Part shown: positions 1 to 64,000 of the stretch, piece by piece | Numbering within the stretch: the first letter of the stretch is position 1 | Layout: each line of letters begins with the position of its first letter | Source: Nitrososphaerota archaeon | GTDB taxonomy: Archaea > Thermoproteota > Nitrososphaeria_A > Caldarchaeales > Calditenuaceae | Assembly (NCBI GenBank): GCA_038845265.1 | Contig: JAWBQR010000001.1 | Span: 1 to 64,000 of the forward strand | Direction: 5' to 3' | Length of the DNA stretch: 64,000 nucleotides | Notes under the pieces: model-generated | Told to the model about the DNA's origin: nothing | Databases searched by the model: none | The model's input: only the letters and a program-made list of their open reading frames with translations | Translations under genes and position numbers: made by a program

Positions 1-199
1 TTAGCATTGTTGTGTCTACTGTCCAGAGGTCTGTCGGACCTGTAAATACTATTAGTGTATGTGTTGCCCATCTTAATGGAAAGCCATAATCGACGTGGAC
101 GAAGTCGGGCCAGTCATATCTTGTGCCCCAGCCTGTTCCAATTATTGTTAGAGACGAACAAATTATGACCCAGATAAGCCTTATCCAAAAAGCCCTCAT
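1..199 (-). CDS. Membrane protein, partial (runs off the left edge)
   Basis: Manual translation from ATG at 199: MRAFWIRLIWVIICSSLTIIGTGWGTRYDWPDFVHVDYGFPLRWATHTL..., open to position 1; hydrophobic N-terminus. Confidence 0.6.
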   Translation of the reverse strand, partial: MRAFWIRLIWVIICSSLTIIGTGWGTRYDWPDFVHVDYGFPLRWATHTLIVFTGPTDLWTVDTTML

Positions 200-205
200 G
201 AATAA

Positions 206-991
206 ATGATTCAGAAGAGTATTTTATTAGGATTCTTGATAACTCATTTTGAATACACATTGAGACTTATCGGCAGAAGAAAATTTCTGGGACTTTTTAC
301 CGCTTCTTTAGTGAGTGTGACTATTCCTGCTGCTGAGGGTTATTTTAATACTCAAAAGCTTCAGTTGACCAGATTAGATTTAGGGATCGGTGGAAAAGCT
401 GTCCTTATTGTTGACACCCACCTACATTCTTTTGAAAAAATTCATGAAAAGCTCCTAGAGATAATCATAGATGAAGAACCAGATATTATAATGTTGGGTG
501 GTGACTTAATTGATGAATATACTCCAGACATTGAGTTATTGTCAGGTTTTCTCTCTAGTTTAGACTCTAAATGGAAGGTTGCCGTTCTGGGAAACCATGA
601 GTATTGGTCTGGCAATGCATCGAGTGTGATTTCTTTACTTAGAAAAAAGGGATTTGTAGTTCTAAAAGATTCATTTATCCATACACCTTTTGGACGAATC
701 TATGGCGTCGATTGGAGGGATGATAGGAAATACAATTCATTGGTAGCGGAAGGCATAGTGTTGACTCATGACCCTAATGCTGCTTCAGGAATTTCCGGTA
801 AATGCCTCGTATTGTCTGGACATACGCATGGAGGTGTAGTCATCGGTGGTGCTACGTTATATTCAAACTCGAGTTATACTAGAGGATTATACAAACTCCG
901 GGATGGAGGGATGCTCTATGTCTCTCGGGGCTTGGGCCAGATATTCCCCATCCGCTTCACATCTCCCTTGGAGCTGTTAATAATTGAATAA
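206..991 (+). CDS. Calcineurin-like metallophosphoesterase (YkuE-like); probable start TTG 260 with twin-arginine signal
   Basis: DxH (VDTHLH), GD (GGDLID), GNHE, THDP and SGHTHGG motifs; GRRKFL followed by a hydrophobic stretch. Confidence 0.85.
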   Translation: MIQKSILLGFLITHFEYTLRLIGRRKFLGLFTASLVSVTIPAAEGYFNTQKLQLTRLDLGIGGKAVLIVDTHLHSFEKIHEKLLEIIIDEEPDIIMLGGDLIDEYTPDIELLSGFLSSLDSKWKVAVLGNHEYWSGNASSVISLLRKKGFVVLKDSFIHTPFGRIYGVDWRDDRKYNSLVAEGIVLTHDPNAASGISGKCLVLSGHTHGGVVIGGATLYSNSSYTRGLYKLRDGGMLYVSRGLGQIFPIRFTSPLELLIIE

Positions 992-1223
992 GTTATTTAT
1001 AGTTACTATGATTTGTGAATGCGTCGTAAATTTTAATCCAGGATTAAGTCTATTGGTTTTTCTCCATAATTCTACTGATATAGCATCTATTTTAAATGGT
1101 GCTAAGTCAATTATGTATAACTCCGTCCTTAACTTCCTCCTTAAACATTCTTTAATGGATTCCTTGCTAACTGTGGGATGCTAATTAAAACATACCATGT
1201 TTGATATGTTTTCAGTTTACATG

Positions 1224-1330
1224 TTGTCAATAAACACATGAATAAGGGCAGGTCTTTGGGGCAGGGCACCATTTACATCAGGCGACCCTCTAATTCTTCT
1301 ATGGAGCAGGGAAAACGATTTCAGATATTT
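1224..1330 (-). pseudogene. Decayed radical SAM gene fragment (COG0731-like N-terminus)
   Basis: Minus strand reads IVFPAP / RRIRGSPDVN / PKTCPYSCVY*Q across frameshifts, resembling the family pattern FGPVPSRRLGRSLGVN..PKxCxYxCxYCQ; the third Cys is TGA and further stops follow. Confidence 0.6.
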
Positions 1331-1497
1331 TTATGTAAACCTAAAGTTAGAAAGATCTAATTATTCTTACTTTTTAAACCAAGTAACTGATTAGGAGAAT
1401 TCTCATCAAGATTTTACTATTTGTGTCAAACGTCTACTTGAGCATTGATAGGCTGGTTAAGTTATAAATGTAGGCGCTTCGAGCATTATGTTGAAAT

Positions 1498-1944
1498 ATG
1501 CGTGCTGTGCTTTCGTTGCCACCGCGGATTAAGGTTCTTGAGGCGGCGGGGGCAGTGGCGGGTGGAAGGGTGAAAATTATCTCTGAAAAGGAAGCTGAAG
1601 TGAGGGCATCTGAGGGGGAGCGTATTTACAGAGTTTTTAAAGACTCCAAGTCAGGCGTGGTATCAAGTGATGATAACGGAACAACTTATAGGAACTATGT
1701 AGGTTATCCCATAGTTGCCTTTATGATGATTACGGGTGAGCTTCCATATGATTCTGAGATTGGTGAGGCATTGAAAGATGTGAAGTGGAGATCTCTAAAT
1801 GAGCAGTATAGAAGTTATCGCATTGTAGAATCAATCATTAAGGAGAAGCTTAGGGGTAGGGGAATATCGGAAAGAAGGGTGGACGAATTCATTAAAAATG
1901 TTTTGGAAAAATTGTCTGGTTATTCCTTCAGAAAACTAGCTTAA
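1498..1944 (+). CDS. Conserved archaeal hypothetical protein
   Basis: 148 aa ORF with PPRIKVLEA and SDDNGT..YVGYPI motifs; TATA-like TTATAAA upstream. Confidence 0.7.
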   Translation: MRAVLSLPPRIKVLEAAGAVAGGRVKIISEKEAEVRASEGERIYRVFKDSKSGVVSSDDNGTTYRNYVGYPIVAFMMITGELPYDSEIGEALKDVKWRSLNEQYRSYRIVESIIKEKLRGRGISERRVDEFIKNVLEKLSGYSFRKLA

Positions 1945-1946
1945 CT

Positions 1947-2348
1947 TCATTTAGTTTCTTCTTCTAGTAGTTTTCTCATCTCAATGTATTCCTCTTTAGT
2001 TATCTCTCCCTTGGCAAGTCTAATCTTGAGTATCTCAATCGCTTCATCTTTCTTCGCTACAGTAGTAAGTGTTTTTGTCCTTTGAATTATTTCGGGAAAT
2101 ATCGATGAGAAAAACCAAATGAGTGTCGCAGCAATTATTATGCCTACCATGGCCCAGACTATTCCCCCTAGGACACTGCCCAAAACATTGAATACATCTT
2201 TGAAAATACTGAATATTGCGTTGGTGCCTAACTCGACTTTACGCCATACGAGTCCAAGCGAGAAGAAAACAACGACGACAAAGATGCCGAATATTCCCCA
2301 CAAAACTCCAATTACTGCTTTTAAAAATCCCTCAAAAGGCTTACTCAA
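1947..2348 (-). CDS. Membrane protein with C-terminal SHOCT domain
   Basis: Two TM segments; C-terminal AIEILKIRLAKGEITKEEY. Confidence 0.8.
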   Translation of the reverse strand: MSKPFEGFLKAVIGVLWGIFGIFVVVVFFSLGLVWRKVELGTNAIFSIFKDVFNVLGSVLGGIVWAMVGIIIAATLIWFFSSIFPEIIQRTKTLTTVAKKDEAIEILKIRLAKGEITKEEYIEMRKLLEEETK

Positions 2349-2465
2349 GTTTCCACTGCTACTAGTTAGAGTTGCTACTAATTAAATCCTCCTATTTCAG
2401 GACACACGGCCACATGTATCCGACAACTATGTTTAAATTCTACGAGGAATTCCTGAAAATAAAGG

Positions 2466-2539
2466 GGGCCCGTAGCTCAGGCAGGTAGAGCGGCCGGCTC
2501 TTAACCGGTAGGTCGAGGGTTCAAATCCCTCCGGGCCCG
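2466..2539 (+). tRNA. tRNA-Lys (anticodon CTT), intronless, CCA not encoded
   Basis: GGGCCCG/CGGGCCC acceptor stem, D arm TAGCTCAG..GGTAGAGC, anticodon arm GCCGG-CTCTTAA-CCGGT, T loop GGTTCAAATCC. Confidence 0.97.
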
Positions 2540-2689
2540 CTAAGAAGTAGCATTTAATTAATGGCGATAATTTAACTTCAAGGAACTCCTAAAAGTAAAG
2601 AAACATGAAGCTACCGTTTTAAAGGGTAGTGAAATAATTAATGGAGTTAACTATTATATCCTCGCATCGTTTTATTTAGGATTGAGTAA

Positions 2690-3262
2690 ATGAAGAGGAG
2701 CATAATTATTCTTCTCATAATAAGCCTATTAGTAATCGGCTTAGTTGCTTCATCTTACTGGATTACTTCTATTCCCACTTCTTATGAGAGTACAACTGTA
2801 ACATCATTTAATCTAAGTAGTAAAGAGTTTAGTGATGGTCAAGTTATTCCTACTAAATATACTTGTGATGGATTGGATGTTTCTCCCCCACTTCAATGGG
2901 ATGGGTATCCTCCAGACACGAAAAGTTTTGTATTGATCATGGAAGATCTCGATGCCCCAGCTGGAATATTCACTCATTGGCTAATATATAATATACCTGG
3001 AAATATAGATAGATTAGAAGAAGGTGTTGTAAAAATTGAAAAGTTGCCCAATGGTATTATGCAGGGGATTAATGATTTTAAAGAAGTAGGATATGGAGGA
3101 CCATGTCCCCCGCCTGGAAAACCGCATAGATATATTTTTAGGATGTATGCCTTAGACGAATTATTAGACCTTAAACCTAGATTATCTAAACAAGAATTAT
3201 TAAATTCTATCAAAAATCACATAATTGGCACAGCAGAGCTGTCAGGAATATATTCCAGATGA
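2690..3262 (+). CDS. YbhB/YbcL family PEBP (Raf kinase inhibitor-like) protein with N-terminal anchor
   Basis: DLDAP, FTHW and GYGGPCPPPGKPHRY motifs. Confidence 0.92.
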   Translation: MKRSIIILLIISLLVIGLVASSYWITSIPTSYESTTVTSFNLSSKEFSDGQVIPTKYTCDGLDVSPPLQWDGYPPDTKSFVLIMEDLDAPAGIFTHWLIYNIPGNIDRLEEGVVKIEKLPNGIMQGINDFKEVGYGGPCPPPGKPHRYIFRMYALDELLDLKPRLSKQELLNSIKNHIIGTAELSGIYSR

Positions 3263-3291
3263 AAAATTATTCGATAATTAATGGTTAAAAG

Positions 3292-4482
3292 TTGCTAATG
3301 ATAATTTGTAAATCATTGAGTCAAGACGCAAGAAGGATGGCTCTAAGGTTTGTCCTGTTCATAGGTATTGTAAGTCTTTTTGGCGATGTGACATATGAGG
3401 GCGCACGTGGAGTTATTGGTCCATACCTAGGCATCTTGGGGGCCAGCGCCATCGTCATCGGTGGACTAACCGGGACAGCAGAGTTTATAGGATATGCACT
3501 GAGGATAGCTTCTGGCGCAATAACTGACAAGCTAAAAAACCCATGGATAGCAATATACCTAGGATATACATTAAACCTTGTTGCGGTCCCATTACTATCA
3601 ATCGCCGGAAGATGGGAGACAGCGGCAGTATTAGTGCTACTCGAGCGAATTGGAAAAGCAATCAGAACGCCTGGCAGAGACGCGATGATCTCCGAGGCAA
3701 CTTCAAGTATCGGTAGAGGAATGGGGTTTGGAATTCATGAGGCTCTGGATCAAATTGGTGCTGTCGCTGGACCCATATTCGTGTCAGTTGCAATGTACAT
3801 TAGCGGAGACTACAGAATTGGATTTGCACTTTTAGCAATCCCAGCAATGATTTCCTTGATGTTTTTAGAGGTCTCAAGAAGAAGCTTCCCTAAAGAACGC
3901 ATAAGTATCAATAAATCTTCAGCATCGTATTCAAAAATTACCATCTCACAAAGATTTAAGGCTTATCTATTATTTGTCTTCTTAAGCTCCGCTGGACTAA
4001 TAGGTTTTCAGCTCCTCTCATATCATCTCAAGAATGAAAGTATTGTACCTGACTATTTGTTGCCTCTTCTATATGGGTTAGCAATGGGGGTCGACGCTAT
4101 AGCTGCATTAGGCATCGGCAAAGCCTACGATAAATATGGATTACGAGTCCTTGGAATAATCCCCCTCTTGATAATTCCAATAATTCCGTTAACACTACTC
4201 TCCACAATTATTGGCATTATCATTGCAGTAGTCTTCTGGGGAATAGTGATAGGTATGCAAGAGACAGTTCTTAGAGCTGCAGTCCCGGAATTCTCTGCTC
4301 CCTCTTCTATTGGCTTTACTTATGGTCTTCTGAATGCTACTTATGGTATGTCCCTGATGATGGGCGGATTCATCATGGGTTTGCTTTATGAATATTCATT
4401 CCAGCTACTGGCCATATATGCTGTTGCCATGGAATTATTATCTCTTGGAATATTTCTAACAGGACTCGCCCATAAAAAATAA
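3292..4482 (+). CDS. MFS transporter
   Basis: About 12 TM segments; GDVTYEGAR, ERIGKAIRTPGRD and DQIGAVAGP. Confidence 0.9.
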   Translation: MLMIICKSLSQDARRMALRFVLFIGIVSLFGDVTYEGARGVIGPYLGILGASAIVIGGLTGTAEFIGYALRIASGAITDKLKNPWIAIYLGYTLNLVAVPLLSIAGRWETAAVLVLLERIGKAIRTPGRDAMISEATSSIGRGMGFGIHEALDQIGAVAGPIFVSVAMYISGDYRIGFALLAIPAMISLMFLEVSRRSFPKERISINKSSASYSKITISQRFKAYLLFVFLSSAGLIGFQLLSYHLKNESIVPDYLLPLLYGLAMGVDAIAALGIGKAYDKYGLRVLGIIPLLIIPIIPLTLLSTIIGIIIAVVFWGIVIGMQETVLRAAVPEFSAPSSIGFTYGLLNATYGMSLMMGGFIMGLLYEYSFQLLAIYAVAMELLSLGIFLTGLAHKK

Positions 4483-4579
4483 AACCTAACATTTCCCAGT
4501 AAAATTTTTGAATCCTCTTTTAAGAAATGATTACTTAACAACGGTTTATTACTAAGACATTTAGATATCGATAGTAGAT

Positions 4580-4909
4580 TTGGTTAAGATAGTCTTTTCA
4601 CCCAAGGCTTTGGAAATTATAGAGAATCTCAGAAATATACATAAAAAATTATACATGATAATAAGTGATACAGGATGTTGCGGGTACAGCAATGTTCACC
4701 TCTCTGCAATCGAGCCACGCGGAGAATATGTCTACCACGGAGAAATAGCTGGCGTCTCGGTTTACCTAAGACCACCCTTAGACGTAATCTCGTCATATAA
4801 TGAAGTTACCATTGAGGCTCTGCCAACAGACATCGATGATAGTCTTTCATTAGAAACAACTATGCGATACAGATTTGTATTGTCCAGCAACATTACTTGC
4901 AAAAAATGA
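4580..4909 (+). CDS. DUF779/HesB-like small protein
   Basis: TGCCG motif; C-terminal SLSLET..YRF. Confidence 0.55.
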   Translation: MVKIVFSPKALEIIENLRNIHKKLYMIISDTGCCGYSNVHLSAIEPRGEYVYHGEIAGVSVYLRPPLDVISSYNEVTIEALPTDIDDSLSLETTMRYRFVLSSNITCKK

Positions 4910-5100
4910 AGCTTAACCAAAGATTGATTGGAATACACATGAAATTTTAAGCTAAAGGATAAGAACCTTTTGTCCATAAATCGTTCACTATGTCGCTTTA
5001 ATTCTTCTACACATAATTTAGGCACACTATTAATAATATTGGGCATAGCTCATGTTGTTATCTTTTTAAGTTCATTTTGACGTGAATATATTGGAGAGAC

Positions 5101-5346
5101 ATGCTGTCGCTGACTATTATGGGATTAGTAATGGTTTTCATTGGCATAGTACTAATTTTGCTTGGGTTCATAATTCTTAGTAGAAAGAGCGAAGTCGATG
5201 AACAGGATCAGAAGAGTTACGCAGTTTTTCTGATTGGTCCTTTCCCAATTTTATTGAAAGGAGGGATAAAGATCGCAATAATTTCTTTTGTTATATTATT
5301 GTTTCTTGTATTGATCATTTTCATGAGTGTTGGAGGGGTGATTTAG
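5101..5346 (+). CDS. DUF131 (TIGR00304-like) membrane protein
   Basis: Two TM segments flanking FLIGPFPI. Confidence 0.75.
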   Translation: MLSLTIMGLVMVFIGIVLILLGFIILSRKSEVDEQDQKSYAVFLIGPFPILLKGGIKIAIISFVILLFLVLIIFMSVGGVI

Positions 5347-5348
5347 AC

Positions 5349-5636
5349 TTGAGTGAGCATCATGTAGATTCTCTTGTAACAGCCACTATTTTGATGATTG
5401 CTGGATTTATTTTATTGTTCATTGGACTTATAGTGGCATTTCTTGGAAGCTTACCTATTCAAAAAATAGAAGGTGGCGGAATAATTTTGATTGGCCCACT
5501 TCCGATAATAATCACCGGTGAGGGACAAGAATTCATCTCGACAATCGTTACGTTATTACTCTTGGCCATATTCGTCGCAGTTATCATATTCATAATAGTG
5601 AGATTGATGCATAGACAGACAGAACCAGTAGAATAA
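5349..5636 (+). CDS. DUF131 (TIGR00304-like) membrane protein, second copy
   Basis: GGGIILIGPLPII motif between TM segments. Confidence 0.8.
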   Translation: MSEHHVDSLVTATILMIAGFILLFIGLIVAFLGSLPIQKIEGGGIILIGPLPIIITGEGQEFISTIVTLLLLAIFVAVIIFIIVRLMHRQTEPVE

Positions 5637-5670
5637 TTATCCTAAAATAGCTCAAAATGGATAATTATTA

Positions 5671-5889
5671 ATGGTCACAGCGGATTTGCGGTACTGCCCC
5701 GAGTGTGGTGGTGTGATGGTTTATGACCGTAATTCCAAACTCTATACTTGTAGTTCCTGCGGCATTTCAATGAATATGCAACAAATAATCGAGTATCAAG
5801 AAAAACTGAGATCTGAGAAAGAAAGAGTTGAAAGAGAAAAAAGAAAAAAGGAGGAATATTTAGAATGGTGGCTCTCAAGTAAGAAGTAA
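5671..5889 (+). CDS. Small zinc-ribbon protein
   Basis: CPECGG...CSSCG plus a charged helix ending EYLEWWLS. Confidence 0.75.
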   Translation: MVTADLRYCPECGGVMVYDRNSKLYTCSSCGISMNMQQIIEYQEKLRSEKERVEREKRKKEEYLEWWLSSKK

Positions 5890-5916
5890 ATTTTTTCGAG
5901 TCGAGGAGAATTAATG

Positions 5917-6063
5917 TTTAAATATAAGCCATAGACATTACTGCATCCGTGGTGTAGAATTGGGGGATTTAGTTTGGCTACTCTTCTGAAGTAATCCAAA
6001 CTTGTTTATTCGATAAAGAGATTGATGCTTTCACTGCCCCCAGATGCTTCTCAGGTGGTGCCT
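5917..6063 (+). promoter_or_regulatory. trp operon promoter and structured 5' leader
   Basis: TATA TTTAAATA 5917-5924; pairings AGTTTGG/CCAAACT, TGGGGG/CCCCCA and CACTGCC/GGTGGTG (trpD SD). Confidence 0.55.
5960..5989 (+). CDS. Putative trp leader peptide MGDLVWLLF
   Basis: TTG start 5 nt after SD-like GTGGTG; Trp codon at 5975-5977; TGA at 5987-5989. Confidence 0.4.
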   Translation: MGDLVWLLF

Positions 6064-7128
6064 ATGATTAAGGAGATTATTCAAAGCTTAGTCGATAATA
6101 TAGACTTAACCGAGGAAGCTGCAGCCGATGCACTAAGAGCGATTCTGAAAAACGATGCGACTAATGCTCAGATAGGTGCATTTTTGACTGCTCTCAGAAT
6201 GAAAGGCGAGACCGTAGAAGAGATGGTAGGGATGGCCCGTGTAATGAAAGAAATGTGCATTAAGGTAGAACTACCCTCTAAGGAGCACTTGATAGATATT
6301 GTCGGCACTGGTGGTGATAGAGTTAAGACATTCAACATAAGTACAATAGCAGCTTTAATCGTTGCAGGAGCAGGAGGACGAGTGGCGAAGCACGGTAACA
6401 GAGCAATCACAGGACGATGCGGAAGTGCAGATTTACTTGAGGCACTCGGTGTCAATATACGTGCTGACCCAGAGACTGTAAAGCAATGCATAAACACCTC
6501 ATATATAGGATTCATGTTTGCTCCTGATTATCACCCTGCAATGAAGAGAGTCATGGAGCCGAGAAGGGAGATAGGCATTCGGACTATATTTAATGTACTC
6601 GGACCGATAACTAATCCTGCAGGAGTTTCTTCTCAACTAATAGGCGTGCCTGATGAGAGCTTGATAATTAAAGTAGCTAGAGTTTTGCCAAGGCTAGGAG
6701 TTAAGCACGCGATGGTCGTGCATGGGCAAGAAGGTACAGACGAAATCTCAGCTGCGGGAAAAACAAAGGTTGCATGGATTAGGGATGGGGGGATTTCATT
6801 ACTCGAACTACATCCCTCAAGATTTGGGATAGATCCAGTTAAGCCAGAGTTAATAATCTCTGATAGCGTTGAGAAGAGTCTAGAAATCGCGGTTAAAGTG
6901 TTATGCAACTGCTATGAAGACAAAGACCCTAGGAAATTATTTTCGCTTGTAAATGCTGCTGCAGGACTTATAGTGGCCGGACTTTCCGATAAGTTTGACG
7001 ATGCATTTGAGCTTGCTAAGGAATCACTAGAAAGTGGAACGGCACTAGAGCGATTAAAACAACTTGTTAAGACGAGTAGAGGTGATCGTGATAGATTTGA
7101 AGAAGTCATCGAGAGATATTCTAAGTGA
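6064..7128 (+). CDS. trpD: Anthranilate phosphoribosyltransferase
   Basis: DIVGTGGD, FNIST, KHGNRA and GSAD motifs; start placed at ATG 6064 after SD GGTGGTG (ORF track starts at 6022). Confidence 0.96.
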   Translation: MIKEIIQSLVDNIDLTEEAAADALRAILKNDATNAQIGAFLTALRMKGETVEEMVGMARVMKEMCIKVELPSKEHLIDIVGTGGDRVKTFNISTIAALIVAGAGGRVAKHGNRAITGRCGSADLLEALGVNIRADPETVKQCINTSYIGFMFAPDYHPAMKRVMEPRREIGIRTIFNVLGPITNPAGVSSQLIGVPDESLIIKVARVLPRLGVKHAMVVHGQEGTDEISAAGKTKVAWIRDGGISLLELHPSRFGIDPVKPELIISDSVEKSLEIAVKVLCNCYEDKDPRKLFSLVNAAAGLIVAGLSDKFDDAFELAKESLESGTALERLKQLVKTSRGDRDRFEEVIERYSK

Positions 7129-7888
7129 ACTAAGCATAGAGGCTAAACGACTAGTCAGGGCTGGATACTATAACGTAGATTTTGACAGAAAAAGGGCTGT
7201 ACGGAGCTTACGTTCAAGCATACTTAGTCGGGACAATAAAGCAATAATAGCTGAGATAAAGCGTGCTTCACCAAGCTCAGGATGGTTAAGAAAAGATTTA
7301 GACATAAAGTCAATTATCGCGTCAATCGAGCGAGGAGGAGCGGCCGGAATATCCATTCTCACAATGCCTAGATATTTTCATGGCGACTTAAAATTTTTGT
7401 CCGAGGCAAGTACTATAACTAAACTACCACTATTAATGAAGGACTTCATAGTATCAAGTAACCAGATAGAGGCGGGATGGAGATCAGGAGCAGATGCAAT
7501 CTTGCTCATACTAAAAATTTTTAAGAAGAGATATTCCGAACTCAGCATCGAAGAAGCAATCCGAAAAATACACTCACTTGGCATGGAAGTCTTATTAGAA
7601 GTCCATACTCGTGAGGAACTGTTAGAAGCATCAGCTCTTGACGTAGACCTCATTGGTGTTAATTCAAGGAATCTAGAAACGATGTATGTAGAGACAGATA
7701 ATTTTATTCATTCAATTGCCAATATAGATGTTAACAATAGGGTCTTAGTGGCAGAGAGTGGGATTAACAGTCCAGAGCAAATCTCAATGCTAAAAAAATT
7801 AGGATATAAAGCGTTCCTGATAGGTACGGCCATAATGAAGTCCAACGATGTTGAGCAAGCAGTAAAAAGTTTTGTAGGTGATCCATAA
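7064..7888 (+). CDS. trpC: Indole-3-glycerol phosphate synthase (probable start GTG 7088)
   Basis: IIAEIKRASPS, LMKDF, LEVH, GVNSRNL and VAESGI. Confidence 0.95.
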   Translation: MLRRVEVIVIDLKKSSRDILSELSIEAKRLVRAGYYNVDFDRKRAVRSLRSSILSRDNKAIIAEIKRASPSSGWLRKDLDIKSIIASIERGGAAGISILTMPRYFHGDLKFLSEASTITKLPLLMKDFIVSSNQIEAGWRSGADAILLILKIFKKRYSELSIEEAIRKIHSLGMEVLLEVHTREELLEASALDVDLIGVNSRNLETMYVETDNFIHSIANIDVNNRVLVAESGINSPEQISMLKKLGYKAFLIGTAIMKSNDVEQAVKSFVGDP

Positions 7889-8526
7889 TGAGAGTGAAAG
7901 TTAAGATTTGTGGGATAACAAGGCTGAGCGATTTAGAAGCATCGATAGATGCTGGAGCCGATGCTGTAGGATTTATAGTTGGATTTCCAAACTCTCCGAG
8001 AAATATCTCCATAAAACTAGCAAAAAGATTAATTGATCACGTTCCTCCATTTGTCACATCAGTACTTGTAACTAGATTCATAAATATAGAAAATCTAAAG
8101 ATGTTATACAACGAGTTGAGGCCAGATGCATTACAGCTTTATTATTGTGACTCTCCTTTGAGAGTCAAGAAAGATCTCCCCGAGCCTTTTCTCATAATCC
8201 CGTCAAATCCTGAGGAGGCCAAGTTAATGAATAATTTTGACGGTATCGATGCGCTACTTTTAGACTCCTGTAGCCATGAACTGCCTGGGGGTACAGGTAA
8301 GACCCATAATTGGGATTTAAGTAGAATGATTAGAGACAGGATAGGATTACCAATCATACTTTCTGGCGGACTTACGCCTGATAACGTTTCTGAAGCCATA
8401 ATGAAGGTGAGACCGTATGCAGTCGATGTATCGAGCGGCGTTGAGTTATCGCCTGGCATCAAGGATCATGAAAAGATCCGCATATTTGTCGAGAGGGCAA
8501 AGGCGGTGATGGATAGTGGATTATGA
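7888..8526 (+). CDS. trpF: Phosphoribosylanthranilate isomerase
   Basis: VKICGIT, GGTG, LSGGL and DVSSGVE. Confidence 0.96.
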
Positions 8527-9718
8527 AGAATTTAGTCTACCGGATCCAAATGGAAAATTCGGAGTATTCGGAGGCAAGTATGTTCCTGAGACACTTATGG
8601 CAGCACTAGAGGAGCTTGAAAACACTTATCTAAAATTGAAGAATGACTCAACGTTTTGGAGGGAACTTGAATTCTATCTTAGAGACTACGCCGGTAGGCC
8701 AACGCCACTTTACTATGCAGAACGTCTAACTAAAACAATTGGGGGCGCAAAGATTTACCTGAAGCGCGAAGATCTGGCATTCACTGGTGCTCATAAGATC
8801 AACAATGCCTTAGGACAGGCGCTTATTGCTAAGAAAATGGGAAAATCAAGACTCATAGCAGAGACTGGTGCCGGACAGCATGGCGTTGCTGTAGCGACGG
8901 TAGCAGCAAAGTTCGGCTTCAAATGCGTAATCTATATGGGAAGAGAAGACGTCGAGCGTCAGAGGATGAATGTCTACAGAATGAAACTTCTCGGAGCTGA
9001 GGTTGTACCTGTTGATAGCGGCTCAAGAACCCTCAAAGATGCAATAAATGAAGCGATGCGGGATTGGGTTACAAATCTTCACGATACACATTATCTAATC
9101 GGATCGGCCGTCGGGCCACATCCATATCCGATGATTGTTAGGGATCTTCAGTCAGTAATTGGCCGGGAAATTAAGGAGCAATTTCTCATGAAAGAGAAGA
9201 GATTGCCCGATGTATTGGTTGCATGTGTTGGTGGAGGGAGTAATGCTATTGGAACCTTCTATCCATTCCTCAACGATAAGGATGTAAGATTAATAGGCGT
9301 AGAGGCAGGTGGACTTGGGCTTGAATCAGGGGAGCACGCCGCGAGCCTAACTGCTGGAAGTTTAGGAATATTCCATGGGATGCATACATATCTCCTACAG
9401 ACTACTGATGGGCTGATAAAGAGTACCCATTCAATATCTGCTGGCCTCGATTATCCGGCAGTAGGTCCTGAACATGCTTACCTTAAGGAAATCGGACGCG
9501 TAAAATACGTAGCTGTCAATGATAGTGAAGCTCTTGATGCCTTTAAAAAACTCACAAGAATAGAGGGCATTATTCCAGCGCTCGAACCTGCGCACGCATT
9601 AGCATATGCTATTGACTTAGCGGAATCTATGAGGAGGGATGAAGCAATAGTAGTTACACTCTCTGGAAGGGGCGACAAGGACCTCGACATAGTAATGAGA
9701 CAGGAGGGATATCTATGA
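8516..9718 (+). CDS. trpB: Tryptophan synthase beta chain (TrpB1)
   Basis: [31 protein letters not shown] and SAGLDYP. Confidence 0.98.
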
Positions 9719-10554
9719 ATGAAATAGAACATGCTTTCCAGAAATGTAAATCTGAGAAAAGAATGGCAATAATCCCGTTCATAACTGCTGGTGACCCAAA
9801 TCCTTCTTGGACGCTGAAAATCGTGGAGAAACTCAATAATATAGGAGCTGATATAATTGAGCTGGGTGTTCCCTTCTCTGACCCAATAGCTGACGGAGTA
9901 ACTATTCAGTCCTCCTCTGAAAGAGCGCTAAAAGCTGGGGTTACGCTAAAAGAAGTTTTAAAAATAGCCGGATATTGTAAAAAAGAATATAATCTACCAA
10001 TAGTGCTGCTTTCATACTTTAATCCACTTTACAAAATGGGTCTTAATAATTTTTTCGAGAATGCATCGAAAGTAGGGATTAACGGAGTAATCGTACCAGA
10101 CCTTCCTGTGGAGGAAGCTGGTGAATATATCCAGCTGGCCAGATTACATGACATCTCAACGATCTTCCTAGCATCGCCTACAACTAGCGATGAGAGGTTA
10201 GAAAAGATAATTAAATACTCTACTGGCTTCACGTATCTAATATCAGTTAAAGGAGTAACCGGACCTAGAGAGAGAATCAGCGAAGATGCTTTTATGCTAA
10301 TTCAGCGTGTCCGAAAAATTCCTCGAAGACCGCCGATAGCTGTCGGTTTTGGGATATCGAGTCCTCTCCAAGTGAAACTACTTGCGGAGGCTGGAAGTGA
10401 TGGAGTAATTATAGGGAGTGCCTTGATAAAAATAATAGAGCAAAACCTATCAGACCTAAATTATGGCTTGAAAAAGGTTGAAGAATTCTTAGAGAACGTG
10501 AAAGAGGCGGGAAAGATCGATAACTTTACATTGAGGGAAAAATGTGAGGAATAA
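9715..10554 (+). CDS. trpA: Tryptophan synthase alpha chain
   Basis: [18 protein letters not shown] and VGFGIS. Confidence 0.97.
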
Positions 10555-10558
10555 GTAA

Positions 10559-11002
10559 ATGGAGGAGGAAGATAACTCGCTCTTGGACCTTAGGCCTGTC
10601 TTGATCCATATAGATTGCCTAAAAGAACATGAAGAATGCGATCCAGATTACTTGGAAGAACTACTAGAAAAAATTGTAAAAGACGGAGAACTCAAGCGCC
10701 CTATAATCGTTGATTCAAGAACAATGATAATTTTAGATGGTCATCATAGGTTTCTATGTATTAAAAAATTGGGGAAGAGATACATACCTGCTTACTTAAT
10801 AGATTATAGTAGGCCAGAAATAGAAGTTTGTTCATGGAACAATACTGAAACGATAACAAAAGAGATGGTGATAGAGGCCGCACTTACCGGCAAAAAGTTT
10901 CCTCCAAAGTCTACTAAACACATGGTTAAGATCGGAGGCGAACTATACCATATCACGTATATAGAGAAAGAACACCCATATCCTCTACATGCTATACCAT
11001 AA
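10559..11002 (+). CDS. ParB/Srx-fold protein, SerK/SbnI-like
   Basis: EHEE, DGHHR, conserved W, TK and PPKSTKH motifs. Confidence 0.75.
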   Translation: MEEEDNSLLDLRPVLIHIDCLKEHEECDPDYLEELLEKIVKDGELKRPIIVDSRTMIILDGHHRFLCIKKLGKRYIPAYLIDYSRPEIEVCSWNNTETITKEMVIEAALTGKKFPPKSTKHMVKIGGELYHITYIEKEHPYPLHAIP

Positions 11003-11021
11003 ATAAACGATTGAATAAATC

Positions 11022-11648
11022 TTACATTGGCTGTATAATTCGTGCCTGTTCTGGCACACTTTCAGGCATAGAGAAAAACGCAATTGTCTGAAGTACTACA
11101 GCAACTAATATCAATACTGCCCCTACTAGGATTATTAAAAGTGCTGCACCTATCAAGTAAAGTAATGCAGCGGTGCTGAAAAGCCTTATGTTAAGCCTAA
11201 GTGATATTGTTGTAAAGCTCCTCCGTATAAAAATTGCTGAAAGAATGCAGAAGACCCAAATAATGATTAAGGCAATAAATATTCCGACTAATATTCTTGT
11301 TAAGCTTTCTAAATTTAGTGCTTGGAGATTAAACCACTCATAGAAGTTAGGCGGCATCCCGAAGGATTTTGTAAATATGGTGAGGACACTAACTGCACCA
11401 ACAATTATTCCTGCTACTACTCCTATAATTCCAATTAAGACTGAGATAAGCATGTTATTGAAAATTCTCCTATCGCCAACAGCGTCTGCTACATACTTAA
11501 CCGCAATGATTACAAGTATAACACCGATGATTCCTAATATGCCTCCTACCGACGGTACAAATGAAAGCAGCATCAAAATCGATCCAACCCCACCCAATAT
11601 CCTAGCTTGAGATAGCTCAGACACGCCGATACTAAAAATAAATGACAT
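11022..11648 (-). CDS. DUF996 family membrane protein
   Basis: ARILGGVGSIL N-terminus, about 5 TM segments, C-terminal IAFFSMP. Confidence 0.8.
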   Translation of the reverse strand: MSFIFSIGVSELSQARILGGVGSILMLLSFVPSVGGILGIIGVILVIIAVKYVADAVGDRRIFNNMLISVLIGIIGVVAGIIVGAVSVLTIFTKSFGMPPNFYEWFNLQALNLESLTRILVGIFIALIIIWVFCILSAIFIRRSFTTISLRLNIRLFSTAALLYLIGAALLIILVGAVLILVAVVLQTIAFFSMPESVPEQARIIQPM

Positions 11649-11883
11649 AATAAGCTTTTTGGGCTCGACTTTGTTACCTTAATTTCCTCAAAGATTAAAT
11701 TGGATAATTAGACGTATATTCCTTTATCTAAAAATCGAGACCTATAGCATTATACTTAGAGAAAATTTTGAATGCGTATATTATGATGTTTTAAAGTTGT
11801 GGTTTATAAAATTACGTCAACTTCTTATTCAAGTTACTGCTTAAAATTAATGGTCTTATCGTTGAATAATTTATGTTAATTAT

Positions 11884-13260
11884 CTAGCTATGTTTATGGT
11901 TGATGCCTATATAGGCTAAGGCGCATTCATTTTTCATGATTTCTCTTAATAATGCTGTAGCATATGAGCCTCTTGGAAGTGATAACATTAGATCTACAGT
12001 GTCATCAAGTACCTGAACTAATTTTATTAAATAACGTTGGATGGAAATACATCTAACGCTACCTATTGTTCCTGCTTCGGGGAGCTTCTTAACATAAAAA
12101 TTCCACAATTCTATTGATTCTTCATCTAGGACAGATTTAAGCGCATCTCCTCTAGGCCCTCGCGGCAATTTTGATGAATAGCCTGGCTGAGGAATTACAA
12201 TTGCTACCTCGCCGCTTTTTACTCGTTTCTCAATATCCTCAATATTCCAATTATTTACCTCGTAAATTTTTCCTGTCGGATATCCATACATGTCAAGCCT
12301 TACTACAAGGTCTCCTATATATGGTTCATAAAGATTAGAAGAATCTTTAATGGAAATCGAGAGTGCCTTATTAAATATATATGATGAGTATGCCTCAACG
12401 ATGAGTCTTCTTAATCGAAGCGGAATTTTTCTAAATGCGCCTACGAAATCATCTTTATTTTCCAACAAATGCCTAGCCAAAGTTCTTTCATATCTCAACT
12501 GAAGCGGAAAATTATCTATCACGTATTTATAATCAATAGTATCCATGAAATATTGTCTCATTTCTCGAATACTCGGTTTCTCTAAGTTGCTCGAAGCACC
12601 TATGAAGACCTTTAACGCTGAGCCTAGATCATTCTTAACAATTAATGACCCAATAATATGTGTTACTGGACGTATAATTCCGAATCTCTGATGACCAAAA
12701 AAATTTGGCACACCATTTATTTTTAGCATCTCTAGACTCTCATTAATCATTTCGGTCGATGGATGTTCTGTTTCCCTAATTTTTATTTCAAAATTATTTC
12801 TAATTAATGATTTTGAAGAAAGGGAGTCGATGCTGCCGATGGGTCTTACCCATGCATTATGAAGCACGACCTCCTCGACTATCTGCGGGTTATAAGGTAC
12901 AGATAGGAATTGCCAAGTAACTGCTCTCCTATCTTTTATCCCACATACAGAAACATGTGAAGGAATAATCTTAAGAAAAGAAGATAGGTCGGAGATTGCC
13001 TTTATTGTTTCTCTATTGAATTTTCTCATTAGAAGTAGCATATTTTTCATTCCAATAACCGGTAAAGATGCATTTTTCATCCAAATATCCCGAGCGTCTA
13101 ACCCACCCTCGATTATTTCCCAAACCTGAAAATCTTCCGGCAATTTTTTAATAATACCCCTAATGCCAGGAGTTTGAGAAACGTATCCATTTATTCCAAT
13201 AAATTCCTCAATATCGACACATCTTAAACTTTTTAATGTTTCAAGAGATAGCTTTTTCAT
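11884..13260 (-). CDS. truD: tRNA pseudouridine(13) synthase
   Basis: PEDFQV, GIKDRRAVT, PNFFGHQRFG and LPRGSYAT. Confidence 0.95.
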   Translation of the reverse strand: MKKLSLETLKSLRCVDIEEFIGINGYVSQTPGIRGIIKKLPEDFQVWEIIEGGLDARDIWMKNASLPVIGMKNMLLLMRKFNRETIKAISDLSSFLKIIPSHVSVCGIKDRRAVTWQFLSVPYNPQIVEEVVLHNAWVRPIGSIDSLSSKSLIRNNFEIKIRETEHPSTEMINESLEMLKINGVPNFFGHQRFGIIRPVTHIIGSLIVKNDLGSALKVFIGASSNLEKPSIREMRQYFMDTIDYKYVIDNFPLQLRYERTLARHLLENKDDFVGAFRKIPLRLRRLIVEAYSSYIFNKALSISIKDSSNLYEPYIGDLVVRLDMYGYPTGKIYEVNNWNIEDIEKRVKSGEVAIVIPQPGYSSKLPRGPRGDALKSVLDEESIELWNFYVKKLPEAGTIGSVRCISIQRYLIKLVQVLDDTVDLMLSLPRGSYATALLREIMKNECALAYIGINHKHS

Positions 13261-14620
13261 TCCTACTAAATTTATTCATGCATAACCTATATATTGACTC
13301 TACAATTAATGATGCTGCACCAATGTATTCATGATATGTCTTTGGAATAATTTCGTCAGGATTTATTCCCGTGCTTTCAATTATTCCTTTAACATCTTCT
13401 AAATACTTATCAGGACTGAGAGGTTCAAGTCTCCTTAATTCGTTGACCAAATTTTTCCCTAATAAGCGCATCCTTATTTGTATGGCTTCGCTCAAAATCT
13501 CCGGATGCTCCTCGAGATCCCGCTTCATCAACTCTCTATTAAACTCGATCCGCATCAGAAAGCTACGCAAATTCTTTATTCCAATAATCAGGTGAGCCAT
13601 TGCTACACCATAATTCCTCTTAAGGGTAGAGTCTGAGAGATCTCTTTGGAGCCTTGAGACAAGTAGGCGATTAGACAAAAAGTTAAGTAAGTTTGAAGAA
13701 TATTCTAAGTTTCCTTCAGCATTCTCTATTTCTATAGGGTTGACCTTTTGAGGCATAGTTGAAGAACCTACACCAACTCTCTTAATTAGGACGTATCCCA
13801 TCATAGTTAAAAGCCATAAATCTCTACAGAGATCTATGAGGCACCCTGCAAGTAGGGATAAGGAATGCAGGTATCTTGAAATAACATCATGAGGTAAAAC
13901 CTGTTTGGTCGCTATCCAAGGTTCTAATCCAAGTTTTCTAATAAACTTTTCAAGTATATTAATCGTGTCTTTACCAAAAACCTCCATTAATGCAGCATAC
14001 GTCCCTACTGCACCTGATATCTTTCCTGGGAATAGATATGTTTCCAAGAATTCATACTGTTTCATAATTCTATAGACATGAACTATTAGTTCTTTTCCAA
14101 GCGTTGTCGGCAAAGCTGGAAGCCCATGTGTTCTACCTAACATTATTGTATTTTTTTCATTCATAGCAACTTTTGCCAACTCGGTTACAAATTCCTTAAT
14201 AAGGGGAAGTAAGACTTCCGCGTTAAAATCTTTAAGTATCAATGAATAAGCAAGGTTTGATACATCCTCAGATGTGAGTCCAAGATGGACAAGATTTGCT
14301 TGATCACTTAGGCCATATTCGCTTAATCTTTCCTTAACATATCTAACTAAGGCCTCAACATCATGCCTGGTCTCTTTTTCTATTTGTTTAATACGCCTTG
14401 CCTCATCGATTGAAAACTCCTTAAATATTTTATCAGTAATAATTGAGATTTTATCTTCCTGTATAGGTCTCAGTACATTTGTTAATAGTTTTAAGTATTC
14501 TAGTTCGATTCTTAATCTATACATCATTAATGCATATTCTGAAAAATATCTCCTTAGTTCATCTACGACGTCAGAGTATCTTCCATCTATAGGTGATATA
14601 GCTAATAGCTCATCAGTCAT
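13241..14620 (-). CDS. purB: Adenylosuccinate lyase
   Basis: ISPIDGRY, HLGLTSED, RTHG and GSSTMPQKVNP. Confidence 0.96.
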   Translation of the reverse strand: MTDELLAISPIDGRYSDVVDELRRYFSEYALMMYRLRIELEYLKLLTNVLRPIQEDKISIITDKIFKEFSIDEARRIKQIEKETRHDVEALVRYVKERLSEYGLSDQANLVHLGLTSEDVSNLAYSLILKDFNAEVLLPLIKEFVTELAKVAMNEKNTIMLGRTHGLPALPTTLGKELIVHVYRIMKQYEFLETYLFPGKISGAVGTYAALMEVFGKDTINILEKFIRKLGLEPWIATKQVLPHDVISRYLHSLSLLAGCLIDLCRDLWLLTMMGYVLIKRVGVGSSTMPQKVNPIEIENAEGNLEYSSNLLNFLSNRLLVSRLQRDLSDSTLKRNYGVAMAHLIIGIKNLRSFLMRIEFNRELMKRDLEEHPEILSEAIQIRMRLLGKNLVNELRRLEPLSPDKYLEDVKGIIESTGINPDEIIPKTYHEYIGAASLIVESIYRLCMNKFSRNEKAIS

Positions 14621-15882
14621 CTTTCTATCACATCTTGAATTCGGGGTCCTATACTTATCAATTTTACAGGTATTTTTAATGAATCCTCTACGAATTCAAT
14701 ATATTTTCTCATTGGTCTTGGCAGGGCTCCATATCCCTCCTTTACTATTTTGTCAACTTGTTCTCGAGTAAGTGCATCCCATCCTTCAAGCTCTGCATAA
14801 ATTGGCGAGACCCTCGATAATCTATTGACTGTCTCTGGAAACTCTTGGACTTTTTCACCATCAAGCTCATATCCAACACATACCTTTAGCTTAGTAAGTC
14901 CGGACAATGTATCTAAGTGCGTAATTATGAGCTTGTCGACACCGTTGAGTCTAGCCGCATAATTTAATTGGAAAAGGTCGAGCCACCCTATTCTTCTCGG
15001 ACGACCAGTAGTAGCGCCAAATTCTTTTCCTTTAATTCTGATCTCTTCTGCGAGTTTTCCAGAGATTTCAGTCGGTAGTGGGCCTTCACCGACACGCGTA
15101 GTGTACGCTTTAATGATACCTATTACTTCGCTCAATTCCTTTAAGCTTATCCCTACTCCGTGTGCTGCAGCCGATGCTAAAGTAGTACTAGAAGTCACAT
15201 AGGGATATGTTCCATGATCGAGATCAAGCATCGTACCTTGAGCTCCCTCAAAAATCACTGTTTGTCCATTCTGAAGTTCACTTCTAATGACATTAGAAAC
15301 ATTACCTACATATCTTCTTATTTTGTCTATTTCGGATCTTAGTTCTCTCACTTCTTCAACATATTTGTACTCTGAGTATTTCCACCCCATGAGAGATGAA
15401 ATGAATCTTAAGTTATCATTACTAATGTTGTTTTCTATGATATCAATTATTCTTAAACCGATCCTTCCATACTTAAACATGGCAGCAGGACCTATTCCCC
15501 TCCTCGTCGTGCCTATTCCTTTTCCACCCCTAATATCCTCTAAATAACCATCAAGTTCCCTATGTATTCCAAGAACAATATGTGCTCTGGGACTAATTGT
15601 TAATTCGATTTCACCAATTATTTCTTGGACGATTTTTATTTCATCGATGAGAGTGCGTATGTCTAAGTAGACACCTGGCCCTATTGCAGCTTTTCTGCAA
15701 GAGACGACCCCGGCCGGCAATAAATGTAGTCGAAGTTCAGTATTACCTAAAGGTACCGTATGTCCTGCATTCGCGCCCCCATTAAATCTAACAACTAGTC
15801 TAGCGTTACGGCAAAGATATGCTGATATCTTTCCCTTGCCTTCGTCTCCCCATTGAAGCCCAATTATAACCTTTCCTGGCAT
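14617..15882 (-). CDS. purA: Adenylosuccinate synthetase
   Basis: QWGDEGKGK, GGANAGHT, GTYPYVTSS and TTGRPRR. Confidence 0.98.
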   Translation of the reverse strand: MPGKVIIGLQWGDEGKGKISAYLCRNARLVVRFNGGANAGHTVPLGNTELRLHLLPAGVVSCRKAAIGPGVYLDIRTLIDEIKIVQEIIGEIELTISPRAHIVLGIHRELDGYLEDIRGGKGIGTTRRGIGPAAMFKYGRIGLRIIDIIENNISNDNLRFISSLMGWKYSEYKYVEEVRELRSEIDKIRRYVGNVSNVIRSELQNGQTVIFEGAQGTMLDLDHGTYPYVTSSTTLASAAAHGVGISLKELSEVIGIIKAYTTRVGEGPLPTEISGKLAEEIRIKGKEFGATTGRPRRIGWLDLFQLNYAARLNGVDKLIITHLDTLSGLTKLKVCVGYELDGEKVQEFPETVNRLSRVSPIYAELEGWDALTREQVDKIVKEGYGALPRPMRKYIEFVEDSLKIPVKLISIGPRIQDVIER

Positions 15883-15885
15883 ATC

Positions 15886-17370
15886 TCAGGTTACTCTGTC
15901 AACATCATGTGGTAAGCCTTCTTTATAGCCTGCTTCTGTAATTCTTATGAATATCGCGTTCTTTCTGAGTTCTTCGAGATTCCTAGCACCGACGTAGCTC
16001 ATCCCAGACCTCAACCCACTTATCAGCTGTTTAATGACGTCATAGACAGATCCTTTGTAGTCGACGTAAGCTTCTATCCCCTCGGCAATGTACGAGAACT
16101 CTGAGGCATCATCAAACTGTACATCACCTTTCTCCTTTAACTCTCTGCTGAGCATTGCGTAGAAGGATGCCATTCCCCTATAGATTTTATATTTCCTTCC
16201 ATTACGGGTCACAATTGCGCCTGGACTTTCATCAGTACCGGCGAACAACATGCCTATCATAACTGTCGAAGCCCCTGCAGCCAGTGCCTTTACTAGATCT
16301 GCTGAGCTTCTTATACCACCATCAGCCATCAATGGTATTCCTAACTTCTCCGCTACCTCGCTGCATGAGATTATTGCTGAGAGCTGCGGTACACCTACTC
16401 CTGCAACTATTCTTGTCGTGCATACTGCCCCTGGGCCTATCCCGACCTTTACGCAGTCAGCTTCGGCCGCTAGGTCTTCAAAACCTTCTGGGGTAGCTAC
16501 GTTGCCTGCTATTATCTGTATACCGTCTCCTAGCTCCCTTCTGAGTTCCTTCAAGCACTTTAACATACTTTTTGTATGTCCATGAGCAACGTCTACTACT
16601 ATTACGTCAGTCTCTGCCTCCTGAAGTGCCTTTGCTCTCTCAATATAATCTCCCCTAACACCTATCGCAGCTCCAACCATCATTCTACCTTTAGAATCTC
16701 TTGATGAGTGTGGGTAAAGGCCGCGAGCCTTTATGTCCTTTGCGGTTATTAATCCAACAACTCTGTCATTATCATCGATCACTGGTATCTTTTCAACCTT
16801 ATGAGTCCTGATGAGACTTATCGCTTCCTCTATCGTAACTCCTGGCTTAGCGGTAACTAATCTTGACCTTGGAGTCATGACTTCATCAATTACAGCATCG
16901 TCAGGCTCAAACGCAATATCCCTACTTGTTACGATTCCCTTCAAGCGATGTTCTTTATCTACTACGAGAAGCCCTGAAACTCCAAGCCTCTTCATCTCGA
17001 TCCTGGCTACTCCTACTTTTGTTCCTTGCATTATTGTATAGGGGTCCTCGATAATGATGCTTTCTGCTCTCTTTACTTTATGTACCTCAGCCACTTGTTG
17101 TTCAATAGGCATAAATCTATGAATAACTCCGATTCCTCCTTCCCTCGCCATGGCTATAGCCATATTGCTCTCCGTCACCGTATCCATTGCGGCAGATATC
17201 AGTGGGATATTCAGCTTGATTTTCCTAGTCAACCAAGTCTCAACGCTCGTTTCTCGCCTTGAGACGATCTCAGAATATCTAGGAACTAGGAGTACATCAT
17301 CAAATGCTATTCCTATACTTTCTAAAAACCTTGCCACTCCTTTCCCTTTATAATTAACAACTCTCTCCAT
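15886..17370 (-). CDS. guaB: IMP dehydrogenase with CBS pair
   Basis: [24 protein letters not shown] and YRGMAS. Confidence 0.97.
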
Positions 17371-17446
17371 ATTTTATATATTTACTTATTCTCTCAGAAC
17401 ATCACTTTAATAGTTATTGAATTCTACGAATCTATAAGGTGAGGGC

Positions 17447-18457
17447 TTGGACAGATTAAGCTTGGCGGTTTACGCAAGCCATTCGGCAATCCAGATCCTA
17501 TTGGGAGCACGAGAAGAGGGCCTTTTAACAACTATTTTTGGACCACCTGAGTCGCTGAGACTATACAGTCGATTTCCTGGCTTGGTAAATAAAGCATTAG
17601 AATATTCTGGAGTCGATTGTCTTAGCATTCTAAAAGACGAGGGACACGTGTTAATTCCGAGCGGGAGCATTGTTGAGTATGTCGGATATGACGCAATAGT
17701 AAAGTCTGGCATACCCTACTTTGGGCTGAAAGAGCTCATCAAGTGGGAGTCAGAATGGGACTTAAAGCTAAAATTGCTCAACGAAGCAGGCATTCCCATT
17801 CCTAAGACCTTTAAGGACCCCTCCCAAGTGGATACAATAGTAATTGTAAAGCTCCCAGGAGCGAAGGGTGGAAAAGACTTCTTTATTTCCAAGACACCAA
17901 GAGAAATAGAGGTTAATTTAGAAAAGTTAAAGGAAAATGGGAAAATTAAATCGTTTAAAGATGTATGTATTCAGGAATATGTGGTAGGAACGACAATGTA
18001 TGCTCATTATTTTTACAGTCCAATCTTTGATAGACTCGAGATAACGGGATTCGATATTCGCTATGAGACAAATGTAGATGGTATGAAAAGATTGCCACCA
18101 GCACTCACCGAGAACATCCAACCGTCCTTTATAGTATGTGGCAACATACCTGTTTATCCGCGTGAAAAGCTACTTGAAACATTTATTGAATATGGTGAAA
18201 GATTTGTTAAAACTACTAAACGATTGATACCTCCTGGAATTATTGGCCCATTCTGCCTAGAATGCGTCATAAATGAAGACCTAGAACCAATAGTCTTCGA
18301 ATTTTCTGGAAGAATTGTTGCAGGAACCAATATCTACATGAATGGGAGCCCTTATCTCAAACTTTACTGGGGGACTGAAATGAGTGTAGGTAGAAGGATA
18401 GCTAAAGAAATAAGAATTGCAAAAGATACAGAAAGACTCACCGAAATTTTAACATGA
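17447..18457 (+). CDS. purP: FAICAR synthetase PurP family (ATP-grasp)
   Basis: [19 protein letters not shown] and [12 protein letters not shown]. Confidence 0.9.
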
Positions 18458-18488
18458 TTGAACTAATATCAAGGTAAATTAAAAAATC

Positions 18489-18851
18489 TTATAATAACTT
18501 CAGCGACCCAGTTACTTGATCGACCATCTCGCTCGGAGCTGGACCAATGCCAAGCGCTGTAATGGTGCCTGGCTCAAGCTCTGTCAATCCAGCATCAGAT
18601 ATAAGTGCGCAAGGCAGTTCAAGCTTTTCAGCATGTCCCCTTAAAGTAAGCAATTCATCAACGTTTTCGACCTTTAATACTACCTTCTTCTGCCCCTCGT
18701 CTATCCAATTTTCAGCCCATTCCCTTCTTTTATCATAAGCGATCAAAAATGAAGATACAGCTGCGTGGGCTACTTGGACAGCTAGCTTTCCAATACTCAT
18801 CTTTACGTCCGCCCTGACAACAATTACTTGTTTATACCTAAAGCCAGACAT
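18489..18851 (-). CDS. pth2: Peptidyl-tRNA hydrolase Pth2
   Basis: [24 protein letters not shown] and DAGLTE. Confidence 0.96.
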
Positions 18852-18875
18852 TTAAAAACGCCCTCATGAAGTATC

Positions 18876-19781
18876 CTATGTGGCATTAGTTAATTTAATT
18901 TTTGATCCCGTAGCAGGAGTATTGTTTACAGATTTGACAATGATTTTTCCTTCATATCGACTCATCGCTCTACATACTTCTTCGAGTTTGTTGTCTGTCG
19001 TTAGGGAAGCAAATGAGGGCCCTGTGCCTGATACGCTGCAGGCCAATGCACCGGCTCTCAGGGCGTCAATGATTATCTCTGTAGGTAGGGAAAGGGCCGA
19101 TGCATGTATAAGTCCATTAATAGTCATGGCTCTAAAATAATTTCCCTCTACCGCTAGCCTAAATGCCTCTTCTACTAATCCCTTAATGGGTTCTAGTAAA
19201 TTACTTCTGAAATCCTTAGTAAATTGTTTTTCTGGAGGCACGAGTATGACGGCCCGCAAGTAAGTCGGAGCATCTATGCGTCTTATCAAGACATCTTTTT
19301 TATTATTGGTTATTACTATACCACCAAGTGCACAACTTGATGCATCGTCAATTGCTCCAGTAATCGATGTCCCTGATCGACGTGACGCCTCAGCTACTAT
19401 TGTTAGAAATTCTCTAACACTAAGCTTTACGTCAAGTGCGTCTAGGATTGCTAGCGTTATAGCAACTGCTGCTGAACTAGAGCTCTTAAGCCCGACGGCT
19501 ATTGGGATGTTTGACCTAGTCGTTATTCTGCATCCGAAGGACTCGAGATTCAGTCTTTCGACAAGTACATCTACTATAGCTTTTGCCAAAAGATCATCGC
19601 CTATCTCTTCTTTGTTGACAAGAGTAACTTTTCCATCATCTGTCAGCTCTACTTCTGCATCTGTCTCGAAATCCACTCCGATTGCTGCTCCTCTCCAAAT
19701 AGATATGGCATTGATTATCGTCACGGCGCCATACGCCCTTGCCCACCCTCTCCCTTGACTCCTCATTCTGGCTAGAGTCAA
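18876..19781 (-). CDS. aroK: Archaeal shikimate kinase (GHMP family)
   Basis: GLKSSSS, SITGAIDD and SGTGPS. Confidence 0.93.
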   Translation of the reverse strand: MTLARMRSQGRGWARAYGAVTIINAISIWRGAAIGVDFETDAEVELTDDGKVTLVNKEEIGDDLLAKAIVDVLVERLNLESFGCRITTRSNIPIAVGLKSSSSAAVAITLAILDALDVKLSVREFLTIVAEASRRSGTSITGAIDDASSCALGGIVITNNKKDVLIRRIDAPTYLRAVILVPPEKQFTKDFRSNLLEPIKGLVEEAFRLAVEGNYFRAMTINGLIHASALSLPTEIIIDALRAGALACSVSGTGPSFASLTTDNKLEEVCRAMSRYEGKIIVKSVNNTPATGSKIKLTNAT

Positions 19782-19793
19782 TAAAAAGTAACC

Positions 19794-19995
19794 TTTAAAT
19801 TAGACCTTTCCTACGCAAAATGCAAGAGCAGGGGGAATAGGCGTGGGGAGCAAAAACTTCAAATTAATAGGATTTGCGACCTACGCCTATTTCTATGCCT
19901 GGATTAGTTAGGTTTCTCCCTCCCTGCCCCCTGCTCTTGAGGTGGTTGGTAATGTCTATAGTTAATGTGTGGTGTTTTAGACGGAGGTGTGATTC
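19794..19995 (+). promoter_or_regulatory. aro operon promoter and highly structured 5' leader (putative attenuator)
   Basis: TATA TTTAAAT 19794-19800; perfect 13-bp stem 19823-19835/19927-19939; 12-bp inner stem 19836-19847/19880-19891; pyrimidine tract 19913-19938. Confidence 0.75.
19843..19911 (+). CDS. Putative aromatic amino acid leader peptide MGSKNFKLIGFATYAYFYAWIS
   Basis: GTG start 7 nt after GGGGG; 3 Phe, 3 Tyr and 1 Trp in 22 codons; TAG at 19909-19911. Confidence 0.65.
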   Translation: MGSKNFKLIGFATYAYFYAWIS

Positions 19996-21051
19996 ATGAA
20001 AAGAGTAAAGGCCGCGGTTCTAGGCGCTACTGGAATGGTTGGACAACTGTATGTCGAGTTATTGGCTAAGAATCCATGGTTCGAAATATCAGCCGTTACA
20101 GGCAAGTCAAACGTTGGGAAAACACTCGCTGAAGCCTACAGAGGAAGAGGAAACACACCTGAAATATACAAAGACCTTGAAGTGTTACCCTCAGATCCTG
20201 GCAGGATAGACGCAGATATAGTCTTTAGCTGCCTGCCAACAAGTGCTGCGCGAGAAGTCGAGCCGAGATTCGCCGAGGCTGGATTTCCTGTCATAAGCGA
20301 TGCGTCTGCTCATAGGACGTGGCCCGATGTGCCTCTCATTGTGCCGGAGATTAATCCAGAACATCTAGATCTGATTGATGTGCAGAGGAAAAATAGGAAG
20401 TGGGACGGATTCATTGTGACGACGCCCAACTGCACGACAGTTGGATTTGTAATGCCTTTGAAAGCATTGATGGACCAGTTTGGTTTAAAGTATGCTAGCT
20501 TAGTTTCTATGCAGGCAATATCAGGTGCTGGATATAACGGAGTGCCATCCATGGCAATCCTCGGAAACATAATTCCCTACATAGAAGGCGAAGAACCTAA
20601 AGTCATAGAGGAGCCCAGAAAGATCCTTGGAAAATTAAATGATGGTAAGATAATCCCAGCTGAAATAGCAATTGATGCTACCTGTACTCGATCACCCACA
20701 ATTTTTGGGCATTTAGAAGTTATACAGGTCGAACTCAATGAAGATGCGGAAATTGATGAAGTTAAAGAGACATTAAGCACATACTCTGGATTACCACAGA
20801 TGTTAGAGCTTCCCTCTGCCCCAAGAAGACCTATTTATGTATTCGAAGAACCAGATAGGCCTCAACCTAGACTTGATGTTGATTTCGGAGACGTGAAGGG
20901 AATGACAATTACTATTGGTAGACTTAGGAAATCAAGCAGGCCTCGGCATTACTCGTTTGTATCATTGAGCCATAATTTGATTAGAGGAGCAGCGGGGACA
21001 GCTATACTTACAGCAGAACTTTTAATTGCGACTAGGAGGTTGAACTATTGA
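19996..21051 (+). CDS. asd: Aspartate-semialdehyde dehydrogenase
   Basis: LGATGMVG, PNCTT, QAISGAG and HNLIRGAAG; SD GGAGGTG. Confidence 0.96.
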   Translation: MKRVKAAVLGATGMVGQLYVELLAKNPWFEISAVTGKSNVGKTLAEAYRGRGNTPEIYKDLEVLPSDPGRIDADIVFSCLPTSAAREVEPRFAEAGFPVISDASAHRTWPDVPLIVPEINPEHLDLIDVQRKNRKWDGFIVTTPNCTTVGFVMPLKALMDQFGLKYASLVSMQAISGAGYNGVPSMAILGNIIPYIEGEEPKVIEEPRKILGKLNDGKIIPAEIAIDATCTRSPTIFGHLEVIQVELNEDAEIDEVKETLSTYSGLPQMLELPSAPRRPIYVFEEPDRPQPRLDVDFGDVKGMTITIGRLRKSSRPRHYSFVSLSHNLIRGAAGTAILTAELLIATRRLNY

Positions 21052-21845
21052 TGGTCTCAGGTAAGCAGGTTCATATAAATCGACTTACTGAGAGGGGAAG
21101 AATGCTATGTATTCCGATGGATCATGGCATTACTGCCGGACCAATGAAGGGTTTAGACACAATCTACCAGACGATTGAAAAAATTGAAGAAGGAGGGGCG
21201 ACAGCTTTCCTTGTACAGAAAGGAATAATTAAACATATGAAGAGAGTACCAAGAATTGGCTTTATTGTCCATGTCTCCGCTAGTACTTCGATATGCCCAG
21301 ATCCGAACTGGAAAGTAAGAGTAGGAACAGCATTGGCGGCGATAAGGCTAGGTGCTGACGGATTATCAGTCCACATAAATATTGGAAGTAAAATGGAGCC
21401 ACTCATGCTCAAAAAGCTTGGCCTACTCGTTGATGAATGTGATTCACTCGGCCTACCAATCATTGCAATGATGTATCCAAGAGGAGAAGGAGTAAAGGAC
21501 CCAAATGATCCGAAAATATTGGCACATGTCGCTAGGGTTGGCGCCGAGCTAGGAGCAGACATTGTTAAGGTACCATTTAGTGGAGATGCAGAAAGTTTTA
21601 GTAAAATAGTTGAGGCATGTCCCGCACCCATAGTTATGGCCGGAGGCCCGAAGGTAGATAGTGACGAGGCTGTACTAGCTATGGCTAAAGCTGCAATAGA
21701 TGCGGGCGCAATGGGAGTTACTATTGGTAGAAACGTGTTTATGCATGAAAAACCTGAACTCATCGTCAGGGCTTTAAGAGGAGTAGTGATAGAGGGTATG
21801 AATGTCAAGGAGGCGCTATCCATTATTGAGACAAAATCAGAATAA
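21048..21845 (+). CDS. aroA': 2-amino-3,7-dideoxy-D-threo-hept-6-ulosonate synthase (MJ0400-type class I aldolase)
   Basis: PMDHG, MMYPRG, ELGADIVK, AGGPK and GRNVF; operon context. Confidence 0.9.
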   Translation: MMVSGKQVHINRLTERGRMLCIPMDHGITAGPMKGLDTIYQTIEKIEEGGATAFLVQKGIIKHMKRVPRIGFIVHVSASTSICPDPNWKVRVGTALAAIRLGADGLSVHINIGSKMEPLMLKKLGLLVDECDSLGLPIIAMMYPRGEGVKDPNDPKILAHVARVGAELGADIVKVPFSGDAESFSKIVEACPAPIVMAGGPKVDSDEAVLAMAKAAIDAGAMGVTIGRNVFMHEKPELIVRALRGVVIEGMNVKEALSIIETKSE

Positions 21846-22830
21846 ACCAAAAGAAATTATCGTTGAAGTTAAGACAACCAAGGAAGCGGTAGAAGCGGTA
21901 GCGAAGGGCGCTAGTGCACTTTTTGCTCCATACAACATTATTCCTCCTGAATTAAGAGATAAAGTGAAGATTTACAACGAGGAGACGGGCACCTCGATAA
22001 TTTCGATAAAAACTCCCTCGGACGTCGAGTTGATTCATAGAGCAGCTATGGCAGGGGCATCTGCAATTTTAGTAGAGACATCAGACATAAGAATCATACC
22101 GTTGGAAAATGTTTTGGCAAAGCTTCAAGGAATGAATACTGAGGTTCTGGTCAGAGTTGATAAAATTGAGGATATTGAGACCCTCTTCGGAGTATTAGAA
22201 AAAGGAGTAGACGGCATCGTCTATAGCCCATCAAGTATTGAAGAAGTTTCGCTTTTAAGAGATTTTCTAAATTATGTGAAAAAGGTCGAACTTGTTCCTG
22301 CAAGAGTCAAAGAGGTAATAAATGCAGGTATTGGTGAGAGAGCCTGCATTGATACGACAACGATGTTAAGGATTGGGGAGGGACTTCTTGTAGGAAGCAT
22401 GTCCCGAATGCTATTCCTAGTTCACAGCGAAGTTATTGGTTCAAGTTTCACTGAACCTCGTCCATTCAGAATAAACGCCGGAGCTATACATCTATACACT
22501 TTAGGACCATTGGCAAATACTTATTACTTATCCGAGTTAAAAGCTGGAAAAAGAGTGCTAATAGTATCTAAAGACGGCTCCACTAGAGTGGCAACAATTG
22601 GGAGGGTAAAGATTGAGAGGCGACCATTGATGATGATCTCAGCCGAGATTGATAATACTAATGGCTCCGTGATTGTTCAAAATGCTGAGACGATTAGATT
22701 AGTCGACCGCAATGGTGAACCTATTGAAGTGACAAGGATAGGTGCTGGTGATGAAGTACTAGTACATCTCTCAGGAATATCAGGCAGACACATGGGGATG
22801 AAAGTAGAGGAAAGCATAAATGAAGTTTAA
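21802..22830 (+). CDS. aroB': 3-dehydroquinate synthase II (MJ1249-type)
   Basis: IIPLEN, RACIDT, RPFRINAG, KIERRP, QNAETIRL and RHMG. Confidence 0.93.
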   Translation: MSRRRYPLLRQNQNKPKEIIVEVKTTKEAVEAVAKGASALFAPYNIIPPELRDKVKIYNEETGTSIISIKTPSDVELIHRAAMAGASAILVETSDIRIIPLENVLAKLQGMNTEVLVRVDKIEDIETLFGVLEKGVDGIVYSPSSIEEVSLLRDFLNYVKKVELVPARVKEVINAGIGERACIDTTTMLRIGEGLLVGSMSRMLFLVHSEVIGSSFTEPRPFRINAGAIHLYTLGPLANTYYLSELKAGKRVLIVSKDGSTRVATIGRVKIERRPLMMISAEIDNTNGSVIVQNAETIRLVDRNGEPIEVTRIGAGDEVLVHLSGISGRHMGMKVEESINEV

Positions 22831-23539
22831 GCCAGAAGAAAAAATATGCGTTTCAATAGCAGGAAAAAATTTCTACGAAGTAACTAACCAGTTAGAAGTA
22901 TTAAATGAGGCTGGAGCCAAATTAGTAGAGATGAGATTAGATTTTCTTATTGATAATAAATATCTGGAAGTTTTGAAAGCCGCTTCAAATTACGGTTTTA
23001 AAATAGTATCAACGGTTAGATGCAGGACAGATGGCGGAGTATTTGATAAGAGCGAAGAACAACGTAAAAAAATTCTTTTGGAGAGCGCTTCAATAGCCAC
23101 TTATGTCGATGTCGAATACGATACGTATCTCTCCGATGAGCAGTTCATAGAAAAGCTGAAGGATCGAGGCTCGAAGATCTTACTTTCAAAACATTTTTTT
23201 GAATATAATCCAAATCATCAGACGCTGATTATGATTTTGGAGAGAATGAAAGACTATGGAGATTTATACAAAATAATTACCTCTCCTAAAAATCTGTTTG
23301 ATGCAAATAATCTGTTATCTCTATACAAATATGACTGGACTAAGGGACGGTTAATCGCCTTTTGTATGGGGGAACAATGGGCCTTCACGCGTCTTCTCAG
23401 TATTTTCTTGGGAGCACCTTTTACATATGCACATAATGGCAATTCTCCCGTGGCGTCAGGACAACTTTCATTCATAGAGGTGAAAAATGAATTAGAAAAA
23501 CTATCATGGTTGGGTGAAAAATGGCATTTCTCGCAGTAA
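22820..23539 (+). CDS. aroD: Type I 3-dehydroquinate dehydratase
   Basis: EMRLD, YVDVE, SKHFF, FCMG and ASGQ. Confidence 0.9.
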   Translation: MKFKPEEKICVSIAGKNFYEVTNQLEVLNEAGAKLVEMRLDFLIDNKYLEVLKAASNYGFKIVSTVRCRTDGGVFDKSEEQRKKILLESASIATYVDVEYDTYLSDEQFIEKLKDRGSKILLSKHFFEYNPNHQTLIMILERMKDYGDLYKIITSPKNLFDANNLLSLYKYDWTKGRLIAFCMGEQWAFTRLLSIFLGAPFTYAHNGNSPVASGQLSFIEVKNELEKLSWLGEKWHFSQ

Positions 23540-24369
23540 TTGGTCACCCCGTTGGTCATTCATTATCTCCTTTAATGCATAACTCTACATTATGGATGTA
23601 TAGATTACCTCATAGGTATCTTGCAATAGATATATTACCAGAGAATCTTAGAAATGTAATAAATTCATTATGGAAATTAGAATTTATAGGCTTCAATATA
23701 ACTATACCTCATAAGGAGCAAGTAGCGAAAATCGCTATAGAACTCTCAGAGGAGGCCGCCTCAACAGGCGCGGTAAATACCACAATCAGAAAAAGCGATG
23801 GCTGGGCGGGCTTTAACACGGATGTTGAAGGTTTCATTTCTAGTTTTTCCAGATTAAATGTAAGAATGATCGATACTTGTTTAATACTAGGTGCTGGTGG
23901 TTCTGCAAAAGCTGCAACCTACGCATTGGACAAAATGGGTGCAAGAAAAATTATAATTGCTAACAGAACGCCTGAAAGAGCAATAAAACTACGTGAATTA
24001 ATGGATCCAAAAATTAGCAGCAATCTAGAAATAATATCACTAGATGATGTTAATAATCATGTATCTAGAGTAGATGTTGTAATTAACGCAACACCAGTTG
24101 GGTTGATGGACGATAAATTATTAATTAATCCTGAATGCTTAACAATTGATCAAATAGTCTATGATCTTGTCTATTCGCCTAGACCCACTCCACTAATACG
24201 AGCGGCTATGAATAGAGGCTGTAAAATCATTGACGGAGTAGTGCATCTCGTAGAGCAGGGTGCAGCTTCGTTTAGGATATGGACAGGCATTACTCCTGAA
24301 ACTTCATTTATGGAGAAAGTAGTGAGAACCGAACTGCTGAGAAGGTGGAGGAGAAGTGAGATTAGTTAG
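23521..24369 (+). CDS. aroE: Shikimate dehydrogenase
   Basis: GHSLSP, NITIPHK, NTD, GAGGSA and NATPVG. Confidence 0.96.
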   Translation: MAFLAVIGHPVGHSLSPLMHNSTLWMYRLPHRYLAIDILPENLRNVINSLWKLEFIGFNITIPHKEQVAKIAIELSEEAASTGAVNTTIRKSDGWAGFNTDVEGFISSFSRLNVRMIDTCLILGAGGSAKAATYALDKMGARKIIIANRTPERAIKLRELMDPKISSNLEIISLDDVNNHVSRVDVVINATPVGLMDDKLLINPECLTIDQIVYDLVYSPRPTPLIRAAMNRGCKIIDGVVHLVEQGAASFRIWTGITPETSFMEKVVRTELLRRWRRSEIS

Positions 24370-25633
24370 GATTACAGGTAAAATAGCAGAGGGAGTCATT
24401 AAGGCACCGCCCAGTAAAAGCTATACACATCGTAGCGTGATCATCGCGTCCCTAGCAGATGGAACCTCATATATTCATAATCCCCTGATCTCTATGGATA
24501 CAGTTGCCTCAATAACTGGAGTAACACTCATGGGAGCAAAGATCACACAAGAAACTAATAAACTGATTATAGAAGGAGTCAGTAATCCCCTGACGCCTCC
24601 CGATGTTATAGATGCTAAAAATTCGGGTACCACTTTGAGAATACTAACTGCAGTTGCTGGTCTAGTAAAAAGTGGATATGTAGTGCTTACTGGTGACGAT
24701 AGCTTGAGGAAAAGACCCATGCAACCGCTCCTAGAAGCTCTTCATCAACTTGGAGTGGAGGCTTGGTCAACTAGGCTCAATGGAAAGGCCCCAATAATAG
24801 TAAAGGGTGGGGGATACAAATATCGAGAATGCATCATTACAGGAGAGATAAGCAGTCAATTCATATCTGGATTGATGATCGCGGGGGCCAAGACAGAGCT
24901 TGGCATCTTAGTAAAAATATCTGGGAAAATAGTTTCCTTGCCCTATATACACGCTACCATGAAGACTCAAGAATTGTTCGGTGCAAAATCTATTGTGCAA
25001 GATAGCCAAATAATTACTGAGTCAACCGGCTACAAATCTACTGAATTCAAGGTGCCTGGAGATTACGGACTCTCAGCATTCTTATTAGCTGTACCGTTTA
25101 TGATTGGGGGAGAAATAACTTTAAGGGGACTTAATGATGAATTGCCACAACCGGAGGCTGTAATTATCAATATCCTTAGGAACATGGGTGGAGAAATAAA
25201 ACAAGGCCGAGACGAAGTATTAGTGAGAGACACTCCCTTAGAAGGAATAAAGGTATCACTCAGAGACTCGCCCGATTTGTTACCTGTTATATCGGCATTA
25301 GCAGTAAAAGCGAAAAATGAAACTGTCATTACTGATGTGGGTCATGCTAGGTTTAAAGAAAGTGATAGGATATCGGTGATAGCAACAGAATTTAGAAAAG
25401 CAGGCATTAAGACTGAAGAGCTACCTGAGGGGTTAAGAATATTGCCGGGTGAACTTAAACCCGCAGTGCTTGACCCACATGGTGACCATAGACTGTTCAT
25501 GGCTTTTTCACTATTGTCAATATATTCTGGTGGGAAAGTATTAGTAAAAGATCCAGAATGTGTAGCAGTCTCATATCCACAGTTCTTAAATGATCTTAAA
25601 ACCATAGGTTGTAGGGTGGAAATAATAGAATGA
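24356..25633 (+). CDS. aroA: EPSP synthase
   Basis: PSKSYTHR, NSGTTLR, SSQFISG, KESDRI and DHR. Confidence 0.96.
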   Translation: MRLVRITGKIAEGVIKAPPSKSYTHRSVIIASLADGTSYIHNPLISMDTVASITGVTLMGAKITQETNKLIIEGVSNPLTPPDVIDAKNSGTTLRILTAVAGLVKSGYVVLTGDDSLRKRPMQPLLEALHQLGVEAWSTRLNGKAPIIVKGGGYKYRECIITGEISSQFISGLMIAGAKTELGILVKISGKIVSLPYIHATMKTQELFGAKSIVQDSQIITESTGYKSTEFKVPGDYGLSAFLLAVPFMIGGEITLRGLNDELPQPEAVIINILRNMGGEIKQGRDEVLVRDTPLEGIKVSLRDSPDLLPVISALAVKAKNETVITDVGHARFKESDRISVIATEFRKAGIKTEELPEGLRILPGELKPAVLDPHGDHRLFMAFSLLSIYSGGKVLVKDPECVAVSYPQFLNDLKTIGCRVEIIE

Positions 25634-26733
25634 CTGGTAACATAATTGGAAAAAGATTTATAGTGATAAGTTTCGGTGAGAGTCATGGCAAATGCATAGG
25701 CGTAGTGATTGATGGATGTCCAGCCGGTCTGCCAATATCGGAAGATGAAATTCAATCTTTCGTAGATCTGAGAAGACCAGGCCAGTCATTAGTAACAACA
25801 CAAAGAAAAGAAGAGGACAAAGTAGAGATACTCAGCGGCATATTTGACGGACACACTACCGGTGCGCCAATAGCAATGGTGGTTTGGAACAAGGATGTAG
25901 ATTCACGTGCATATGATATCTTCAGACAAATTCCTAGGCCTAGTCATGCGGATTATTTTGCTTTTTTTAAATATGGGGGATACAATGATTGGAGAGGCGG
26001 TGGAAGATTCTCAGGCAGAATAACTGTAGGATTCGTTATGGCTGGCGCCGTGGCACTAAAATTGATCAAATACGTTCTAGGAATAGATGTACTAGCATAT
26101 ACTAAGAGTATAGGAGATATAAATTCACGCGAACTAACTGTTGAAGAGATAAGAAAGTACAGATACTTAAATGAGGTAAGATGCCCAGACTTAGGGGCGG
26201 CTAAGAAAATGAAGGATCTATTAATCAAACTTAAAAGTGAGGGAGATAGCATAGGTGGGATAATTGAATGCATCGCTTTAAATGTACCAATAGGGCTTGG
26301 AGAACCAGTCTTTGATTCTCTCGACTCAGAGATTGCTAAGGCAATATTTTCTATCCCGGCTGTAAAGGGAATAGAGTTCGGAAAAGGATTTTCTGCTAGT
26401 AGAATGACTGGGTCTCAACATAATGATCCGCTTACCTATATTAATGGAAGAGTGATTCCAAAAACGAACAATGCAGGGGGAATCGTTGGAGGTTTATCAA
26501 CTGGAAGCGAGATAATATTTCGCGTAGCATTTAAGCCACCTGCATCTATATCAAAGCCTCAGAAAACCCTGAATATTCAGACTTTGAGAGATGAAGATCT
26601 TATAATTACCGGTAGACATGACCCATCGGTAGTTCCGCGAGCTGTGCCTATTGTTGAGTCAATGACGGCGATAGTACTTGCTGACCACGCAATCAGAGCA
26701 GGACTGATAGCTCCAGTAATTAAAGAGAGATGA
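25630..26733 (+). CDS. aroC: Chorismate synthase
   Basis: FGESHG, PRPSHAD, GGGRFSGR and GRHDP. Confidence 0.97.
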   Translation: MTGNIIGKRFIVISFGESHGKCIGVVIDGCPAGLPISEDEIQSFVDLRRPGQSLVTTQRKEEDKVEILSGIFDGHTTGAPIAMVVWNKDVDSRAYDIFRQIPRPSHADYFAFFKYGGYNDWRGGGRFSGRITVGFVMAGAVALKLIKYVLGIDVLAYTKSIGDINSRELTVEEIRKYRYLNEVRCPDLGAAKKMKDLLIKLKSEGDSIGGIIECIALNVPIGLGEPVFDSLDSEIAKAIFSIPAVKGIEFGKGFSASRMTGSQHNDPLTYINGRVIPKTNNAGGIVGGLSTGSEIIFRVAFKPPASISKPQKTLNIQTLRDEDLIITGRHDPSVVPRAVPIVESMTAIVLADHAIRAGLIAPVIKER

Positions 26734-28139
26734 GTAAGATGTCTTCAGAAGATATAAGAAAGTTGAGAGAAGAAATAAAAGAAGTTACATCTAAAATTCT
26801 GGAGCTAATTGCATATAGGCTCAAAAAGGCAGAGGAGATTGGTAAACTAAAAAATGAAATAGGAATTTCATATATAGATCATGAGGTTGAAAAAGAATTA
26901 AGAGAACTTATCAATAAAAAGTCTCTTCAACTAGGCCTCGATACAAATTTTACCCAGCAATTAATGACGCTGATCTTCAAAGAATCTATAAAGCAACAAA
27001 TGAGCCTAACTAAGTTTACTAATAAAACGCAAATAACTCATATGGATATTTTTAGAAAAGCAAAAGAATTAGAGGCAGAAGGAAAGAAAATTATTCACCT
27101 AGAAGTAGGCGAGCCATATTTTGGAGCACCAAGAGAAGTTTCTGAAAAACTATCAGAAGCAGCAAAGAAGGGATATGCATTTTATGGAGAACCTTTAGGA
27201 AGAACAGAACTAAGATTTGCAATTGCAGAATGTTTAGAAAAAAGATTCAGCATCTCACTAAAAAAGGATGAAATACTAATAACACCAGGTGGACGATTTG
27301 CAGTCTTTCTTGCAGCTGCCACAACTCTATCTCCCGGAGATGAAGCTATAATAATTGACCCATCATGGCCTATGTATAAACAGGTAACGGAATTTTTACA
27401 GAGCAGACCTGTTATTGTTGAGACTCGCCTCGAGGATGGATGGATTCCTAATATTGAAGAGCTTGAAAGAGCTGCTAGCCATGCAACAAAATTATTATTC
27501 ATTAACTATCCAAATAATCCTACCGGCGTAACCATTGATAGGAAAAGACTTGAAGAGATATTAGATTTCGCTAGAAGGAGGAATCTCTACGTCGTCAGCG
27601 ATGAAGTATATATGGATTATTCATTCGTTGACTTCACGTCAATTCTTGAAATAGGATACGAAAATGCAATAATGCTAATGTCATTTTCAAAAAATTATGG
27701 CATGACCGGCTACAGAATCGGCTATATGGTTGCAAAAAGAGAAATAATAGAGAGAGCAGCAAAGATACAAGCTCTACTCATGACCTGCGTGCCTGAATTT
27801 ATTCAGATGGCTGCCCTTGAAGCACTAAAAGACAGAGAGACTCCTAAAAAATATTGTGAAGAAATTAAAAAAAGAATTGAAGTAGTATGTCAAAAATTAG
27901 ATAGCATGAATGCTGAATACGTCAAGCCAACAGGTGGAATGTATGTTTTTCCTCGATTTAAATTCATGAAGAGAGATTCCTCCGAACTTGCCTTAAAGCT
28001 ATTAGAAAAATATGGAGTATCGATAGCTCCTGGATCAGTATTCGGTAACTATCCGAACTATTTTAGAATATCTGTAGGAATTAGGCTAGACCAAATAGTC
28101 GAGGGAATTGAAAGGCTTAATAAAGCCATAAATGAATAG
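26730..28139 (+). CDS. Chorismate mutase (AroQ) fused to class I/II PLP aminotransferase
   Basis: N-terminal about 90 aa AroQ-like (LREEI...R...IGKLK...D..E...ES); then HLEVGEP, NNPTG, SDEVY and SFSKNYGMTGYRIG. Confidence 0.85.
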   Translation: MSKMSSEDIRKLREEIKEVTSKILELIAYRLKKAEEIGKLKNEIGISYIDHEVEKELRELINKKSLQLGLDTNFTQQLMTLIFKESIKQQMSLTKFTNKTQITHMDIFRKAKELEAEGKKIIHLEVGEPYFGAPREVSEKLSEAAKKGYAFYGEPLGRTELRFAIAECLEKRFSISLKKDEILITPGGRFAVFLAAATTLSPGDEAIIIDPSWPMYKQVTEFLQSRPVIVETRLEDGWIPNIEELERAASHATKLLFINYPNNPTGVTIDRKRLEEILDFARRRNLYVVSDEVYMDYSFVDFTSILEIGYENAIMLMSFSKNYGMTGYRIGYMVAKREIIERAAKIQALLMTCVPEFIQMAALEALKDRETPKKYCEEIKKRIEVVCQKLDSMNAEYVKPTGGMYVFPRFKFMKRDSSELALKLLEKYGVSIAPGSVFGNYPNYFRISVGIRLDQIVEGIERLNKAINE

Positions 28140-28183
28140 CAAAGTCTTTTTATAACTTTCAATTTTCTAATCTTTAGGCAAGA

Positions 28184-28942
28184 TTGACACAAGAACCCAA
28201 AAGATACGATAAAAATGAAAGACAAATATTTGACGCTCTGAAAGAATCTTTAATGAATAAAATAGCTGCAGAAATAACCTTATCAAGTAATAGTGGAGTT
28301 ACTATGAAGAAATGGAGAGTATTATTCGAGCTTAAGCAGAGTGATGTTGCAAGAAAAATGTCTATTTCGCCTTCTGTCTTAAGCGACTATGAAAAGGGAA
28401 AACGTAGGTCTCCAGGTATCGGATTTATCAGACGCTTTATCAAAAGTATAATTGAATTGGATGAGGAGAGAGGCGGGCACAATATTTACAAATTTTCTGG
28501 ACACGCTTCGACCATTCATAAAGCAATAATCGATATTAGTGAGTATAGAGTACCACGAAGACTGGGTGATCTCTTATCAGCCATAGAGGGGACATTTCTA
28601 TGGGGAAACATAAAGTCAGACGCGGAGGTTTACGGATATACGGTAATAGACAGCCTAGCAGCTATTCGCTATATGGAGTCGCATGAATTTATCTACATAT
28701 TTGGTGCGAACTCAATGAGACTCCTAGTCTTTACAGGTGTATCCACAGGAAGATCGCCCATGATAGCGGCCAAGGTTTTTCCAATAAAACCAACTGCCAT
28801 AGCCCTACATGGCCCAAAGGATGAAAAAGAAGTTGATCTACTTGCAATTGAACTAGCAGAGTCGATCGGTGTTCCACTAATTCTATCTAAGTGTCCTGAG
28901 ATAGATAAAATTGTAAGCAACCTAAGAAGGGCGGGAGAATAG
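28184..28942 (+). CDS. XRE-type HTH transcriptional regulator (COG1709-like)
   Basis: KWRVLFELKQSDVARKMSISPSVLSDYEKGKRRSPG; GVSTGRSPMIA. Confidence 0.85.
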   Translation: MTQEPKRYDKNERQIFDALKESLMNKIAAEITLSSNSGVTMKKWRVLFELKQSDVARKMSISPSVLSDYEKGKRRSPGIGFIRRFIKSIIELDEERGGHNIYKFSGHASTIHKAIIDISEYRVPRRLGDLLSAIEGTFLWGNIKSDAEVYGYTVIDSLAAIRYMESHEFIYIFGANSMRLLVFTGVSTGRSPMIAAKVFPIKPTAIALHGPKDEKEVDLLAIELAESIGVPLILSKCPEIDKIVSNLRRAGE

Positions 28943-28944
28943 AG

Positions 28945-29667
28945 TTGAAAGTCTATATCGGATGCTGCGGATTCCCGATACCTCAAAATAAGTACGTGGA
29001 GGAGTTTAACATTGTTGAGCTACAATCCACATTCTACAGAATTCCGCGTTTGTCAACAGTCAAGAGATGGAGAGAAAAATGTCCGAGAGATTTTATATTT
29101 ACAGTTAAAGCATTCCAAGGAATAACACATTCAATGAAGAGCCCAACATGGAAGAGATCAAATATAAAACCTAACCCTAATCACGGTGAGTTTAAGCCAA
29201 CAGATGAAGTTTATGAAAGCTGGGAAATCACTAAGCAAATCTGTGAAATACTGTTAGCGCCAATAACTATTATTCAGACACCGCCCACCTTCAAGGACAC
29301 ATCTGAGAATCTTAAAAATATAGAGACGTTTTTCACCACTATTAATAGAGGAAAAATAATGATCGGGTTTGAGCCGAGAGGATGGCAAAAAGAAAATATT
29401 ATAAAAATATGCAAAAAATTTGATTTGATTCATGTTACGGATCCATTTCAACTTCTTCCACTTTATACTTTAGAAGGCAGAACAACATATCTTAGACTTC
29501 ATGGAAGTCCACCTGGGAAAAGAATGTACACGTACAAGTATACTGATGAAGACCTAATGAAACTAAAGGAATTAATAACAAATCTAAAAACGGAAAAAGT
29601 CTATATCTTATTCAATAATATCAGTATGTATGAAGATTCAAAAAGATTAATAAAACTATTCACTTAG
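28945..29667 (+). CDS. DUF72 family protein
   Basis: YIGCCGF, VELQSTFY, FEPRG, YLRLHG and FNN. Confidence 0.92.
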   Translation: MKVYIGCCGFPIPQNKYVEEFNIVELQSTFYRIPRLSTVKRWREKCPRDFIFTVKAFQGITHSMKSPTWKRSNIKPNPNHGEFKPTDEVYESWEITKQICEILLAPITIIQTPPTFKDTSENLKNIETFFTTINRGKIMIGFEPRGWQKENIIKICKKFDLIHVTDPFQLLPLYTLEGRTTYLRLHGSPPGKRMYTYKYTDEDLMKLKELITNLKTEKVYILFNNISMYEDSKRLIKLFT

Positions 29668-30448
29668 GCCTAATAGGATTTGAAGTAGCCCAAAGCATAT
29701 CAAAGTATGCCCTCGCCAAGCTTGTTAATCCAAGATGAGCAGAATAAATACCCAACGTTGGTCTTTTTTCCCTGGCTCCCATCAAAATCAACACAACTTC
29801 TGATGAATCACTAATTACTCCGCCACCAAAGCTTATATCCCTTGTTCTAACTTCATGTTCTTCACATAGTTTTTTTATAGAATGATATTCAACATCTTCG
29901 CTTAATAGTATCTGAATTGTTCCTCCCTTTTCTTTAATTAACGACGCAATAGGCAGAATAATTTGCTGAAGATCTTTGGGCATATAAGGCAACGCTATCG
30001 ATAGCTGATACGTAGCCCTTCCGATAACGTCTCTTATACTTTTCCATAAATTTTCTTCACCTCTAATTATCCATATTTCAGGTTTTTCCTTTTCATTTCT
30101 CCGCTCATAAATTGGGTTTAATTCTTGAACAATTACATTCATATGCTCAGCAAGTTCTAGCTCTATTCTGTTTTTTGTAATCTCTGATGCAATTTTCGGT
30201 GACTGCGGCCTATATCTTGTCGGACGCCCTCTTTCGATAATTATCCAGCCTTTCTCGGCTAATGAGTTTAGCGTATCATATATCTTTGATAGTGGTATCT
30301 CACTTTTTTTGCTGATTTCTAAAGCAACGGATTCGCCTATCTCTATTAATGCGAGATAAGCCCTCATTTCATAATCTGTAAGCCCCAATCCGTGAAAAGC
30401 CTTTATCAATCTTTCACTTACCATAAATGACATTTCCTCATTTTTCAA
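29660..30448 (-). CDS. TrmB family transcriptional regulator
   Basis: GLTDYEMRAYLAL..IYDTLNSLAEKGW..GRP. Confidence 0.9.
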   Translation of the reverse strand: MKNEEMSFMVSERLIKAFHGLGLTDYEMRAYLALIEIGESVALEISKKSEIPLSKIYDTLNSLAEKGWIIIERGRPTRYRPQSPKIASEITKNRIELELAEHMNVIVQELNPIYERRNEKEKPEIWIIRGEENLWKSIRDVIGRATYQLSIALPYMPKDLQQIILPIASLIKEKGGTIQILLSEDVEYHSIKKLCEEHEVRTRDISFGGGVISDSSEVVLILMGAREKRPTLGIYSAHLGLTSLARAYFDMLWATSNPIRPK

Positions 30449-30543
30449 TTACTTGATAATTTATAAAGTGTAAGTTTAGAGTTTATACATCTATCTCGGG
30501 GTTACAATAATAAATACTAGGTTTATCTCTGATTCTATTAGCT

Positions 30544-31617
30544 ATGAAAATAGTGGCTATTATCGGTAGTGGTACAATGGGACACGGTATAGCTCAAATA
30601 GCAGCAATGTCGGGCTACAATGTCATTTTGTATGGAAGAAGTTCAGAATCTATAGAAAATGCAATTTTCAAGATCAAATCAAGCCTTCAAAAACTACTCA
30701 AAAAAGGCGTTATTAGCGAAAAAGATGTAGAAAAAACTCTTGATAGAATATTGCCTACCACTTCTTTAGATGAAAAGATTTCAGAAGCATCAATTATTGT
30801 CGAGGCCGTAGTTGAAGACCTGTTAATTAAGCAAAGCATATATTTATCAATTGAAAAGATTGTACAAGACGATGCAGTTATTTCTACAACTACTAGTGCC
30901 ATACCAATAACAGAACTCCAAAAAAGATTAGACAATCCATCCAGAGTAATAGGTGCTCATTTTTTCAATCCTCCCCAAGTTATGAAATTAGTTGAAATAA
31001 TGGCTGGGAGATATACATCAATAGATACAATAGACAGATGTATTAATTTTGTAAAAAGCCTGAATAAGGTACCTCTTATATTGAACATGGAGATACCGGG
31101 ATATGTTGTAAATAGGATACTTCTAGAAATGTTTTTAACAGCTATAAGTATCGTTGAAGCAGGTGAAGCAACTCCAATAGAAATTGATTATATTCTTAAG
31201 AAGCGTTACGGAATACCTATGGGAGTATTCGAACTGGCTGATTTCATTGGATTGGACATAGTTCATAGCTCATTAAAGATATTAAACATGTTTGATAAGA
31301 AATTCCGGCCTTCTTTGACAATAGAAATGATGGTAAGTAAAGGTTTTCTCGGAATTAAATCTCAGCGAGGATTTTACGAATATCCAAGAAACAACAGATA
31401 TGAGGCTCATTATGTTCCAAGCATTGATAAAGAGCAATACATAGCCAGAATAATTTTTGCGGGAATAAACGCTGCAAAGGAATTGATAAACATGGGCGTC
31501 ACGAATATGGAATCCATAGACATGGCGGTCAAATTAGGACTAAATTTCAGTAAAGGAATTTCGGAGTATGAAAGAATGATTTATGATGGCCCAATCGAGG
31601 AATTAGTTATTTCATAA
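30544..31617 (+). CDS. 3-hydroxyacyl-CoA dehydrogenase
   Basis: GSGTMGHGIA, EAVVE, HFFNPP..LVE and PGYVVNR. Confidence 0.92.
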   Translation: MKIVAIIGSGTMGHGIAQIAAMSGYNVILYGRSSESIENAIFKIKSSLQKLLKKGVISEKDVEKTLDRILPTTSLDEKISEASIIVEAVVEDLLIKQSIYLSIEKIVQDDAVISTTTSAIPITELQKRLDNPSRVIGAHFFNPPQVMKLVEIMAGRYTSIDTIDRCINFVKSLNKVPLILNMEIPGYVVNRILLEMFLTAISIVEAGEATPIEIDYILKKRYGIPMGVFELADFIGLDIVHSSLKILNMFDKKFRPSLTIEMMVSKGFLGIKSQRGFYEYPRNNRYEAHYVPSIDKEQYIARIIFAGINAAKELINMGVTNMESIDMAVKLGLNFSKGISEYERMIYDGPIEELVIS

Positions 31618-31698
31618 ATTAAGATCATGCGGGGAGTGTAAAAAAGAAACTAATAAAAAGACATTCTAGCTATGAGGCATTGTAGGGGGATGAGATAA

Positions 31699-32499
31699 AT
31701 GAAAGACATAAACGAACAAAATAACTTAAAAGAATATTCAGATATTGATTTAAAGATTGAGTCACCCCTTGCTTGGATTATTTTAAACAGACCTCAGAAG
31801 CTTAATGCCATAACTCCAAGAATGATCATGGAAATTGAGGATGCTTTAAATAAATTGCGAGATAATAGCGACGTTAAGGTAATTATTTTCATGGGAAGTG
31901 GTGAAAAAGCATTTTCAGCGGGCGCAGATATAGCATTATTGAAGGAAGCTGACGATGCATCTATAAGGCATAATCTAACAACAAGATTGTCAGAAGTCCT
32001 TATGTTAATTGAGAAGTATCCAAAACCGATAATAGCTGCAATCAGAGGGTATGCATTAGGAGGAGGCTTAGAGTTAGCCCTTGCCTGTGATTTCAGACTC
32101 GCATCAGAAAACTCGATTATTGGTCTTCCAGAAATTAACTTGGGGCTTCTACCTGCTGGCGGAGGGATGCAGAGATTGATAAAGAATGTTGGAATAGCAC
32201 GTGCTAAAGAAATAGCAATGCTCGGAGAATTAATTGATTGTAATGAAGCAAAACGAGTCGGTTTGATAACTAAAATATTGAGTAATGATAATTTTGTAGA
32301 AGAAGTTAAAAAATTTGCATTAAAAATTGCGGAATTACCTCAACTTGCCTTGAAAGCAATAAAATTGTCCATCCTTGCCGAAAGTGAGCCTCCATATTTT
32401 TCTGGACAAATATTAGAATCCTTCGTCTTTGAACTATTAATTGCTTCTAGAGACTCAAAAGAGAGAATCAATGCATTTTTAGAACAAAGAAATAAATAA
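31699..32499 (+). CDS. Enoyl-CoA hydratase/crotonase
   Basis: LNRPQKLNA, FSAGADI, GGGLELALACD and PEINLG. Confidence 0.93.
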   Translation: MKDINEQNNLKEYSDIDLKIESPLAWIILNRPQKLNAITPRMIMEIEDALNKLRDNSDVKVIIFMGSGEKAFSAGADIALLKEADDASIRHNLTTRLSEVLMLIEKYPKPIIAAIRGYALGGGLELALACDFRLASENSIIGLPEINLGLLPAGGGMQRLIKNVGIARAKEIAMLGELIDCNEAKRVGLITKILSNDNFVEEVKKFALKIAELPQLALKAIKLSILAESEPPYFSGQILESFVFELLIASRDSKERINAFLEQRNK

Positions 32500-32552
32500 A
32501 GAGACGAATCGGAGTTTACATTAAGCATGTCTTTAACGACACATCTATTTCA

Positions 32553-33383
32553 TTAATCTGATTTGTTATTCCAATTTATTGACGTAAAATTAATTATTTC
32601 CTCGAGCAATTGATTATTTGAAGCGGCTATTACTGCATATCTTTCTTTTATCATCGGTTCTGTTAGAATAAATCCTGGTTTATCTATCACCCAACATCCG
32701 CCTACACGTTCAAGTATGAATAAAGCCGGGACTAGGTCAAATAATCTTAGTTCAGGAGTTAAGCAGACGAATGCATCAATTTTGCCTGTCACGATTTGAC
32801 AAATATCAAGTAGAGAAGACCCAAAATTTCTCACATACCTAATTTTTTGACAAAGTTTTAAAAAAGGTTCGATAAATTCTTTTTCTTTTTTTAATGGTCT
32901 GAAATCTAAAGACACTATCGCCTTTTCCAATCTGTTAACATCACTCGGAGAAGATACATCATTATCAATGTGTATATTTGTTCTATTGGCAAAGTATATC
33001 TGCCCATTTGGAATATCAATTACTCCTGCTGCAACTATGTCGCTATAGTTTATTCCTTCAAAAAGAGCGATACCAGAAGAGAAAAATCTTATTCCCCTTT
33101 TCATATTTGTACTCCCATCGATCGGATCGATTAGGACTCTGTATCTAGTATTTTTAATGTCCCCAATAATGCCTCTCTCCTCAGTCACAAAAGACACGTC
33201 CCGTAACTCTGAACTAATAGAATTAATAATCACTTCTTCAGTGACCAAGTCGCCCATCGTTGAAGTGTCTCCAAAGGCTCCTATGCATTTTTCTATACCT
33301 GCTTTACCTTCTTTCACAAGTCCAAGATAAGCATTTCTAGCTTTATTCAGGGCAGTCATTATTATTTCTTTTGAGTCTCTCAA
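32553..33383 (-). CDS. suhB: Inositol monophosphatase/FBPase family
   Basis: TEE, IDPIDGSTN and RLFD. Confidence 0.85.
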   Translation of the reverse strand: MRDSKEIIMTALNKARNAYLGLVKEGKAGIEKCIGAFGDTSTMGDLVTEEVIINSISSELRDVSFVTEERGIIGDIKNTRYRVLIDPIDGSTNMKRGIRFFSSGIALFEGINYSDIVAAGVIDIPNGQIYFANRTNIHIDNDVSSPSDVNRLEKAIVSLDFRPLKKEKEFIEPFLKLCQKIRYVRNFGSSLLDICQIVTGKIDAFVCLTPELRLFDLVPALFILERVGGCWVIDKPGFILTEPMIKERYAVIAASNNQLLEEIINFTSINWNNKSD

Positions 33384-33392
33384 TAGTTCTCC

Positions 33393-33698
33393 CTAAGTCT
33401 TCCTTTTAGCTAGTGCTCTTTTTATATATGATGCTAATATTGGATATCTTCTATTCAATTCAGCTTCGATTATTGACGCTACCTCTTCACTTATACTAAA
33501 TCTGGGCCTTGTATTCTTAAGATAATTCAAGAGGACTGAACTAAATGGTGAATAAAAAGCAACCCTCGGTTGCCTCCTACCTTGGTCCAATGATAGCGCC
33601 ATCGCCTTCTTATCTATTATGATTGCTGTCCTCTCACTCGGTTTCTCCCTCTCTCTCACCACGCTTTTTTTAGATTTATCCTTCCGCTTCTCACTCAT
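33393..33698 (-). CDS. segB: SegB-like DNA-binding protein
   Basis: RQPRVAFYSPFSSVLLNYLKNTRPRFSISEEVASIIEAELNRRYP aligns without gaps to the Sulfolobales SegB core as I recall it. Confidence 0.6.
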   Translation of the reverse strand: MSEKRKDKSKKSVVREREKPSERTAIIIDKKAMALSLDQGRRQPRVAFYSPFSSVLLNYLKNTRPRFSISEEVASIIEAELNRRYPILASYIKRALAKRKT

Positions 33699-34185
33699 GT
33701 TAACTATATGAAAAATCTAGTTAAAAGGTATATCTTATAAGATTTACAATATTTTAATCAGTTCAGAAACAAATGAAAAAGGGATCCAGACTTAATTATT
33801 TAACCGATTCGTAACGACATATGTTTAAAAGTTATATATTTATTCCCTCAATGCCAGACATTTGATAAGTTATTGATCGGTATCTCGATTTAAACTGAAT
33901 AAAATGTCGGTTTAACATATTTAAAGAACTGTGTTGTATTATTATTTCAATTTTAAGTGAAAAATTATATTCCTTAGCCGTATTGTTTAAGTCTTAAAAT
34001 GGTTAAAATTAAATGGTAAACATTATACGTTTTAACATTCTTTTAATTATCTGAATGGCCAAAACCTTCAACGATTTTTTAATCATCAGATAGTTAACTG
34101 AATTGTGGCTAATTTTGACGAAAAAAGTATCTGAGATACTGATTAAATCGAAAAATGAAAGTCTTCCTGATGATGGTTTTTTGGT

Positions 34186-34644
34186 ATGAGATATGCTTAT
34201 AAATCATTAATTAAAATTCTGGGGCTGAAGAGAATAGGAGTGAATAAAAAGGTAAATCAAGAAAGTTTAGAGGTAATTAAAACGGACACTATAATCGGCA
34301 AGCATGTATATGGGAATCTTTATGGATGCGATAAGAAGATGTTGTCCAACGTTGAATTATTGAAAAAATTGATAGTTGAAGCAGCCGAGATAGCTAAGAT
34401 GACCTTAATTGAAGTTAAGTCGTGGAAGTTTGGTGGAGAGAAAGGGGGAGTCTCAGTCATAGCATTAGTTGTCGAGAGTCACATCGCTATTCATACATGG
34501 CCCAACTATGAATACGCTGCTGTAGATGTCTTTACATGCGGTGAGAAAAGCGATCCAGATGAATCATTCGAACATATATGTAGGGTATTAGCACCTAAAA
34601 AGGTAGTGAAACATTTTGCAGATAGATCAGCTATACAATATTAA
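34186..34644 (+). CDS. Pyruvoyl decarboxylase of AdoMetDC fold, probably arginine decarboxylase
   Basis: ESH cleavage site; GKHVYGNLY, SWKFGGEKGGVS and FADRS resemble crenarchaeal ArgDC; a second paralogue lies beside speE. Confidence 0.8.
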   Translation: MRYAYKSLIKILGLKRIGVNKKVNQESLEVIKTDTIIGKHVYGNLYGCDKKMLSNVELLKKLIVEAAEIAKMTLIEVKSWKFGGEKGGVSVIALVVESHIAIHTWPNYEYAAVDVFTCGEKSDPDESFEHICRVLAPKKVVKHFADRSAIQY

Positions 34645-34712
34645 CGAGAGTCTTTCTATGAGATAAGTTAATTAATCATAAGTCTTCATCTCAAATCTAA
34701 GGGTGTCGTCAT

Positions 34713-35231
34713 TTGATACTTTCGGATTTTGACCTTTGGAACTACATTAGAAGCGGGAGACTTAGGATCGAACCACTTGAGCCAGACATAGTGAGAGAGA
34801 ATGGACTAGATTTGAGGATAGGACCAACAATAGGCAGATTAAAAAAGACTGATAGGATTTTTGATCCAAAAAATGGCAGCGTAGAAGAATTTTTCACTTT
34901 GGAGGCAGGTGATAGCTTTATCGTATATCCCCACGAGCACGTCCTTCTACATACAATTGAGTATGTTTCTTTACCTAGAGATATAATGGCCTTCGTTAAT
35001 CTGCGAAGCAGTTATGCAAGAATTGGGTTGACACTTCCTCCAACAATTATTGACGCAAATTTTGAAGGACAATTGACGATAGAGATGATAGGTGGAGAAT
35101 TTCCTGTTAGACTTTATTCAGGGGAGAGATTTATCCACGTGGTATTTGCTAAGCTTACTTCACCGGTAGAAAGACCATATTCTGGAAAGTATCAAAAGCA
35201 GCGAGGAGTGAAGCTGCCTATCTTTAAGTAA
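34713..35231 (+). CDS. dcd: dCTP deaminase
   Basis: MILSD, GLDLRIG, RSSYARIG, IDANFEGQLTIE and YSGKYQ. Confidence 0.94.
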   Translation: MILSDFDLWNYIRSGRLRIEPLEPDIVRENGLDLRIGPTIGRLKKTDRIFDPKNGSVEEFFTLEAGDSFIVYPHEHVLLHTIEYVSLPRDIMAFVNLRSSYARIGLTLPPTIIDANFEGQLTIEMIGGEFPVRLYSGERFIHVVFAKLTSPVERPYSGKYQKQRGVKLPIFK

Positions 35232-35234
35232 AAA

Positions 35235-36020
35235 TTATAAATTTATTTCCAGCATATCGTGTGCTACATAGATTCGACATTTATGTTTATCAGATATTTT
35301 CCTTACTAATTCTTCTTCTAAACCATTCCAAACTGGATATAGATGTGTAATTATAACTCTTTTTGGTTTTGCTAATGAGATTATCTCCGACAAGTCTACT
35401 TCTGATGTGTGTTCACCGATCATTGATTGCTTGGGGCAAGAACATTCATGAATAAGCAAGTCGGCATTATTGGCAAAGACTGCTATCTCGGGATTAAATG
35501 CTGTATCTCCAGAGTATACTATTACCTTATCTTTAATATCCAATCTATACATTATGCCTGATTCGTGTTTAACTTTTTTACAACTAATTTTTAAGTCACC
35601 TTGTTCTTTAATAAGATTTTCATCCATTTCGTAAAGCTCGACATATCGTAGGTATCCTATTATGTCGCTCAGGTATCTGAGATACTTGTTTTGATTAATT
35701 GCATGTTCTATAAAACTCATAAGTCCTATTGGCCCATAAATCTTCAAGGTTGGTGGGTTGATTGCAATCTTACCTTCTTCGTTATATGCCCTGAGCTTTA
35801 TAAATGGTAACAAGTCAGCAGTATGATCAATATGGAAATGGCTCAATAATATTTGTCCTATCTTCCAGGCATTTATTTTTGCACGTCGCATTCTTTCGAT
35901 TGTTCCTGGTCCACAATCCAGAAGAAACTTATCCACTCCTGCGTCTATGTATATGGATGTCGCAAATCGATTTTGGGTAGGCACTATTGACCCTGAACCA
36001 AGAACCACGACTTTTATCAT
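35235..36020 (-). CDS. MBL-fold hydrolase, RNase Z-like
   Basis: LGSG, DCG, SHFHIDH, YSGDT and THLY. Confidence 0.85.
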   Translation of the reverse strand: MIKVVVLGSGSIVPTQNRFATSIYIDAGVDKFLLDCGPGTIERMRRAKINAWKIGQILLSHFHIDHTADLLPFIKLRAYNEEGKIAINPPTLKIYGPIGLMSFIEHAINQNKYLRYLSDIIGYLRYVELYEMDENLIKEQGDLKISCKKVKHESGIMYRLDIKDKVIVYSGDTAFNPEIAVFANNADLLIHECSCPKQSMIGEHTSEVDLSEIISLAKPKRVIITHLYPVWNGLEEELVRKISDKHKCRIYVAHDMLEINL

Positions 36021-36024
36021 TTCG

Positions 36025-36531
36025 TTATATCTCTTTCGACTTTTTTACTACCTTTATTCCATAAATTTCTGTCGAGGGATATTCTCCTTTTTCATTCTTT
36101 TCATACTGTTTAATCATGTCCCAGATATTCAGTAGGCTATTCATGACTGCTGCGAGTGCCTCCATCTCGACGCCCGTCTTTGCATAAGAAATAACACGAG
36201 AAACTACTTTTATGCTAGAATTAACCTCGTCGATAAAGACTTCAACATTAACGTTGTCTAACAGTAATTGGTGACACAACGGAAGAAGTAAGGGGACATT
36301 TTTTGCACCAATTATACCTCCAATCTTGGCAACAATTATTGGATCACCCTTGGCAATTTTGCCGTTTTTTATCAGTTCAATAGTTGATTCTTTTAGCTTG
36401 ATATATCCCTCCGCTATGGCCTCTCTTCTCACGATACTTTTCTCTGATACATCGACTTGACTCATATGAAGCATTTCCTCACTATCAATAAAAAAGTTTT
36501 CCATATCTATTGAGAAATGTATTAGCATCAA
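36025..36531 (-). CDS. moaC: Cyclic pyranopterin monophosphate synthase
   Basis: VDVSEK, KGD, LLPLCH, KTGVEMEAL and WDMIK. Confidence 0.95.
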   Translation of the reverse strand: MMLIHFSIDMENFFIDSEEMLHMSQVDVSEKSIVRREAIAEGYIKLKESTIELIKNGKIAKGDPIIVAKIGGIIGAKNVPLLLPLCHQLLLDNVNVEVFIDEVNSSIKVVSRVISYAKTGVEMEALAAVMNSLLNIWDMIKQYEKNEKGEYPSTEIYGIKVVKKSKEI

Positions 36532-36650
36532 TGTTCATAATGCCTCACAAAGAGATTAGACCTGTTTTGAAGACTATTATATATAGTTTCACTTCGTCAA
36601 AATTATTCTTATCAAACAACGGTTTTTGTCTTAGTATAACCATTTTTTAA

Positions 36651-38276
36651 TTGAGATGGAGCAAAATGACTTCAGTTAATGACTTCGTTAAGTTCTTTCG
36701 TGAAAAATATGGTGAATTGGAAGGCGGTATAGAAATAGCGAGCATAATAGAGGAATTGATAAGTTATGCTGGCTTAAAGATTAGTGATGATTTAAGCAGG
36801 TTAGACATACGAGCAACTGAGCGAATCTTAAGAAAAATAGTTGAAAAATGTGATAACAAGAATGAATTAAATCTACGAATAAAGCTGGTTAAATCAATGC
36901 TAGAATTTATAGGCAGTCCAGCTGCCATTAAATTGACTAATAGGGTTAAGATTAACAAACTGGATCCTGAAGTCAGGAGGAAATCTTTTCAGCCTTTCGT
37001 AATTGGATATACGGTTGAAGAGGCAATTAAAGAGGCGGCAAGATGTTTTGCATGTAAAGAAGCTACATGTATAGCTGGCTGTCCTTTAAGGTTAAGCATA
37101 CCTGCATTTATGCAGGCAGTTGCAAATAATAAATTTGATGTGGCCAAACGAATCATAATGAGCACTAGTCCATTTGTTGGCGTATGTGGATACGCTTGTT
37201 TCCATCCATGCGAGTCTAACTGCCTTCACTCATTAATAGGCGGAGAAGGGCTCGCCATATCGCATGTTAAACGTGCGATTTACGAATACGCCCCCAAATT
37301 TGTTCCTGCACCAAAGCCTGCTACAGGGTTTAAGATAGCCGTCATAGGAGCAGGGCCTGCTGGATTAACCGCTGCATATCACCTCAGACTAGAAGGTCAT
37401 GAGGTAACCGTCTTTGATGAGTCATCAGTTATAGGAGGGATGATGATGCTAGGAATACCGAAATTTAGACTGCCGCGTAATGTAGTAAATGATGAAATAA
37501 ATATACTAAAAGAAATGGGAGTCATGTTTGTTAATGGCAAAAAATTAGGCGTAGATTTCAGCATTAGTGAATTATTTAATCAAGGTTTTCACGCTATCTT
37601 CATAAGTATAGGTGCAATGCAATCTCAGTTTGCAGGAATTCCCGGAGAAGATTTGGTGGGAGTTGTTCCTGCACTTTCGTTCTTAAAAAGGGTAAGCTTG
37701 GGATTTAGCGTAGAAGTACCAGCTACCGTCTCAGTTATTGGTGGAGGAGACGTGGCGATAGATGCCGCTAGGACAGCTATAAGACTTGGTGCTAATGATG
37801 TGAAGATATTATATAGACGATCTGAGGCTGAGATGCCGGCTATGAAGGAACATGTAGCCGAGGCTCTAGAAGAGGGTGTTAAGATTTTGTACCTGACAGC
37901 TCCTAAGAGGTTCATAGGCATAAATAGAAAACTCACAAGCATTGAGTGCATTAAGATGGAATTGGGCCCTCCAGATAGTTCAGGTAGAAGAAGACCAATT
38001 CCTGTACCTGGAAGCGAATATATAATCGAGTCAGAGATGGCCATAATAGCGATAGGGCAGTCACCAAATACTGAATTCCTGAAGAAGGAGGGCATAGAAT
38101 TGAGAGACGATGGGCGAATAAAGGTAAACGAAAAGATGGAGACATCAATTATAGGAGTATTCGCCGGTGGTGACGCTGTAAGAGGACCTGCAACGCTCGT
38201 AGAGGCAATTGCTGATGGAAAGAATGCTGCTATTTACATAAACAATTATCTTAAAGAACTTTCTAAAAAGGATTGA
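36651..38276 (+). CDS. GltD/SudA/NfnB-like FAD and [4Fe-4S] NAD(P) oxidoreductase with N-terminal extension
   Basis: EAARCFAC..CIAGCP, CGYACFHPCESNC, GAGPAG, GGGDVAID and FAGGD. Confidence 0.88.
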   Translation: MRWSKMTSVNDFVKFFREKYGELEGGIEIASIIEELISYAGLKISDDLSRLDIRATERILRKIVEKCDNKNELNLRIKLVKSMLEFIGSPAAIKLTNRVKINKLDPEVRRKSFQPFVIGYTVEEAIKEAARCFACKEATCIAGCPLRLSIPAFMQAVANNKFDVAKRIIMSTSPFVGVCGYACFHPCESNCLHSLIGGEGLAISHVKRAIYEYAPKFVPAPKPATGFKIAVIGAGPAGLTAAYHLRLEGHEVTVFDESSVIGGMMMLGIPKFRLPRNVVNDEINILKEMGVMFVNGKKLGVDFSISELFNQGFHAIFISIGAMQSQFAGIPGEDLVGVVPALSFLKRVSLGFSVEVPATVSVIGGGDVAIDAARTAIRLGANDVKILYRRSEAEMPAMKEHVAEALEEGVKILYLTAPKRFIGINRKLTSIECIKMELGPPDSSGRRRPIPVPGSEYIIESEMAIIAIGQSPNTEFLKKEGIELRDDGRIKVNEKMETSIIGVFAGGDAVRGPATLVEAIADGKNAAIYINNYLKELSKKD

Positions 38277-38350
38277 CAAGGTACAACATGTATGGGAAAT
38301 ATATTAAAATAGGCGAGATATCAAATTAAACTAAACCAGGTATCTCGATT

Positions 38351-39208
38351 ATGTATGGGGAAACTCTGATGCCTGATCGTCAAACTCCTTATCAATTAAA
38401 AATGAAGGTCATCGAAATATTTGATGAAATAGAAGGCGCTAAAACATTCAGGTTCGTTAATATAGATGATAAGCCCCTGTTCAAATACAATCCGGGACAA
38501 GCAGCAAAGTTGTATTATGATACTCCTCTTAAAAAGAATGATTTTAGACTCTATTCCATAGCGTCATCTCCACTTAGATATGAGTATTTCGAGCTTACAA
38601 TAAAAAGTGAGGGGGGAAGATTTGCTCCATATTTTCTTAGTCAAGCAAATGTCGGAGACATCTGTATAGTTGAGGGACCATTTGGACGCTTTCTCTCAAA
38701 ACCATTAGAAATGATTGAGAAGGGGCTTGTTAACATATTAGTATTTCTTGCGTCCTCAAGTGGCATAGTGCCTTTTAGATGCTTTATTGAATACGCAATA
38801 GACGCAAATCTTGACATTGAAATTTACTTATTCTATGTTAATAGAACTAGAGACGACGTTATTTATAGAAGATTAATTCCTGTACTTCTATCAAGTTATA
38901 GAAAACTTAATTTGATATTTAACCTGACTCGTGAGCATCAAGTTATGGAAAATGAGATAGCTGCACAAATACTATCAAATTATGAAAATTATCGAGACAG
39001 AGTTTCATTTTTATTTGGACGAAGATTGGAGTTTGAGGATATAAAGAAAACTGTAATAGGATGGGATGATGCTTATTACGCTATATGTGGCGGAGCGCGA
39101 TTCATCATTGGAGATAAAGAAAGAGATGAATTAGGAATGATGCAAAAACTAGAATTAGGAGGAATAAATAGGAAAAATATTGAGATAGACACTTATGGAA
39201 CTAAATAA
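38351..39208 (+). CDS. FNR-type FAD/NAD(P)-binding oxidoreductase
   Basis: PGQ, RLYSIAS, EGPFG, SGIVPF and ICG. Confidence 0.8.
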   Translation: MYGETLMPDRQTPYQLKMKVIEIFDEIEGAKTFRFVNIDDKPLFKYNPGQAAKLYYDTPLKKNDFRLYSIASSPLRYEYFELTIKSEGGRFAPYFLSQANVGDICIVEGPFGRFLSKPLEMIEKGLVNILVFLASSSGIVPFRCFIEYAIDANLDIEIYLFYVNRTRDDVIYRRLIPVLLSSYRKLNLIFNLTREHQVMENEIAAQILSNYENYRDRVSFLFGRRLEFEDIKKTVIGWDDAYYAICGGARFIIGDKERDELGMMQKLELGGINRKNIEIDTYGTK

Positions 39209-39212
39209 TTTT

Positions 39213-40214
39213 TTATTTTGCATTTCCTTTAAACAACGGTGCAGCTATATCTGCGATATCAATCTGATCATTGCTGATATCCTCTAAATAAAAACATGCT
39301 CGTAAAATGATAGGCAAATTCTCTCCTAGGTTATTTGCTAATGAAAGGATTGTACCGATTAATTTATCGATTTCACCCTTTTTGTTTATCACATTAATAG
39401 CCAGCTCCGGATCGCATTTTAAAAAAGCGTCAAACGCTTCCGATTGATTTTTAGATAGATGTTCGCCAATGTCTTTTATTTTTATTAAGATCTGAGAGCT
39501 TGGACGATAATCATGGCTTGTTTTTACAATTGATGCCAATGACGCCGCCTTGTCTCCTATCTCTTCTAGTAGTTTTGCAACTAATCGTATATCCATTAAC
39601 CTTAAAGGAGTAATATTGAGTTTTCTGGCCAGACTCAGGTCTCGAATCGCGGCTCTAACTACCCTTACAAGAGTAAAATAATGCCTATCTACTTCTTCAT
39701 CCCTGTTTTCGGTACTTTCAGCCCTATCAAGGTCCCAATTTACAAAGGCTTGGACCGCGTCGTTTATCATGCTCGTCACAAGTGCGTTCTGCCTGTGTAA
39801 CACTTTCGTGGGCTCTACTGCCTCTGGGTCGAGTAAAATCTGGACCTCAATTTTGTTTGGAGCCTCTTCAATTATTTCTGCCCCAGCTAGTCCCCTTATT
39901 GTCTTCTTGGCTTCAGACAAGAGCTTCGCGGGAAATCCCTTATCAGACGTTACTATAATGTGATCATAACCTAACAGATACCCCCATATCAAGTCTCTTA
40001 CTAATCGACGTGATTCCTTTATTAGAAGTGACGAAGATGTCGGCTGCACTGCTGTCTTCTCAGGTGCAATTACCAAACTACCGTCCTCTTTTATCTGCAA
40101 GAGAAGATGGTCGCCTGGCGAAAGTTTATTGTCAGCTATCCATCCTTTAGGAAGCGTGACCGCAAATGATCTCCCTCCCGCAATCTGGAGTTTCCTCCTA
40201 TACGTATTATTCAT
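39213..40214 (-). CDS. phoU: Phosphate uptake regulator (AbrB domain plus PhoU)
   Basis: RRKLQIAGGRSFAVTLPKGW, DEEVDR and LEEIGD. Confidence 0.88.
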   Translation of the reverse strand: MNNTYRRKLQIAGGRSFAVTLPKGWIADNKLSPGDHLLLQIKEDGSLVIAPEKTAVQPTSSSLLIKESRRLVRDLIWGYLLGYDHIIVTSDKGFPAKLLSEAKKTIRGLAGAEIIEEAPNKIEVQILLDPEAVEPTKVLHRQNALVTSMINDAVQAFVNWDLDRAESTENRDEEVDRHYFTLVRVVRAAIRDLSLARKLNITPLRLMDIRLVAKLLEEIGDKAASLASIVKTSHDYRPSSQILIKIKDIGEHLSKNQSEAFDAFLKCDPELAINVINKKGEIDKLIGTILSLANNLGENLPIILRACFYLEDISNDQIDIADIAAPLFKGNAK

Positions 40215-40268
40215 AAGTAAAACTTGTCATTTATTGCTCATAAGTCTTAACACCTCTTCTTCATTAAG

Positions 40269-41168
40269 TCAGGACATGTATGGATGTATGCCGAAGAGTC
40301 TTCCAAGAGCCTCTCCGAATAAAAATGCAGCGAAGGCAGTTCCTATCGTCAATGAAAACCCAGTCACGAATTCTTTAGTTATTGATTCCTCCCTTAAGAC
40401 AGCTCCATAAGTTGTGAAAATCGCAATCATAATTATCGCAAAACTTAATGAGGATAAAAATGCCATAAGCATTTCTGTAATGAAAAAATACGGCAAGGCG
40501 AGGAAGCTTACAGCTCCAAGATATGAAGTTCCAGTAATTGTCGCGGAGGTTAAGGGCTTAAAGCTGGCACCATGCTTTGCTTGGAGATATGCTGCTGATG
40601 CCATAGATATTGAAGCAGCAAAACCAACGACTAATCCAGCGATACCAGCTATTAATGTTGAACTAGTAACACCTAAGAAGCCAGCGTGAACACCAGTAAT
40701 CTCGATAATTGCGTCCGCTAATCCAAGCACGACAAAGCTCATATATTTTACAACTGATTCATTTATTTGAGACATAAAGTAGCTTTCATGTTCCTTCTCG
40801 TCCTTAATTATTTTAAGAAGAACCTGTTTATCTTCTTCCTTGAGTTTTGGAAGAATGTATTCGTATGCCTTTATTGTTTCTTTTTCGTGTCTTTCAAATA
40901 GTTTAAGAGTAAACGTTAATCCGAAAATAATTCTAAAGACATACAGAATAAAAACTTTGATACTGCTTATCCTAACAACAAAATTATTATGCGATAGAGA
41001 TTTCCAAAATTCGAAATGAGTCTTTTCGATCTCGGCTAGTTTTTCCAGTGTCATTTTATAGTTTTCATTCTTTTCTCTTTTCGATAACTCTTTGTATATG
41101 ACATAATCTGCAAATTCATCCATCGCAAATTTTAAAATTTGCTGCTCCTGAATATATTTACTAGACAT
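40269..41168 (-). CDS. Ferritin-like (rubrerythrin) domain fused to VIT1/CCC1 transporter
   Basis: ExxH pairs (EKTH, EKEH), VLGLADAIIE and SMASAAYL with TM helices. Confidence 0.87.
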   Translation of the reverse strand: MSSKYIQEQQILKFAMDEFADYVIYKELSKREKNENYKMTLEKLAEIEKTHFEFWKSLSHNNFVVRISSIKVFILYVFRIIFGLTFTLKLFERHEKETIKAYEYILPKLKEEDKQVLLKIIKDEKEHESYFMSQINESVVKYMSFVVLGLADAIIEITGVHAGFLGVTSSTLIAGIAGLVVGFAASISMASAAYLQAKHGASFKPLTSATITGTSYLGAVSFLALPYFFITEMLMAFLSSLSFAIIMIAIFTTYGAVLREESITKEFVTGFSLTIGTAFAAFLFGEALGRLFGIHPYMS

Positions 41169-41276
41169 TCTTTTATGTTTTTCTTTTACAAAAATATATA
41201 CCGGATTTTATTTCTTATTTTTGCGTATTGGAGAGTTTATATTGTTCTGTTTAAGATAACCATTGGGTAAATTAAG

Positions 41277-41735
41277 ATGCCTAATTGGAAATATTCAGTA
41301 CAGATAACGGAGCCTGCAAAAACTGTCAAGGCGAGCCTAAGGGAGATTGATGTTTCTCCGAAATGGAGCAGAGAGGTATGTCAAGCAATAAAAGGATTAA
41401 GGATAGATAAAGCAAAGAAATTATTAGAAGAAGTAATAGCTAAGAAAAGAATGATTCCTTATAGGAGATATAGAAAGCTACGTGCACATCATTCTGAAAC
41501 AAAGGGACCAGGTGGATATCCAGTTAAGGTCGCCAGAAGAGTATTAAAATTGCTTGATTCACTGGAGGCAAACGCCGAGTTTAAGGGGCTCGACCTAGAT
41601 AAGCTATACATCACGCATGCCGTCGCTCATAAAGGACGCGTCATTAAAAAATTCTTCCCAAGAGCCTTTGGCAGAGCTTCTCCCCATAATAAGACACTTG
41701 TCCATATTGAAGTTATAGCCACAGAGATAGGATAA
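41277..41735 (+). CDS. rpl22: 50S ribosomal protein uL22
   Basis: SPKWSREV, GYPVK, PRAFGRA and HIEVI. Confidence 0.96.
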   Translation: MPNWKYSVQITEPAKTVKASLREIDVSPKWSREVCQAIKGLRIDKAKKLLEEVIAKKRMIPYRRYRKLRAHHSETKGPGGYPVKVARRVLKLLDSLEANAEFKGLDLDKLYITHAVAHKGRVIKKFFPRAFGRASPHNKTLVHIEVIATEIG

Positions 41736-41776
41736 AATTCACGTTTATATAGAGTCTACAAGGATTAAAGACAGAG

Positions 41777-42427
41777 TTGCCAACTACAGTGATGAAGATC
41801 CTCAGCAAGAATATAATACGAATGGAGATAGAGGAATATATTAGAGAGAGGCTAAAAGATGCTTTTTTCGGAGGAGTAAGCATAACTTCTTCACCAATAG
41901 GTACCAACATAACTATTTACTCAATGCGGCCAGGATTAGTCATCGGCACTAGAGGTAAAGTCATTAAAGCATTGCAAAAAGAGCTGGAAGAGAAGTTTGG
42001 GCTTGAGAATCTTCAGATCTCTGTTTCAGAGATAGAAGTCCCCGAGCTTAATCCATATGTTATGGCCCAGAGAATTGCACAGGCAATTTCGAGCGGAGTT
42101 AGATGGCGAAGAGTTGCCTTCTGGGCATTAAGACGAATAATGGACGCCGGTGCACGGGGCGCAGAGATTACTATAAGTGGAAAATTGACGTCAGCGAGGG
42201 CTAGGTCTGAGAAATTTTTCGCTGGAATAATGCCTAAATCAGGCGAGTTCGCTAAGCGATACGTTAAGACAGGCGTCGCTCATGTACAGCTAGCAACCGG
42301 CATATATGGAATAAAGGTGAAAATTTATCCGCCAGATGCTCCCTTAGCTGAGGAAGTTAAAATTGAAGAATTAAAAGAGGGACTAAAGGTGATGAGTAGT
42401 GAGGGCGCTCAAGGAGTTAAGAAGTAA
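41777..42427 (+). CDS. rps3: 30S ribosomal protein uS3
   Basis: KH domain RPGLVIG, PELNP and GARGAEITISGKL. Confidence 0.96.
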   Translation: MPTTVMKILSKNIIRMEIEEYIRERLKDAFFGGVSITSSPIGTNITIYSMRPGLVIGTRGKVIKALQKELEEKFGLENLQISVSEIEVPELNPYVMAQRIAQAISSGVRWRRVAFWALRRIMDAGARGAEITISGKLTSARARSEKFFAGIMPKSGEFAKRYVKTGVAHVQLATGIYGIKVKIYPPDAPLAEEVKIEELKEGLKVMSSEGAQGVKK

Positions 42428-42620
42428 GTCTGATGAAGAATTAATCGAGGAACTCCAAGAACTAAGGACAGAACTAAGAAATCTACGAACAAAGATAAGA
42501 TCAGGAGGAGCAGTTGAGAACTCTGGACAATTACGGAATATTAAGAGGACGATCGCGAGGATCCTTACAATACTTAATGAGAGAAAAAGAGGATTAGGCA
42601 AGAAACTTGGAGAAGAGTAA
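42399..42620 (+). CDS. rpl29: 50S ribosomal protein uL29
   Basis: ELR...IKRTIARILT; operon position. Confidence 0.93.
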   Translation: MRALKELRSKSDEELIEELQELRTELRNLRTKIRSGGAVENSGQLRNIKRTIARILTILNERKRGLGKKLGEE

Positions 42621-42906
42621 AACTAAGCGTAAGATAATATCTATGGTTGGGTATCAGGTCAAAATAAAACCAAAGTTTAGCGATTACGTGATTGATGGAA
42701 TGATTATTGATGAGACGAAAAATATGATAACGATTAGGGCTACTCAGGGCACCATAAAAAGATTTCCTAAAAACGCTATTTCACTTTATATATGTGACTA
42801 TGATAAGCACCTTTACTTAAAAGATGGCAAACAAATCATTGGCACTCCAAGCGAAAGGGTTAAGCGTATTCGTCGTAAGTGGGCAAAAACATTAGATAAA
42901 CGTTAA
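42607..42906 (+). CDS. rnp1: RNase P protein component 1 (Rpp29/Pop4)
   Basis: GMIIDETKNM, PK and G.P.ER; position between rpl29 and rps17. Confidence 0.85.
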   Translation: MEKSKTKRKIISMVGYQVKIKPKFSDYVIDGMIIDETKNMITIRATQGTIKRFPKNAISLYICDYDKHLYLKDGKQIIGTPSERVKRIRRKWAKTLDKR

Positions 42907-42954
42907 TACCTACACTCACCGTTTTTCATCAGACCAGCAGTAGAGTGGTCGATA

Positions 42955-43296
42955 ATGAAGCCGACTAGGAATATTGGACTTGACGTGACGCCTCCTACAA
43001 AAACATGTGATGATGAGAAATGTCCATATCACGGGTCTGTATCAGTTAGGGGCATCATAATTACTGGCAAGGTTATTAAGAAATACATGAAGAACGCTGC
43101 CGTTATCGAGAGAAATACTGTGTATTATGTAAAGAAATATAAGAGGTATGAGAGGAGACGTAAGAGAATTTCTGTCCACTTGCCGCCATGCATTGATGCT
43201 GATGTTGGCGATGTCGTTAGGGCAGCTGAATGTAGACCACTCTCCAAGACCATTAGTTTTGTAGTAATAGAGAATCTCTCAAGAAAGGGTGGTTAG
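42955..43296 (+). CDS. rps17: 30S ribosomal protein uS17
   Basis: [13 protein letters not shown] and ECRPLSKT. Confidence 0.96.
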
Positions 43297-43298
43297 AG

Positions 43299-43733
43299 AT
43301 GGCTAAGAGGTCAAGAGCAGTCTCTGAGGTGGGAATACTTCTTAGACGCCCAAATATACCTAGGACAATTACTCATGGAGCATTAATCAACTGTGCTGAC
43401 AACTCAGGGGCTCAAATTCTTAAGGTCATTCAAGTGGTAGGTTTAAAGGGTCGATTAAGGAGACAACCAGCAGCAGGGGTCGGCGACCTAGTGACGGTTA
43501 CTGTCAAAAAGGGAAACATAGAATTAAGGAAGAAGATCATGTATGCTATTATAATTAGGCAGAAGAAGCCTTATAGGAGACCCGATGGTACATGGATAGC
43601 ATTTGAGGATAATGCTGGAGTTTTAGTCACTCCTGAAGGAGACTTAAAGGGGACGGAGATAAAGGGCCCAGTAGCAAAGGAAGCCGCTGAAAGGTGGGCA
43701 AAAATTGCTAATGCTGCATCAATAATTATTTGA
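43299..43733 (+). CDS. rpl14: 50S ribosomal protein uL14
   Basis: CADNSGA, FEDNA and GPVAKEA. Confidence 0.97.
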
Positions 43734-43748
43734 GAGGGGGTAGAGATT

Positions 43749-44132
43749 ATGAAGCCCAAGGATCCGAGTAAACAACGTAAAAAATTGTTTAGAGCACCTT
43801 ATCACTTATTAAAGGAAATGATGAAGGCACATCTATCTAGTGAGCTTGCGGAGAGATATAAAAGAAGAGCTGTTCCTATAAGAAAGGGGGATACAGTGAA
43901 GGTACTTAGAGGGGAGTTTAAAGGGATTCAGGGCAAAGTAATAAATGTAGATAGGAGAAGGATGAGGATATATGTTGAGAATGTTACAAGAAAGAAGGCA
44001 GACGGGTCTACAGTGAATGTACCCATCCATGTCACTAAAGTAATGATAACTCAGTTAAACTTAGATGACGAGTATAGGAAAACCTTGCTAGAAGGAGGAA
44101 GAAGAGCCTTAGCTGAGTGGAAGGCAAGGTGA
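43749..44132 (+). CDS. rpl24: 50S ribosomal protein uL24
   Basis: KOW motif GDTVKVLRGEFKG. Confidence 0.96.
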   Translation: MKPKDPSKQRKKLFRAPYHLLKEMMKAHLSSELAERYKRRAVPIRKGDTVKVLRGEFKGIQGKVINVDRRRMRIYVENVTRKKADGSTVNVPIHVTKVMITQLNLDDEYRKTLLEGGRRALAEWKAR

Positions 44133-44139
44133 TGAATAT

Positions 44140-44856
44140 ATGAGACTAAAAAGATTAGCTGCACCAAAATCCTTCATAATTCCAAGAAAGGGAAAGAAGT
44201 TTGCTCCTCACCCAGTAGCGGGCCCACATCCGAAGAATTCTTCCATCCCACTTCTCCTCATCATTAGGGACTACTTGAAGTATGCTTCAACCGGGCTGGA
44301 GGCTGAGAAAATAATAAAAATGAAAAAAGTAATGATTGATAATCGATATGTCACTGAACCTAGATATCCTGTGGGATTAATGGATGTCATATCGTTGCCA
44401 GACGTCAATGAGCATTATAGAGTAATACCGATCTATAAGAGAGGATTAACATTAATTAAAATTGATGAGGATGAGGCTAGTTTTAAATTAGGCATGATAA
44501 TTCGAAAGACGATGGTTAAGGATGGCGCTATTCAGTTTACACTACATGACGGGAGGAACCTACTTTTCAAAAATCCCTCCTCGGATGTAAAGTTAATTCC
44601 AGTAGGAGATACATTTAAGATAAGTCTCCCAGACCAAGAATTACTTACACACCTCGAATTGGCAGAAGGTAACTATGGGTTGATTATCGCTGGTTCGAGG
44701 TCTGGACTCCATGGAAAAATAATCAAGATTGATAAGACGCCAAAATATCCTGCTAAACCGTTAATCCAGCTTGAGTCTAATATAGGAACAATATCTACTA
44801 TCCTGAAGTACGTAATGGTAGTAGGGGATGAAAAACCATGGCTGAAACTAAGTTAG
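44140..44856 (+). CDS. rps4e: 30S ribosomal protein eS4
   Basis: LKRLAAP, GPH, PVGLMDVI and HDGRN. Confidence 0.96.
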   Translation: MRLKRLAAPKSFIIPRKGKKFAPHPVAGPHPKNSSIPLLLIIRDYLKYASTGLEAEKIIKMKKVMIDNRYVTEPRYPVGLMDVISLPDVNEHYRVIPIYKRGLTLIKIDEDEASFKLGMIIRKTMVKDGAIQFTLHDGRNLLFKNPSSDVKLIPVGDTFKISLPDQELLTHLELAEGNYGLIIAGSRSGLHGKIIKIDKTPKYPAKPLIQLESNIGTISTILKYVMVVGDEKPWLKLS

Positions 44857-45368
44857 AAAATATCAATAGACGAATCAGGATATCAAAGGTTATAATTAAT
44901 TCAAGCCTAGGCGCAGCAGCTGCTAGGCTTGAAAAAGCATCGAAGATACTAGAAGAACTTACAGGACAAAAACCATCTCTTAGAAGAGCCAAAAAAACAA
45001 TAAGAGGGTTTGGAATTCATAAGGGAGAACCAATTGCAGTGATGGTAACTTTGAGGGGGGAGAAAGCAATTGAATTTTTAAAGAATGCACTAGCTGCAGT
45101 TGGAAATAAGTTAAAAGAAAGCAGCTTCGATGAGTATGGAAATTTTGCCTTCGGAATTAAAGAGCACTTGGATATTCCCGGAACTAAATACAATCCAGAA
45201 GTTGGAATTATTGGTATGGATGTGATAGTTAATGTTGATAGACCTGGACGTAGAGTAGAACTAAGGAGAATAAAAAGAAGCAAAATTGGTAGAAATCATA
45301 GGATAACAAAAGAAGAATCAATAGAATTCATTCAAAAAGAGTTTAACGTAGAGATAATTAGGGAGTAA
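44838..45368 (+). CDS. rpl5: 50S ribosomal protein uL5
   Basis: LTGQKP, VTLRG, GNFAFGIKEH and GIIGMD. Confidence 0.96.
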   Translation: MAETKLENINRRIRISKVIINSSLGAAAARLEKASKILEELTGQKPSLRRAKKTIRGFGIHKGEPIAVMVTLRGEKAIEFLKNALAAVGNKLKESSFDEYGNFAFGIKEHLDIPGTKYNPEVGIIGMDVIVNVDRPGRRVELRRIKRSKIGRNHRITKEESIEFIQKEFNVEIIRE

Positions 45369-45378
45369 AGTATTATTT

Positions 45379-47547
45379 TTAGATTTTTCCTATTATTGGT
45401 TCAAGGATGGTGCTTGCTGCTCTTTTAAGCATCTCAATATACTTTCTTGAGTCATAGCTGTATGTTGTTGATACATCAATAGGCACTGCCTTAAAACTAC
45501 CCTCATCTCTACATAGCACATAATTAAGCATAACCCCTGGCCCGGCATCTATGCCTTCTCTCCTAAGAATCTTAGCTGCACTTAATGTATATGTATTGTT
45601 AGAGTATATTTCAATTGGGGCGCAAAGCGACCTAGAGATCACTAAATCTTCTGGATCCACATTTCCCACCACGATTCTCCTAATATATTGATTTAGTAAT
45701 TGTTTACATTTTTCGGCTTCCTTAACTAGCTGTTGATGAGAGTTCGCTCTGCTTAAATTATTGAGCATCTCAATCTGCATTTTCTTAACTATCGGCGGCG
45801 TGTCGCGTCTTCTTGCCTCTATTCCTCTATACTTTAGTGTATTATTTCTAAGCACTCCGAAGTATCTATTATTGACGGGCCGTGAGGAGTGTGTCTTAGA
45901 TTTTAGAAAAACTATCCATTTATATCTACCTTCATAACTTACTGGCAGTCCTGTTTTATTCTCTATTTCTTCAGCTAGCTCTAAGTATTCATCATCGCTT
46001 GCATTCTTTTTCCATATCCAGAGCGAGTCCACTATTCCATGAATGACCTTAAATCTCCTCCTCTCGGCTATTTTTATCGACCTTAAAAGAACCTCCCTAG
46101 CATAGCTACACACAGCCATATGTGCTTCTCTTCTACCGAATTTTGCTTTTCTGAATCCTAGATAGCCGAATGACGTGACTAAGATCCATTTAAGCGCATC
46201 AGACCTGGCCTTATAAATCTCTTTTGAGACACTGTTGTCTTCAGATCTATAGAGCATTTTATAGATGAGTCTCCTTGTGATGATACTTTCTATTGCTCGC
46301 GGCACAATTCCTCGCCATTTTTTGCATATATGAAAGCCTAACTCCGGGACGATTTCGCCCTCGCCTCTGCAACATTCACAGTTTATAGTCTCTCCACTTA
46401 TGTTATGCCTAACCATTAGTTGAGGATAAAGACTCTGAAAATCTATCTCACCAACATTCCAATAGATTCCAGCCGCAGCATCGAGTATTAATCCTCCACG
46501 GTCGGCCCTCCTAAGTTTTTGGGCATCAATATACGAGGTTGTGTTTGGGGTCCAAGGAATTAATATGCCAAGTTTATAAGCATGGTAATATTGAAGAGAG
46601 CTCATACACATCCCTATTGTGTAACGAGCAGCAAGCTGTAGAGGTATGCGTGCAACTCTAGAGACCTCTACTAATCCATTCAGACCCGTAGTGGATGCAA
46701 GCATCGAGTTTTCCAAATCCACATGAATCCTACCCTTCAGAAATACAGGAGTGTGAGACCTGTAGATCCTCCCATAACTCATATACGAATAAGACTTTGT
46801 ACGTATGGGAATTGATCCGCTACATCTATTTAGTCTGAGCTCTAATCCAAGCACTGAAGCTCTATATTGCAGATATGGCAGTTGAAATGAATCGCCGCCA
46901 GCTGTAAGAATCACGTCTATGTCAAATTCTTCAAGAACATTTCCCAGCCCACGTATTATTGCTTCCTCGTCACCATCCAGCTCTACTCTTTCACTACCGA
47001 TAAGCACAATCCTTTCTATCCTATCATTGAATTGGGGAATCTTCCTGCTCTTTCTTGGAATAATTATTAATTTGGCAACTTGCATCCAATCTATATTATA
47101 ATTAACTCTGAGTTGTGATTCGAGGCTAGTTATTTGGTCACCTTTTACCGCGATGAGGGCAGTTGGAAATAAGTCATGTTCATAGAGAAAACTCTGCATA
47201 GATGGTAGATCAACGTTAAAAAGCTTAAACTCAACATAATTTCCCATTTCTAAGAGTTTTCTCGCCAATAACTTTTTAAAACCAATCGGGACCGATATCT
47301 CTAGTGCCTTTCTATTTTTTCTTCCAGGTTCGATAAATTTTTCAACAATATTAACTCGATAGCTACTGCTTAAGTGTTGATAAAGTTCGATTAATTTAGG
47401 AACTGGTCCAATTAAGCAGATCTTAGGAAGCCATTCTACGACGTGCTTATAGACATCCTTTGGGCCTCTCTTAATCCAGAGGGCCACAGAATTCGGCCCT
47501 TCAGGATGCAGGTCTAGGAGCCAGCCTTTGATCATAATAATTATCAC
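45379..47547 (-). CDS. polB2: Family B DNA polymerase, PolB2 group
   Basis: Motif A DFQSLYP; B2-type motif B KWILVTSFGYLG; motif C HGIVDS in place of YGDTDS; RGIEARRRD. Confidence 0.88.
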   Translation of the reverse strand: MIIIMIKGWLLDLHPEGPNSVALWIKRGPKDVYKHVVEWLPKICLIGPVPKLIELYQHLSSSYRVNIVEKFIEPGRKNRKALEISVPIGFKKLLARKLLEMGNYVEFKLFNVDLPSMQSFLYEHDLFPTALIAVKGDQITSLESQLRVNYNIDWMQVAKLIIIPRKSRKIPQFNDRIERIVLIGSERVELDGDEEAIIRGLGNVLEEFDIDVILTAGGDSFQLPYLQYRASVLGLELRLNRCSGSIPIRTKSYSYMSYGRIYRSHTPVFLKGRIHVDLENSMLASTTGLNGLVEVSRVARIPLQLAARYTIGMCMSSLQYYHAYKLGILIPWTPNTTSYIDAQKLRRADRGGLILDAAAGIYWNVGEIDFQSLYPQLMVRHNISGETINCECCRGEGEIVPELGFHICKKWRGIVPRAIESIITRRLIYKMLYRSEDNSVSKEIYKARSDALKWILVTSFGYLGFRKAKFGRREAHMAVCSYAREVLLRSIKIAERRRFKVIHGIVDSLWIWKKNASDDEYLELAEEIENKTGLPVSYEGRYKWIVFLKSKTHSSRPVNNRYFGVLRNNTLKYRGIEARRRDTPPIVKKMQIEMLNNLSRANSHQQLVKEAEKCKQLLNQYIRRIVVGNVDPEDLVISRSLCAPIEIYSNNTYTLSAAKILRREGIDAGPGVMLNYVLCRDEGSFKAVPIDVSTTYSYDSRKYIEMLKRAASTILEPIIGKI

Positions 47548-47849
47548 TCGAAAGTATCTTTATGATTACTGGATCTGCTAACCATCATCAAGCTATTTTT
47601 TACTTTCTTTTCAAGAAGCATAATTCTATGCTCATGATTCATGAGGATAGACATTATGAAGATTCTAAACACTTCTTGTTCAGGAGTCATTGTACCGGCA
47701 TGAATGTATCTAAATGCACCATCAATCATTCTCTCAAATACTTCACGTTCATCCTTCAATAATGCTCTTCTAAAGTTAGCCCATTTAGCAATCTCAGACT
47801 CAAGACGTTGACGATACGTTAGTGATGATCTACCCATTCCTGAATACAA
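47544..47849 (-). CDS. Small PolB2-associated helical protein (arCOG07300-like)
   Basis: MGRS..YR...W..FRRAL..EREVF pattern; directly upstream of and overlapping polB2. Confidence 0.75.
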   Translation of the reverse strand: MYSGMGRSSLTYRQRLESEIAKWANFRRALLKDEREVFERMIDGAFRYIHAGTMTPEQEVFRIFIMSILMNHEHRIMLLEKKVKNSLMMVSRSSNHKDTFE

Positions 47850-47975
47850 TTTTAATTACTTAATGATAAGTCAAGAGAGTTTTCCGAAAATGCATAGATA
47901 TAAAGAGAGGACGAGAAAAGTGACGGCTATAGTTGTGAAAATGGATTGTAATTGGCCATTTGAACTAGCGGGACT

Positions 47976-48962
47976 TTAGATATTATTAAGGACTAAATCC
48001 CTAAAGAGCTCTAATTTGTCATCAATGTGAGAGTCTACTAAATAAAACATGAAATATTGAGCTCCAGCCTCGCGTATTCTTCCTAGAAAATCTGTTATTT
48101 TTTCGGGACTTCCGATAGGATTATTCTTTACTATATTTTCAGTAGATGATAATCCCCAAGCTTCGCCGAGACGTTTTAGCCTAGATATAACCATCTCATC
48201 TGTTTTTTCCAATAGTACGATCCCATGATAAGTTAGTTCTACTTCATCTTTCTTTCTGGGAACACCGTCTAGATATTTTTGCAGTATCTCAATTTTTCTT
48301 CTATATGATTCAGGATCTCCACCGCCATTCCATCTATCTGCATGTTTAGCTACTACTCTCAAGGTCAGTTTTTCACCTCCTCCCCCAATAAGTAGTCTCG
48401 GTCTGGGCTTTTGCAGAGGCTTTGGATAGTTAATTGCATTACTTATTCTGTAATATTTTCCATTAAATGAGAACTCTTCTTGAGTCCACATGCCCTTTAT
48501 TATGATGGCTGCCTCCTCTAGCATGGCTATTCTTCTGGCATTAGATGGGAAATCGTATCCATAATCAATATATTCCTTTTCATACCACCCAGCACCTATT
48601 CCAAGCTCCATCCTGCCACCTGATATCACGTCGAAACTGCTGCTCATTTTTGCTAGTAATGAGGGCATCCTATAGCTATTACACGTAACCATTGTTCCAA
48701 GCCGAATAGTGCGTGATGCTTTTGCTAAGGCAGTGAGAGTAACCCATGCCTCGAAGACAGATTCCTTTTTTATTGTAGGATAAGTATAGAAATGATCATA
48801 AACCCATGCCGAATGATAACCAAGCCTCTCCGCTCTGACTAAAGTATTCTCAATCAGTTCATATTGTTTGTCATACGTGACCTCTGGCAAATCTAATCTA
48901 AAGCCTGTTGGAAGCACCAATCCAAATATTGGCTTCATATTAAATGGGATAACCAGCCTCAT
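47976..48962 (-). CDS. LLM-class flavin (probably F420)-dependent oxidoreductase
   Basis: WVYDHF, RLGTMVTC, GIGAGW, PKPLQKP and IGGGGEKLTL. Confidence 0.9.
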   Translation of the reverse strand: MRLVIPFNMKPIFGLVLPTGFRLDLPEVTYDKQYELIENTLVRAERLGYHSAWVYDHFYTYPTIKKESVFEAWVTLTALAKASRTIRLGTMVTCNSYRMPSLLAKMSSSFDVISGGRMELGIGAGWYEKEYIDYGYDFPSNARRIAMLEEAAIIIKGMWTQEEFSFNGKYYRISNAINYPKPLQKPRPRLLIGGGGEKLTLRVVAKHADRWNGGGDPESYRRKIEILQKYLDGVPRKKDEVELTYHGIVLLEKTDEMVISRLKRLGEAWGLSSTENIVKNNPIGSPEKITDFLGRIREAGAQYFMFYLVDSHIDDKLELFRDLVLNNI

Positions 48963-49067
48963 AAATATATTACTTCTATCATCTTTTGCGAGTAGTTTTT
49001 AAGACAAATTTTACATTTTCAATACAGACAAATATTTTTAAGTTAGGACATATGTAAAAAAGACCAG

Positions 49068-49232
49068 ATGGGTAAGAATAGGCCACCAAAAATGCGGAAA
49101 TTCGGAAAAGGAGTTGCAAAATGCAAGAGATGCGGAACCAGTGTAGGGGTAATTAGAAAATATAGACTTTACCTATGTAGAAGATGCATAAATGAAGTTG
49201 CCCCACTAATGGGCTTCAAGGTATATAATTAA
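49068..49232 (+). CDS. rps14: 30S ribosomal protein uS14 (Zn-binding type); absent from the ORF track
   Basis: Manual translation MGKNRPPKMRKFGKGVAKCKRCGTSVGVIRKYRLYLCRRCINEVAPLMGFKVYN. Confidence 0.95.
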   Translation: MGKNRPPKMRKFGKGVAKCKRCGTSVGVIRKYRLYLCRRCINEVAPLMGFKVYN

Positions 49233-49239
49233 ACAAAAT

Positions 49240-50208
49240 CTATATCACAACTTCTCTGGGAGGTCTGAGAGCCTCACTAACAAATGATGCGGGGAGCTCG
49301 TCTATTTTGCCATTAAGGGCATGATGATATAGAGTCTCACACATGTCTATTAGGCTCAGAAAATTTAGGTATTCTCTTAAAACAGATTCATCATCTTTAT
49401 CTTCCAAGCGAGAAGACGCAATCTTATATGCTAGGATTGCCGAATTCATTAAGTAATCACCTATCCATGGGGGGACAGCATGTCCAGCCGATAGGCCGAA
49501 TCTCATCACTGGACTTTTACTCAAAAATTTACTCGGTCCCCAAGGTATCTTGATTGTTGATATGAGGTTACTAAAAGTATTTTTAGGTGATGTTAAGATT
49601 CCGGTTACAAATCTTCCTAAATTGAGATATAAATTAATTCCAGAATAATCTATTATTAATGAATCTGATATTTCTGAATTCTTGACGCATCCTGTCGATA
49701 TTAATAAAGTGTAATCCCCAGAAGGAGGAGAATTCTTAATCAATAACCTACTAGATATTTCCTCTATGCCGAAGGGAAACTTAACAATAACATGCACATT
49801 ATCAACGGTTTGCTTTATAATCTGAGCATCCGACCATAGGTAAAACAATCCTTCCATATATTCAGCAAAAAATTCGCATAAATTCAAGACATCCAAAATA
49901 GCGATTCTGAAATGTAGATACGAGTGTATAGAGCTTTTTCCAAAATTAAAATACATAGTTAGTTTATCTATTGTCCTCCTAATTATTAAGGGATTGTTTA
50001 AATTCAATCCTAGGGAGTGAACTAATTTTAACGAGACTGGAATATACAACTGATTTCCACCGAGCCCTATAGCATTATCTACAATAGCTACTCGGTAACC
50101 CTTTTTTGACAACAAATTTGCTGTTATAAGAGAACACACGTCGGCACCGATAATTATTACATCAACTTCTTTTTTCATTTCTTTCCTGTCCTTCCTTCTC
50201 ACGCTCAA
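49240..50208 (-). CDS. Divergent FAD-oxidoreductase-like protein (geranylgeranyl reductase-like); probable start 50178
   Basis: DVIIIGA Rossmann start with degenerate glycine motif; GLSAGH in place of GDAAG. Confidence 0.5.
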   Translation of the reverse strand: MSVRRKDRKEMKKEVDVIIIGADVCSLITANLLSKKGYRVAIVDNAIGLGGNQLYIPVSLKLVHSLGLNLNNPLIIRRTIDKLTMYFNFGKSSIHSYLHFRIAILDVLNLCEFFAEYMEGLFYLWSDAQIIKQTVDNVHVIVKFPFGIEEISSRLLIKNSPPSGDYTLLISTGCVKNSEISDSLIIDYSGINLYLNLGRFVTGILTSPKNTFSNLISTIKIPWGPSKFLSKSPVMRFGLSAGHAVPPWIGDYLMNSAILAYKIASSRLEDKDDESVLREYLNFLSLIDMCETLYHHALNGKIDELPASFVSEALRPPREVVI

Positions 50209-50551
50209 TAATTTCTTTAGGCAGTTTTTCTCTCCATTTTTCTAAAAACATTGCCTCACGTTTTTTATCTCTTAGACCATCCGGCAACATTATAGGTATA
50301 TCATCTATGATTGGATACCACCTTTCACATTTATCACAAAAAAGAAGCCCGTCGCTAATCTCATATGTATAGCAATCATTACATTTTGTTACTGTCAGAT
50401 TATTAATGTAATCTCCATGATAGGAGCAGTAAATTTCGCATTTTATTGTGCCTTTCACTAAGTATCTTTTATCGACATGGAATATTTTTAAAGATAATGG
50501 AAAATTCCTACACATGGGACAAGCTAGGATATCCATCAATCGATACTTCAA
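50162..50551 (-). CDS. Trm112 family protein
   Basis: KYRLMDILACPMC...GLLFCDKCERWYPIIDDIPIMLPD; start moved to TTG 50551. Confidence 0.88.
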   Translation of the reverse strand: MKYRLMDILACPMCRNFPLSLKIFHVDKRYLVKGTIKCEIYCSYHGDYINNLTVTKCNDCYTYEISDGLLFCDKCERWYPIIDDIPIMLPDGLRDKKREAMFLEKWREKLPKEIIEREKEGQERNEKRS

Positions 50552-50633
50552 GCCTGTATCAAATCTTGGTGATATCCTGCTTATTAATCTGTTCGGAAAG
50601 AAAACCTTAACAAATGGCAAAAATCTATATGAA

Positions 50634-51476
50634 GTGTTGCATGGAAATGCCATAAGAGCGTTAGGTGTCTTGACTGTAGCAATCTGGACATTTGTTCTTT
50701 TAATGTCCTTCATAAATGTCCAGCTACCTCATTCTCCTCCTCTCGTAATTATAGAAGAGCCAACGATAGATGCAGCAACTTCTCCATCTCCATATATTAA
50801 CACTCTTGTAGTCTTAATAATAATAGCTGTAGGCGGAGCCATCTTTGTTTCAATCTTAATATATGCGCCTAGGATTGCGTCATATATCTCAATGATAATT
50901 TTTGGATTAGTAACTTTTCTGTCACTAACACTATACACATTACTCCTGTCATATAGAGTAGGAATGCAAATGGAGTCCAGCTTTATTACTCTATGCCTAG
51001 GCCTAGCTGTTCTTTTGACTTGGCTCATCAGAAGGGGAAGAGGAGTATTGCCAATCATTTCTGCATCTATTACTGCCGCCGCCGGAGGTGTCCTAATGGG
51101 CATGATGCTGCCTCCAGTAACGGCGATTTTGCTCCTCTCGGCAATGTCAATATTTGATTTATTAATGGTAAAGAAAGGATACCTATCTGTCCTAAATAAA
51201 GAAGGTTTAAGAGAAAAAATTATGTTGATTAAGGGAATGATAGTTAATTATGATAATTTAACGATAGGTCTTGGTGACTTAGTATTTTATTCGATTCTTG
51301 TGTCAAACATGTATTTTCAATATGGATTCTGGCCAGCAGTATTATCAAATTTAGGGATATTGATCGGCTTCAATCTAACCCTCCTGTATTTAAAGCGCTC
51401 AGGAACAGCACCTGGACTCACAATACCGATTATCCTAGGCCTATTACTAGCATTAGCATCTCAATTTCTCTTATAA
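50634..51476 (+). CDS. Presenilin/SPP-like intramembrane aspartic protease (A22)
   Basis: Multiple TM segments; FD, GLGD and PGL (PAL-like) motifs; start approximate. Confidence 0.8.
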   Translation: MLHGNAIRALGVLTVAIWTFVLLMSFINVQLPHSPPLVIIEEPTIDAATSPSPYINTLVVLIIIAVGGAIFVSILIYAPRIASYISMIIFGLVTFLSLTLYTLLLSYRVGMQMESSFITLCLGLAVLLTWLIRRGRGVLPIISASITAAAGGVLMGMMLPPVTAILLLSAMSIFDLLMVKKGYLSVLNKEGLREKIMLIKGMIVNYDNLTIGLGDLVFYSILVSNMYFQYGFWPAVLSNLGILIGFNLTLLYLKRSGTAPGLTIPIILGLLLALASQFLL

Positions 51477-51477
51477 T

Positions 51478-52731
51478 TCAAAGAGAGATTTTAAGCATTG
51501 AGGCTACCTTATTTACAAATTCATCGAATTCATTAGGCGACTTGAGTTCACTTATTGATTTTCTAACGATGAATGAAGCACCTGCCAACGAGTAAATTAC
51601 ATCTATTTTTGACTGAAGGAAAATTGCCGAAAATAGTGCCACAGCGCCGAAGTAGTACTCGCAGGGAATTGGCGGCTCGATCCAATTCGTCTTTAATCTT
51701 TCACCATCTGTTATATAATCTGGTCCCCCACATTCATACATGGGATATCCAATACTACTAGATAGTTTTTTAAGTAAATTAGCATATTCGAGGTTAACTT
51801 GATTTTCTTTTTCACCTATGTAATATACATAAACCGATAATTTTTCTTTAGAGAGTTTTTCTCTGTTATTCGTTATTAGTACTTTGTTTGCAATTAATTC
51901 ATACTGGGAATCTTCGGTGCCTTGTTCAACCACAGATATGTTTAGCTTAGTCGCTATGTCTTTTATTGCTTTTCTGAATATCTGGCTGCCGCCTACAAGG
52001 CTTACTTCATTTATTGAAGGGCTAAGTTTTAAAACCTCTGTCATATCCCCAGGTCCTGCAAGATATTCGCTCTCCACCGGAGCTCCTATTGGACGAATTA
52101 TGATCTCACCGATCTCTTCAGGTCGACGAATATCGATAAATGGTTTTCTAGAATGGAGGGTAATGGTGAATGAGGGCCTCACAAATAATGTGCCTGCACC
52201 ACTGTCAGGATCAATTCCGGATGGGACATCAATGGAATAAACAATCGCACCCGATTTGTTTATCCACTCGATCACCGATCTATAGGGCTCTCTAATGTCG
52301 CCCCTAATTCCTGTTCCAAAAATGCCATCAACAATTATATCAGATCGCGATAACCTACTAGACAATTTTTGTAAATCCTTAGCTTCTCTTATGATAACGA
52401 ATTCAATAGAAATTTTCATATTTTTTATTATCTGCCAATTTGTCCTAGCTTCAAGTGTCTTAATTTTATCTTCGTCACCAATCAATGCCACTATAATTTT
52501 TCTTGCCCGCGGTGCAAGGTGCCTAGCTGCTACGAATGCGTCGCCTCCGTTATTTCCGGGCCCTGCAAATACGATAACGGACTTGGAACTTAAGTCCCCT
52601 TCATTCTGAATTATGAATCTAGCGACTTCTGCACCGGCATTTTCCATCAACAATTTCCTGTCAACTCCTAAGTAAGAAGAATTTTCATCTATGATCGATA
52701 TCTCTGAAGATTTAAGCGTCTTAATCATCAT
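51478..52731 (-). CDS. nnrE: NAD(P)H-hydrate epimerase with degenerate C-terminal domain
   Basis: LMENAG, GPGNNGGD, DGIFGTG and DVPSG. Confidence 0.88.
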   Translation of the reverse strand: MMIKTLKSSEISIIDENSSYLGVDRKLLMENAGAEVARFIIQNEGDLSSKSVIVFAGPGNNGGDAFVAARHLAPRARKIIVALIGDEDKIKTLEARTNWQIIKNMKISIEFVIIREAKDLQKLSSRLSRSDIIVDGIFGTGIRGDIREPYRSVIEWINKSGAIVYSIDVPSGIDPDSGAGTLFVRPSFTITLHSRKPFIDIRRPEEIGEIIIRPIGAPVESEYLAGPGDMTEVLKLSPSINEVSLVGGSQIFRKAIKDIATKLNISVVEQGTEDSQYELIANKVLITNNREKLSKEKLSVYVYYIGEKENQVNLEYANLLKKLSSSIGYPMYECGGPDYITDGERLKTNWIEPPIPCEYYFGAVALFSAIFLQSKIDVIYSLAGASFIVRKSISELKSPNEFDEFVNKVASMLKISL

Positions 52732-52761
52732 TACTATTAAGTAAGAAGATCTTAATGAAAT

Positions 52762-53421
52762 CTACTTTAATCCTTTCCTATTCCTGTTTAATGACAAGAC
52801 TGGGCCTAGGTTGGTTAGCACACCCTTAATTCCTGATTCCTGATAAATTTTTAGGACATATTCCCAATCGACCCTAAGCATGACTACCGTAATGATAATT
52901 AGTGTGATTATTGCAGGAATAGTGCCGATTAATGACTCTCCAGTAAAGTGGCTGAATAACCAGAAGTATGCCCTCCCAAGGTAGGCGGTAAGTATTCCCA
53001 AAACAATCTTTCCAGCCACGCTAGCGATTAGGAACTTCCAAAAATCGAGGCGAGCCATGCCCATGGGAATATAATAAATATCGTCAGGAAGGGGAGTGAC
53101 AGCAAAAATAAATACCCCGATATATCCATATCTGCCTATCAGCTTTTTCATTGCTTCCATCTGCTTCTTCGTACTATTGCTTAACAATCTGTAACTTGTC
53201 CTACCAACTAGATAAGAAGTGATCTTACCAATCGCCCCTCCTATTCCAGCGAATACTCCGAGCAGCAAAGGATTAAGAGTTCTACTTAGTATGACGACAA
53301 TAAACAGGTAGGGGAATGGGATGAAAGGGATTAAGCTTCCGATTATCGATATCAAGAAGATTCCTAAATAACCATAATTTAATGCTAGGTCATAAATCAG
53401 CTTACTAATCTCATGGATCAT
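52762..53421 (-). CDS. DedA/VTT domain membrane protein
   Basis: G..IG..TSYLVGR, FAVTPLPDD and GK motifs. Confidence 0.87.
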   Translation of the reverse strand: MIHEISKLIYDLALNYGYLGIFLISIIGSLIPFIPFPYLFIVVILSRTLNPLLLGVFAGIGGAIGKITSYLVGRTSYRLLSNSTKKQMEAMKKLIGRYGYIGVFIFAVTPLPDDIYYIPMGMARLDFWKFLIASVAGKIVLGILTAYLGRAYFWLFSHFTGESLIGTIPAIITLIIITVVMLRVDWEYVLKIYQESGIKGVLTNLGPVLSLNRNRKGLK

Positions 53422-53452
53422 TTATCTATATAACCTCGTTAAACTAGTTAAT

Positions 53453-54826
53453 CTACTTTGCCTCCTCTTTCAATATATCATTAAGTACCTGCCTAATTAA
53501 TGATTCTGCCAGATCTAAGTATCTCTTAAGAGTAAGACTATCCTTAGCTTCCGCTGAATATTTGATCTGAGGCATGGTATTTGAAGGACGAATAAGTAGC
53601 CAGCCATCACTCAGATATGCCTTGATTCCGTCAATATTAATAATTCTTTCAGCCATTTTCTTCATGGTTTGTGATACCCCCTCCATAACTTTTGCTTTAA
53701 AACTTTCAGGGACATCAATAGTAAGAATAGGTGATGAATAGTATCGAGGAATACTATCAAGTATTTTTGAAAGAGGTTCCTCAGACCTTGATAATAGTTC
53801 GGCAAATTTAGCAACTGCATACAATCCATCATCGAAGCCGTAAAGCTCTGAGAAATAAATATGATTGCTTTTCTCCGCGCCTATAACTGCATTTACCTCA
53901 CGAACTCTCTTTAACATATAAGCCCTACCGACCCTCGAAATTACAGGTTCACACCCCCTTTCAAGTATTATTTTTTCAACCAATGAGCTACTGCCTATAT
54001 CGAATACCACCCTACCTTTTATTTCAGATTTCAGCACTAAAATAGCCAGGGCTATGTCTCCATCAAGAATTCTTCCCCTATCATCTAAGATGACGGCTCT
54101 ATCACCATCGCCGTCTATTCCAGCACCGAGTTCAAAATTATTCTCCGATACGAGCCTTGAGAGATCTTTTAAGGTCTCTACATTAGGTTCTGGCACGTGT
54201 CCTGGAAAAGTTCCGTCAGGATTGTCATTAATACTAATAACTTCACACCCTATTTCTTTTAGCAGAGTCTTTCCAACTATGCATGAAGCACCATTAGAAA
54301 AATCAACGGCGACCCTAACTCTCCTCTTAAGACTTACTAAACGTTTTATTTTATCTATGTACGGGGATATAATATCAATCTTTTTGATATAATCTATAGA
54401 GTTGGATTGTTTTTTAACTTTTATGCGCATTACCAATTCCTTAAGCTTCTCCATTCCCGAGCCAAAGGATATTGTCTCCCCATCGGCTAAAACTAGTTTG
54501 AAGCCGTTCCATTCAGGCGGGTTATGACTGGCGGTGACCTGAATGCCTCCGTCAAATCGGTTTTCCACTACTCCAAGGTATAGAACCGGGGTTGGAACGA
54601 TGCCTGAGTCGTAAACCTCGGCGCCAGCGTCAATTAATCCTTTAGCTATGCTCTTAGCTAAGGCCGGGCTGCTAAGTCTTACATCTCTACCTAACAGTAT
54701 TCGTCCTCCGCCTGTTAACTGGGAGTATGCATGTCCTATTCTATACGCTATCTCTTCGTTTAGCTCTTCTGGATAAATACCTCTAATATCGTATGCCTTA
54801 AATATGGAGTCTGGAATGTCGACCAT
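53453..54826 (-). CDS. Phosphomannomutase/phosphoglucomutase
   Basis: FKAYDIRG, TASHNP, DGDGDR and RPSNT. Confidence 0.94.
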   Translation of the reverse strand: MVDIPDSIFKAYDIRGIYPEELNEEIAYRIGHAYSQLTGGGRILLGRDVRLSSPALAKSIAKGLIDAGAEVYDSGIVPTPVLYLGVVENRFDGGIQVTASHNPPEWNGFKLVLADGETISFGSGMEKLKELVMRIKVKKQSNSIDYIKKIDIISPYIDKIKRLVSLKRRVRVAVDFSNGASCIVGKTLLKEIGCEVISINDNPDGTFPGHVPEPNVETLKDLSRLVSENNFELGAGIDGDGDRAVILDDRGRILDGDIALAILVLKSEIKGRVVFDIGSSSLVEKIILERGCEPVISRVGRAYMLKRVREVNAVIGAEKSNHIYFSELYGFDDGLYAVAKFAELLSRSEEPLSKILDSIPRYYSSPILTIDVPESFKAKVMEGVSQTMKKMAERIINIDGIKAYLSDGWLLIRPSNTMPQIKYSAEAKDSLTLKRYLDLAESLIRQVLNDILKEEAK

Positions 54827-54835
54827 TCTACATTG

Positions 54836-55507
54836 TTATTTTTCATGCTTTTCAATATATGTTACTCTTATTCCAGCTTTATTTGATGAATACTCCCTAT
54901 TCAAAAATATCAATAGGGGTGTTATCCTCTCCGTTATTCGTGAATTCTCGAGTCCTCCGCCATATAATCCTCTTATATTCGGTATATGTTCAATGACATC
55001 AATGACGGAGTATGCATATTCTCTCTCACCACATACAATCACGTCACATTCTACCGGTGAATACAAATCCAATAATGCCATAGCTGGGAGATAGTTTAAT
55101 GCGGATACAACTCTTGCATCCTTGCCAAGTAATTTATTTAAGGTTTCTGCTGCTGAGCCAGCGGCAGGTTCTATAAATTTCCATCCGCCACCTAGGTCAG
55201 CTTCAAGAGGCACTATCGTTGATACAACGATGGCTTCCTTATTTATTTTGTCTCTGAGAGATTTAGCGGTAGTGTAGAGTCCACTAAAAGGAACAGTGAA
55301 GAATATCATATCTGATTTTTTGCAGATCTCTTCGTTTAATCCCCCTGAAATCTTAAGCGGGCCAACCATCTTTAACGCCTCACCTACTGCTGCTCTTGCT
55401 TTCTCTTCACTTCTAGAACCTATCGCAACTTCATATCCAGCCATTGCTAACCGTAATGCGATAGAAAATCCAAGTCCTGCCGTCCCTCCAACTATCCCTA
55501 TAATCAT
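54836..55507 (-). CDS. npdG: NADPH-dependent F420 reductase
   Basis: GGTAGLG, IGSRS, GSAAE and E.ITPLLI.LN. Confidence 0.88.
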   Translation of the reverse strand: MIIGIVGGTAGLGFSIALRLAMAGYEVAIGSRSEEKARAAVGEALKMVGPLKISGGLNEEICKKSDMIFFTVPFSGLYTTAKSLRDKINKEAIVVSTIVPLEADLGGGWKFIEPAAGSAAETLNKLLGKDARVVSALNYLPAMALLDLYSPVECDVIVCGEREYAYSVIDVIEHIPNIRGLYGGGLENSRITERITPLLIFLNREYSSNKAGIRVTYIEKHEK

Positions 55508-55587
55508 TTCTCCACTTCCTTAAGTCTAACAATCATGAGAATGATATTAAGATTCCAGTATTTTAAAAATTAAATGACGATTAAATT

Positions 55588-57762
<2,175 letters not shown>

Positions 57763-57886
57763 TTAAATTCCACCTCTCTACATATCAAGATGCGCTAGGG
57801 CTATATATCCCTTAACTATCACATCATATAGAGAAAATTCAATGATAATAGAATAAGGTTTAACTATTGGCTATACAAAAAATTTA

Positions 57887-58324
57887 ATGCTAGATATGGG
57901 GGTTGGGAATCACGTTAACACAAATTCATCAAAGTTTGAGGGCCTTGGAAGACACTTAGTGGCAGATTTTTATGGCTGCCCCCAAGATAAATTATCAAAC
58001 AATTCTTATTTAATTAAAATATTAAAAGAAGCTGCAAAGGCAGCTAGAGTAGAAGTCGTAGGCGAATACAGCAAAAAATTTGATGGACCAGGAGGAGTAA
58101 GCGCCATACTCATAATAAAGGAGAGCCACTTATCAATACATACATGGCCAGAACATGGCTACGCTGCAATTGACATATATACATGTGGTAAATCTATCGA
58201 TCCATGGATAGCTTTAGAACTAATTAAGGAAGAATTGCAGCCAGAAACAGCGACAATAATGGAAGTCAAGAGAGGACTAATGATAAATCAAAAAGCTTAT
58301 TTGAAAGAACAGATACCTCAGTAG
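57887..58324 (+). CDS. speD: S-adenosylmethionine decarboxylase proenzyme
   Basis: GRHLVAD, KESHLSIHTWPE and YTCG; adjacent to speE. Confidence 0.9.
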   Translation: MLDMGVGNHVNTNSSKFEGLGRHLVADFYGCPQDKLSNNSYLIKILKEAAKAARVEVVGEYSKKFDGPGGVSAILIIKESHLSIHTWPEHGYAAIDIYTCGKSIDPWIALELIKEELQPETATIMEVKRGLMINQKAYLKEQIPQ

Positions 58325-58327
58325 CAG

Positions 58328-59257
58328 ATGACGAAAAATAATAACACAGATGAAGCTATGGGACTATGGCAGTCCGAATGGATAAGCAAAGACATACTCG
58401 AGTTCTATAGAGTTTCTAAGATAATATACTTAGGAAAAACAAAATATCAAAAAATAACTGTCATTGAAACCCTCCCGTATGGCAAATGTCTGTTGTTGGA
58501 TGATAAGATGCAATCGTCTTTAAAAGACGAGTATATCTATCATGAAACACTTGTACATCCGGCGCTTAGCATGCATGGTAACCCAAAGCGAGTCGTGGTG
58601 GTTGGAGGAGGAGAATGTGCGACGATCAGAGAAGTAGCAAAATGGAGTTCCGTTGATGAAATAATAATGGTCGAGCTGGACAAAGAAGTTATAGAAATTA
58701 CTTCAAAATATTTAGGCGAGTTAGGACATGGAGTATTGGATGATCCTAGGCTGCGCCTGGTCATCGAAGAAGGAAGAAAATGGTTATCAGAACAGCCGAA
58801 TAAATCAATTGATGTATTGATTATTGATGTTACGGACCCACTTGAGGGGGGCCCATCTTATCTCTTATTTACCCGAGAATTCTATCAATTAGCCTCACAA
58901 AAATTAAAAGACGATGGGGTTTTAGCCACCCAGGCAACATCTCCAGTTCATAATGAATTCGTATATGACTCCATTAAGAAGACATTAGCATCTATTTTTA
59001 AATACGTAATCCCCTTACACGCATTCATTAAATCATATTCAAGTATATGGGGTTTCTTATTTGCATCAAATAAAAATATACTTGAAATAGCTCCAGATAC
59101 TATAAAGGAGCGACTTAGGGTTAATGGTGTCTCCGATCTAAAATTTTATGCAGCCGATATGCATTTTTCATTAAAATGCATAGCAGAGAAATATGAATGT
59201 CTCATAAGTTCGACTGGTAGAATAATAGAAGACAATTCACCTATCTTCGTAAAATAA
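58328..59257 (+). CDS. speE: Polyamine aminopropyltransferase
   Basis: TKYQ, DEYIYHETLVHP, VGGGE, VELD and IDVTDP. Confidence 0.94.
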   Translation: MTKNNNTDEAMGLWQSEWISKDILEFYRVSKIIYLGKTKYQKITVIETLPYGKCLLLDDKMQSSLKDEYIYHETLVHPALSMHGNPKRVVVVGGGECATIREVAKWSSVDEIIMVELDKEVIEITSKYLGELGHGVLDDPRLRLVIEEGRKWLSEQPNKSIDVLIIDVTDPLEGGPSYLLFTREFYQLASQKLKDDGVLATQATSPVHNEFVYDSIKKTLASIFKYVIPLHAFIKSYSSIWGFLFASNKNILEIAPDTIKERLRVNGVSDLKFYAADMHFSLKCIAEKYECLISSTGRIIEDNSPIFVK

Positions 59258-59261
59258 CGAA

Positions 59262-59669
59262 TCATAAATATTCTCTTAAAAATTTAGCTGTGGAGTCTGT
59301 TAGTTCATATTCATGGATTTTTGATATATCAACCCACTTTACTTCTAAAGCGTCTGATGATGCCCTAAGCTCTCCACCAATTACTTTTCCTTCAAAGTCA
59401 ATTACTACATAATGTTCCTTAACTTTTCCTTTATAGTCCTTTACAAATATATCAACTACGTCAAGCAATCTTGTTATCTCAATTTTTAATCCTGTTTCTT
59501 CTTCTATTTCCCTTATTGCTGCATCTCTTACTTTCTCGCCAAATCTCAGTCTTCCACCTGGTATCGACCATTTACCTTTTCCAGGATCACGTAAACGCTT
59601 GACCAGTAAAACTTTATCATCGCTTTTTATTAATACACCAACACCTATAATTATCTTTTTGGGCAGCAA
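59262..59669 (-). CDS. Nudix hydrolase
   Basis: Nudix box GGRLRFGEKVRDAAIREIEEETG. Confidence 0.93.
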   Translation of the reverse strand: MLPKKIIIGVGVLIKSDDKVLLVKRLRDPGKGKWSIPGGRLRFGEKVRDAAIREIEEETGLKIEITRLLDVVDIFVKDYKGKVKEHYVVIDFEGKVIGGELRASSDALEVKWVDISKIHEYELTDSTAKFLREYL

Positions 59670-59714
59670 GTCTATAATAAATAAAAAAGTCTTTTACTTA
59701 AATGGCTACTATTT

Positions 59715-60335
59715 TTACTGAGACTTAGAAACTGAGTCGGTCTCCATCGTTTTTATGCCTTCTGGAATCTCTGGGAATGTTGATTTCATGCGTTGAGCAG
59801 CAATTTCTGAAGCCTCTTGAAGTATTTTCTGTGCCTCACTATCTGAAACCGAGACATTTACTACTGCGCCAGACACCGTCCCAGCTTCAATTATTAATCC
59901 CTCAAGTATCTCATCGACATGCTTAAGGTTCTGAGCAACTTCAGGCACTATCCCAGATAGATCCGACTGAACTTGTTTAATAATTGTAGTTGCTGGACCT
60001 AGCACATGCATTACATCTCCAAACTCTTTAACCGTTTCAAGTCTAAGTATGACTTTTTCGAGTGATAGCTGACTCCTGACCACTATCCTTGACATCTTTC
60101 TCAGCTGTGCAATTTCGTTCGCATAGATGGTTGCTCGTCCCACATCACCCTCCTGCTGCGCCCTTACGCATTGCTCAAAAAGCTCTTTGCCCCGCCCTAT
60201 TAATCGCTGGCTGGTCCTGTTCAGCTTCTCAGACTGAATCTTAAGCGCAGTAATTATCTCTAAGTATCTACCATCGGAAGAAAATGCTGTTCCTCCTGTG
60301 CCCCCTTTGCTGAATGGATTTCTCAACTTTATCAC
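59715..60335 (-). CDS. cdvB: ESCRT-III/Snf7 protein (CdvB paralogue)
   Basis: RATIYANEIAQLRK, LE.V.LRLETV.EFGD and EA.KIL.EA. Confidence 0.87.
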   Translation of the reverse strand: MIKLRNPFSKGGTGGTAFSSDGRYLEIITALKIQSEKLNRTSQRLIGRGKELFEQCVRAQQEGDVGRATIYANEIAQLRKMSRIVVRSQLSLEKVILRLETVKEFGDVMHVLGPATTIIKQVQSDLSGIVPEVAQNLKHVDEILEGLIIEAGTVSGAVVNVSVSDSEAQKILQEASEIAAQRMKSTFPEIPEGIKTMETDSVSKSQ

Positions 60336-60521
60336 TTTCAGTTCCCAGTCCTGACGCCCACGTATTTAATTTTTATCGACTTGGACTTCCGAGAATTTCC
60401 CTATGAATACCATGGGCTTATGCCAAAACGATGAAATCTCTTATAGATCCCCTTAATAGAGATTTTTACATTTATAAATCGAGACTGAAAAATTCTCTAA
60501 AAGGGGAAGAGAGGGTTAGTA

Positions 60522-61133
60522 ATGGGAAAATTAGCAATAATTATGACAGATTTTAAAGAAATTGCAGGTAAAGAGAGAGGATTATACCCAATTAACAACA
60601 GACCAGTTATGGAATACGTCCTAGAGTCAATTCCTGATGAAGTCGAAGAGATCATGATATCTGTCAGAGGTGAAAAAGAAGCAGAAGCATATGGCTTCTT
60701 GGCTGATAAATTTTTAGCACGAATATATTTGGCAGGTAATAAGATGATCGGGACCCAACTTGCAAGCATCATGGAAGAATCTCAGGCGCAAGACACTTAC
60801 TTAGTATTGCCATGCGATGCCCCACTTTTAAAAATTGAATATAATAGTTTTTTATTTGATGTGTGTAGGAAATTTTCAGCAGCAATCCCAAGAACTTCGG
60901 ATGACAAAAGATACTACTTATTCTCATCCTATAGATCGGAAGAGTTTTTAAGTGCATATTATAAAGCATCAAGTCCAGAAATGGATGAAATTGTTTCGAA
61001 GATGCGGAATGTATTATTTATAAATGTAAATGCCCTAAAAATATTTGATGATAAACTTAACCTGTTGCTCAGAGTAACAAGTGTAGAAGAGGCAAAAAGG
61101 GCCGAACGAATAATTAGGTCAAAAGATCAATAA
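60522..61133 (+). CDS. MobA-like NTP transferase fold protein (divergent)
   Basis: VLPCDAP and C-terminal D.L..L.V.S.EE; the N-terminal LAGG motif is missing. Confidence 0.6.
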   Translation: MGKLAIIMTDFKEIAGKERGLYPINNRPVMEYVLESIPDEVEEIMISVRGEKEAEAYGFLADKFLARIYLAGNKMIGTQLASIMEESQAQDTYLVLPCDAPLLKIEYNSFLFDVCRKFSAAIPRTSDDKRYYLFSSYRSEEFLSAYYKASSPEMDEIVSKMRNVLFINVNALKIFDDKLNLLLRVTSVEEAKRAERIIRSKDQ

Positions 61134-61156
61134 TTTACATGTGATGGGACATTAAG

Positions 61157-61855
61157 ATGGGATTAGCTAATGATTGGGCCCATGTCATCACCAGCATCTC
61201 AAAACTAGAGAGAAAATATCGATTAATTAATAGAATAATCTCCCTAGGAATGGATACTAAAGTTCGGAAAAAGGGGGTATATCTTTCAGGTCATCCAGCT
61301 GGAAAAGTTCTGGACGCAGGAGCAGGTGACGGTTCATTATCAATCGAGATACTAAAGATATCAAATAGCAATTTGAACATGATTTTACTAGATCCATTAT
61401 TAAATATGTTAAAGATTGCTAAAGAAAAAATAAATGATTATCGGATAGATTATGTAGTGGGGTTGCTTGAAAAATCGCCTTTCCGTGACACTTCATTTAA
61501 TAAGGTATACATGGCTTTTTCTCTACGCGACATGTATAACCTAGACGAGGCTGTCAGAAATTTATTATTCCTCATGAAAAATAAAGCTACTTTGACAGTG
61601 ATAGATATCGGCAAACCTGAACATAAATCTCTACAGATAGTGTTCTCTCTATATTGGAGTATAGTTGCTCCCTTGCTCACTTTGTTCGGCGCACCCTCTG
61701 CATGGAGACTAATTTATATGATTTATCCTACATATAGACGGTTGTTAACAAATAATAAATTAGCTAATAAACTAAAAAGCTATTTCAAGATTCGAATAGT
61801 CAAACAATTATTTTATGGCGGCATAATAATCATTATTGCTGAGAAGACGGCTTAA
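61157..61855 (+). CDS. UbiE/MenG-like SAM-dependent methyltransferase
   Basis: NRIISLG.D, LDAGAGDG, PF and AFSLRD. Confidence 0.82.
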   Translation: MGLANDWAHVITSISKLERKYRLINRIISLGMDTKVRKKGVYLSGHPAGKVLDAGAGDGSLSIEILKISNSNLNMILLDPLLNMLKIAKEKINDYRIDYVVGLLEKSPFRDTSFNKVYMAFSLRDMYNLDEAVRNLLFLMKNKATLTVIDIGKPEHKSLQIVFSLYWSIVAPLLTLFGAPSAWRLIYMIYPTYRRLLTNNKLANKLKSYFKIRIVKQLFYGGIIIIIAEKTA

Positions 61856-61923
61856 TGATCATTTATACTAGGCATGTTTAATTATTTCCATAAATTCCTA
61901 ATTGTTTAGAACTGGGATTAACA

Positions 61924-64000
61924 ATGATTGACACAGGAGAACTTCTAAAAAAATTGGGATACGAATACTATGAATTGTGGGAAGAGAAGGTAGTACCTAA
62001 CCGTGTCGCCCTCACTTTTTCCGACATACTACCTGAATTAGAGAGAAAAAACTTAGAAATAGCTTCTTATAAACTATTTGAACATCAGTTAAAGTCATAT
62101 CAAGCTCTTCTAAATGGTAGGAACTTAATCCTAAAATCTGGTACTGGTTCTGGAAAGACGGAATCATGGTTTCTATACGCCGCAAAGAAAAAATGCAAGA
62201 CATTGGTATTATATCCTACGCTGGCCCTCTCAAATGATCAAATCGTGAGGCTCAGGAACTATGGAGAGGCAGTAGGGTTAAAAATCATGATAATTGATGC
62301 TCCTAGTAAGTCACGAATTGTTGCAGAAAAGGGATATAAGAATGCAAAACGCGAAATAGCAGATGCAGATATAATATTAACAAATCCAGCTTTCCTATTG
62401 AGTGATATAAAGAAACTAGGAACGAACAAGCCACCATTTCTAAGAGAATTTTTATATAATCTCTCTTTTTTAGTCATTGACGATTTTGATTTCTACTCTC
62501 CTAGAAGCATTGCCATATTGCTGGGAATGCTTAGAATAATTGGACTCACGGTCACGCGGAATCCACAAATTGCTATTTTAACGGCAATGCTTGAAAACCC
62601 AATTGAAATAGGCAACGCACTTAAATCGATAAATGGACGTGAATATGAGATAATAGAGGGTAAAGCATACCATCCAGAAAATAAAATATATGTTATCCTT
62701 GGGAAAAACCTGAAAAAAATTTGGGAGGATATATGTAAAGAAAGAGATAAAATCGAAAAGTTAGGAGTAGGTAAAGACATTGAAGAATCATTAAATGATT
62801 ATGATGTTTTTAAGAAGAATTTTTATAAAGTCTTGGAAATAGCTAGAATTGCAGGAGTTAGAATAGAAGAAGAATCATCTCCCAGTTATTTAGACATTCT
62901 ATCTTCATATGCCGAAGATTCGGGCCTCACAATTGTCTTTACCAGAAGCATTTCTAAATCAGAAGAAATTGCGAGACTATTATCAGATCGATTAGGTAAC
63001 GGAAAAGTGTACGCTCATCACCACTTGATTGACAAAAATACTAGAGAAAAAATTGAAGAAATGGCAAGAAATGGAGAGATAAAGATTCTTGTCTCTCCGA
63101 GAACCCTTTCACAGGGCATAGACATTGGTCAAGTTATAAGGACCGTACATATTGGGCTTCCAGAAACTCTTCGAGAGTTTCTGCAAAAGGAGGGCAGAAA
63201 GGGTAGAAGAGAAGCAATTTCAAGAACTGAAAGCATAATTATTCCACAATATTCATGGGACTATAATTTACTGAGAAGAGGAACAATGGCACTTATAAAA
63301 TGGCTCAGCCTCTCGAGAGAGAAAATCATCTTGAATCAGAATAACAAATACATCACATTGTTCACTGGACTCTTCAAGATGAGTAGACCATCCCTATTCA
63401 CAGAACTAACAGAAGATGAGCTAAAATTGCTTGATTCGCTTAGGCTTAAAAAGGATTTGCAATTAACTCAGGCTGGGAAAAGAGCTTGGTTGAGAATGAA
63501 TTTTTACGAGTTCGCACCACCTTTAGGAATTAAAAGACTTAAGAAAGTAAACGAGCATTATGACCAGCTCGAAGATATATCACATGTCGACTTGGTAGAA
63601 AAATTTCAAATAGGATGTATTGACTATACCTCTGACGGAATAGTCACTAGGCATGTTAGATCTCGAGAAAGCAGTAGAGCTGTCACCGCAGTCGTAATTG
63701 AAGACCTAAGTGAGCCCACGTTAATGAAGTATGAAGAATTGTCCTATCCATTAGAAGAATACTATGCTGTTAAGAGGAGATGGAGCGAGACACCATCCAT
63801 TAAATCAGATTATTATTCAGGCAGATTACACTCAGATGTTCAATGCGTAGTCAAGGCGCCCGATGGATTTGACAAATACGTTAAGATTCCTAATCATGTT
63901 CAATGGAGAGTCAGAAGCAAGCATTATAGATATTACGTGATTGGGGAGAATACAATACTTAGTCATGAAGCAAGAAGCATAATTGTTCCTGCTTTAACAA
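61924..64000 (+). CDS. SF2 DEAD/DEAH-box helicase, partial (runs off the right edge; absent from the ORF track)
   Basis: Manual translation: Q motif LFEHQ, SGTGSGKT, YPTLAL, motif II IDDFD, TLSQGIDIG and QKEGRKGRR; frame checked open at the window end. Confidence 0.88.
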   Translation, partial: MIDTGELLKKLGYEYYELWEEKVVPNRVALTFSDILPELERKNLEIASYKLFEHQLKSYQALLNGRNLILKSGTGSGKTESWFLYAAKKKCKTLVLYPTLALSNDQIVRLRNYGEAVGLKIMIIDAPSKSRIVAEKGYKNAKREIADADIILTNPAFLLSDIKKLGTNKPPFLREFLYNLSFLVIDDFDFYSPRSIAILLGMLRIIGLTVTRNPQIAILTAMLENPIEIGNALKSINGREYEIIEGKAYHPENKIYVILGKNLKKIWEDICKERDKIEKLGVGKDIEESLNDYDVFKKNFYKVLEIARIAGVRIEEESSPSYLDILSSYAEDSGLTIVFTRSISKSEEIARLLSDRLGNGKVYAHHHLIDKNTREKIEEMARNGEIKILVSPRTLSQGIDIGQVIRTVHIGLPETLREFLQKEGRKGRREAISRTESIIIPQYSWDYNLLRRGTMALIKWLSLSREKIILNQNNKYITLFTGLFKMSRPSLFTELTEDELKLLDSLRLKKDLQLTQAGKRAWLRMNFYEFAPPLGIKRLKKVNEHYDQLEDISHVDLVEKFQIGCIDYTSDGIVTRHVRSRESSRAVTAVVIEDLSEPTLMKYEELSYPLEEYYAVKRRWSETPSIKSDYYSGRLHSDVQCVVKAPDGFDKYVKIPNHVQWRVRSKHYRYYVIGENTILSHEARSIIVPALT

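Follow-up and report, generated by a model that had tools for sequence, protein, structure and literature searches.

Recoding by +1 frameshifting is described, in the sections of a 2016 review cited here, for the release factor 2 gene prfB, which has a CUU_U site with an internal Shine-Dalgarno (SD) sequence, for Ty1, which has a CUU_AGG_C site with a slowly decoded codon, and for the ermC leader, where frameshifting unfolds the downstream mRNA (PMC5009743). According to those sections, no starvation-induced frameshift at a hungry codon that yields a functional trans-frame protein is known (PMC5009743). For cellular genes of archaea only one programmed frameshift, a −1 case, is mentioned in the cited part of a 2021 review (PMC8211752). 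Control of archaeal trp genes in response to tryptophan is known from TrpY of Methanothermobacter and Tar (TK0271) of Thermococcus; in the cited portion of a 2019 paper almost no Crenarchaeota have homologues of either, and a third mechanism is considered possible (PMC6737238).

The DNA analysed here (the window) is a stretch of 64,000 nucleotides of a Nitrososphaerota archaeon and contains a trpD-trpC-trpF-trpB-trpA unit. Judging from the sequences compared, its leader is rather probably a tryptophan sensor working by recoding, in which a +1 programmed frameshift at a Trp-starved G/CUU-UGG-C would allow slipped ribosomes to make TrpE or to reach the trpD start. The features on which the following is based are these:

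5917..5926, forward strand: TATA-like box TTTAAATATA of the trpDCFBA unit, read directly from the sequence
5948..5951, forward strand: predicted transcription start region, placed by the TATA spacing
5951..5954, forward strand: GGTG, SD-like, 5 nt before the mini-ORF start (GTGGTG occupies 5949-5954)
5960..5989, forward strand: zero-frame mini-ORF MGDLVWLLF, TTG 5960 to TGA 5987-89, with a single Trp codon at 5975-5977
5963..5968, forward strand: GGGGAT, internal SD-like, putative frameshift stimulator, 3 nt upstream of the P-site codon
5971..6002, forward strand: local hairpin, pairs 5971-5977/5996-6002 and 5979-5982/5990-5993, its 5' arm holding the shift site
5972..5978, forward strand: putative +1 shift site GTT TGG C, P-site GUU to UUU (5973-75), next codon GGC
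5973..6071, forward strand: +1 frame ("bridge") of 32 sense codons without ATG, GTG or TTG, closed by TAA 6069-71 in overlap with the trpD start ATGATTAA
6054..6060, forward strand: SD of trpD, GGTGGTG, from the sequence and the 16S rRNA 3' end
6064..10554, forward strand: trpD-trpC-trpF-trpB-trpA unit (Pfam)
6064-7128, forward strand: trpD (Pfam; start fixed by alignment to relatives)
7064-7888, forward strand: trpC (Pfam)
7888-8526, forward strand: trpF (Pfam)
8516-9718, forward strand: trpB (Pfam)
9715-10554, forward strand: trpA (Pfam)

A sequence-only reading of this DNA had placed a promoter about 110 nt upstream of trpD. This agrees with the spacing from the start of the TATA-like box to the G of CGTG (5949), which is 32 nt here and in eight relatives of genus g4, where a GTG at the CGTG position opens the mini-ORF. 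A metatranscriptome contig (run X1) matches the leader from 5951 onward, with a depth of 8.1 downstream and 2 upstream; as contigs cannot prove an RNA 5' end, this edge lends weak support to a transcription start at that place. The raw-read metatranscriptome runs X5-X7 gave 0 reads in the roughly 3-5% of each run that was read. The 3' end of the 16S rRNA of this genome reads GGATCACCTCCT. The start of trpD is the ATG at 6064, as had been assumed, and not 6022/6025, because in 24 of 41 relatives the alignment of the homologue begins at query residue 1-5. The other sequence features that had been listed (TATA, mini-ORF, GTGGTG, hairpin, CACTGCC/GGTGGTG and CCCCCA/TGGGGG) are likewise all present where they had been placed. 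A TrpD search of other genomes retrieved chiefly bacteria and Bathyarchaeia with trpD located 3' of trpG.

A look at the region upstream of trpE elsewhere in the genome had been suggested as a check, and the element is found there: a 16-mer of the mini-ORF occurs exactly twice in the 1.37-Mb genome, upstream of trpD and directly upstream of trpE, additional copies being expected by chance at about 6e-4 according to the author's arithmetic. In the trpE copy the same CGTGGTG precedes the ATG of the mini-ORF, and the first six codons are kept both there and in the relatives G001 and G002. Peptides of the form M-x-G-G-x-[LV]-W or M-[RG]-x-x-[VLIF]-W are encoded in 35 of 35 genomes of the class and in 34 of 40 outside it. 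They have 6-10 residues up to the tryptophan and are variable beyond it, with the zero-frame stop following 1-46 codons after W at a position that varies among the leaders. The peptide G-G/D-x-[LV]-W is conserved with synonymous changes of the Gly, Leu, Arg and Cys codons, and within family f1 the stretch TTAGTTTGG is nucleotide-invariant. Every leader examined contains one Trp codon, and the run of regulatory codons by which trpL-type leaders are recognised is absent. On sequence grounds the mini-ORF is a real element and more than chance, and the earlier proposal of a translated mini-ORF with its single Trp codon as the likely sensor gains from the conservation of codon and ORF across the class and far beyond. 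A genome-wide search for a start followed by 3-6 codons, NTT-TGG and a long +1 frame gave 82 matches, which were chance-like except for the two trp leaders; the best candidate, C10:9656, turned out to be an AlaRS-like gene with its own GTG start. A metagenome scan with a 14-mer gave at least 115 matches, and 0 of the 80 loci fetched adjoin trpD or trpE.

The relation between the mini-ORF and trpE is a constant one. Every one of the 35 analysable genomes of the same class has such a mini-ORF with trpE in its +1 frame, and the trpE frame is open from TTT-GGN, the UUU of which overlaps the codon before UGG. These genomes represent 24 loci and 12 loci of a second set, one being shared; for the 11 new loci of the second set the frame was assigned without tblastn, on the criteria that it stays open as far as the end of the locus and translates into a TrpE-like sequence. 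Nine of the 24 loci (G005, G007, G011, G013, G017, G018, G029, G031 and G035) have no ATG, GTG or TTG in the trpE frame from the preceding stop to beyond 30 codons, and the same is found in three of the 12 loci of the second set (G049, G062 and G075). This start-less stretch is protein-coding in the +1 frame, with 332/274/445 differences by codon position. In a sample of 40 trpE genes taken from the phylum's other families, NTTTGG stands in the frame that places trpE at +1 in 34 genomes, in each of the other two frames in one, and six genomes are without the motif; the exact form ATG-N9-NTT-TGG, that is ATG, three codons, NTT and TGG, is present in 31. Outside family f1 the nucleotides change, and start codon, frame, NTT-TGG and the +1 relation are kept. 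Initiation signals of these outside-class leaders point at the ATG of the mini-ORF: either a TATA box is located 29-30 nt upstream of it (leaderless type) or a GGAG-like SD precedes it, an SD 4-mer being found upstream of the ATG in 25 of 34 leaders.

In the genome studied here the trpE frame contains ATGs at 6 and 13 codons past the shift site, so that conventional trpE initiation is possible; in family f5 a GTG in frame with trpE follows the ATG by 4 nt. The GTG within GGTGG was weighed as a conventional start of trpE and ruled out for genera g1, g3 and g4, where a TAG closes that frame. Families resembling Thermoproteaceae and Sulfolobaceae carry Trp mini-ORFs of a different, −1 overlapping design, so the +1 slip is not the sole arrangement, and a common logic without frameshifting may conceivably lie behind both designs. 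In other families mini-ORFs of the Trp-then-stop kind overlap the start codon of the gene.

Before trpD the +1 frame leads up to the gene. In a set of ten genomes with trpD heading its own operon, this window included, the start-less bridge runs without a stop for 27-33 codons in all ten leaders, and its end lies 5-10 nt beyond the first base of the trpD start. Frames 0 and +2 of these leaders always carry stops, at varying places. By shuffling of single sequences an open bridge has a chance of 0.22-0.54 in each leader, and the relatives are not independent of each other; bridge sequences of different genomes share only about 55% identity. A conserved +1 ORF lacking initiation signals of its own is found for trpE and as the bridge to trpD, with nearby in-frame starts in some genomes.

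At the putative shift site the +1 frame is closed just upstream by TAG 5970-72. The codon before TGG is always NTT and never a synonym in the 35 trpE leaders of the class, in the ten trpD leaders and in 31 of 31 outside-class leaders of the exact form; it is GTT or CTT within the class, and GTT in 13, CTT in 13, ATT in four and TTT in one of the cases outside. The constraint is therefore on re-pairing with UUU and not on the amino acid. A P-site codon able to re-pair, NUU followed by U, is what characterises +1 sites of the prfB and Ty1 type; GUU would re-pair with UUU at two of three positions, which is weaker than CUU of prfB. The A-site codon is always UGG, the only codon for tryptophan, and this in genes which make tryptophan. 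ARAGORN detected no tRNA-Trp gene among 32 tRNAs in the genome, which is 93% complete. The GGGGAT upstream of the site pairs with the anti-SD at five of six positions with one internal mismatch. In the outside-class leaders an SD-like 4-mer inside codons 1-3 is found in 28 of 34, compared to 248 of 1700 (15%) random segments. Constraints on RNA and on peptide are inseparable for GGGGAT because the same bases encode the conserved Gly-Gly/Asp.

From this arrangement we infer a slip that depends on Trp-tRNA, the direction of the regulation and a coupling to trpD, in the following way. A short-leader mRNA would begin near 5950 and be translated from TTG 5960, and M-G-D-L-V would be made. The outcome would be decided at the point where the P site contains GUU (5972-74) and the A site UGG (5975-77). 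If Trp-tRNA is plentiful, W-L-L-F would be read and the ribosome would stop at UGA 5987-89, 75 nt before trpD, so that no translation would be carried to trpD. With scarce Trp-tRNA the A site would stay empty, and the peptidyl-tRNA-Val would slip +1 onto UUU (5973-75), probably aided by the SD-like GGGGAU 3 nt upstream, with GGC being read next. The slipped ribosome would cross the start-less +1 frame of 32 codons and stop at UAA 6069-71 atop the trpD AUG (6064); translation of the bridge would open the SD region and lead to coupled initiation or reinitiation of trpDCFBA. The sensor copy at trpE would work without a bridge, as trpE itself occupies the +1 frame there.

The spacing of the internal SD in RF2 is 3 nt. 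With prfB the proposed system shares a short zero-frame ORF followed by a functional protein encoded in the +1 frame, an NUU_U shift site with +1 re-pairing on UUU (CUU_U in RF2), and a candidate internal SD-like stimulator just upstream in matching geometry, a C often following the A-site codon, as far as prfB is covered in the cited sections (PMC5009743). It differs in that the A-site codon is the sense codon UGG, read by a tRNA, whereas in prfB it is a stop codon read by a protein factor; in addition the host is an archaeon, the shift would occur at codon 5-7 of a leaderless or short-leader mRNA, the P-site codon in this genome is GUU, and in the window the gene is separate from the +1 frame, which serves only as a bridge to it. 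The CUU_AGG_C site of Ty1 and ABP140, in the account of the same sections, resembles it in the +1 slip of a peptidyl-tRNA on a CUU-type codon, in a scarce next aminoacyl-tRNA and in GGC as the +1 codon (PMC5009743). The slow codon of Ty1 is constitutively rare and sets a fixed ratio, whereas here the charge of the tRNA would vary with the end product of the operon, and the site would therefore be a regulator. The closest precedent for the trpD bridge is ermC, where upon ketolide induction frame-changed leader ribosomes enter the spacer and unfold the mRNA, and the downstream gene initiates, as given in those sections (PMC5009743). The inducer there is a ribosome-bound drug, whereas here shortage of Trp-tRNA is proposed, with a bridge that extends onto the gene's start codon. 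Similar to E. coli trpL, a leader ORF with a Trp codon stands upstream of trp genes and the ribosome would sense Trp-tRNA; unlike trpL, there are no tandem Trp codons and no conserved terminator/antiterminator alternatives, and leader and structural gene overlap in different frames. TrpY and Tar share with the proposed system the Trp-responsive control of archaeal trp genes, but according to the cited portion of the 2019 paper they do so by binding DNA, at TRP boxes or at TGGACA-N8-TGTCCA (PMC6737238). Both of these motifs are missing here, and the hexamer TG[TC][AG]CA does not occur in 5851-6070 or around the trpE copy. Near outside-class trpE promoters such hexamers were seen in 16 of 40 cases, against four of 40 control stretches.

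Translational attenuation by Trp-tRNA had been the conclusion of the sequence-only reading, with two competing helices masking or freeing the trpD SD as the output. The mini-ORF with its Trp codon is upheld as sensor by its conservation, but the two-helix output is not. The anti-SD helix 6032-38/6054-60 is no better than shuffles (z −0.89, 35/200), nor is the long-range GGGGG/CCCCC helix (z −1.52, 15/200); for the whole leader z is +1.22, with 178 of 200 shuffles folding at least as well. The leader of G002, a relative of the same genus with about 55% identity, has no equivalent fold (z −0.08). As drawn, the anti-SD switch would moreover act in the wrong direction, a stalled ribosome turning trpD off, and it leaves the always-open +1 frame up to the gene unexplained. 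The local hairpin (−9.2 kcal/mol, z −2.81, three of 200 shuffles folding as well) is marginally more than chance, and directly 3' of it the U-rich TTGTTTATT is located at 6003-6011. RNAalifold yielded a single weak consensus hairpin (−4.6) for eight trpD leaders of g4, analogous to the local one, and did not pick up a long-range helix of the 5' end spotted by eye in g4 leaders (GATAGCTGG with CCAGCTATC). Conserved mutually exclusive terminator and antiterminator helices were absent from the whole leader, from G002 and from the eight g4 leaders. The only match of Rfam at gathering score in the window was a tRNA, and within 5600-6300 nothing was better than E 0.24. Classical ribosome-mediated attenuation, in which a stall at UGG selects helices that mask or free the trpD SD, or in which the hairpin 5971-6002 and the U-rich 6003-6011 form a terminator, is given here as an unlikely explanation. 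The conserved Trp codon, its position within the 5' strand of a hairpin which scores better than shuffles and precedes a U-rich stretch, the weak consensus hairpin over the same motif and a minimum-energy fold which pairs 6032-38 with the trpD SD would suit it. Against this stand, besides the shuffles and the sister species G002, the single Trp codon and the trpE copies, which have no space for alternative helices because the mini-ORF overlaps trpE, and attenuation does not explain the +1 relation (35/35 and 34/40), the missing trpE starts and the NTT-only rule.

Quite unlikely, too, is a uORF acting without frameshift, in which the [LV]-W peptide stalls the ribosome through shortage of Trp-tRNA or by sensing free tryptophan like TnaC, TrpE starts from a non-canonical or internal codon, and the outcome is altered mRNA stability, polarity of transcription or termination and reinitiation. 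Such an explanation could draw on the conservation of the peptide with synonymous codon changes, on the in-frame ATGs near the trpE start of this genome and on the Trp-then-stop mini-ORFs over the gene start in other families, which fit stalling or reinitiation at least as well as a slip. It is difficult to reconcile, however, with the many genomes whose trpE frame lacks a canonical start over more than 30 conserved codons, with a zero-frame stop 1-46 codons after W, unlike a reinitiation device, and with the NTT-only rule, which is a constraint on nucleotides and not on a peptide. The hallmarks of TnaC are W-x3-D-x7-P in a peptide of about 24 residues and stalling at its stop codon; the W...D...P pattern was not found in the mini-ORF peptides. 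Archaeal repressors often bind at or just after the transcription start, which is where the element is predicted to be, and a DNA operator with incidental ORFs would be a further explanation. The wHTH/DUF4443 protein encoded after trpG, for which NCBIfam gave no name, might be the transcription factor, and both the nucleotide invariance of TTAGTTTGG in family f1 and a similar string, GGATTAGTTAGG, in the aro leader are compatible with this. Yet the element is not palindromic, no TRP-box-like hexamer is found in either promoter of the genome, outside the family the nucleotides vary with start codon, frame, NTT-TGG and +1 relation kept, and the missing start codons remain without explanation, which makes an operator very improbable.

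A literature search found no published description of a Trp-sensing frameshift leader of this kind. If the frameshift reading is true, the enzyme, or the bridge frame before it, would be translated exclusively by ribosomes slipping +1 for want of Trp-tRNA. Compared to the state given in the cited sections of the 2016 review (PMC5009743), this would be the first natural hungry-codon frameshifting with a functional product, and it would also be the first case of +1 programmed frameshifting in a cellular gene of an archaeon and would stand next to attenuators, T-boxes, riboswitches and repressors as a new class of amino-acid sensor. Many archaeal trpE starts would then be mis-annotated, or the genes wrongly called truncated. 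There is about an even chance that across much of the phylum, which looks like Thermoproteota and includes families resembling ammonia oxidisers and Bathyarchaeia, archaea without TrpY or Tar control tryptophan synthesis by ribosomal frameshifting at a Trp-starved UGG, and this would bear on how Crenarchaeota and their relatives regulate their aromatic amino-acid genes.

The window lies in a genome of 1.37 Mb (34 contigs, 43% G+C) from a class which consists of a single order with 76 species genomes. The mini-ORF with its tryptophan codon, the hairpin at 5971–6002, and two further pairings described in the sequence-only reading are all present in the leader of the trp genes. The relevant features, all on the forward strand, are:

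5917–5926, archaeal TATA-like box
5960–5989, mini-ORF MGDLVWLLF, from TTG 5960 to TGA 5987–5989
5972–5978, GTT TGG C, putative shift site
5973–6071, +1 frame relative to the mini-ORF (the bridge), with its stop TAA 6069–6071 within ATGATTAA
from 6064, trpD, followed downstream by trpC, trpF, trpB, and trpA in that order (Pfam)

The TrpD homologues of relatives align from residue 1–5 of the protein beginning with ATG 6064, and this codon, not 6022, is therefore the trpD start, as had been proposed. The 16S rRNA 3′ end in this genome is GGATCACCTCCT. The gene directly upstream of the trp promoter (5671–5889) encodes a small zinc-ribbon protein of the TFS/TFIIB type with 72 residues. Immediately 3′ of trpA an ORF of 147 residues (10559–11002) gives a partial, below-cut-off match to SerK, an ADP-dependent L-serine kinase, plus SbnI ParB-like domain (E 1.6e-19); a serine or phosphoserine tie of this ORF to tryptophan synthase is conceivable.

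In the same genome trpE and trpG are located on a different contig from the window's trp genes, and a second copy of the element was found immediately upstream of trpE, consisting of CGTGGTG, a start codon, and the identical five codons G-D-L-V-W. A 16-mer common to both leaders occurs exactly twice in the genome, before trpD and before trpE. The mini-ORF of the trpD leader is real. After trpE-trpG, the minus strand (L001 188–865, contig C8) encodes a possible regulator, a protein of 225 residues combining a winged helix-turn-helix with a DUF4443 domain, to which an NCBIfam search assigned no name.

Within the order trpE is present in 37 of the 76 species genomes; two of these trpE genes are cut by contig ends, leaving 35 for analysis. 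The predicted tryptophan codon proved to be conserved, as all 35 trpE leaders contain a mini-ORF of the form M-x-G-G-x-[LV]-W, MGDLVW, or M..GMCLW, about 22–27 nt downstream of the TATA box. In each of the 35, trpE lies in the +1 frame relative to TGG, and this frame is open from the TTT overlapping the codon before TGG (in 11 loci the evidence for the frame is that it stays open as far as the end of the locus and that its translation resembles TrpE; in one relative, G034, it is interrupted by TAA after 255 codons). A TAG directly before this TTT closes the trpE frame in genera g1, g3, and g4. The trpE frame of 12 class genomes has no ATG, GTG, or TTG for more than 30 codons, and this start-less 5′ stretch is still kept as protein, with 332, 274, and 445 differences at the three codon positions in g4; as a caveat, trpE of the window's genome has in-frame ATGs shortly after the shift site. 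Despite synonymous changes in Gly, Leu, Arg, and Cys codons, the codon preceding TGG is GTT or CTT in every mini-ORF of the class.

A unit of its own is headed by trpD only in g1 and g4 within the class, and all ten leaders of such units, the window included, carry the element. Their zero frame stops 2–4 codons past TGG, and their +1 frame contains no start codon, is open for 27–33 codons, and ends 5 nt (g1) or 7–10 nt (g4) past the first base of the trpD start. Frames 0 and +2 have stops at varying positions in all ten, and TGG and trpD are a multiple of three nucleotides apart in every g4 leader. The chance of an open +1 frame in one shuffled leader is 0.22–0.54, values which are not for simple multiplication, the genomes being related. 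These frame relations and their conservation can be read off the sequences themselves.

Beyond the class, 230 of 401 phylum genomes have trpE, and the 5′ regions analysed come from 40 of these genomes, spread over 19 other families. NTTTGG is placed with trpE at +1 in 34 of the 40 and in each of the remaining two frames in one; the exact form ATG-N9-NTT-TGG occurs in 31, and the motif is absent from six of the 40 regions. The P-site codons are GTT (13), CTT (13), ATT (4), and TTT (1). The residue before tryptophan can thus be V, L, I, or F, yet TT invariably precedes TGG, as a slip onto UUU would require. Where the leader begins with ATGAGG, the trpE frame is closed by a TGA that shares bases with the ATG. 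The signals for initiation point at the mini-ORF ATG, with the TATA box either 29–30 nt before it (leaderless type) or 44–54 nt before it together with a GGAG-like SD; an SD 4-mer precedes the ATG in 25 of 34 leaders. An SD-like 4-mer within codons 1–3 was found in 28 of 34 leaders versus 248 of 1700 random segments, a count in which RNA and peptide constraints are inseparable, the internal SD bases also encoding Gly-Gly/Asp. Family f5 has, 4 nt past the ATG, a GTG in frame with trpE that could be a conventional trpE start. In three trpE genes of family f10 (L147, L151, L158) no tryptophan codon follows the leaderless ATG in its zero frame; the trpE frame is interrupted by a TGA that overlaps this ATG and has a GTG start 7 nt further on. 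The three appear to be relatives without the sensor, whether through loss or because it never arose there, and can be compared with RF2 genes that have no frameshift. TGTACA-like hexamers (TG[TC][AG]CA), often an imperfect inverted pair beside the TATA box, were found within 110 nt before trpE at 16 of the 40 loci (L143–L182), compared with four for a control stretch inside the gene; the two trp promoters of the window's genome contain none. They may be a TRP-box-like operator working alongside the leader.

The sequence-only reading had explained the leader by an RNA switch in which two competing helices mask and free the trpD SD. Of its folds the local hairpin beats shuffled sequences (z −2.81); the anti-SD helix (6032–6038 with 6054–6060, z −0.89) and the GGGGG/CCCCC helix (5961–5966 with 6037–6042, z −1.52) do not, and the switch found no support. 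Shuffling the complete leader brings no loss of folding stability (z +1.22), a comparable fold is absent in G002, a genome of the same genus with a leader about 55% identical, and an Rfam scan of the trpD leader found no known RNA family.

As its anatomy matches the RF2 and Ty1 sites, the element is read here as a putative Trp-tRNA sensor working by +1 frameshift. With the A site empty at UGG, the peptidyl-tRNA would slip to UUU and GGN would be read next. At the trpE leaders the shifted ribosome would make TrpE directly; in the window it would travel along the bridge to the trpD start. We infer the slip, its tryptophan dependence, and its coupling to trpD from sequence comparison. In the autoregulatory +1 frameshift of bacterial RF2, a short ORF in the zero frame is likewise combined with an internal SD and a slow next codon, and the protein is encoded in the +1 frame. 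The RF2 site is CUU_U with an internal SD, the yeast Ty1 site is CUU_AGG_C, and the trpD bridge has its closest precedent in the ermC leader, where a drug induces frameshifting and the mRNA ahead is thereby unfolded (PMC5009743). A caveat is that GUU would re-pair more poorly than CUU.

A different design, a tryptophan mini-ORF overlapping at −1, is found in Thermoproteaceae-like and Sulfolobaceae-like families and might work by other logic. In the AT-rich, Sulfolobaceae-like family f20, nine genomes of three genera (L215, L217, L219–L223, L225, L226) have such a mini-ORF before trpB, the first gene of their trp operon. About 22–24 nt after the TATA box follows GTG YTT TTG TTG NNN CAA TGG TAA, encoding M-[LF]-L-L-x-Q-W and a stop, and the TGG overlaps the trpB ATG, putting trpB in the −1 frame. 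Genus g47 of family f13 (L183–L188) has a leaderless mini-ORF ATG-(x)-x-GGG-TGG, with TAA next in five of six genomes; this mini-ORF overlaps, at −1, a GTG belonging to the trpE frame (GGGGTGG). Ribosomes slipping −1 on G-GGG when UGG is starved would pass into trpE there, or alternatively the GTG would be an ordinary start codon. In the window itself the aro operon (19996–28139, asd-like gene through chorismate mutase-aminotransferase) has a leader (19782–19995) with a TATA at 19793, a perfect 13-bp complement (19824–19836 with 19928–19940), and a mini-ORF rich in Phe, Tyr, and Trp (GTG 19843 to TAG 19911, MGSKNFKLIGFATYAYFYAWIS). A second ORF runs from ATG 19896 to TGA 19999, ending on the asd ATG (ATGA), and a short ORF at 19820 contains CAG GGG G, a candidate −1 slip site.

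One metatranscriptome, available as contigs only, covers the trpD leader; the match of one contig begins at 5951, and depth is greater downstream than upstream of this position, weakly suggesting transcription from about 5950. The contig differs from the window at 6012 and 6042, and the +1 frame stays open. Three raw-read metatranscriptome runs, sampled to about 3–5% each, yielded 0 reads on the region. A full-text literature search, with subscription journals outside its scope, found no archaeal trp leader of this kind. Passages of PMC5009743 on hungry-codon frameshifting know no examples of starvation-specific trans-frame proteins, and for archaeal cellular genes a single case of −1 frameshifting is reported in passages of PMC8211752, which do not mention tryptophan. 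According to parts of PMC6737238, almost all Crenarchaeota are without TrpY and Tar, and a third mechanism is possible.

Follow-up and report, generated by a model that had tools for sequence, protein, structure and literature searches.

The asd–shikimate operon of a hot-spring archaeon of the family Ca. Calditenuaceae is preceded by a 22-codon open reading frame (uORF) rich in aromatic codons, which is probably a real leader-peptide gene that, together with the three-way-junction RNA in which it lies, acts as a sensor through which ribosomes read the supply of aromatic aminoacyl-tRNAs on behalf of the operon. Leader-peptide attenuation is a textbook bacterial mechanism that relies on the coupling of transcription to translation and on terminator hairpins; Archaea have a eukaryote-like polymerase and a different mode of termination. 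The presence of an aromatic uORF in a conserved, folded leader, combined with similar ORFs in related archaea, suggests that ribosome-sensed control probably exists in Archaea. Our literature search found no published archaeal case of leader-peptide attenuation, which agrees with an earlier note on this DNA that considered this mode of control not to be established in Archaea.

The asd leader and its RNA fold

In the window, by which we mean the whole 64-kb stretch of DNA that was analysed, the uORF encodes MGSKNFKLIGFATYAYFYAWIS and runs on the + strand from GTG 19843 to TAG 19909–19911, leaving a gap of 84 nt to asd, the first gene of the operon. Seven of its 22 residues are aromatic (F6, F11, Y14, Y16, F17, Y18 and W20). 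The sequence and the ORF list thus bear out the reading frame and aromatic content described in the earlier note, and the G-rich Shine–Dalgarno-like run (19831–19835) and the TATA box that it placed upstream are both present. The features of the region are as follows.

18876–19781, − strand: divergent archaeal-type (GHMP) shikimate kinase gene in the same intergenic region (Pfam; NCBIfam TIGR01920, 237 bits against a cut-off of 126.85)
19794–19801, + strand: TATA-box-like TTTAAATT, a putative promoter element (alignment with relatives)
19823–19835, + strand: 5′ arm of helix P1, CAAGAGCAGGGGG, the predicted mRNA 5′ end, containing the Shine–Dalgarno-like G-run of the uORF (fold, covariation)
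19836–19854, + strand: 5′ arm of hairpin P2, containing the GTG at 19843–45 (fold, covariation)
19843–19911, + strand: leader-peptide ORF, 22 codons (ORF list; in frame in 19 of 19 leaders)
19873–19891, + strand: 3′ arm of P2, made of the leader-peptide codons F-A-T-Y-A-Y (fold, covariation)
19882–19902, + strand: aromatic codon block TAC GCC TAT TTC TAT GCC TGG (Y A Y F Y A W) (sequence, alignment, fold)
19897–19913, + strand: small hairpin P3 (GCCUG/UAGGU), with the uORF stop UAG at 19909–11 (fold at 60 and 75 °C)
19913–19926, + strand: J3/1, a pyrimidine-rich single strand, GUUUCUCCCUCCCUG (sequence, fold)
19927–19939, + strand: 3′ arm of P1, CCCCCTGCTCTTG (fold, covariation)
19940–19999, + strand: genus-specific spacer from P1 to the asd start (sequence, alignment)
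19983–19998, + strand: asd Shine–Dalgarno sequence GGAGGTG (19983–89) and start codon ATG (19996–98) (sequence, ORF list)
19996–28139, + strand: operon of asd, ADH synthase (aroA'), DHQ synthase II (aroB'), aroD, aroE, aroA, aroC and a chorismate mutase–aminotransferase fusion (Pfam)

Pfam domains confirm the asd-aroA'B'DEAC-CM/aminotransferase operon that had been read from the sequence: Asd (19996–21051) is followed by a DeoC-type ADH synthase, DHQ synthase II, DHQase I and shikimate dehydrogenase and, more distally, by EPSP synthase, chorismate synthase and a CM_2+aminotransferase fusion that ends at 28139. Upstream, TTTAAATT aligns with TATA-like boxes of all relatives at a constant distance to helix P1, and may also be used by the divergent shikimate kinase gene. 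The spacer between P1 and asd carries an SD-like GAGGTGG followed by an ATG at 19952, which opens a 15-codon ORF with a stop TGA (19997–99) that overlaps the start codon of asd; a T4 run lies at 19974–77. This small ORF begins with ATGTCTA, which is similar to the start of asd in genus g4 and probably arose by duplication of the ancestral start.

The uORF sits within a very stable three-way-junction RNA that begins at the predicted transcription start and that is absent from the earlier note. The outer helix P1 comprises 13 perfect base pairs (19823–35/19927–39), and in the inner hairpin P2 (19836–54/19873–91) the uORF start GTG pairs with the first Tyr codon, TAC 19882–84. The aromatic codon block extends from the last part of P2 through junction J2/3 into the 5′ arm of P3, so that the putatively regulatory codons overlap paired segments (the P2 3′ arm and P3 5′ arm) whose pairing a stalled ribosome would prevent. 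Comparison among relatives reveals covariation in P1 along with a compensated 2-bp insertion in genus g2, changes on both sides in 10 of 17 P2 pairs, and, for genera g4 and g2 as well as for families of the same order, a stop codon held in an equivalent P3-like hairpin. The proportion of paired cells is 87.3% in the leader fold versus at most 56.5% in slid controls, and 12 pairs are changed on both sides versus at most 6 in those controls. The fold is still stable at 75 °C. This RNA is found in one copy per genome, upstream of asd every time; its single-copy status in its own genome rules out a repeat or MITE, and the two further G-run/C-run helices in that genome lie within a 363-aa ORF and in a tRNA-Leu.

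Conservation of the leader ORF and related leaders in Thermoproteota

Only 0.0002 of 5000 composition-matched shuffles of the uORF reach at least seven aromatic codons. Yet a small ORF with at least six aromatic residues in a 10-residue window occurs in 6 of 485 upstream regions of the same genome, asd's included. The probability of a chance origin, judged within a single genome, is low but not negligible, and conservation across relatives is therefore the decisive evidence.

We assembled 19 distinct Ca. Calditenuaceae leaders: 18 from species genomes of four genera (g1–g4), and one from a metagenome contig (L097), which was the sole new leader gained in a metagenome scan with Asd. All 19, a count that overstates independence because the genomes are related, contain an ORF of 21–29 codons in the frame of the aromatic block; the alternative frames are stop-free in only 2 of 19 (+1) and 6 of 19 (+2) leaders. 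This one frame is retained through turnover of the start codon, which is GTG in g1, GTG or ATG in g2, and ATG in g3 and g4, with the g4 ATG located at the predicted 5′ end, where the window has AAG (19824–26). Codons change synonymously (Gly GGA/GGT/GGG/GGC, Tyr TAC/TAT, Phe TTC/TTT), Tyr and Phe replace one another among leaders, and in one genome TAT TTC is permuted to TTC TAT. In three genera, pN/pS ratios of 0.38, 0.55 and 0.73 were obtained for the frame of the uORF, compared to 0.86–1.68 for other frames, with part of this codon conservation imposed by P2 pairing. The N-terminal half of the peptide is free to vary, and the aromatic tail is the only part that is kept; g4 peptides have just 4–7 aromatic residues and are weakly enriched versus shuffles (p 0.001–0.12). 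As a negative control, the chance aromatic ORF 5′ of hisC in the same genome, which we rejected as a leader peptide, overlaps an AT-rich promoter and is not conserved even inside the genus.

Elsewhere in the order and the phylum, other families also have aromatic-rich uORFs of unrelated-looking sequence ahead of the aromatic operon, whose first gene varies between aspartate kinase, asd and aroA'. Loci that begin with aspartate kinase carry such a uORF in 11 of 11 cases in one survey, with more in another, and genus g15 has one before an aroA'-first operon. In families outside the order, 9 of 34 loci reach at least six aromatic residues in a 10-residue window, against backgrounds of 6 in 485 for upstream regions of the window's genome and 1 in 26 for matched loci. 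Some relatives have the same operon with no such leader (0 of 7 g7 loci and 0 of 3 f2 loci), and a covariance model of the Calditenuaceae leader has matches in 0 of 57 genomes outside the family. The main prediction of the earlier note, that relatives would conserve a uORF with its aromatic codons despite synonymous drift, thus holds in four genera and extends to other families.

The leaders of other Thermoproteota resemble those of Calditenuaceae in their aromatic-rich C-terminal tail, in their position upstream of an aspartate kinase, asd or aroA' operon, in a purine-rich 5′ arm at the predicted start whose pairing partner is a pyrimidine arm at the end of the uORF, and in a hairpin at or past the stop codon. 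In nearly all leaders, 0–4 codons separate the last aromatic codon from the stop. Unlike these shared features, the nucleotide and peptide sequences are not alignable, and several of the other leaders possess a clear hairpin plus T5 that is absent in Calditenuaceae; families f13, f20 and f31 have a strong hairpin directly past the stop codon, with T5 after it.

An alternative that we consider unlikely is that the three-way junction is a protein or small-molecule site, as in a riboswitch-like or repressor-bound leader, and that the ORF is a by-product of RNA constraints or just an unfolding aid. The junction is strongly conserved and covarying, the most conserved bases in the alignment fall in the G-run, CCUAYNCCUAYUUCU and the C-run, no alternative fold was found, and the uORF start is buried in the fold, so that translation may be rare; all of these are consistent with a binding site. 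The leaders nonetheless keep an open frame through start-codon turnover, accumulate synonymous changes, and in the YF-to-FY permutation change four bases while retaining the aromatic residues. Other families keep aromatic uORFs with unrelated RNA and different first genes, and Rfam covariance models (riboswitch, T-box and others) matched no family, returning just chance miRNA/snoRNA matches far under gathering scores.

Somewhat more doubtful is a translated uORF that responds to translation or coupling in general, or that serves as an unfolding or reinitiation cistron, its aromatic codons stemming merely from a U-rich RNA tract. Such a role could explain why the g4 uORF starts at the predicted 5′ end, why the distance from uORF stop to asd start is conserved at 48–61 nt in g2, g3 and g4, and why the Tyr and Phe codons create UAUUUCUUU directly past hairpin P2. 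It would not explain the recurrence of Trp (UGG), the UAC/UUC versions that are not U-tracts (UACUUCUACUUC in g2), a tie to aromatic operons that persists across first genes and families, or the finding that no such uORF precedes the other operons checked in the same genome.

We find still less reason to favor a frameshift switch, in which starved ribosomes would slip +1 on the aromatic codons, read to the asd start, couple translation and protect the transcript. The window's +1 frame does end at TGA 19997–99, overlapping the asd ATG, and in 16 of 19 leaders this frame has no stop codon between the aromatic block and the asd start, or runs on past it; but owing to the scarcity of stop codons in the C-rich spacer, about 12 of 19 leaders are open in the control +2 frame as well, and an open frame therefore does not discriminate. 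Moreover, neither frame gets to the asd start in one genome (G001), and no slippery motif was identified. Finally, we regard it as highly improbable that the ORF arose by chance or encodes a functional aromatic micropeptide. Chance does yield the same aromatic score in 6 of the genome's 485 upstream regions, but this ORF, unlike that of hisC, is kept in every leader; its N-terminal half varies freely, its aromatic tail alone is conserved, and its link to the aromatic operon is constant.

A proposed mechanism and the search for its output step

We return to the leader-peptide sensor and propose that transcription starts at about 19824, such that the mRNA would begin with the P1 5′ arm. The first ribosome would load on the uORF only ahead of leader folding, because folding buries the G-run and the GTG start within P1 and P2. 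If Tyr-, Phe- or Trp-tRNA is in short supply, this ribosome would stall on the codons at 19882–19902 and, because these codons form the P2 3′ strand, J2/3 and the P3 5′ strand, would hold the junction unfolded in a high-expression state. With good supply, the ribosome would instead reach the stop codon in P3 and leave, allowing the junction to close and shut the uORF start, which would constitute the low-expression state. The output of this state is the most conjectural part of the scheme; most likely it would be premature termination or RNA polymerase pausing at pyrimidine/U-rich tracts after P3 and P1, with UUUCU (19913–17) and U4 (19974–77) as candidates.

The attenuation proposed in the earlier note stands in part: the conserved uORF supports a leader peptide that senses aromatic supply, but neither a terminator nor an alternative fold was found in Calditenuaceae. 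A scan of 19600–20100 for a hairpin-plus-T terminator found none, T-runs after the leader reach T4–T5 in g1 only and at most T3 in g2, g3 and g4, and the leader adopts a single deep, stable fold. Mutually exclusive antiterminator and terminator structures, with a terminator and U-tract before the first gene, are thus not seen in Calditenuaceae; a terminator-like hairpin with a T-run is present in the sister families f13, f20 and f31. T-runs are common after the uORF, yet we left them out as a statistic because long AT-rich spacers without aromatic uORFs also carry T4–T5.

Constrained folding at 37 and 70 °C, comparing the free leader with a ribosome at the stall site, queued ribosomes, and a ribosome at the uORF stop, left the unpaired probability of the asd Shine–Dalgarno sequence and start unchanged in 13 of 14 leaders. 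In those 13 leaders, constrained folding thus gives no support to a translational attenuator of the ermC or mycobacterial Cys sORF type, in which a stalled ribosome would free the sequestered ribosome-binding site of asd. About 25 nt, more than a ribosome covers, separate the final aromatic codon from the 3′ arm of P1, which means that P1 could pair whether or not the ribosome has stalled. In simple models of coupling, stalling would reduce expression, the opposite of what a biosynthetic operon requires. In RNA data, one contig (X1) spans 19999–20249 only, within asd, and has 29 unlike letters before it; the raw-read metatranscriptomes (X5, X6 and X8) contain 0 reads at the locus and are thus uninformative on expression.

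Likeness to known attenuators and candidates elsewhere in the genome

The Calditenuaceae leader resembles the enterobacterial leader-peptide transcription attenuators (pheL-pheA, trpL, hisL and pheM-pheST) in having a short ORF within the 5′ leader ahead of a biosynthetic operon, in the clustering, towards the C-terminus of the peptide, of codons for amino acids that the pathway itself makes, in the overlap of these codons with a base-paired segment, and in a start site that is hidden after RNA folding. It differs from them in its archaeal host and RNA polymerase with oligo-U or FttA-type termination, in a peptide that mixes all three aromatic amino acids, in a single stable three-way junction that the 5′ end of the mRNA closes, rather than a 1:2 / 2:3 / 3:4 set, and in having neither a detected hairpin-plus-U terminator nor sequence homology. 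Systems of the tnaC/Rho and pyrBI type share with the proposed leader the principle that termination signals or factors gain access to nascent RNA depending on where a ribosome sits near the end of the leader ORF. The tnaC leader senses free Trp at a stop codon and induces a catabolic operon, and pyrBI senses UTP via polymerase pausing; to our knowledge, Rho is absent from Archaea.

In the mycobacterial leaderless polycysteine sORF attenuators, a stalled ribosome blocks a duplex that hides a downstream ribosome-binding site (Canestrari et al., bioRxiv 10.1101/834739). These systems resemble the Calditenuaceae leader in placing the sensory ORF at the extreme 5′ end of a polycistronic mRNA (compare the g4 ATG at the predicted start), in the reading of cognate codons by a pausing ribosome, and in operon-level control without a classical terminator; they differ in their dependence on the downstream binding site, which constrained folding does not reveal in 13 of 14 Calditenuaceae leaders.

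It is about evenly balanced, in our view, whether the leaders of Thermoproteota represent a widespread, undescribed class of amino-acid-sensing leader peptides on the aspartate-semialdehyde/shikimate operon, and with it the first archaeal ribosome-mediated attenuation, operating in Calditenuaceae through a junction closed by the mRNA 5′ end and the archaeal termination machinery (oligo-U, FttA/Spt5) with no bacterial-type terminator/antiterminator pair. The locus and its relatives form a concrete candidate set with natural variants (leaderless versus SD-led starts, leaders with and without T5 terminators, and three different first genes) on which functional coupling, the sensing of amino acids and the control of termination by ribosomes could be tested in Archaea. 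These candidate leaders would also place the regulation of aspartate kinase and asd within aromatic biosynthesis in these lineages.

Elsewhere in the window's genome, trpE has no leader, and a LeuA-like gene lies 61 nt upstream of it. The other aromatic ORFs with top scores lie upstream of genes for a ribonucleotide reductase and an APRT, and of genes whose function is unknown. Small ORFs rich in W, H, L, I/V or T are weak candidates for further leader peptides, with the W-rich ones located before the genes for the V-ATPase E subunit and a luciferase-like oxidoreductase.

The leader RNA and its operon

The short upstream ORF (uORF) that the earlier note had placed ahead of the asd-aro operon was found in the sequence with the coordinates, peptide and aromatic cluster it had reported, behind the TATA box and G-run it had also described, and Pfam assignments bear out its reading of a shikimate operon downstream. 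After asd, the operon encodes, in order, a DeoC-type ADH synthase, DHQ synthase II, type I dehydroquinase, shikimate dehydrogenase, EPSP synthase and chorismate synthase, and ends in a chorismate mutase-aminotransferase fusion. A shikimate kinase gene diverges from it, so that the 214-nt intergenic region has aromatic-pathway genes on both sides. What the earlier note missed is that the leader is structured, with the uORF embedded in a three-way junction of helices P1, P2 and P3.

Features of the leader region and operon
18876-19781, minus strand: divergent gene for an archaeal shikimate kinase of the GHMP type (237 bits to TIGR01920, whose cut-off is 126.85)
19794-19801, plus strand: TATA-like box, TTTAAATT
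19823-35 with 19927-39, plus strand: P1, the outer helix, 13 bp, perfect
19831-35, plus strand: SD-like G-run, the innermost bases of the P1 5' arm
19836-54 with 19873-91, plus strand: P2, stacked directly onto P1
GTG 19843 to TAG 19909-11, plus strand: leader uORF of 22 codons, peptide MGSKNFKLIGFATYAYFYAWIS, 7 aromatic residues, cluster YAYFYAW
19897-19913, plus strand: P3, a small hairpin containing the uORF stop codon
19996-21051, plus strand: asd (Pfam)
ending at 28139, plus strand: chorismate mutase-aminotransferase fusion, the last operon gene (Pfam)

The leader around the uORF folds at -65.4 kcal/mol (z = -3.55; 0/200 shuffles as stable), and a computed fold of -21.2 kcal/mol remains at 75 C. 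In the predicted fold the uORF start codon is buried, with the GTG (19843-45) paired to the first Tyr codon (19882-84), and the aromatic codons span the 3' arm of P2, the single-stranded junction between P2 and P3 (J2/3) and the 5' arm of P3. The element occurs once in its genome and matches no Rfam family. Its P1 begins at an identical distance from the TATA-like box in all relatives, a distance that we take to match the usual archaeal TATA-to-start spacing; together these would place the mRNA 5' end at about 19824, with P1 at the very start. The TTTAAATT box also lies ~27 nt from the likely shikimate kinase ATG (19767-65), and may be bidirectional or common to this gene and the operon.

Conservation within Calditenuaceae

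We located Asd orthologues in relatives and compared their extracted upstream regions. The leader is present in all 18 family genomes that have the locus and on one extra metagenome contig, giving 19 distinct leader sequences from four genera (g1 to g4, the window belonging to g1). A covariance model derived from these leaders gives a single hit in the window's own genome and in 17/18 other family genomes; the sole miss is 73% complete and has no asd orthologue either. In the order's three other families the model matched 0/57 genomes. Across the alignment, the paired share of helix cells is 87.3%; sliding the partners gives no more than 56.5%. Both sides have changed in 12 pairs, where slid controls reach 6 at most, and 10 of the 12 fall in the 17 pairs of P2. 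In genus g2, P1 is longer by 2 bp through a compensated insertion (GAGCGGAGGGGG paired to CCCCCTCCGCTC).

The reading frame is conserved alongside the fold. All 19 leaders contain an ATG or GTG at or past the predicted start site, followed by a frame of 21-29 codons running through the aromatic block; the remaining two frames are stop-free in only 2/19 and 6/19 leaders and contain 36 and 24 stops overall. The start codon turns over within this one frame, being an internal GTG in g1, GTG or ATG in g2 and ATG in g3, while in g4 the ATG lies exactly at the predicted 5' end, making that uORF leaderless (the equivalent position in the window is AAG, 19824-26).

Leader peptides by genus
g1: ...IGFATYAYFYAW..
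g2: ...FGFTAYTYFYFWEG and ...FWFTTYPYFYFGN
g3: ...GRAYFYTDAP
g4: ...TTTYAYFFGP..

Among the leaders, Gly is encoded as GGA, GGT, GGG or GGC, Tyr as TAC or TAT and Phe as TTC or TTT. Tyr in one leader may be Phe in another, and one genome has the order TTC TAT in place of TAT TTC, which alters four bases and retains the aromatic residues. Compared as sequences, these codon changes show drift of the coding type, and the earlier note's expectation of a uORF that keeps its aromatic codons despite synonymous drift holds in 19/19 leaders. The pN/pS values are 0.38, 0.55 and 0.73 for the uORF frame; other frames give 0.86-1.68. Aromatic enrichment over composition-matched shuffles ranges from p <= 0.001 to 0.012 in g1 and g2, and is weaker in g4 (0.001-0.12). 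The non-aromatic codons between Tyr codons (Ala, Pro, Thr) vary jointly with their P2 partners, indicating that RNA and peptide constraints coexist.

Aromatic uORFs in other families

In other families of the order, Pfam identifies aspartate kinase as the first operon gene. In a first set, all 11 kinase-first loci have a uORF with 5-9 aromatic residues that ends 20-45 nt before the kinase gene (for example MRDCLFLTTGYSYYRYSETGASL, ..TTFFYSFWSYRYFTLA, MRVVRAVGLTCTGFSAFTTFSYYYRW and MKAAHFYRFSGYTYYRI). A further set from the order (14 loci, one too-short stretch dropped) adds uORFs ahead of the kinase in genera g14, g9, g10 and g6 and, in g15, directly ahead of aroA', without kinase or asd (for example MMDHAGHACLSRFNSLWSYWYFGFYYFALA); in this set no such uORF was seen at two loci of g9 and one each of g15 and g12.

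No aromatic uORF was seen at the asd-first, short-leader loci of genus g7 (0/7) or at the loci of family f2 (0/3). 

In g7, asd-aroA' is preceded by a short leader only, and these genomes must, judging from such leaders, regulate the operon differently; at one g7 locus (L130, genome G021) a 110-codon ORF has a TGA that overlaps the asd ATG. Upstream of aspartate kinase, two f2 loci (L122 and L139) have a conserved 10-codon ORF, MRGDCVYNCQ or MRGGCVYSCQ, with a single aromatic codon and similarity to the N-terminus of the g6 leader (MRDCLF..), which may be a degenerate or truncated leader.

A wider sample took in 34 loci from further families of this GTDB phylum (one short stretch dropped): 9/34 have at least six aromatic residues per 10-residue window and 13/34 at least five, with examples including ..SQFFSFDYYFYYFN, ..AYRYYYRFF, ..NPYYYYYYYCFF, ..AFQTYYFYFGP and ..MFYSFSYFFYN. 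The background in upstream regions of the window's genome is 6/485 at six or more and 24/485 at five or more, and in intergenic stretches elsewhere in the sampled loci it is 1/26 at six or more. All loci outside the family together give 23/69, which differs from 1/26 by Fisher test (p = 0.0017) and from 6/485 by binomial test (~1e-26), p values that overstate independence since the genomes are related. The earlier note's central proposal, that a Phe/Tyr/Trp leader peptide would govern an archaeal shikimate operon, is well supported by comparative evidence reaching far beyond the window; on sequence grounds, the observation is real.

These leaders also share a layout. In nearly all of them the last aromatic codon lies 0-4 codons before the stop, and all folded examples follow a common plan, in which first a TATA box and then a purine-rich 5' arm bearing an SD-like motif precede a uORF whose end coincides with a pyrimidine arm or hairpin. 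In g9, g14 and g15 the stop codon sits in the loop of a GC-rich hairpin, as with P3 in the window; in three families (f13, f20 and f31) the stop codon is immediately followed by a strong hairpin and then T5. Two aspartate kinase loci from another family of the phylum (L178, genome G106; L179, genome G134) look, from their sequences, like textbook-type attenuators. Their uORFs have the C-termini ..YRYYYRFF or ..YYYYYYYCFF, and immediately 3' of the stop codon comes a hairpin of 12-15 perfectly matched base pairs with T5 after it; in L178 the kinase ATG directly follows the T5.

Proposed regulatory output and neighbouring elements

In function, the nearest parallels are the enterobacterial attenuators pheL, trpL and hisL. 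Equally near are the leaderless poly-Cys sORF attenuators of mycobacteria (10.1101/834739). On the sensor side, our locus has what an attenuator requires, a conserved leader ORF whose cognate codons overlap a paired segment; a terminator/antiterminator pair was not found in Calditenuaceae. The literature listings and abstracts searched yielded no description of leader-peptide attenuation or amino-acid-sensing uORFs in Archaea, and a 2026 review of termination signals across domains (PMC13675443) contains no word beginning 'attenuat'.

We propose that the uORF could be loaded only co-transcriptionally, and that a ribosome stalled by shortage of Tyr-, Phe- or Trp-tRNA would hold the junction open, leading to higher operon expression. 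The sister families offer a readily pictured output, in which a ribosome stalled at the C-terminal aromatic codons would cover the 5' strand of the terminator hairpin next to them. For Calditenuaceae, our preferred output, a tentative and on present evidence rather doubtful one, would be premature termination or pausing, intrinsic or FttA-assisted, at the pyrimidine/U-rich tract past P3 and P1 once the junction folds. FttA prefers U-rich nascent RNA, according to one study (PMC13681488). A scan of 19600-20100 in the window found no hairpin-plus-T site, and T4-T5 runs past the leader occur only in g1 (T4 at 19974-77 in the window), with at most T3 in g2, g3 and g4; operon ends in the window's genome use T5 (28146-50).

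Two other outputs can be weighed against termination or pausing. In a frameshift switch, a +1 slip on the aromatic block would lead the ribosome to the asd start: the +1 frame is open over this distance in 16/19 leaders, and in the window its closing TGA overlaps with the ATG of asd. The +2 frame, however, likewise reaches the asd start in ~12/19 leaders, so the frame comparison speaks neither for nor against this switch. A translational switch of the ermC or mycobacterial type is disfavoured because, under constrained folding, accessibility of the asd ribosome site is the same whatever the ribosome position in 13/14 leaders.

A survey of upstream regions in the window's genome revealed no second convincing leader peptide; an aromatic ORF ahead of hisC is not conserved, and served as a chance control. 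On contig C8 of this genome (~77000-79300, locus L214), trpE (455 aa) lies 61 nt after a LeuA-like gene, leaving no space for a Trp leader peptide. In one metatranscriptome run (X1), a single contig matches 19999-20249 of the window, within asd; its 29 preceding letters are unlike the window's leader, and may come from a strain with another upstream sequence or from an assembly artefact.

Between P1 and asd, 19940-19999 holds a genus-specific insertion of ~45 nt containing an SD-like GAGGTGG and an ATG at 19952, which opens a 15-codon ORF (MSIVNVWCFRRRCDS); the closing TGA of this ORF and the asd ATG overlap as ATGA. The ORF opens with ATGTCTA.., which is similar to the asd start in g4, and on this likeness its start looks like a duplicated ancestral asd start; the ATG is kept in two relatives (G002 and L097) and is ATT in a third (G001). 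Directly past the operon's T5 terminator region, a gene at 28184-28942 (plus strand) encodes an HTH_3 (XRE-type) protein of 252 aa, which could be a neighbourhood transcription factor.

What the first reader, a model, noticed from the sequence alone, without database searches (positions are those of the whole stretch)
19823..19990. Nested, switchable RNA structure in the aro leader with no U-tract terminator
Seen: a perfect 13-bp outer helix CAAGAGCAGGGGG (19823-35)/CCCCCTGCTCTTG (19927-39). An inner 12-bp helix AATAGGCGTGGG (19836-47)/CCTACGCCTATT (19880-91) pairs the leader GTG with the Tyr-Ala-Tyr codons and continues through tandem GA/GA into GCAAA/TTTGC. A small hairpin (19897-19913) holds the Trp codon and stop. 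The G.U pairs favour the + strand as the RNA. The pyrimidine tract TTTCTCCCTCCCTGCCCCCTGCTCTT (19913-38) could instead pair with SD-like AGGTGG (19940-45), or via CCTCC (19919-23) with the asd SD GGAGG (19983-87). Inference: the output is SD occlusion, or exposure of a C/U-rich tract to the archaeal termination factor aCPSF1/FttA, rather than a bacterial intrinsic terminator.
Basis: partly seen in the sequence, partly recalled or inferred. Interest (0 to 1): 0.8.

Follow-up and report, generated by a model that had tools for sequence, protein, structure and literature searches.

The report
Archaeal aromatic leader-peptide RNA switch
The folded RNA in front of this hot-spring archaeon's aromatic amino-acid operon encodes a tiny peptide packed with tyrosine and phenylalanine codons, so it looks like a ribosome-read amino-acid gauge, a device well known in bacteria but not yet described in archaea.

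Summary
The nested helices are real, single-copy, match no Rfam family, and read as RNA only on the + strand.

**Conservation.** I found the element directly upstream of asd, the first gene of the asd-aroA'-aroB'-aroD-aroE-EPSPS-aroC-CM/aminotransferase operon. It is present in 18 of the 19 genomes of the window's family (four genera). It was absent from the 57 genomes of the three sister families. The outer helix P1 and inner helix P2 are kept through compensatory changes.

**Leader ORF.** A 21-32-codon ORF is kept in 18 of 18. Its start codon lies in the 5' strand of P2. A conserved Y-x-Y-F-[Y/F](-x-W) codon cluster forms the 3' strand of P2 and the junction after it. Its stop codon sits in or beside a small hairpin, P3. 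A TATA-like box about 30 nt upstream puts the transcript start at the first base of P1.

**Best reading.** This is a ribosome-read Tyr/Phe(/Trp) leader-peptide sensor.

**Output unresolved.**
- No intrinsic terminator is present.
- Constrained folds do not support occlusion of the asd SD.
- The pyrimidine-tract/SD complementarity is missing in 8 of 8 genomes of one genus.
- An FttA/nuclease-type output remains untested inference.

Four literature searches found no archaeal amino-acid leader-peptide attenuator. Earlier, mostly unchecked notes of this scan report similar aromatic leader ORFs on other archaeal DNA.

The parts
19794..19801 (.). TATA-like box TTTAAATT. It probably serves the leader-asd transcript, and perhaps also the divergent GHMP-kinase gene.
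   Evidence: The motif is read. A TATA-like box lies about 29-32 nt upstream of the first base of P1 in all four genera (sequences). The promoter role is inferred from general archaeal promoter geometry, which I recall.
19823..19835 (+). P1 5' strand. It includes the G-run 19831-35, which is the SD-like element of the leader ORF. The predicted transcript start is at about 19822-24.
   Evidence: Compensatory changes are shown.
19836..19854 (+). P2 5' strand, holding the leader start codon GTG 19843-45.
19843..19911 (+). Leader ORF of 22 codons, MGSKNFKLIGFATYAYFYAWIS*.
   Evidence: An open frame with a start codon and an aromatic cluster is kept in 18 of 18 homologues.
19873..19891 (+). P2 3' strand. 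It is made of the codons F-A-T-Y-A-Y.
19882..19902 (+). Aromatic codon cluster Y-A-Y-F-Y-A-W. It is a U-rich patch that runs from P2 into the junction.
   Evidence: Conservation at the amino-acid level, with synonymous TAC/TAT and TTC/TTT swaps, is seen.
19897..19913 (+). P3, a small hairpin with the stop codon TAG 19909-11 at its 3' side. It is weak here.
   Evidence: Equivalent hairpins with different sequences occur in g4 and g2 (per-sequence folds).
19913..19926 (+). Pyrimidine tract TTTCTCCCTCCCTG, single-stranded in the closed fold.
   Evidence: With a ribosome on the aromatic codons it is predicted to pair with the freed P2 5' strand in this genus.
19927..19939 (+). P1 3' strand.
19952..19999 (+). 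Second small ORF (MSIVNVWCFRRRCDS*), seen only in this genus. SD-like AGGTGG 19940-45 lies right after P1. Its TGA overlaps the asd ATG (ATGA).
   Evidence: Read; frames. Also present in G002 (ATGA). In G001 it has a TTG start and its TAG overlaps the asd start.
19983..19989 (+). asd Shine-Dalgarno GGAGGTG.
   Evidence: SD-like motifs lie 5-9 nt before the asd start in all homologues.
19996..21051 (+). asd, aspartate-semialdehyde dehydrogenase, the first gene of the operon.
   Evidence: Pfam PF01118 and PF02774.
21048..28139 (+). The rest of the operon: DeoC-type aldolase (aroA'), DHQS-II (aroB'), aroD, aroE, EPSP synthase, chorismate synthase, and a chorismate mutase-aminotransferase fusion.
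   Evidence: Pfam hits.
18876..19781 (-). Divergent GHMP-kinase gene, archaeal shikimate-kinase type by context.
   Evidence: Pfam PF00288 and PF08544. The functional name is inferred from context.

Best explanation
The element is the 5' leader of the asd-aro operon mRNA. It works as a ribosome-read sensor of Tyr/Phe (and here Trp) supply.

**Shown**
- The transcript's first roughly 120 nt fold into a closed three-way junction.
- P1 pairs the 5' end with a C-rich segment just upstream of the asd ribosome-binding site. That 5' end carries the leader's G-run SD. In genus g4 it carries a 5'-terminal AUG.
- P2 pairs the leader start codon with the Tyr/Phe codons.
- P3 holds the stop codon.
- The small ORF and its aromatic cluster are conserved.

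**Inferred**
- A ribosome that loads on the nascent leader stalls on Y-x-Y-F-Y/F when charged Tyr- or Phe-tRNA is short. This holds P2 open and covers the U-rich junction.
- With ample supply the ribosome reaches the stop codon and leaves. The leader then snaps shut and hides its own SD and start. Only ribosomes that load during transcription would then sense supply, which argues for an irreversible read-out.

**Output, inferred and least certain**
- There is no intrinsic terminator and no conserved SD-sequestering helix.
- My preferred guess, at roughly 35% of the total, concerns the closed form. It would leave the U-rich Tyr/Phe patch, the P3 loop and the pyrimidine junction exposed to a U-preferring nuclease or termination factor of the aCPSF1/FttA type.
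- That would lower operon mRNA, and a stalled ribosome would shield the site.
- Translational control of asd, or 5'-end stabilisation, are the other routes.
For: **Context**
- The element lies directly upstream of asd, which heads an operon for the archaeal aspartate-semialdehyde route to shikimate, chorismate, and a CM-aminotransferase fusion.

**Distribution**
- The covariance model hit 15 of 76 genomes of the order, all in family f1.
- Three further f1 genomes that the model missed carry it by sequence.
- That gives 18 of 19 f1 genomes. The nineteenth, G014, has no asd or aroB' hit and is 73% complete.

**Structure**
- P1 and P2 are kept by compensatory changes.
- The G.U pairs fit only the + strand.

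**Coding**
- 18 of 18 homologues keep an open frame ending in Y-x-Y-F-[YF].
- The start codon sits at the same P2 position in g1, g2 and g3 (GTG or ATG).
- Where that codon is GTA or ATA (g4, 8 of 8), an in-frame ATG appears at the predicted transcript start.
- TAC/TAT and TTC/TTT swaps and Tyr-to-Phe replacements keep the residues aromatic while the bases change.
- The codon content matches the operon's products.

**Transcript and terminator**
- A TATA-like box lies about 30 nt upstream of P1 in four genera.
- A metatranscriptome contig spans 19910-20189, joining the 3' part of the leader to asd.
- No terminator-like site was found.

**Factor preference**
- FttA binds and cuts U-rich RNA (passages of PMC11616081).
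Against: - There is no experimental datum. No ribosome footprints or RNA ends were available.
- Only about five or six independent lineages lie behind the 18 genomes, all in one family.
- I found no conserved alternative helix. P1 persists in every ribosome-constrained fold, and the predicted state of the asd ribosome-binding site hardly changes. The 'switch' is therefore not demonstrated.
- The nuclease/FttA read-out rests on composition only. With tight ribosome-RNAP coupling, a co-transcriptional FttA decision would not obviously go in the right direction.
- The absence of RNA contigs over 19636-19909 in two RNA runs could be due to structure, processing or chance.
- The trpE and hisG upstream regions of the same genome show no comparable leader. 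The device is therefore not a general habit of this organism.
- Some conservation of the 3' strand of P2 could be due to RNA rather than to codons.
Confidence: 0.6

Rival explanations
1. The sensor is the same, but the output is translational. The pyrimidine tract, or the P1 3' strand, pairs with the asd Shine-Dalgarno or with the SD-like AGGTGG after P1. The position of the leader ribosome decides whether that pairing forms.
For: - CCUCC (19919-23) is complementary to GGAGG (19983-87), read. The same holds in G003, G010 and G016, where the C tract is also the 3' strand of P3.
- P3's 5' strand lies where a terminating ribosome would mask it, as in classical designs.
- Bacterial precedents exist. 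Mycobacterial leaderless poly-Cys sORFs are one (abstract of bioRxiv 10.1101/834739). The actinobacterial LEU element is another (passages of PMC1262725).
Against: - The complementarity is missing in 8 of 8 g4 genomes (asd SD GGUGGAU or GGUGAG) and in G008, G006 and G012. No covariation was seen.
- Constrained folds show no gain of SD or AUG accessibility on stalling. Freeing the C tract lowers it at 70 C, which is the wrong direction.
- The duplex between the aromatic codons and the asd start region is no better than shuffles (z from -1.2 to +1.2 in 18 genomes).
- Pseudoknots were not modelled.
Confidence: 0.15
2. A nascent-peptide arrest sensor of the TnaC kind. The conserved T-x-Y-x-Y-F peptide would stall the ribosome when free aromatic amino acid is bound. 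Stalling would then mean plenty, and would uncouple RNAP or free the C tract to shut the operon off.
For: - Residues next to the aromatic ones (Thr, Gly-Phe-Ala/Thr) are also conserved.
- With this logic, the direction of the folding results (a freed C tract lowers SD accessibility) would fit repression.
Against: - The distance from the cluster to the stop codon varies from about 2 to 7 codons, and the C-terminal residues vary. That is unlike known arrest peptides, as far as I recall.
- Y and F interchange at one position.
- A codon cluster that matches the operon's products is the classical mark of tRNA-charging sensors.
Confidence: 0.07
3. A structured 5' UTR that works without being translated. 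It could be a riboswitch-like or protein-binding three-way junction, or simply a 5' stabiliser. The ORF would then be incidental.
For: - The fold is compact and very stable, with a base stem that closes on the 5' end.
- The leader's own SD and start are buried in it.
- Nearly invariant bases occur in the P2 3' strand and in the junction.
Against: - The frame is open in 18 of 18 genomes. The start codon is conserved, or replaced by an in-frame ATG.
- Aromatic residues are kept through base changes.
- No Rfam family matches, even at a relaxed threshold.
- The junctions vary in length and sequence between genera.
Confidence: 0.1
4. An independent small RNA gene, or a mobile repeat (MITE), that happens to lie between two genes.
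For: It is a long, almost perfect nested inverted repeat.
Against: - It is single-copy in the genome.
- It always sits at the same place before asd.
- An RNA contig joins its 3' part to asd.
- No T-run terminator follows it.
Confidence: 0.02

Closest known systems
Enterobacterial leader-peptide transcription attenuators (trpL, pheL-pheA, pheM-pheST)
   Same: A short ORF at the start of a biosynthetic operon. Its codon cluster matches the operon's end products. The regulatory codons lie inside an RNA helix, and the stop codon lies next to the following hairpin. The full leader fold hides the leader's own ribosome-binding site.
   Different: - No hairpin-plus-U-run terminator is present.
- No conserved 2:3 / 3:4 alternative was found.
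- The regulatory codons pair upstream, with the leader's own start, not with a downstream segment.
- A long closing helix ties the mRNA 5' end to the region before the first gene.
- The host is an archaeon.
- No Rfam leader family matches.
Mycobacterial leaderless poly-Cys sORF attenuators (bioRxiv 10.1101/834739; abstract read)
   Same: A sensory short ORF as the first cistron. There is no terminator. In genus g4 the ORF seems to begin at the 5' end of the mRNA, that is, leaderless. Ribosome stalling on cognate codons is the signal.
   Different: In the mycobacterial case the stalled ribosome blocks a structure that sequesters the next gene's ribosome-binding site. Here no such structure was found.
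Actinobacterial LEU element (PMC1262725; passages read)
   Same: A compact fold with a base stem, and a leader ORF whose regulatory codons form one strand of a stem. The mechanism is not classical attenuation.
   Different: In the LEU element the Leu codons pair with the SD of leuA. Here the Tyr/Phe codons pair with the leader's own start region, and the asd SD stays outside the fold.
tnaC-tnaA: a stalled ribosome masks the entry site of a termination factor
   Same: It would be the logic of my preferred output. The ribosome would sit on the single-stranded factor-entry site next to the end of the leader ORF, and no intrinsic terminator is involved.
   Different: In tnaC the stall is at the stop codon, is induced by free Trp, and turns on a catabolic operon through Rho. 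Here the stall would be at hungry Tyr/Phe codons, and the factor (aCPSF1/FttA or another nuclease) is only guessed.

Membership tests
Ribosome-mediated leader-peptide transcription attenuators (trpL/pheL type) | A short translated ORF, upstream of a biosynthetic operon, with a cluster of codons for the operon's end product. | tested here: met
   The ORF 19843-19911 carries Y-A-Y-F-Y-A-W. The ORF and cluster are conserved in 18 of 18 homologues. Translation itself is inferred.
Ribosome-mediated leader-peptide transcription attenuators (trpL/pheL type) | An intrinsic terminator (a G+C-rich hairpin followed by a U run) between the leader ORF and the first structural gene. | tested here: not met
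   No terminator-like site in 19700-20150. There is no T run of 5 or more between P1 and the asd start in G000. The spacers of g2, g3 and g4 (about 23-35 nt) have T runs of at most 3.
Ribosome-mediated leader-peptide transcription attenuators (trpL/pheL type) | Mutually exclusive antiterminator and terminator helices, selected by the ribosome's position. | tested here: inconclusive
   P1 persists in all constrained folds. The freed P2 5' strand pairs with the pyrimidine tract in g1, but not in a conserved way in g4. Pseudoknots and folding kinetics were not modelled.
Ribosome-mediated leader-peptide transcription attenuators (trpL/pheL type) | Sequence and structure match to a curated leader family in Rfam. 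| tested here: not met
   No family reached gathering score in the window. At E up to 10, only chance microRNA-precursor hits appeared over the hairpin.
Translational attenuators with a sensory sORF (mycobacterial Cys sORFs, actinobacterial LEU element) | An RNA structure that sequesters the downstream gene's ribosome-binding site and that a ribosome stalled on the regulatory codons prevents. | tested here: not met
   asd SD and AUG accessibility is unchanged or lower on stalling. The C-tract/SD complementarity is absent in 11 of 18 genomes. The duplex between the aromatic codons and the asd start is not above shuffles.
Riboswitches | A conserved ligand pocket of unpaired nucleotides in a fold that does not need translation, or a match to a known class. 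| tested here: inconclusive
   No Rfam match. The junctions vary between genera, apart from the Tyr/Phe codons. Ligand binding cannot be tested with these tools.
MITE / repeated mobile element | Several copies in the genome, at unrelated sites. | tested here: not met
   There is one full-length copy in G000. The other hits are 13-41 nt with E of 0.16 or more.
FttA/aCPSF1-dependent terminators | U-rich nascent RNA about 30-36 nt behind the RNA 3' end, with U at -23 (passages of PMC11616081). | not testable with these tools
A U-rich patch (the Tyr/Phe codons and the P3 loop, about 19888-19917) exists. No 3'-end data are available.

The most novel reading that the evidence does not exclude
This would be an amino-acid-sensing leader peptide in Archaea that works without an intrinsic terminator or SD sequestration. 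It would be a one-shot sensor. The U-rich Tyr/Phe codons themselves would be the entry or cleavage site for a U-preferring factor (aCPSF1/FttA or another nuclease). A ribosome stalled for lack of Tyr- or Phe-tRNA would shield that site and so rescue the asd-aro transcript. The leader may have arisen by duplication of the 5' end of asd.
Probability: 0.25. Interest if true: 0.85.

Novelty: new variant of a known kind. Interest (0 to 1): 0.7.

Why it matters
Leader-peptide attenuation is a textbook bacterial mechanism. It depends on coupled transcription and translation and on hairpin terminators.

Archaea couple the two processes but lack hairpin-dependent termination. My four searches of the held library found no described archaeal amino-acid leader-peptide attenuator. 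The archaeal Ribo-seq papers I read in passages only'-UTR sORFs 'reminiscent' of such genes.

This case offers a conserved, covarying, codon-matched leader before the aromatic operon of an uncultured hot-spring lineage. It gives a concrete and testable example of how a ribosome could report amino-acid supply in Archaea. It also poses a clear open question: what replaces the terminator?

Tried and rejected
**Known families and repeats**
- Rfam at gathering and at relaxed thresholds: nothing relevant.
- tRNA or tmRNA at the site: none.
- Repeat or MITE: single copy.
- Bacterial-type terminator or sigma-70 promoter scan: none.

**SD occlusion and alternative pairings**
- SD occlusion by thermodynamic folding with one or two ribosome footprints, at 37 and 70 C: no consistent effect.
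- Pairing of the aromatic-codon strand with the asd start region: an apparent match in g4 and g1 did not beat shuffled controls.
- Automatic parsing of P1 from truncated folds failed for 6 of 18 genomes and was replaced by anchored tables.

**Frameshift or relay idea**
- The +1 frame is open from the aromatic cluster to the asd start in 15 of 18 genomes.
- Overlapping stop/start relays exist in some: G000 ATGA, G012 AUGA and GUGA, and G003, G010 and G016 UAAUG.
- The C-rich, purine-poor composition explains the open frames. No slippery site fits, and genus g4 has no relay. I do not adopt this idea.

**Other leaders in the same genome**
- A crude sORF scan, with looks at the trpE and hisG upstream regions, found none comparable.
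- An aromatic sORF before an aminotransferase on contig C3 lies in an AT-rich, unstructured promoter region.

**Distribution beyond the family**
- Sister families: 0 of 57 genomes by the covariance model.
- None of 17 sampled asd upstream regions has the element. One, G024, has an aromatic-rich open frame without a start codon that its congeners do not share.
- The 'class' scope held the same 76 genomes.
Only 1 of the 80 loci listed is the element, a g2-type copy cut by the contig end.

**RNA runs**
- Only contigs were available, so no RNA ends could be read.
- The lack of RNA contigs over 19636-19909 is no finding.

**Not used or not seen**
- No structure prediction or protein searches were needed.
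- Supplementary files of the papers were not seen. The sORF lists of the Haloferax and Methanosarcina Ribo-seq studies could hold comparable leader ORFs.

Full report
**1. The observation**

The sequence holds the helices exactly as described:
- P1: 19823-35 with 19927-39, 13 perfect pairs.
- P2: 19836-47 with 19880-91, 12 pairs with one G.U. It is prolonged through a tandem G.A/A.G into GCAAA/TTTGC (19850-54 with 19873-77).
- A weak small hairpin at 19897-19913.

RNAfold returns the same nested fold (-59.5 kcal/mol, z = -4.19, 0 of 200 shuffles). The opposite strand folds almost as well (z = -4.38), so energy alone does not pick the strand.

The ORF 19843-19911 (GTG) is in the mechanical ORF list. 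It reads MGSKNFKLIGFATYAYFYAWIS*.

The element matches no Rfam family at gathering or relaxed thresholds. It is not a tRNA. It is single-copy in the 1.37-Mb, 34-contig genome.

**2. Context**

Pfam names these genes downstream:
- asd (19996-21051);
- a DeoC-type aldolase and DHQS-II, the archaeal aspartate-semialdehyde route into the shikimate pathway (this pathway reading is recalled);
- type I dehydroquinase;
- shikimate dehydrogenase;
- EPSP synthase;
- chorismate synthase;
- a chorismate mutase-aminotransferase fusion (to 28139).

A GHMP-kinase gene lies divergently upstream (18876-19781). The element fills most of the 214-nt gap between the two.

Relatives of the same genus are titled 'uncultured Nitrososphaeria archaeon' or 'uncultured archaeon'. 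Nearly all runs that hold the DNA are labelled hot-spring metagenomes.

**3. Relatives**

- A DNA search in 61 genomes found the leader in both congeners (83-85% identity), and part of it in three genomes of another genus.
- A covariance model built from these six hit 15 of the 76 genomes of the order, all in family f1. By genus: g1 3 of 3 including the window, g4 8 of 8, g2 4 of 7, g3 0 of 1. In the three sister families it hit 0 of 57.
- I fetched 20 asd upstream regions. The three f1 genomes that have asd but were missed by the model (G004, G006, G012) carry the element by sequence and ORF. None of 17 from the other families does.
- The total is 18 of 19 f1 genomes. The exception, G014, has neither an asd nor an aroB' hit and is 73% complete.
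- In the other families asd still sits next to aroB'. There it follows another gene closely or has a plain short upstream region.
- The 'class' scope held the same 76 genomes.
- A metagenome pattern scan was swamped by chance hits. Only 1 of the 80 loci listed is the element.

**4. RNA structure is conserved**

- Pair tables anchored on the codons of both strands, not on a structural alignment, show P2 kept with changes on both sides at seven positions. Examples are C-G to U-A, G-C to A-U, and the tandem G.A becoming U-A and C-G.
- The 10-bp core of P1 is kept in nearly all genomes. Its pair types are C-G, U.G and G-C at one position, and A-U and C-G at another.
- On a model-fitted alignment of 14 sequences, 95.3% of cells pair, against 42-55% in slid controls. 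Ten pairs change on both sides, against 0-3. None of 500 shuffles reaches the observed values.
- The G.U pairs would be A-C on the other strand, so the RNA is the + strand.
- Per-sequence folds give the same three-way junction in all genera. P3 differs in sequence but is present in g4 and in part of g2.
- These genomes are kin, with perhaps five or six independent lineages.

**5. The ORF is conserved as an ORF**

All 18 homologues have an open frame that ends in an aromatic cluster:

| Genus or genome | Leader peptide |
|---|---|
| g1 | ..GFATYAYFYAW.. |
| g2 (G003, G010, G016) | ..F.FTAYTYFYFWEG* |
| g2 (G008, G006) | ..FWFTTYPYFYFGN* |
| g2 (G012) | ..GFTTYPYFYTSRRG* |
| g3 | ..RAYFYTDAP* |
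| g4 | MSRGRGVGRS....TTYAYFFGP..* |

- The start codon (GTG or ATG) sits at the same position of P2 in g1, g2 and g3.
- In g4 that codon is GTA or ATA, and an in-frame ATG lies at the very start of the element in 8 of 8 genomes.
- Tyr codons swap TAC and TAT, Phe codons swap TTC and TTT, and one position alternates Tyr and Phe. The residues are thus conserved through base changes.
- The N-terminal part varies freely, as in bacterial leader peptides.
- A G-run that can serve as an SD precedes the start and lies in P1.
- A TATA-like box lies about 29-32 nt before the first base of P1 in all four genera. The mRNA therefore probably starts with P1, and in g4 with a 5'-terminal AUG (leaderless). 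This rests on recalled archaeal promoter geometry.

**6. How it may work**

The sensing half is well supported:
- The codon cluster matches the operon's products. The operon carries the common pathway plus chorismate mutase and an aminotransferase.
- The cluster lies in one strand of a helix whose other strand is the leader's own start.
- The closed fold buries the leader's SD in P1 and its start in P2. Mainly ribosomes that load on the nascent RNA can therefore read it.

The output half is not settled:
- There is no intrinsic terminator.
- I placed a ribosome footprint on the aromatic codons, at the stop codon, or added a second ribosome at the leader start. In most genomes P1 stays and the predicted accessibility of the asd SD and AUG is unchanged. 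Freeing the C tract tends to lower that accessibility at 70 C. That is the wrong direction for a starvation-induced operon.
- The CCUCC/GGAGG match exists here and in three g2 genomes. It is missing in all eight g4 genomes and in the other three g2 genomes with the element.
- A seeming match between the aromatic strand and the asd 5' coding region did not beat shuffles.

One feature is common to all four genera. A U-rich single strand, made of the Tyr/Phe codons and the P3 loop, is exposed in the closed form and covered by a stalled ribosome. FttA/aCPSF1 binds and cuts U-rich RNA (passages of PMC11616081).

I therefore prefer, with low confidence, an irreversible factor or nuclease read-out that the stalled ribosome blocks.

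Metatranscriptome contigs show that the leader's 3' part and asd are on one RNA (19910-20189). They cannot show RNA ends.

**7. Comparison with what is known**

The element works like a leader-peptide attenuator. It fails two defining features of the enterobacterial family, namely the terminator and the 2:3 / 3:4 alternatives.

It also fails the defining feature of the translational sORF attenuators of Actinobacteria, which is a sequestered downstream ribosome-binding site.

Four full-text searches gave no paper describing an amino-acid leader-peptide attenuator in Archaea. Two archaeal Ribo-seq papers, read in passages only, merely liken 5'-UTR sORFs to such genes. Their supplements were not seen.

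Earlier notes of this scan report aromatic leader ORFs before aro operons in Asgard, Woesearchaeota, Thermococcus and other archaea. All but one are unchecked AI notes. They agree with the reading but are not independent evidence. One of them led me to check overlapping downstream frames.

**8. Verdict**

I rate it a new variant of a known kind, and of good interest because it is a well-conserved and testable archaeal case.

Noticed in passing
window 19940-19999: This genus has a second small ORF (19952-19999, 15 codons). Its SD-like AGGTGG sits immediately after P1. Its TGA overlaps the asd ATG (ATGA). G002 has the same arrangement. In G001 the ORF has a TTG start and its TAG overlaps the asd start. 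In G012 a comparable ORF overlaps the leader stop (AUGA) and the asd start (GUGA). In G003, G010 and G016 an ATG overlaps the leader stop (UAAUG).
   Followed up: partly
window 19843-19911 against 19996-20050; also L050, and L042-L049: The N-termini of the leader peptides resemble the N-terminus of Asd in the same genome. In g2 both begin MGR. In g4 both begin MSR, with G-V following. In g1 ..LIGFAT.. resembles ..VLGATG... The SD-to-start spacing is also alike in G003. The leader may have arisen by duplication of the 5' end of asd. This was not tested statistically.
   Followed up: no
L042-L049, asd codons 4-7: In all 8 g4 genomes the asd codons TTA GGT GTA GCT are identical, including their synonymous sites. 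The next codons vary at third positions. This suggests an RNA-level constraint on the start of asd. Pairing with the aromatic strand was not supported.
   Followed up: partly
window 19764-19801: The palindromic TTTAAA box at 19794-19801 may serve both directions. The GHMP-kinase gene probably starts at the ATG at 19766-64, not at the TTG at 19781. That would make it a leaderless mRNA.
   Followed up: no
window 26730-28139: The last gene of the operon is a fusion of chorismate mutase type II (residues 12-90) with a class I/II aminotransferase.
   Followed up: no
window 28184-30448: An HTH_3 protein, a DUF72 protein and a TrmB-family regulator follow the operon. Any of them could be a protein regulator of the region.
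   Followed up: no
G000 contig C3 41522-41572 (locus L092 123-173): The aromatic-rich sORF MYSVFGIYFYYFTYLN lies 22 nt before a class I/II aminotransferase gene. It sits in an AT-rich, unstructured stretch that looks like the promoter, so it is probably a chance ORF.
   Followed up: partly
L067 (G024) about 295-387: There is an aromatic-rich open frame (..QDWWIFYTDYP..) upstream of asd in one genome of a sister family. It has no start codon before the cluster, and its two sampled congeners do not share it.
   Followed up: no
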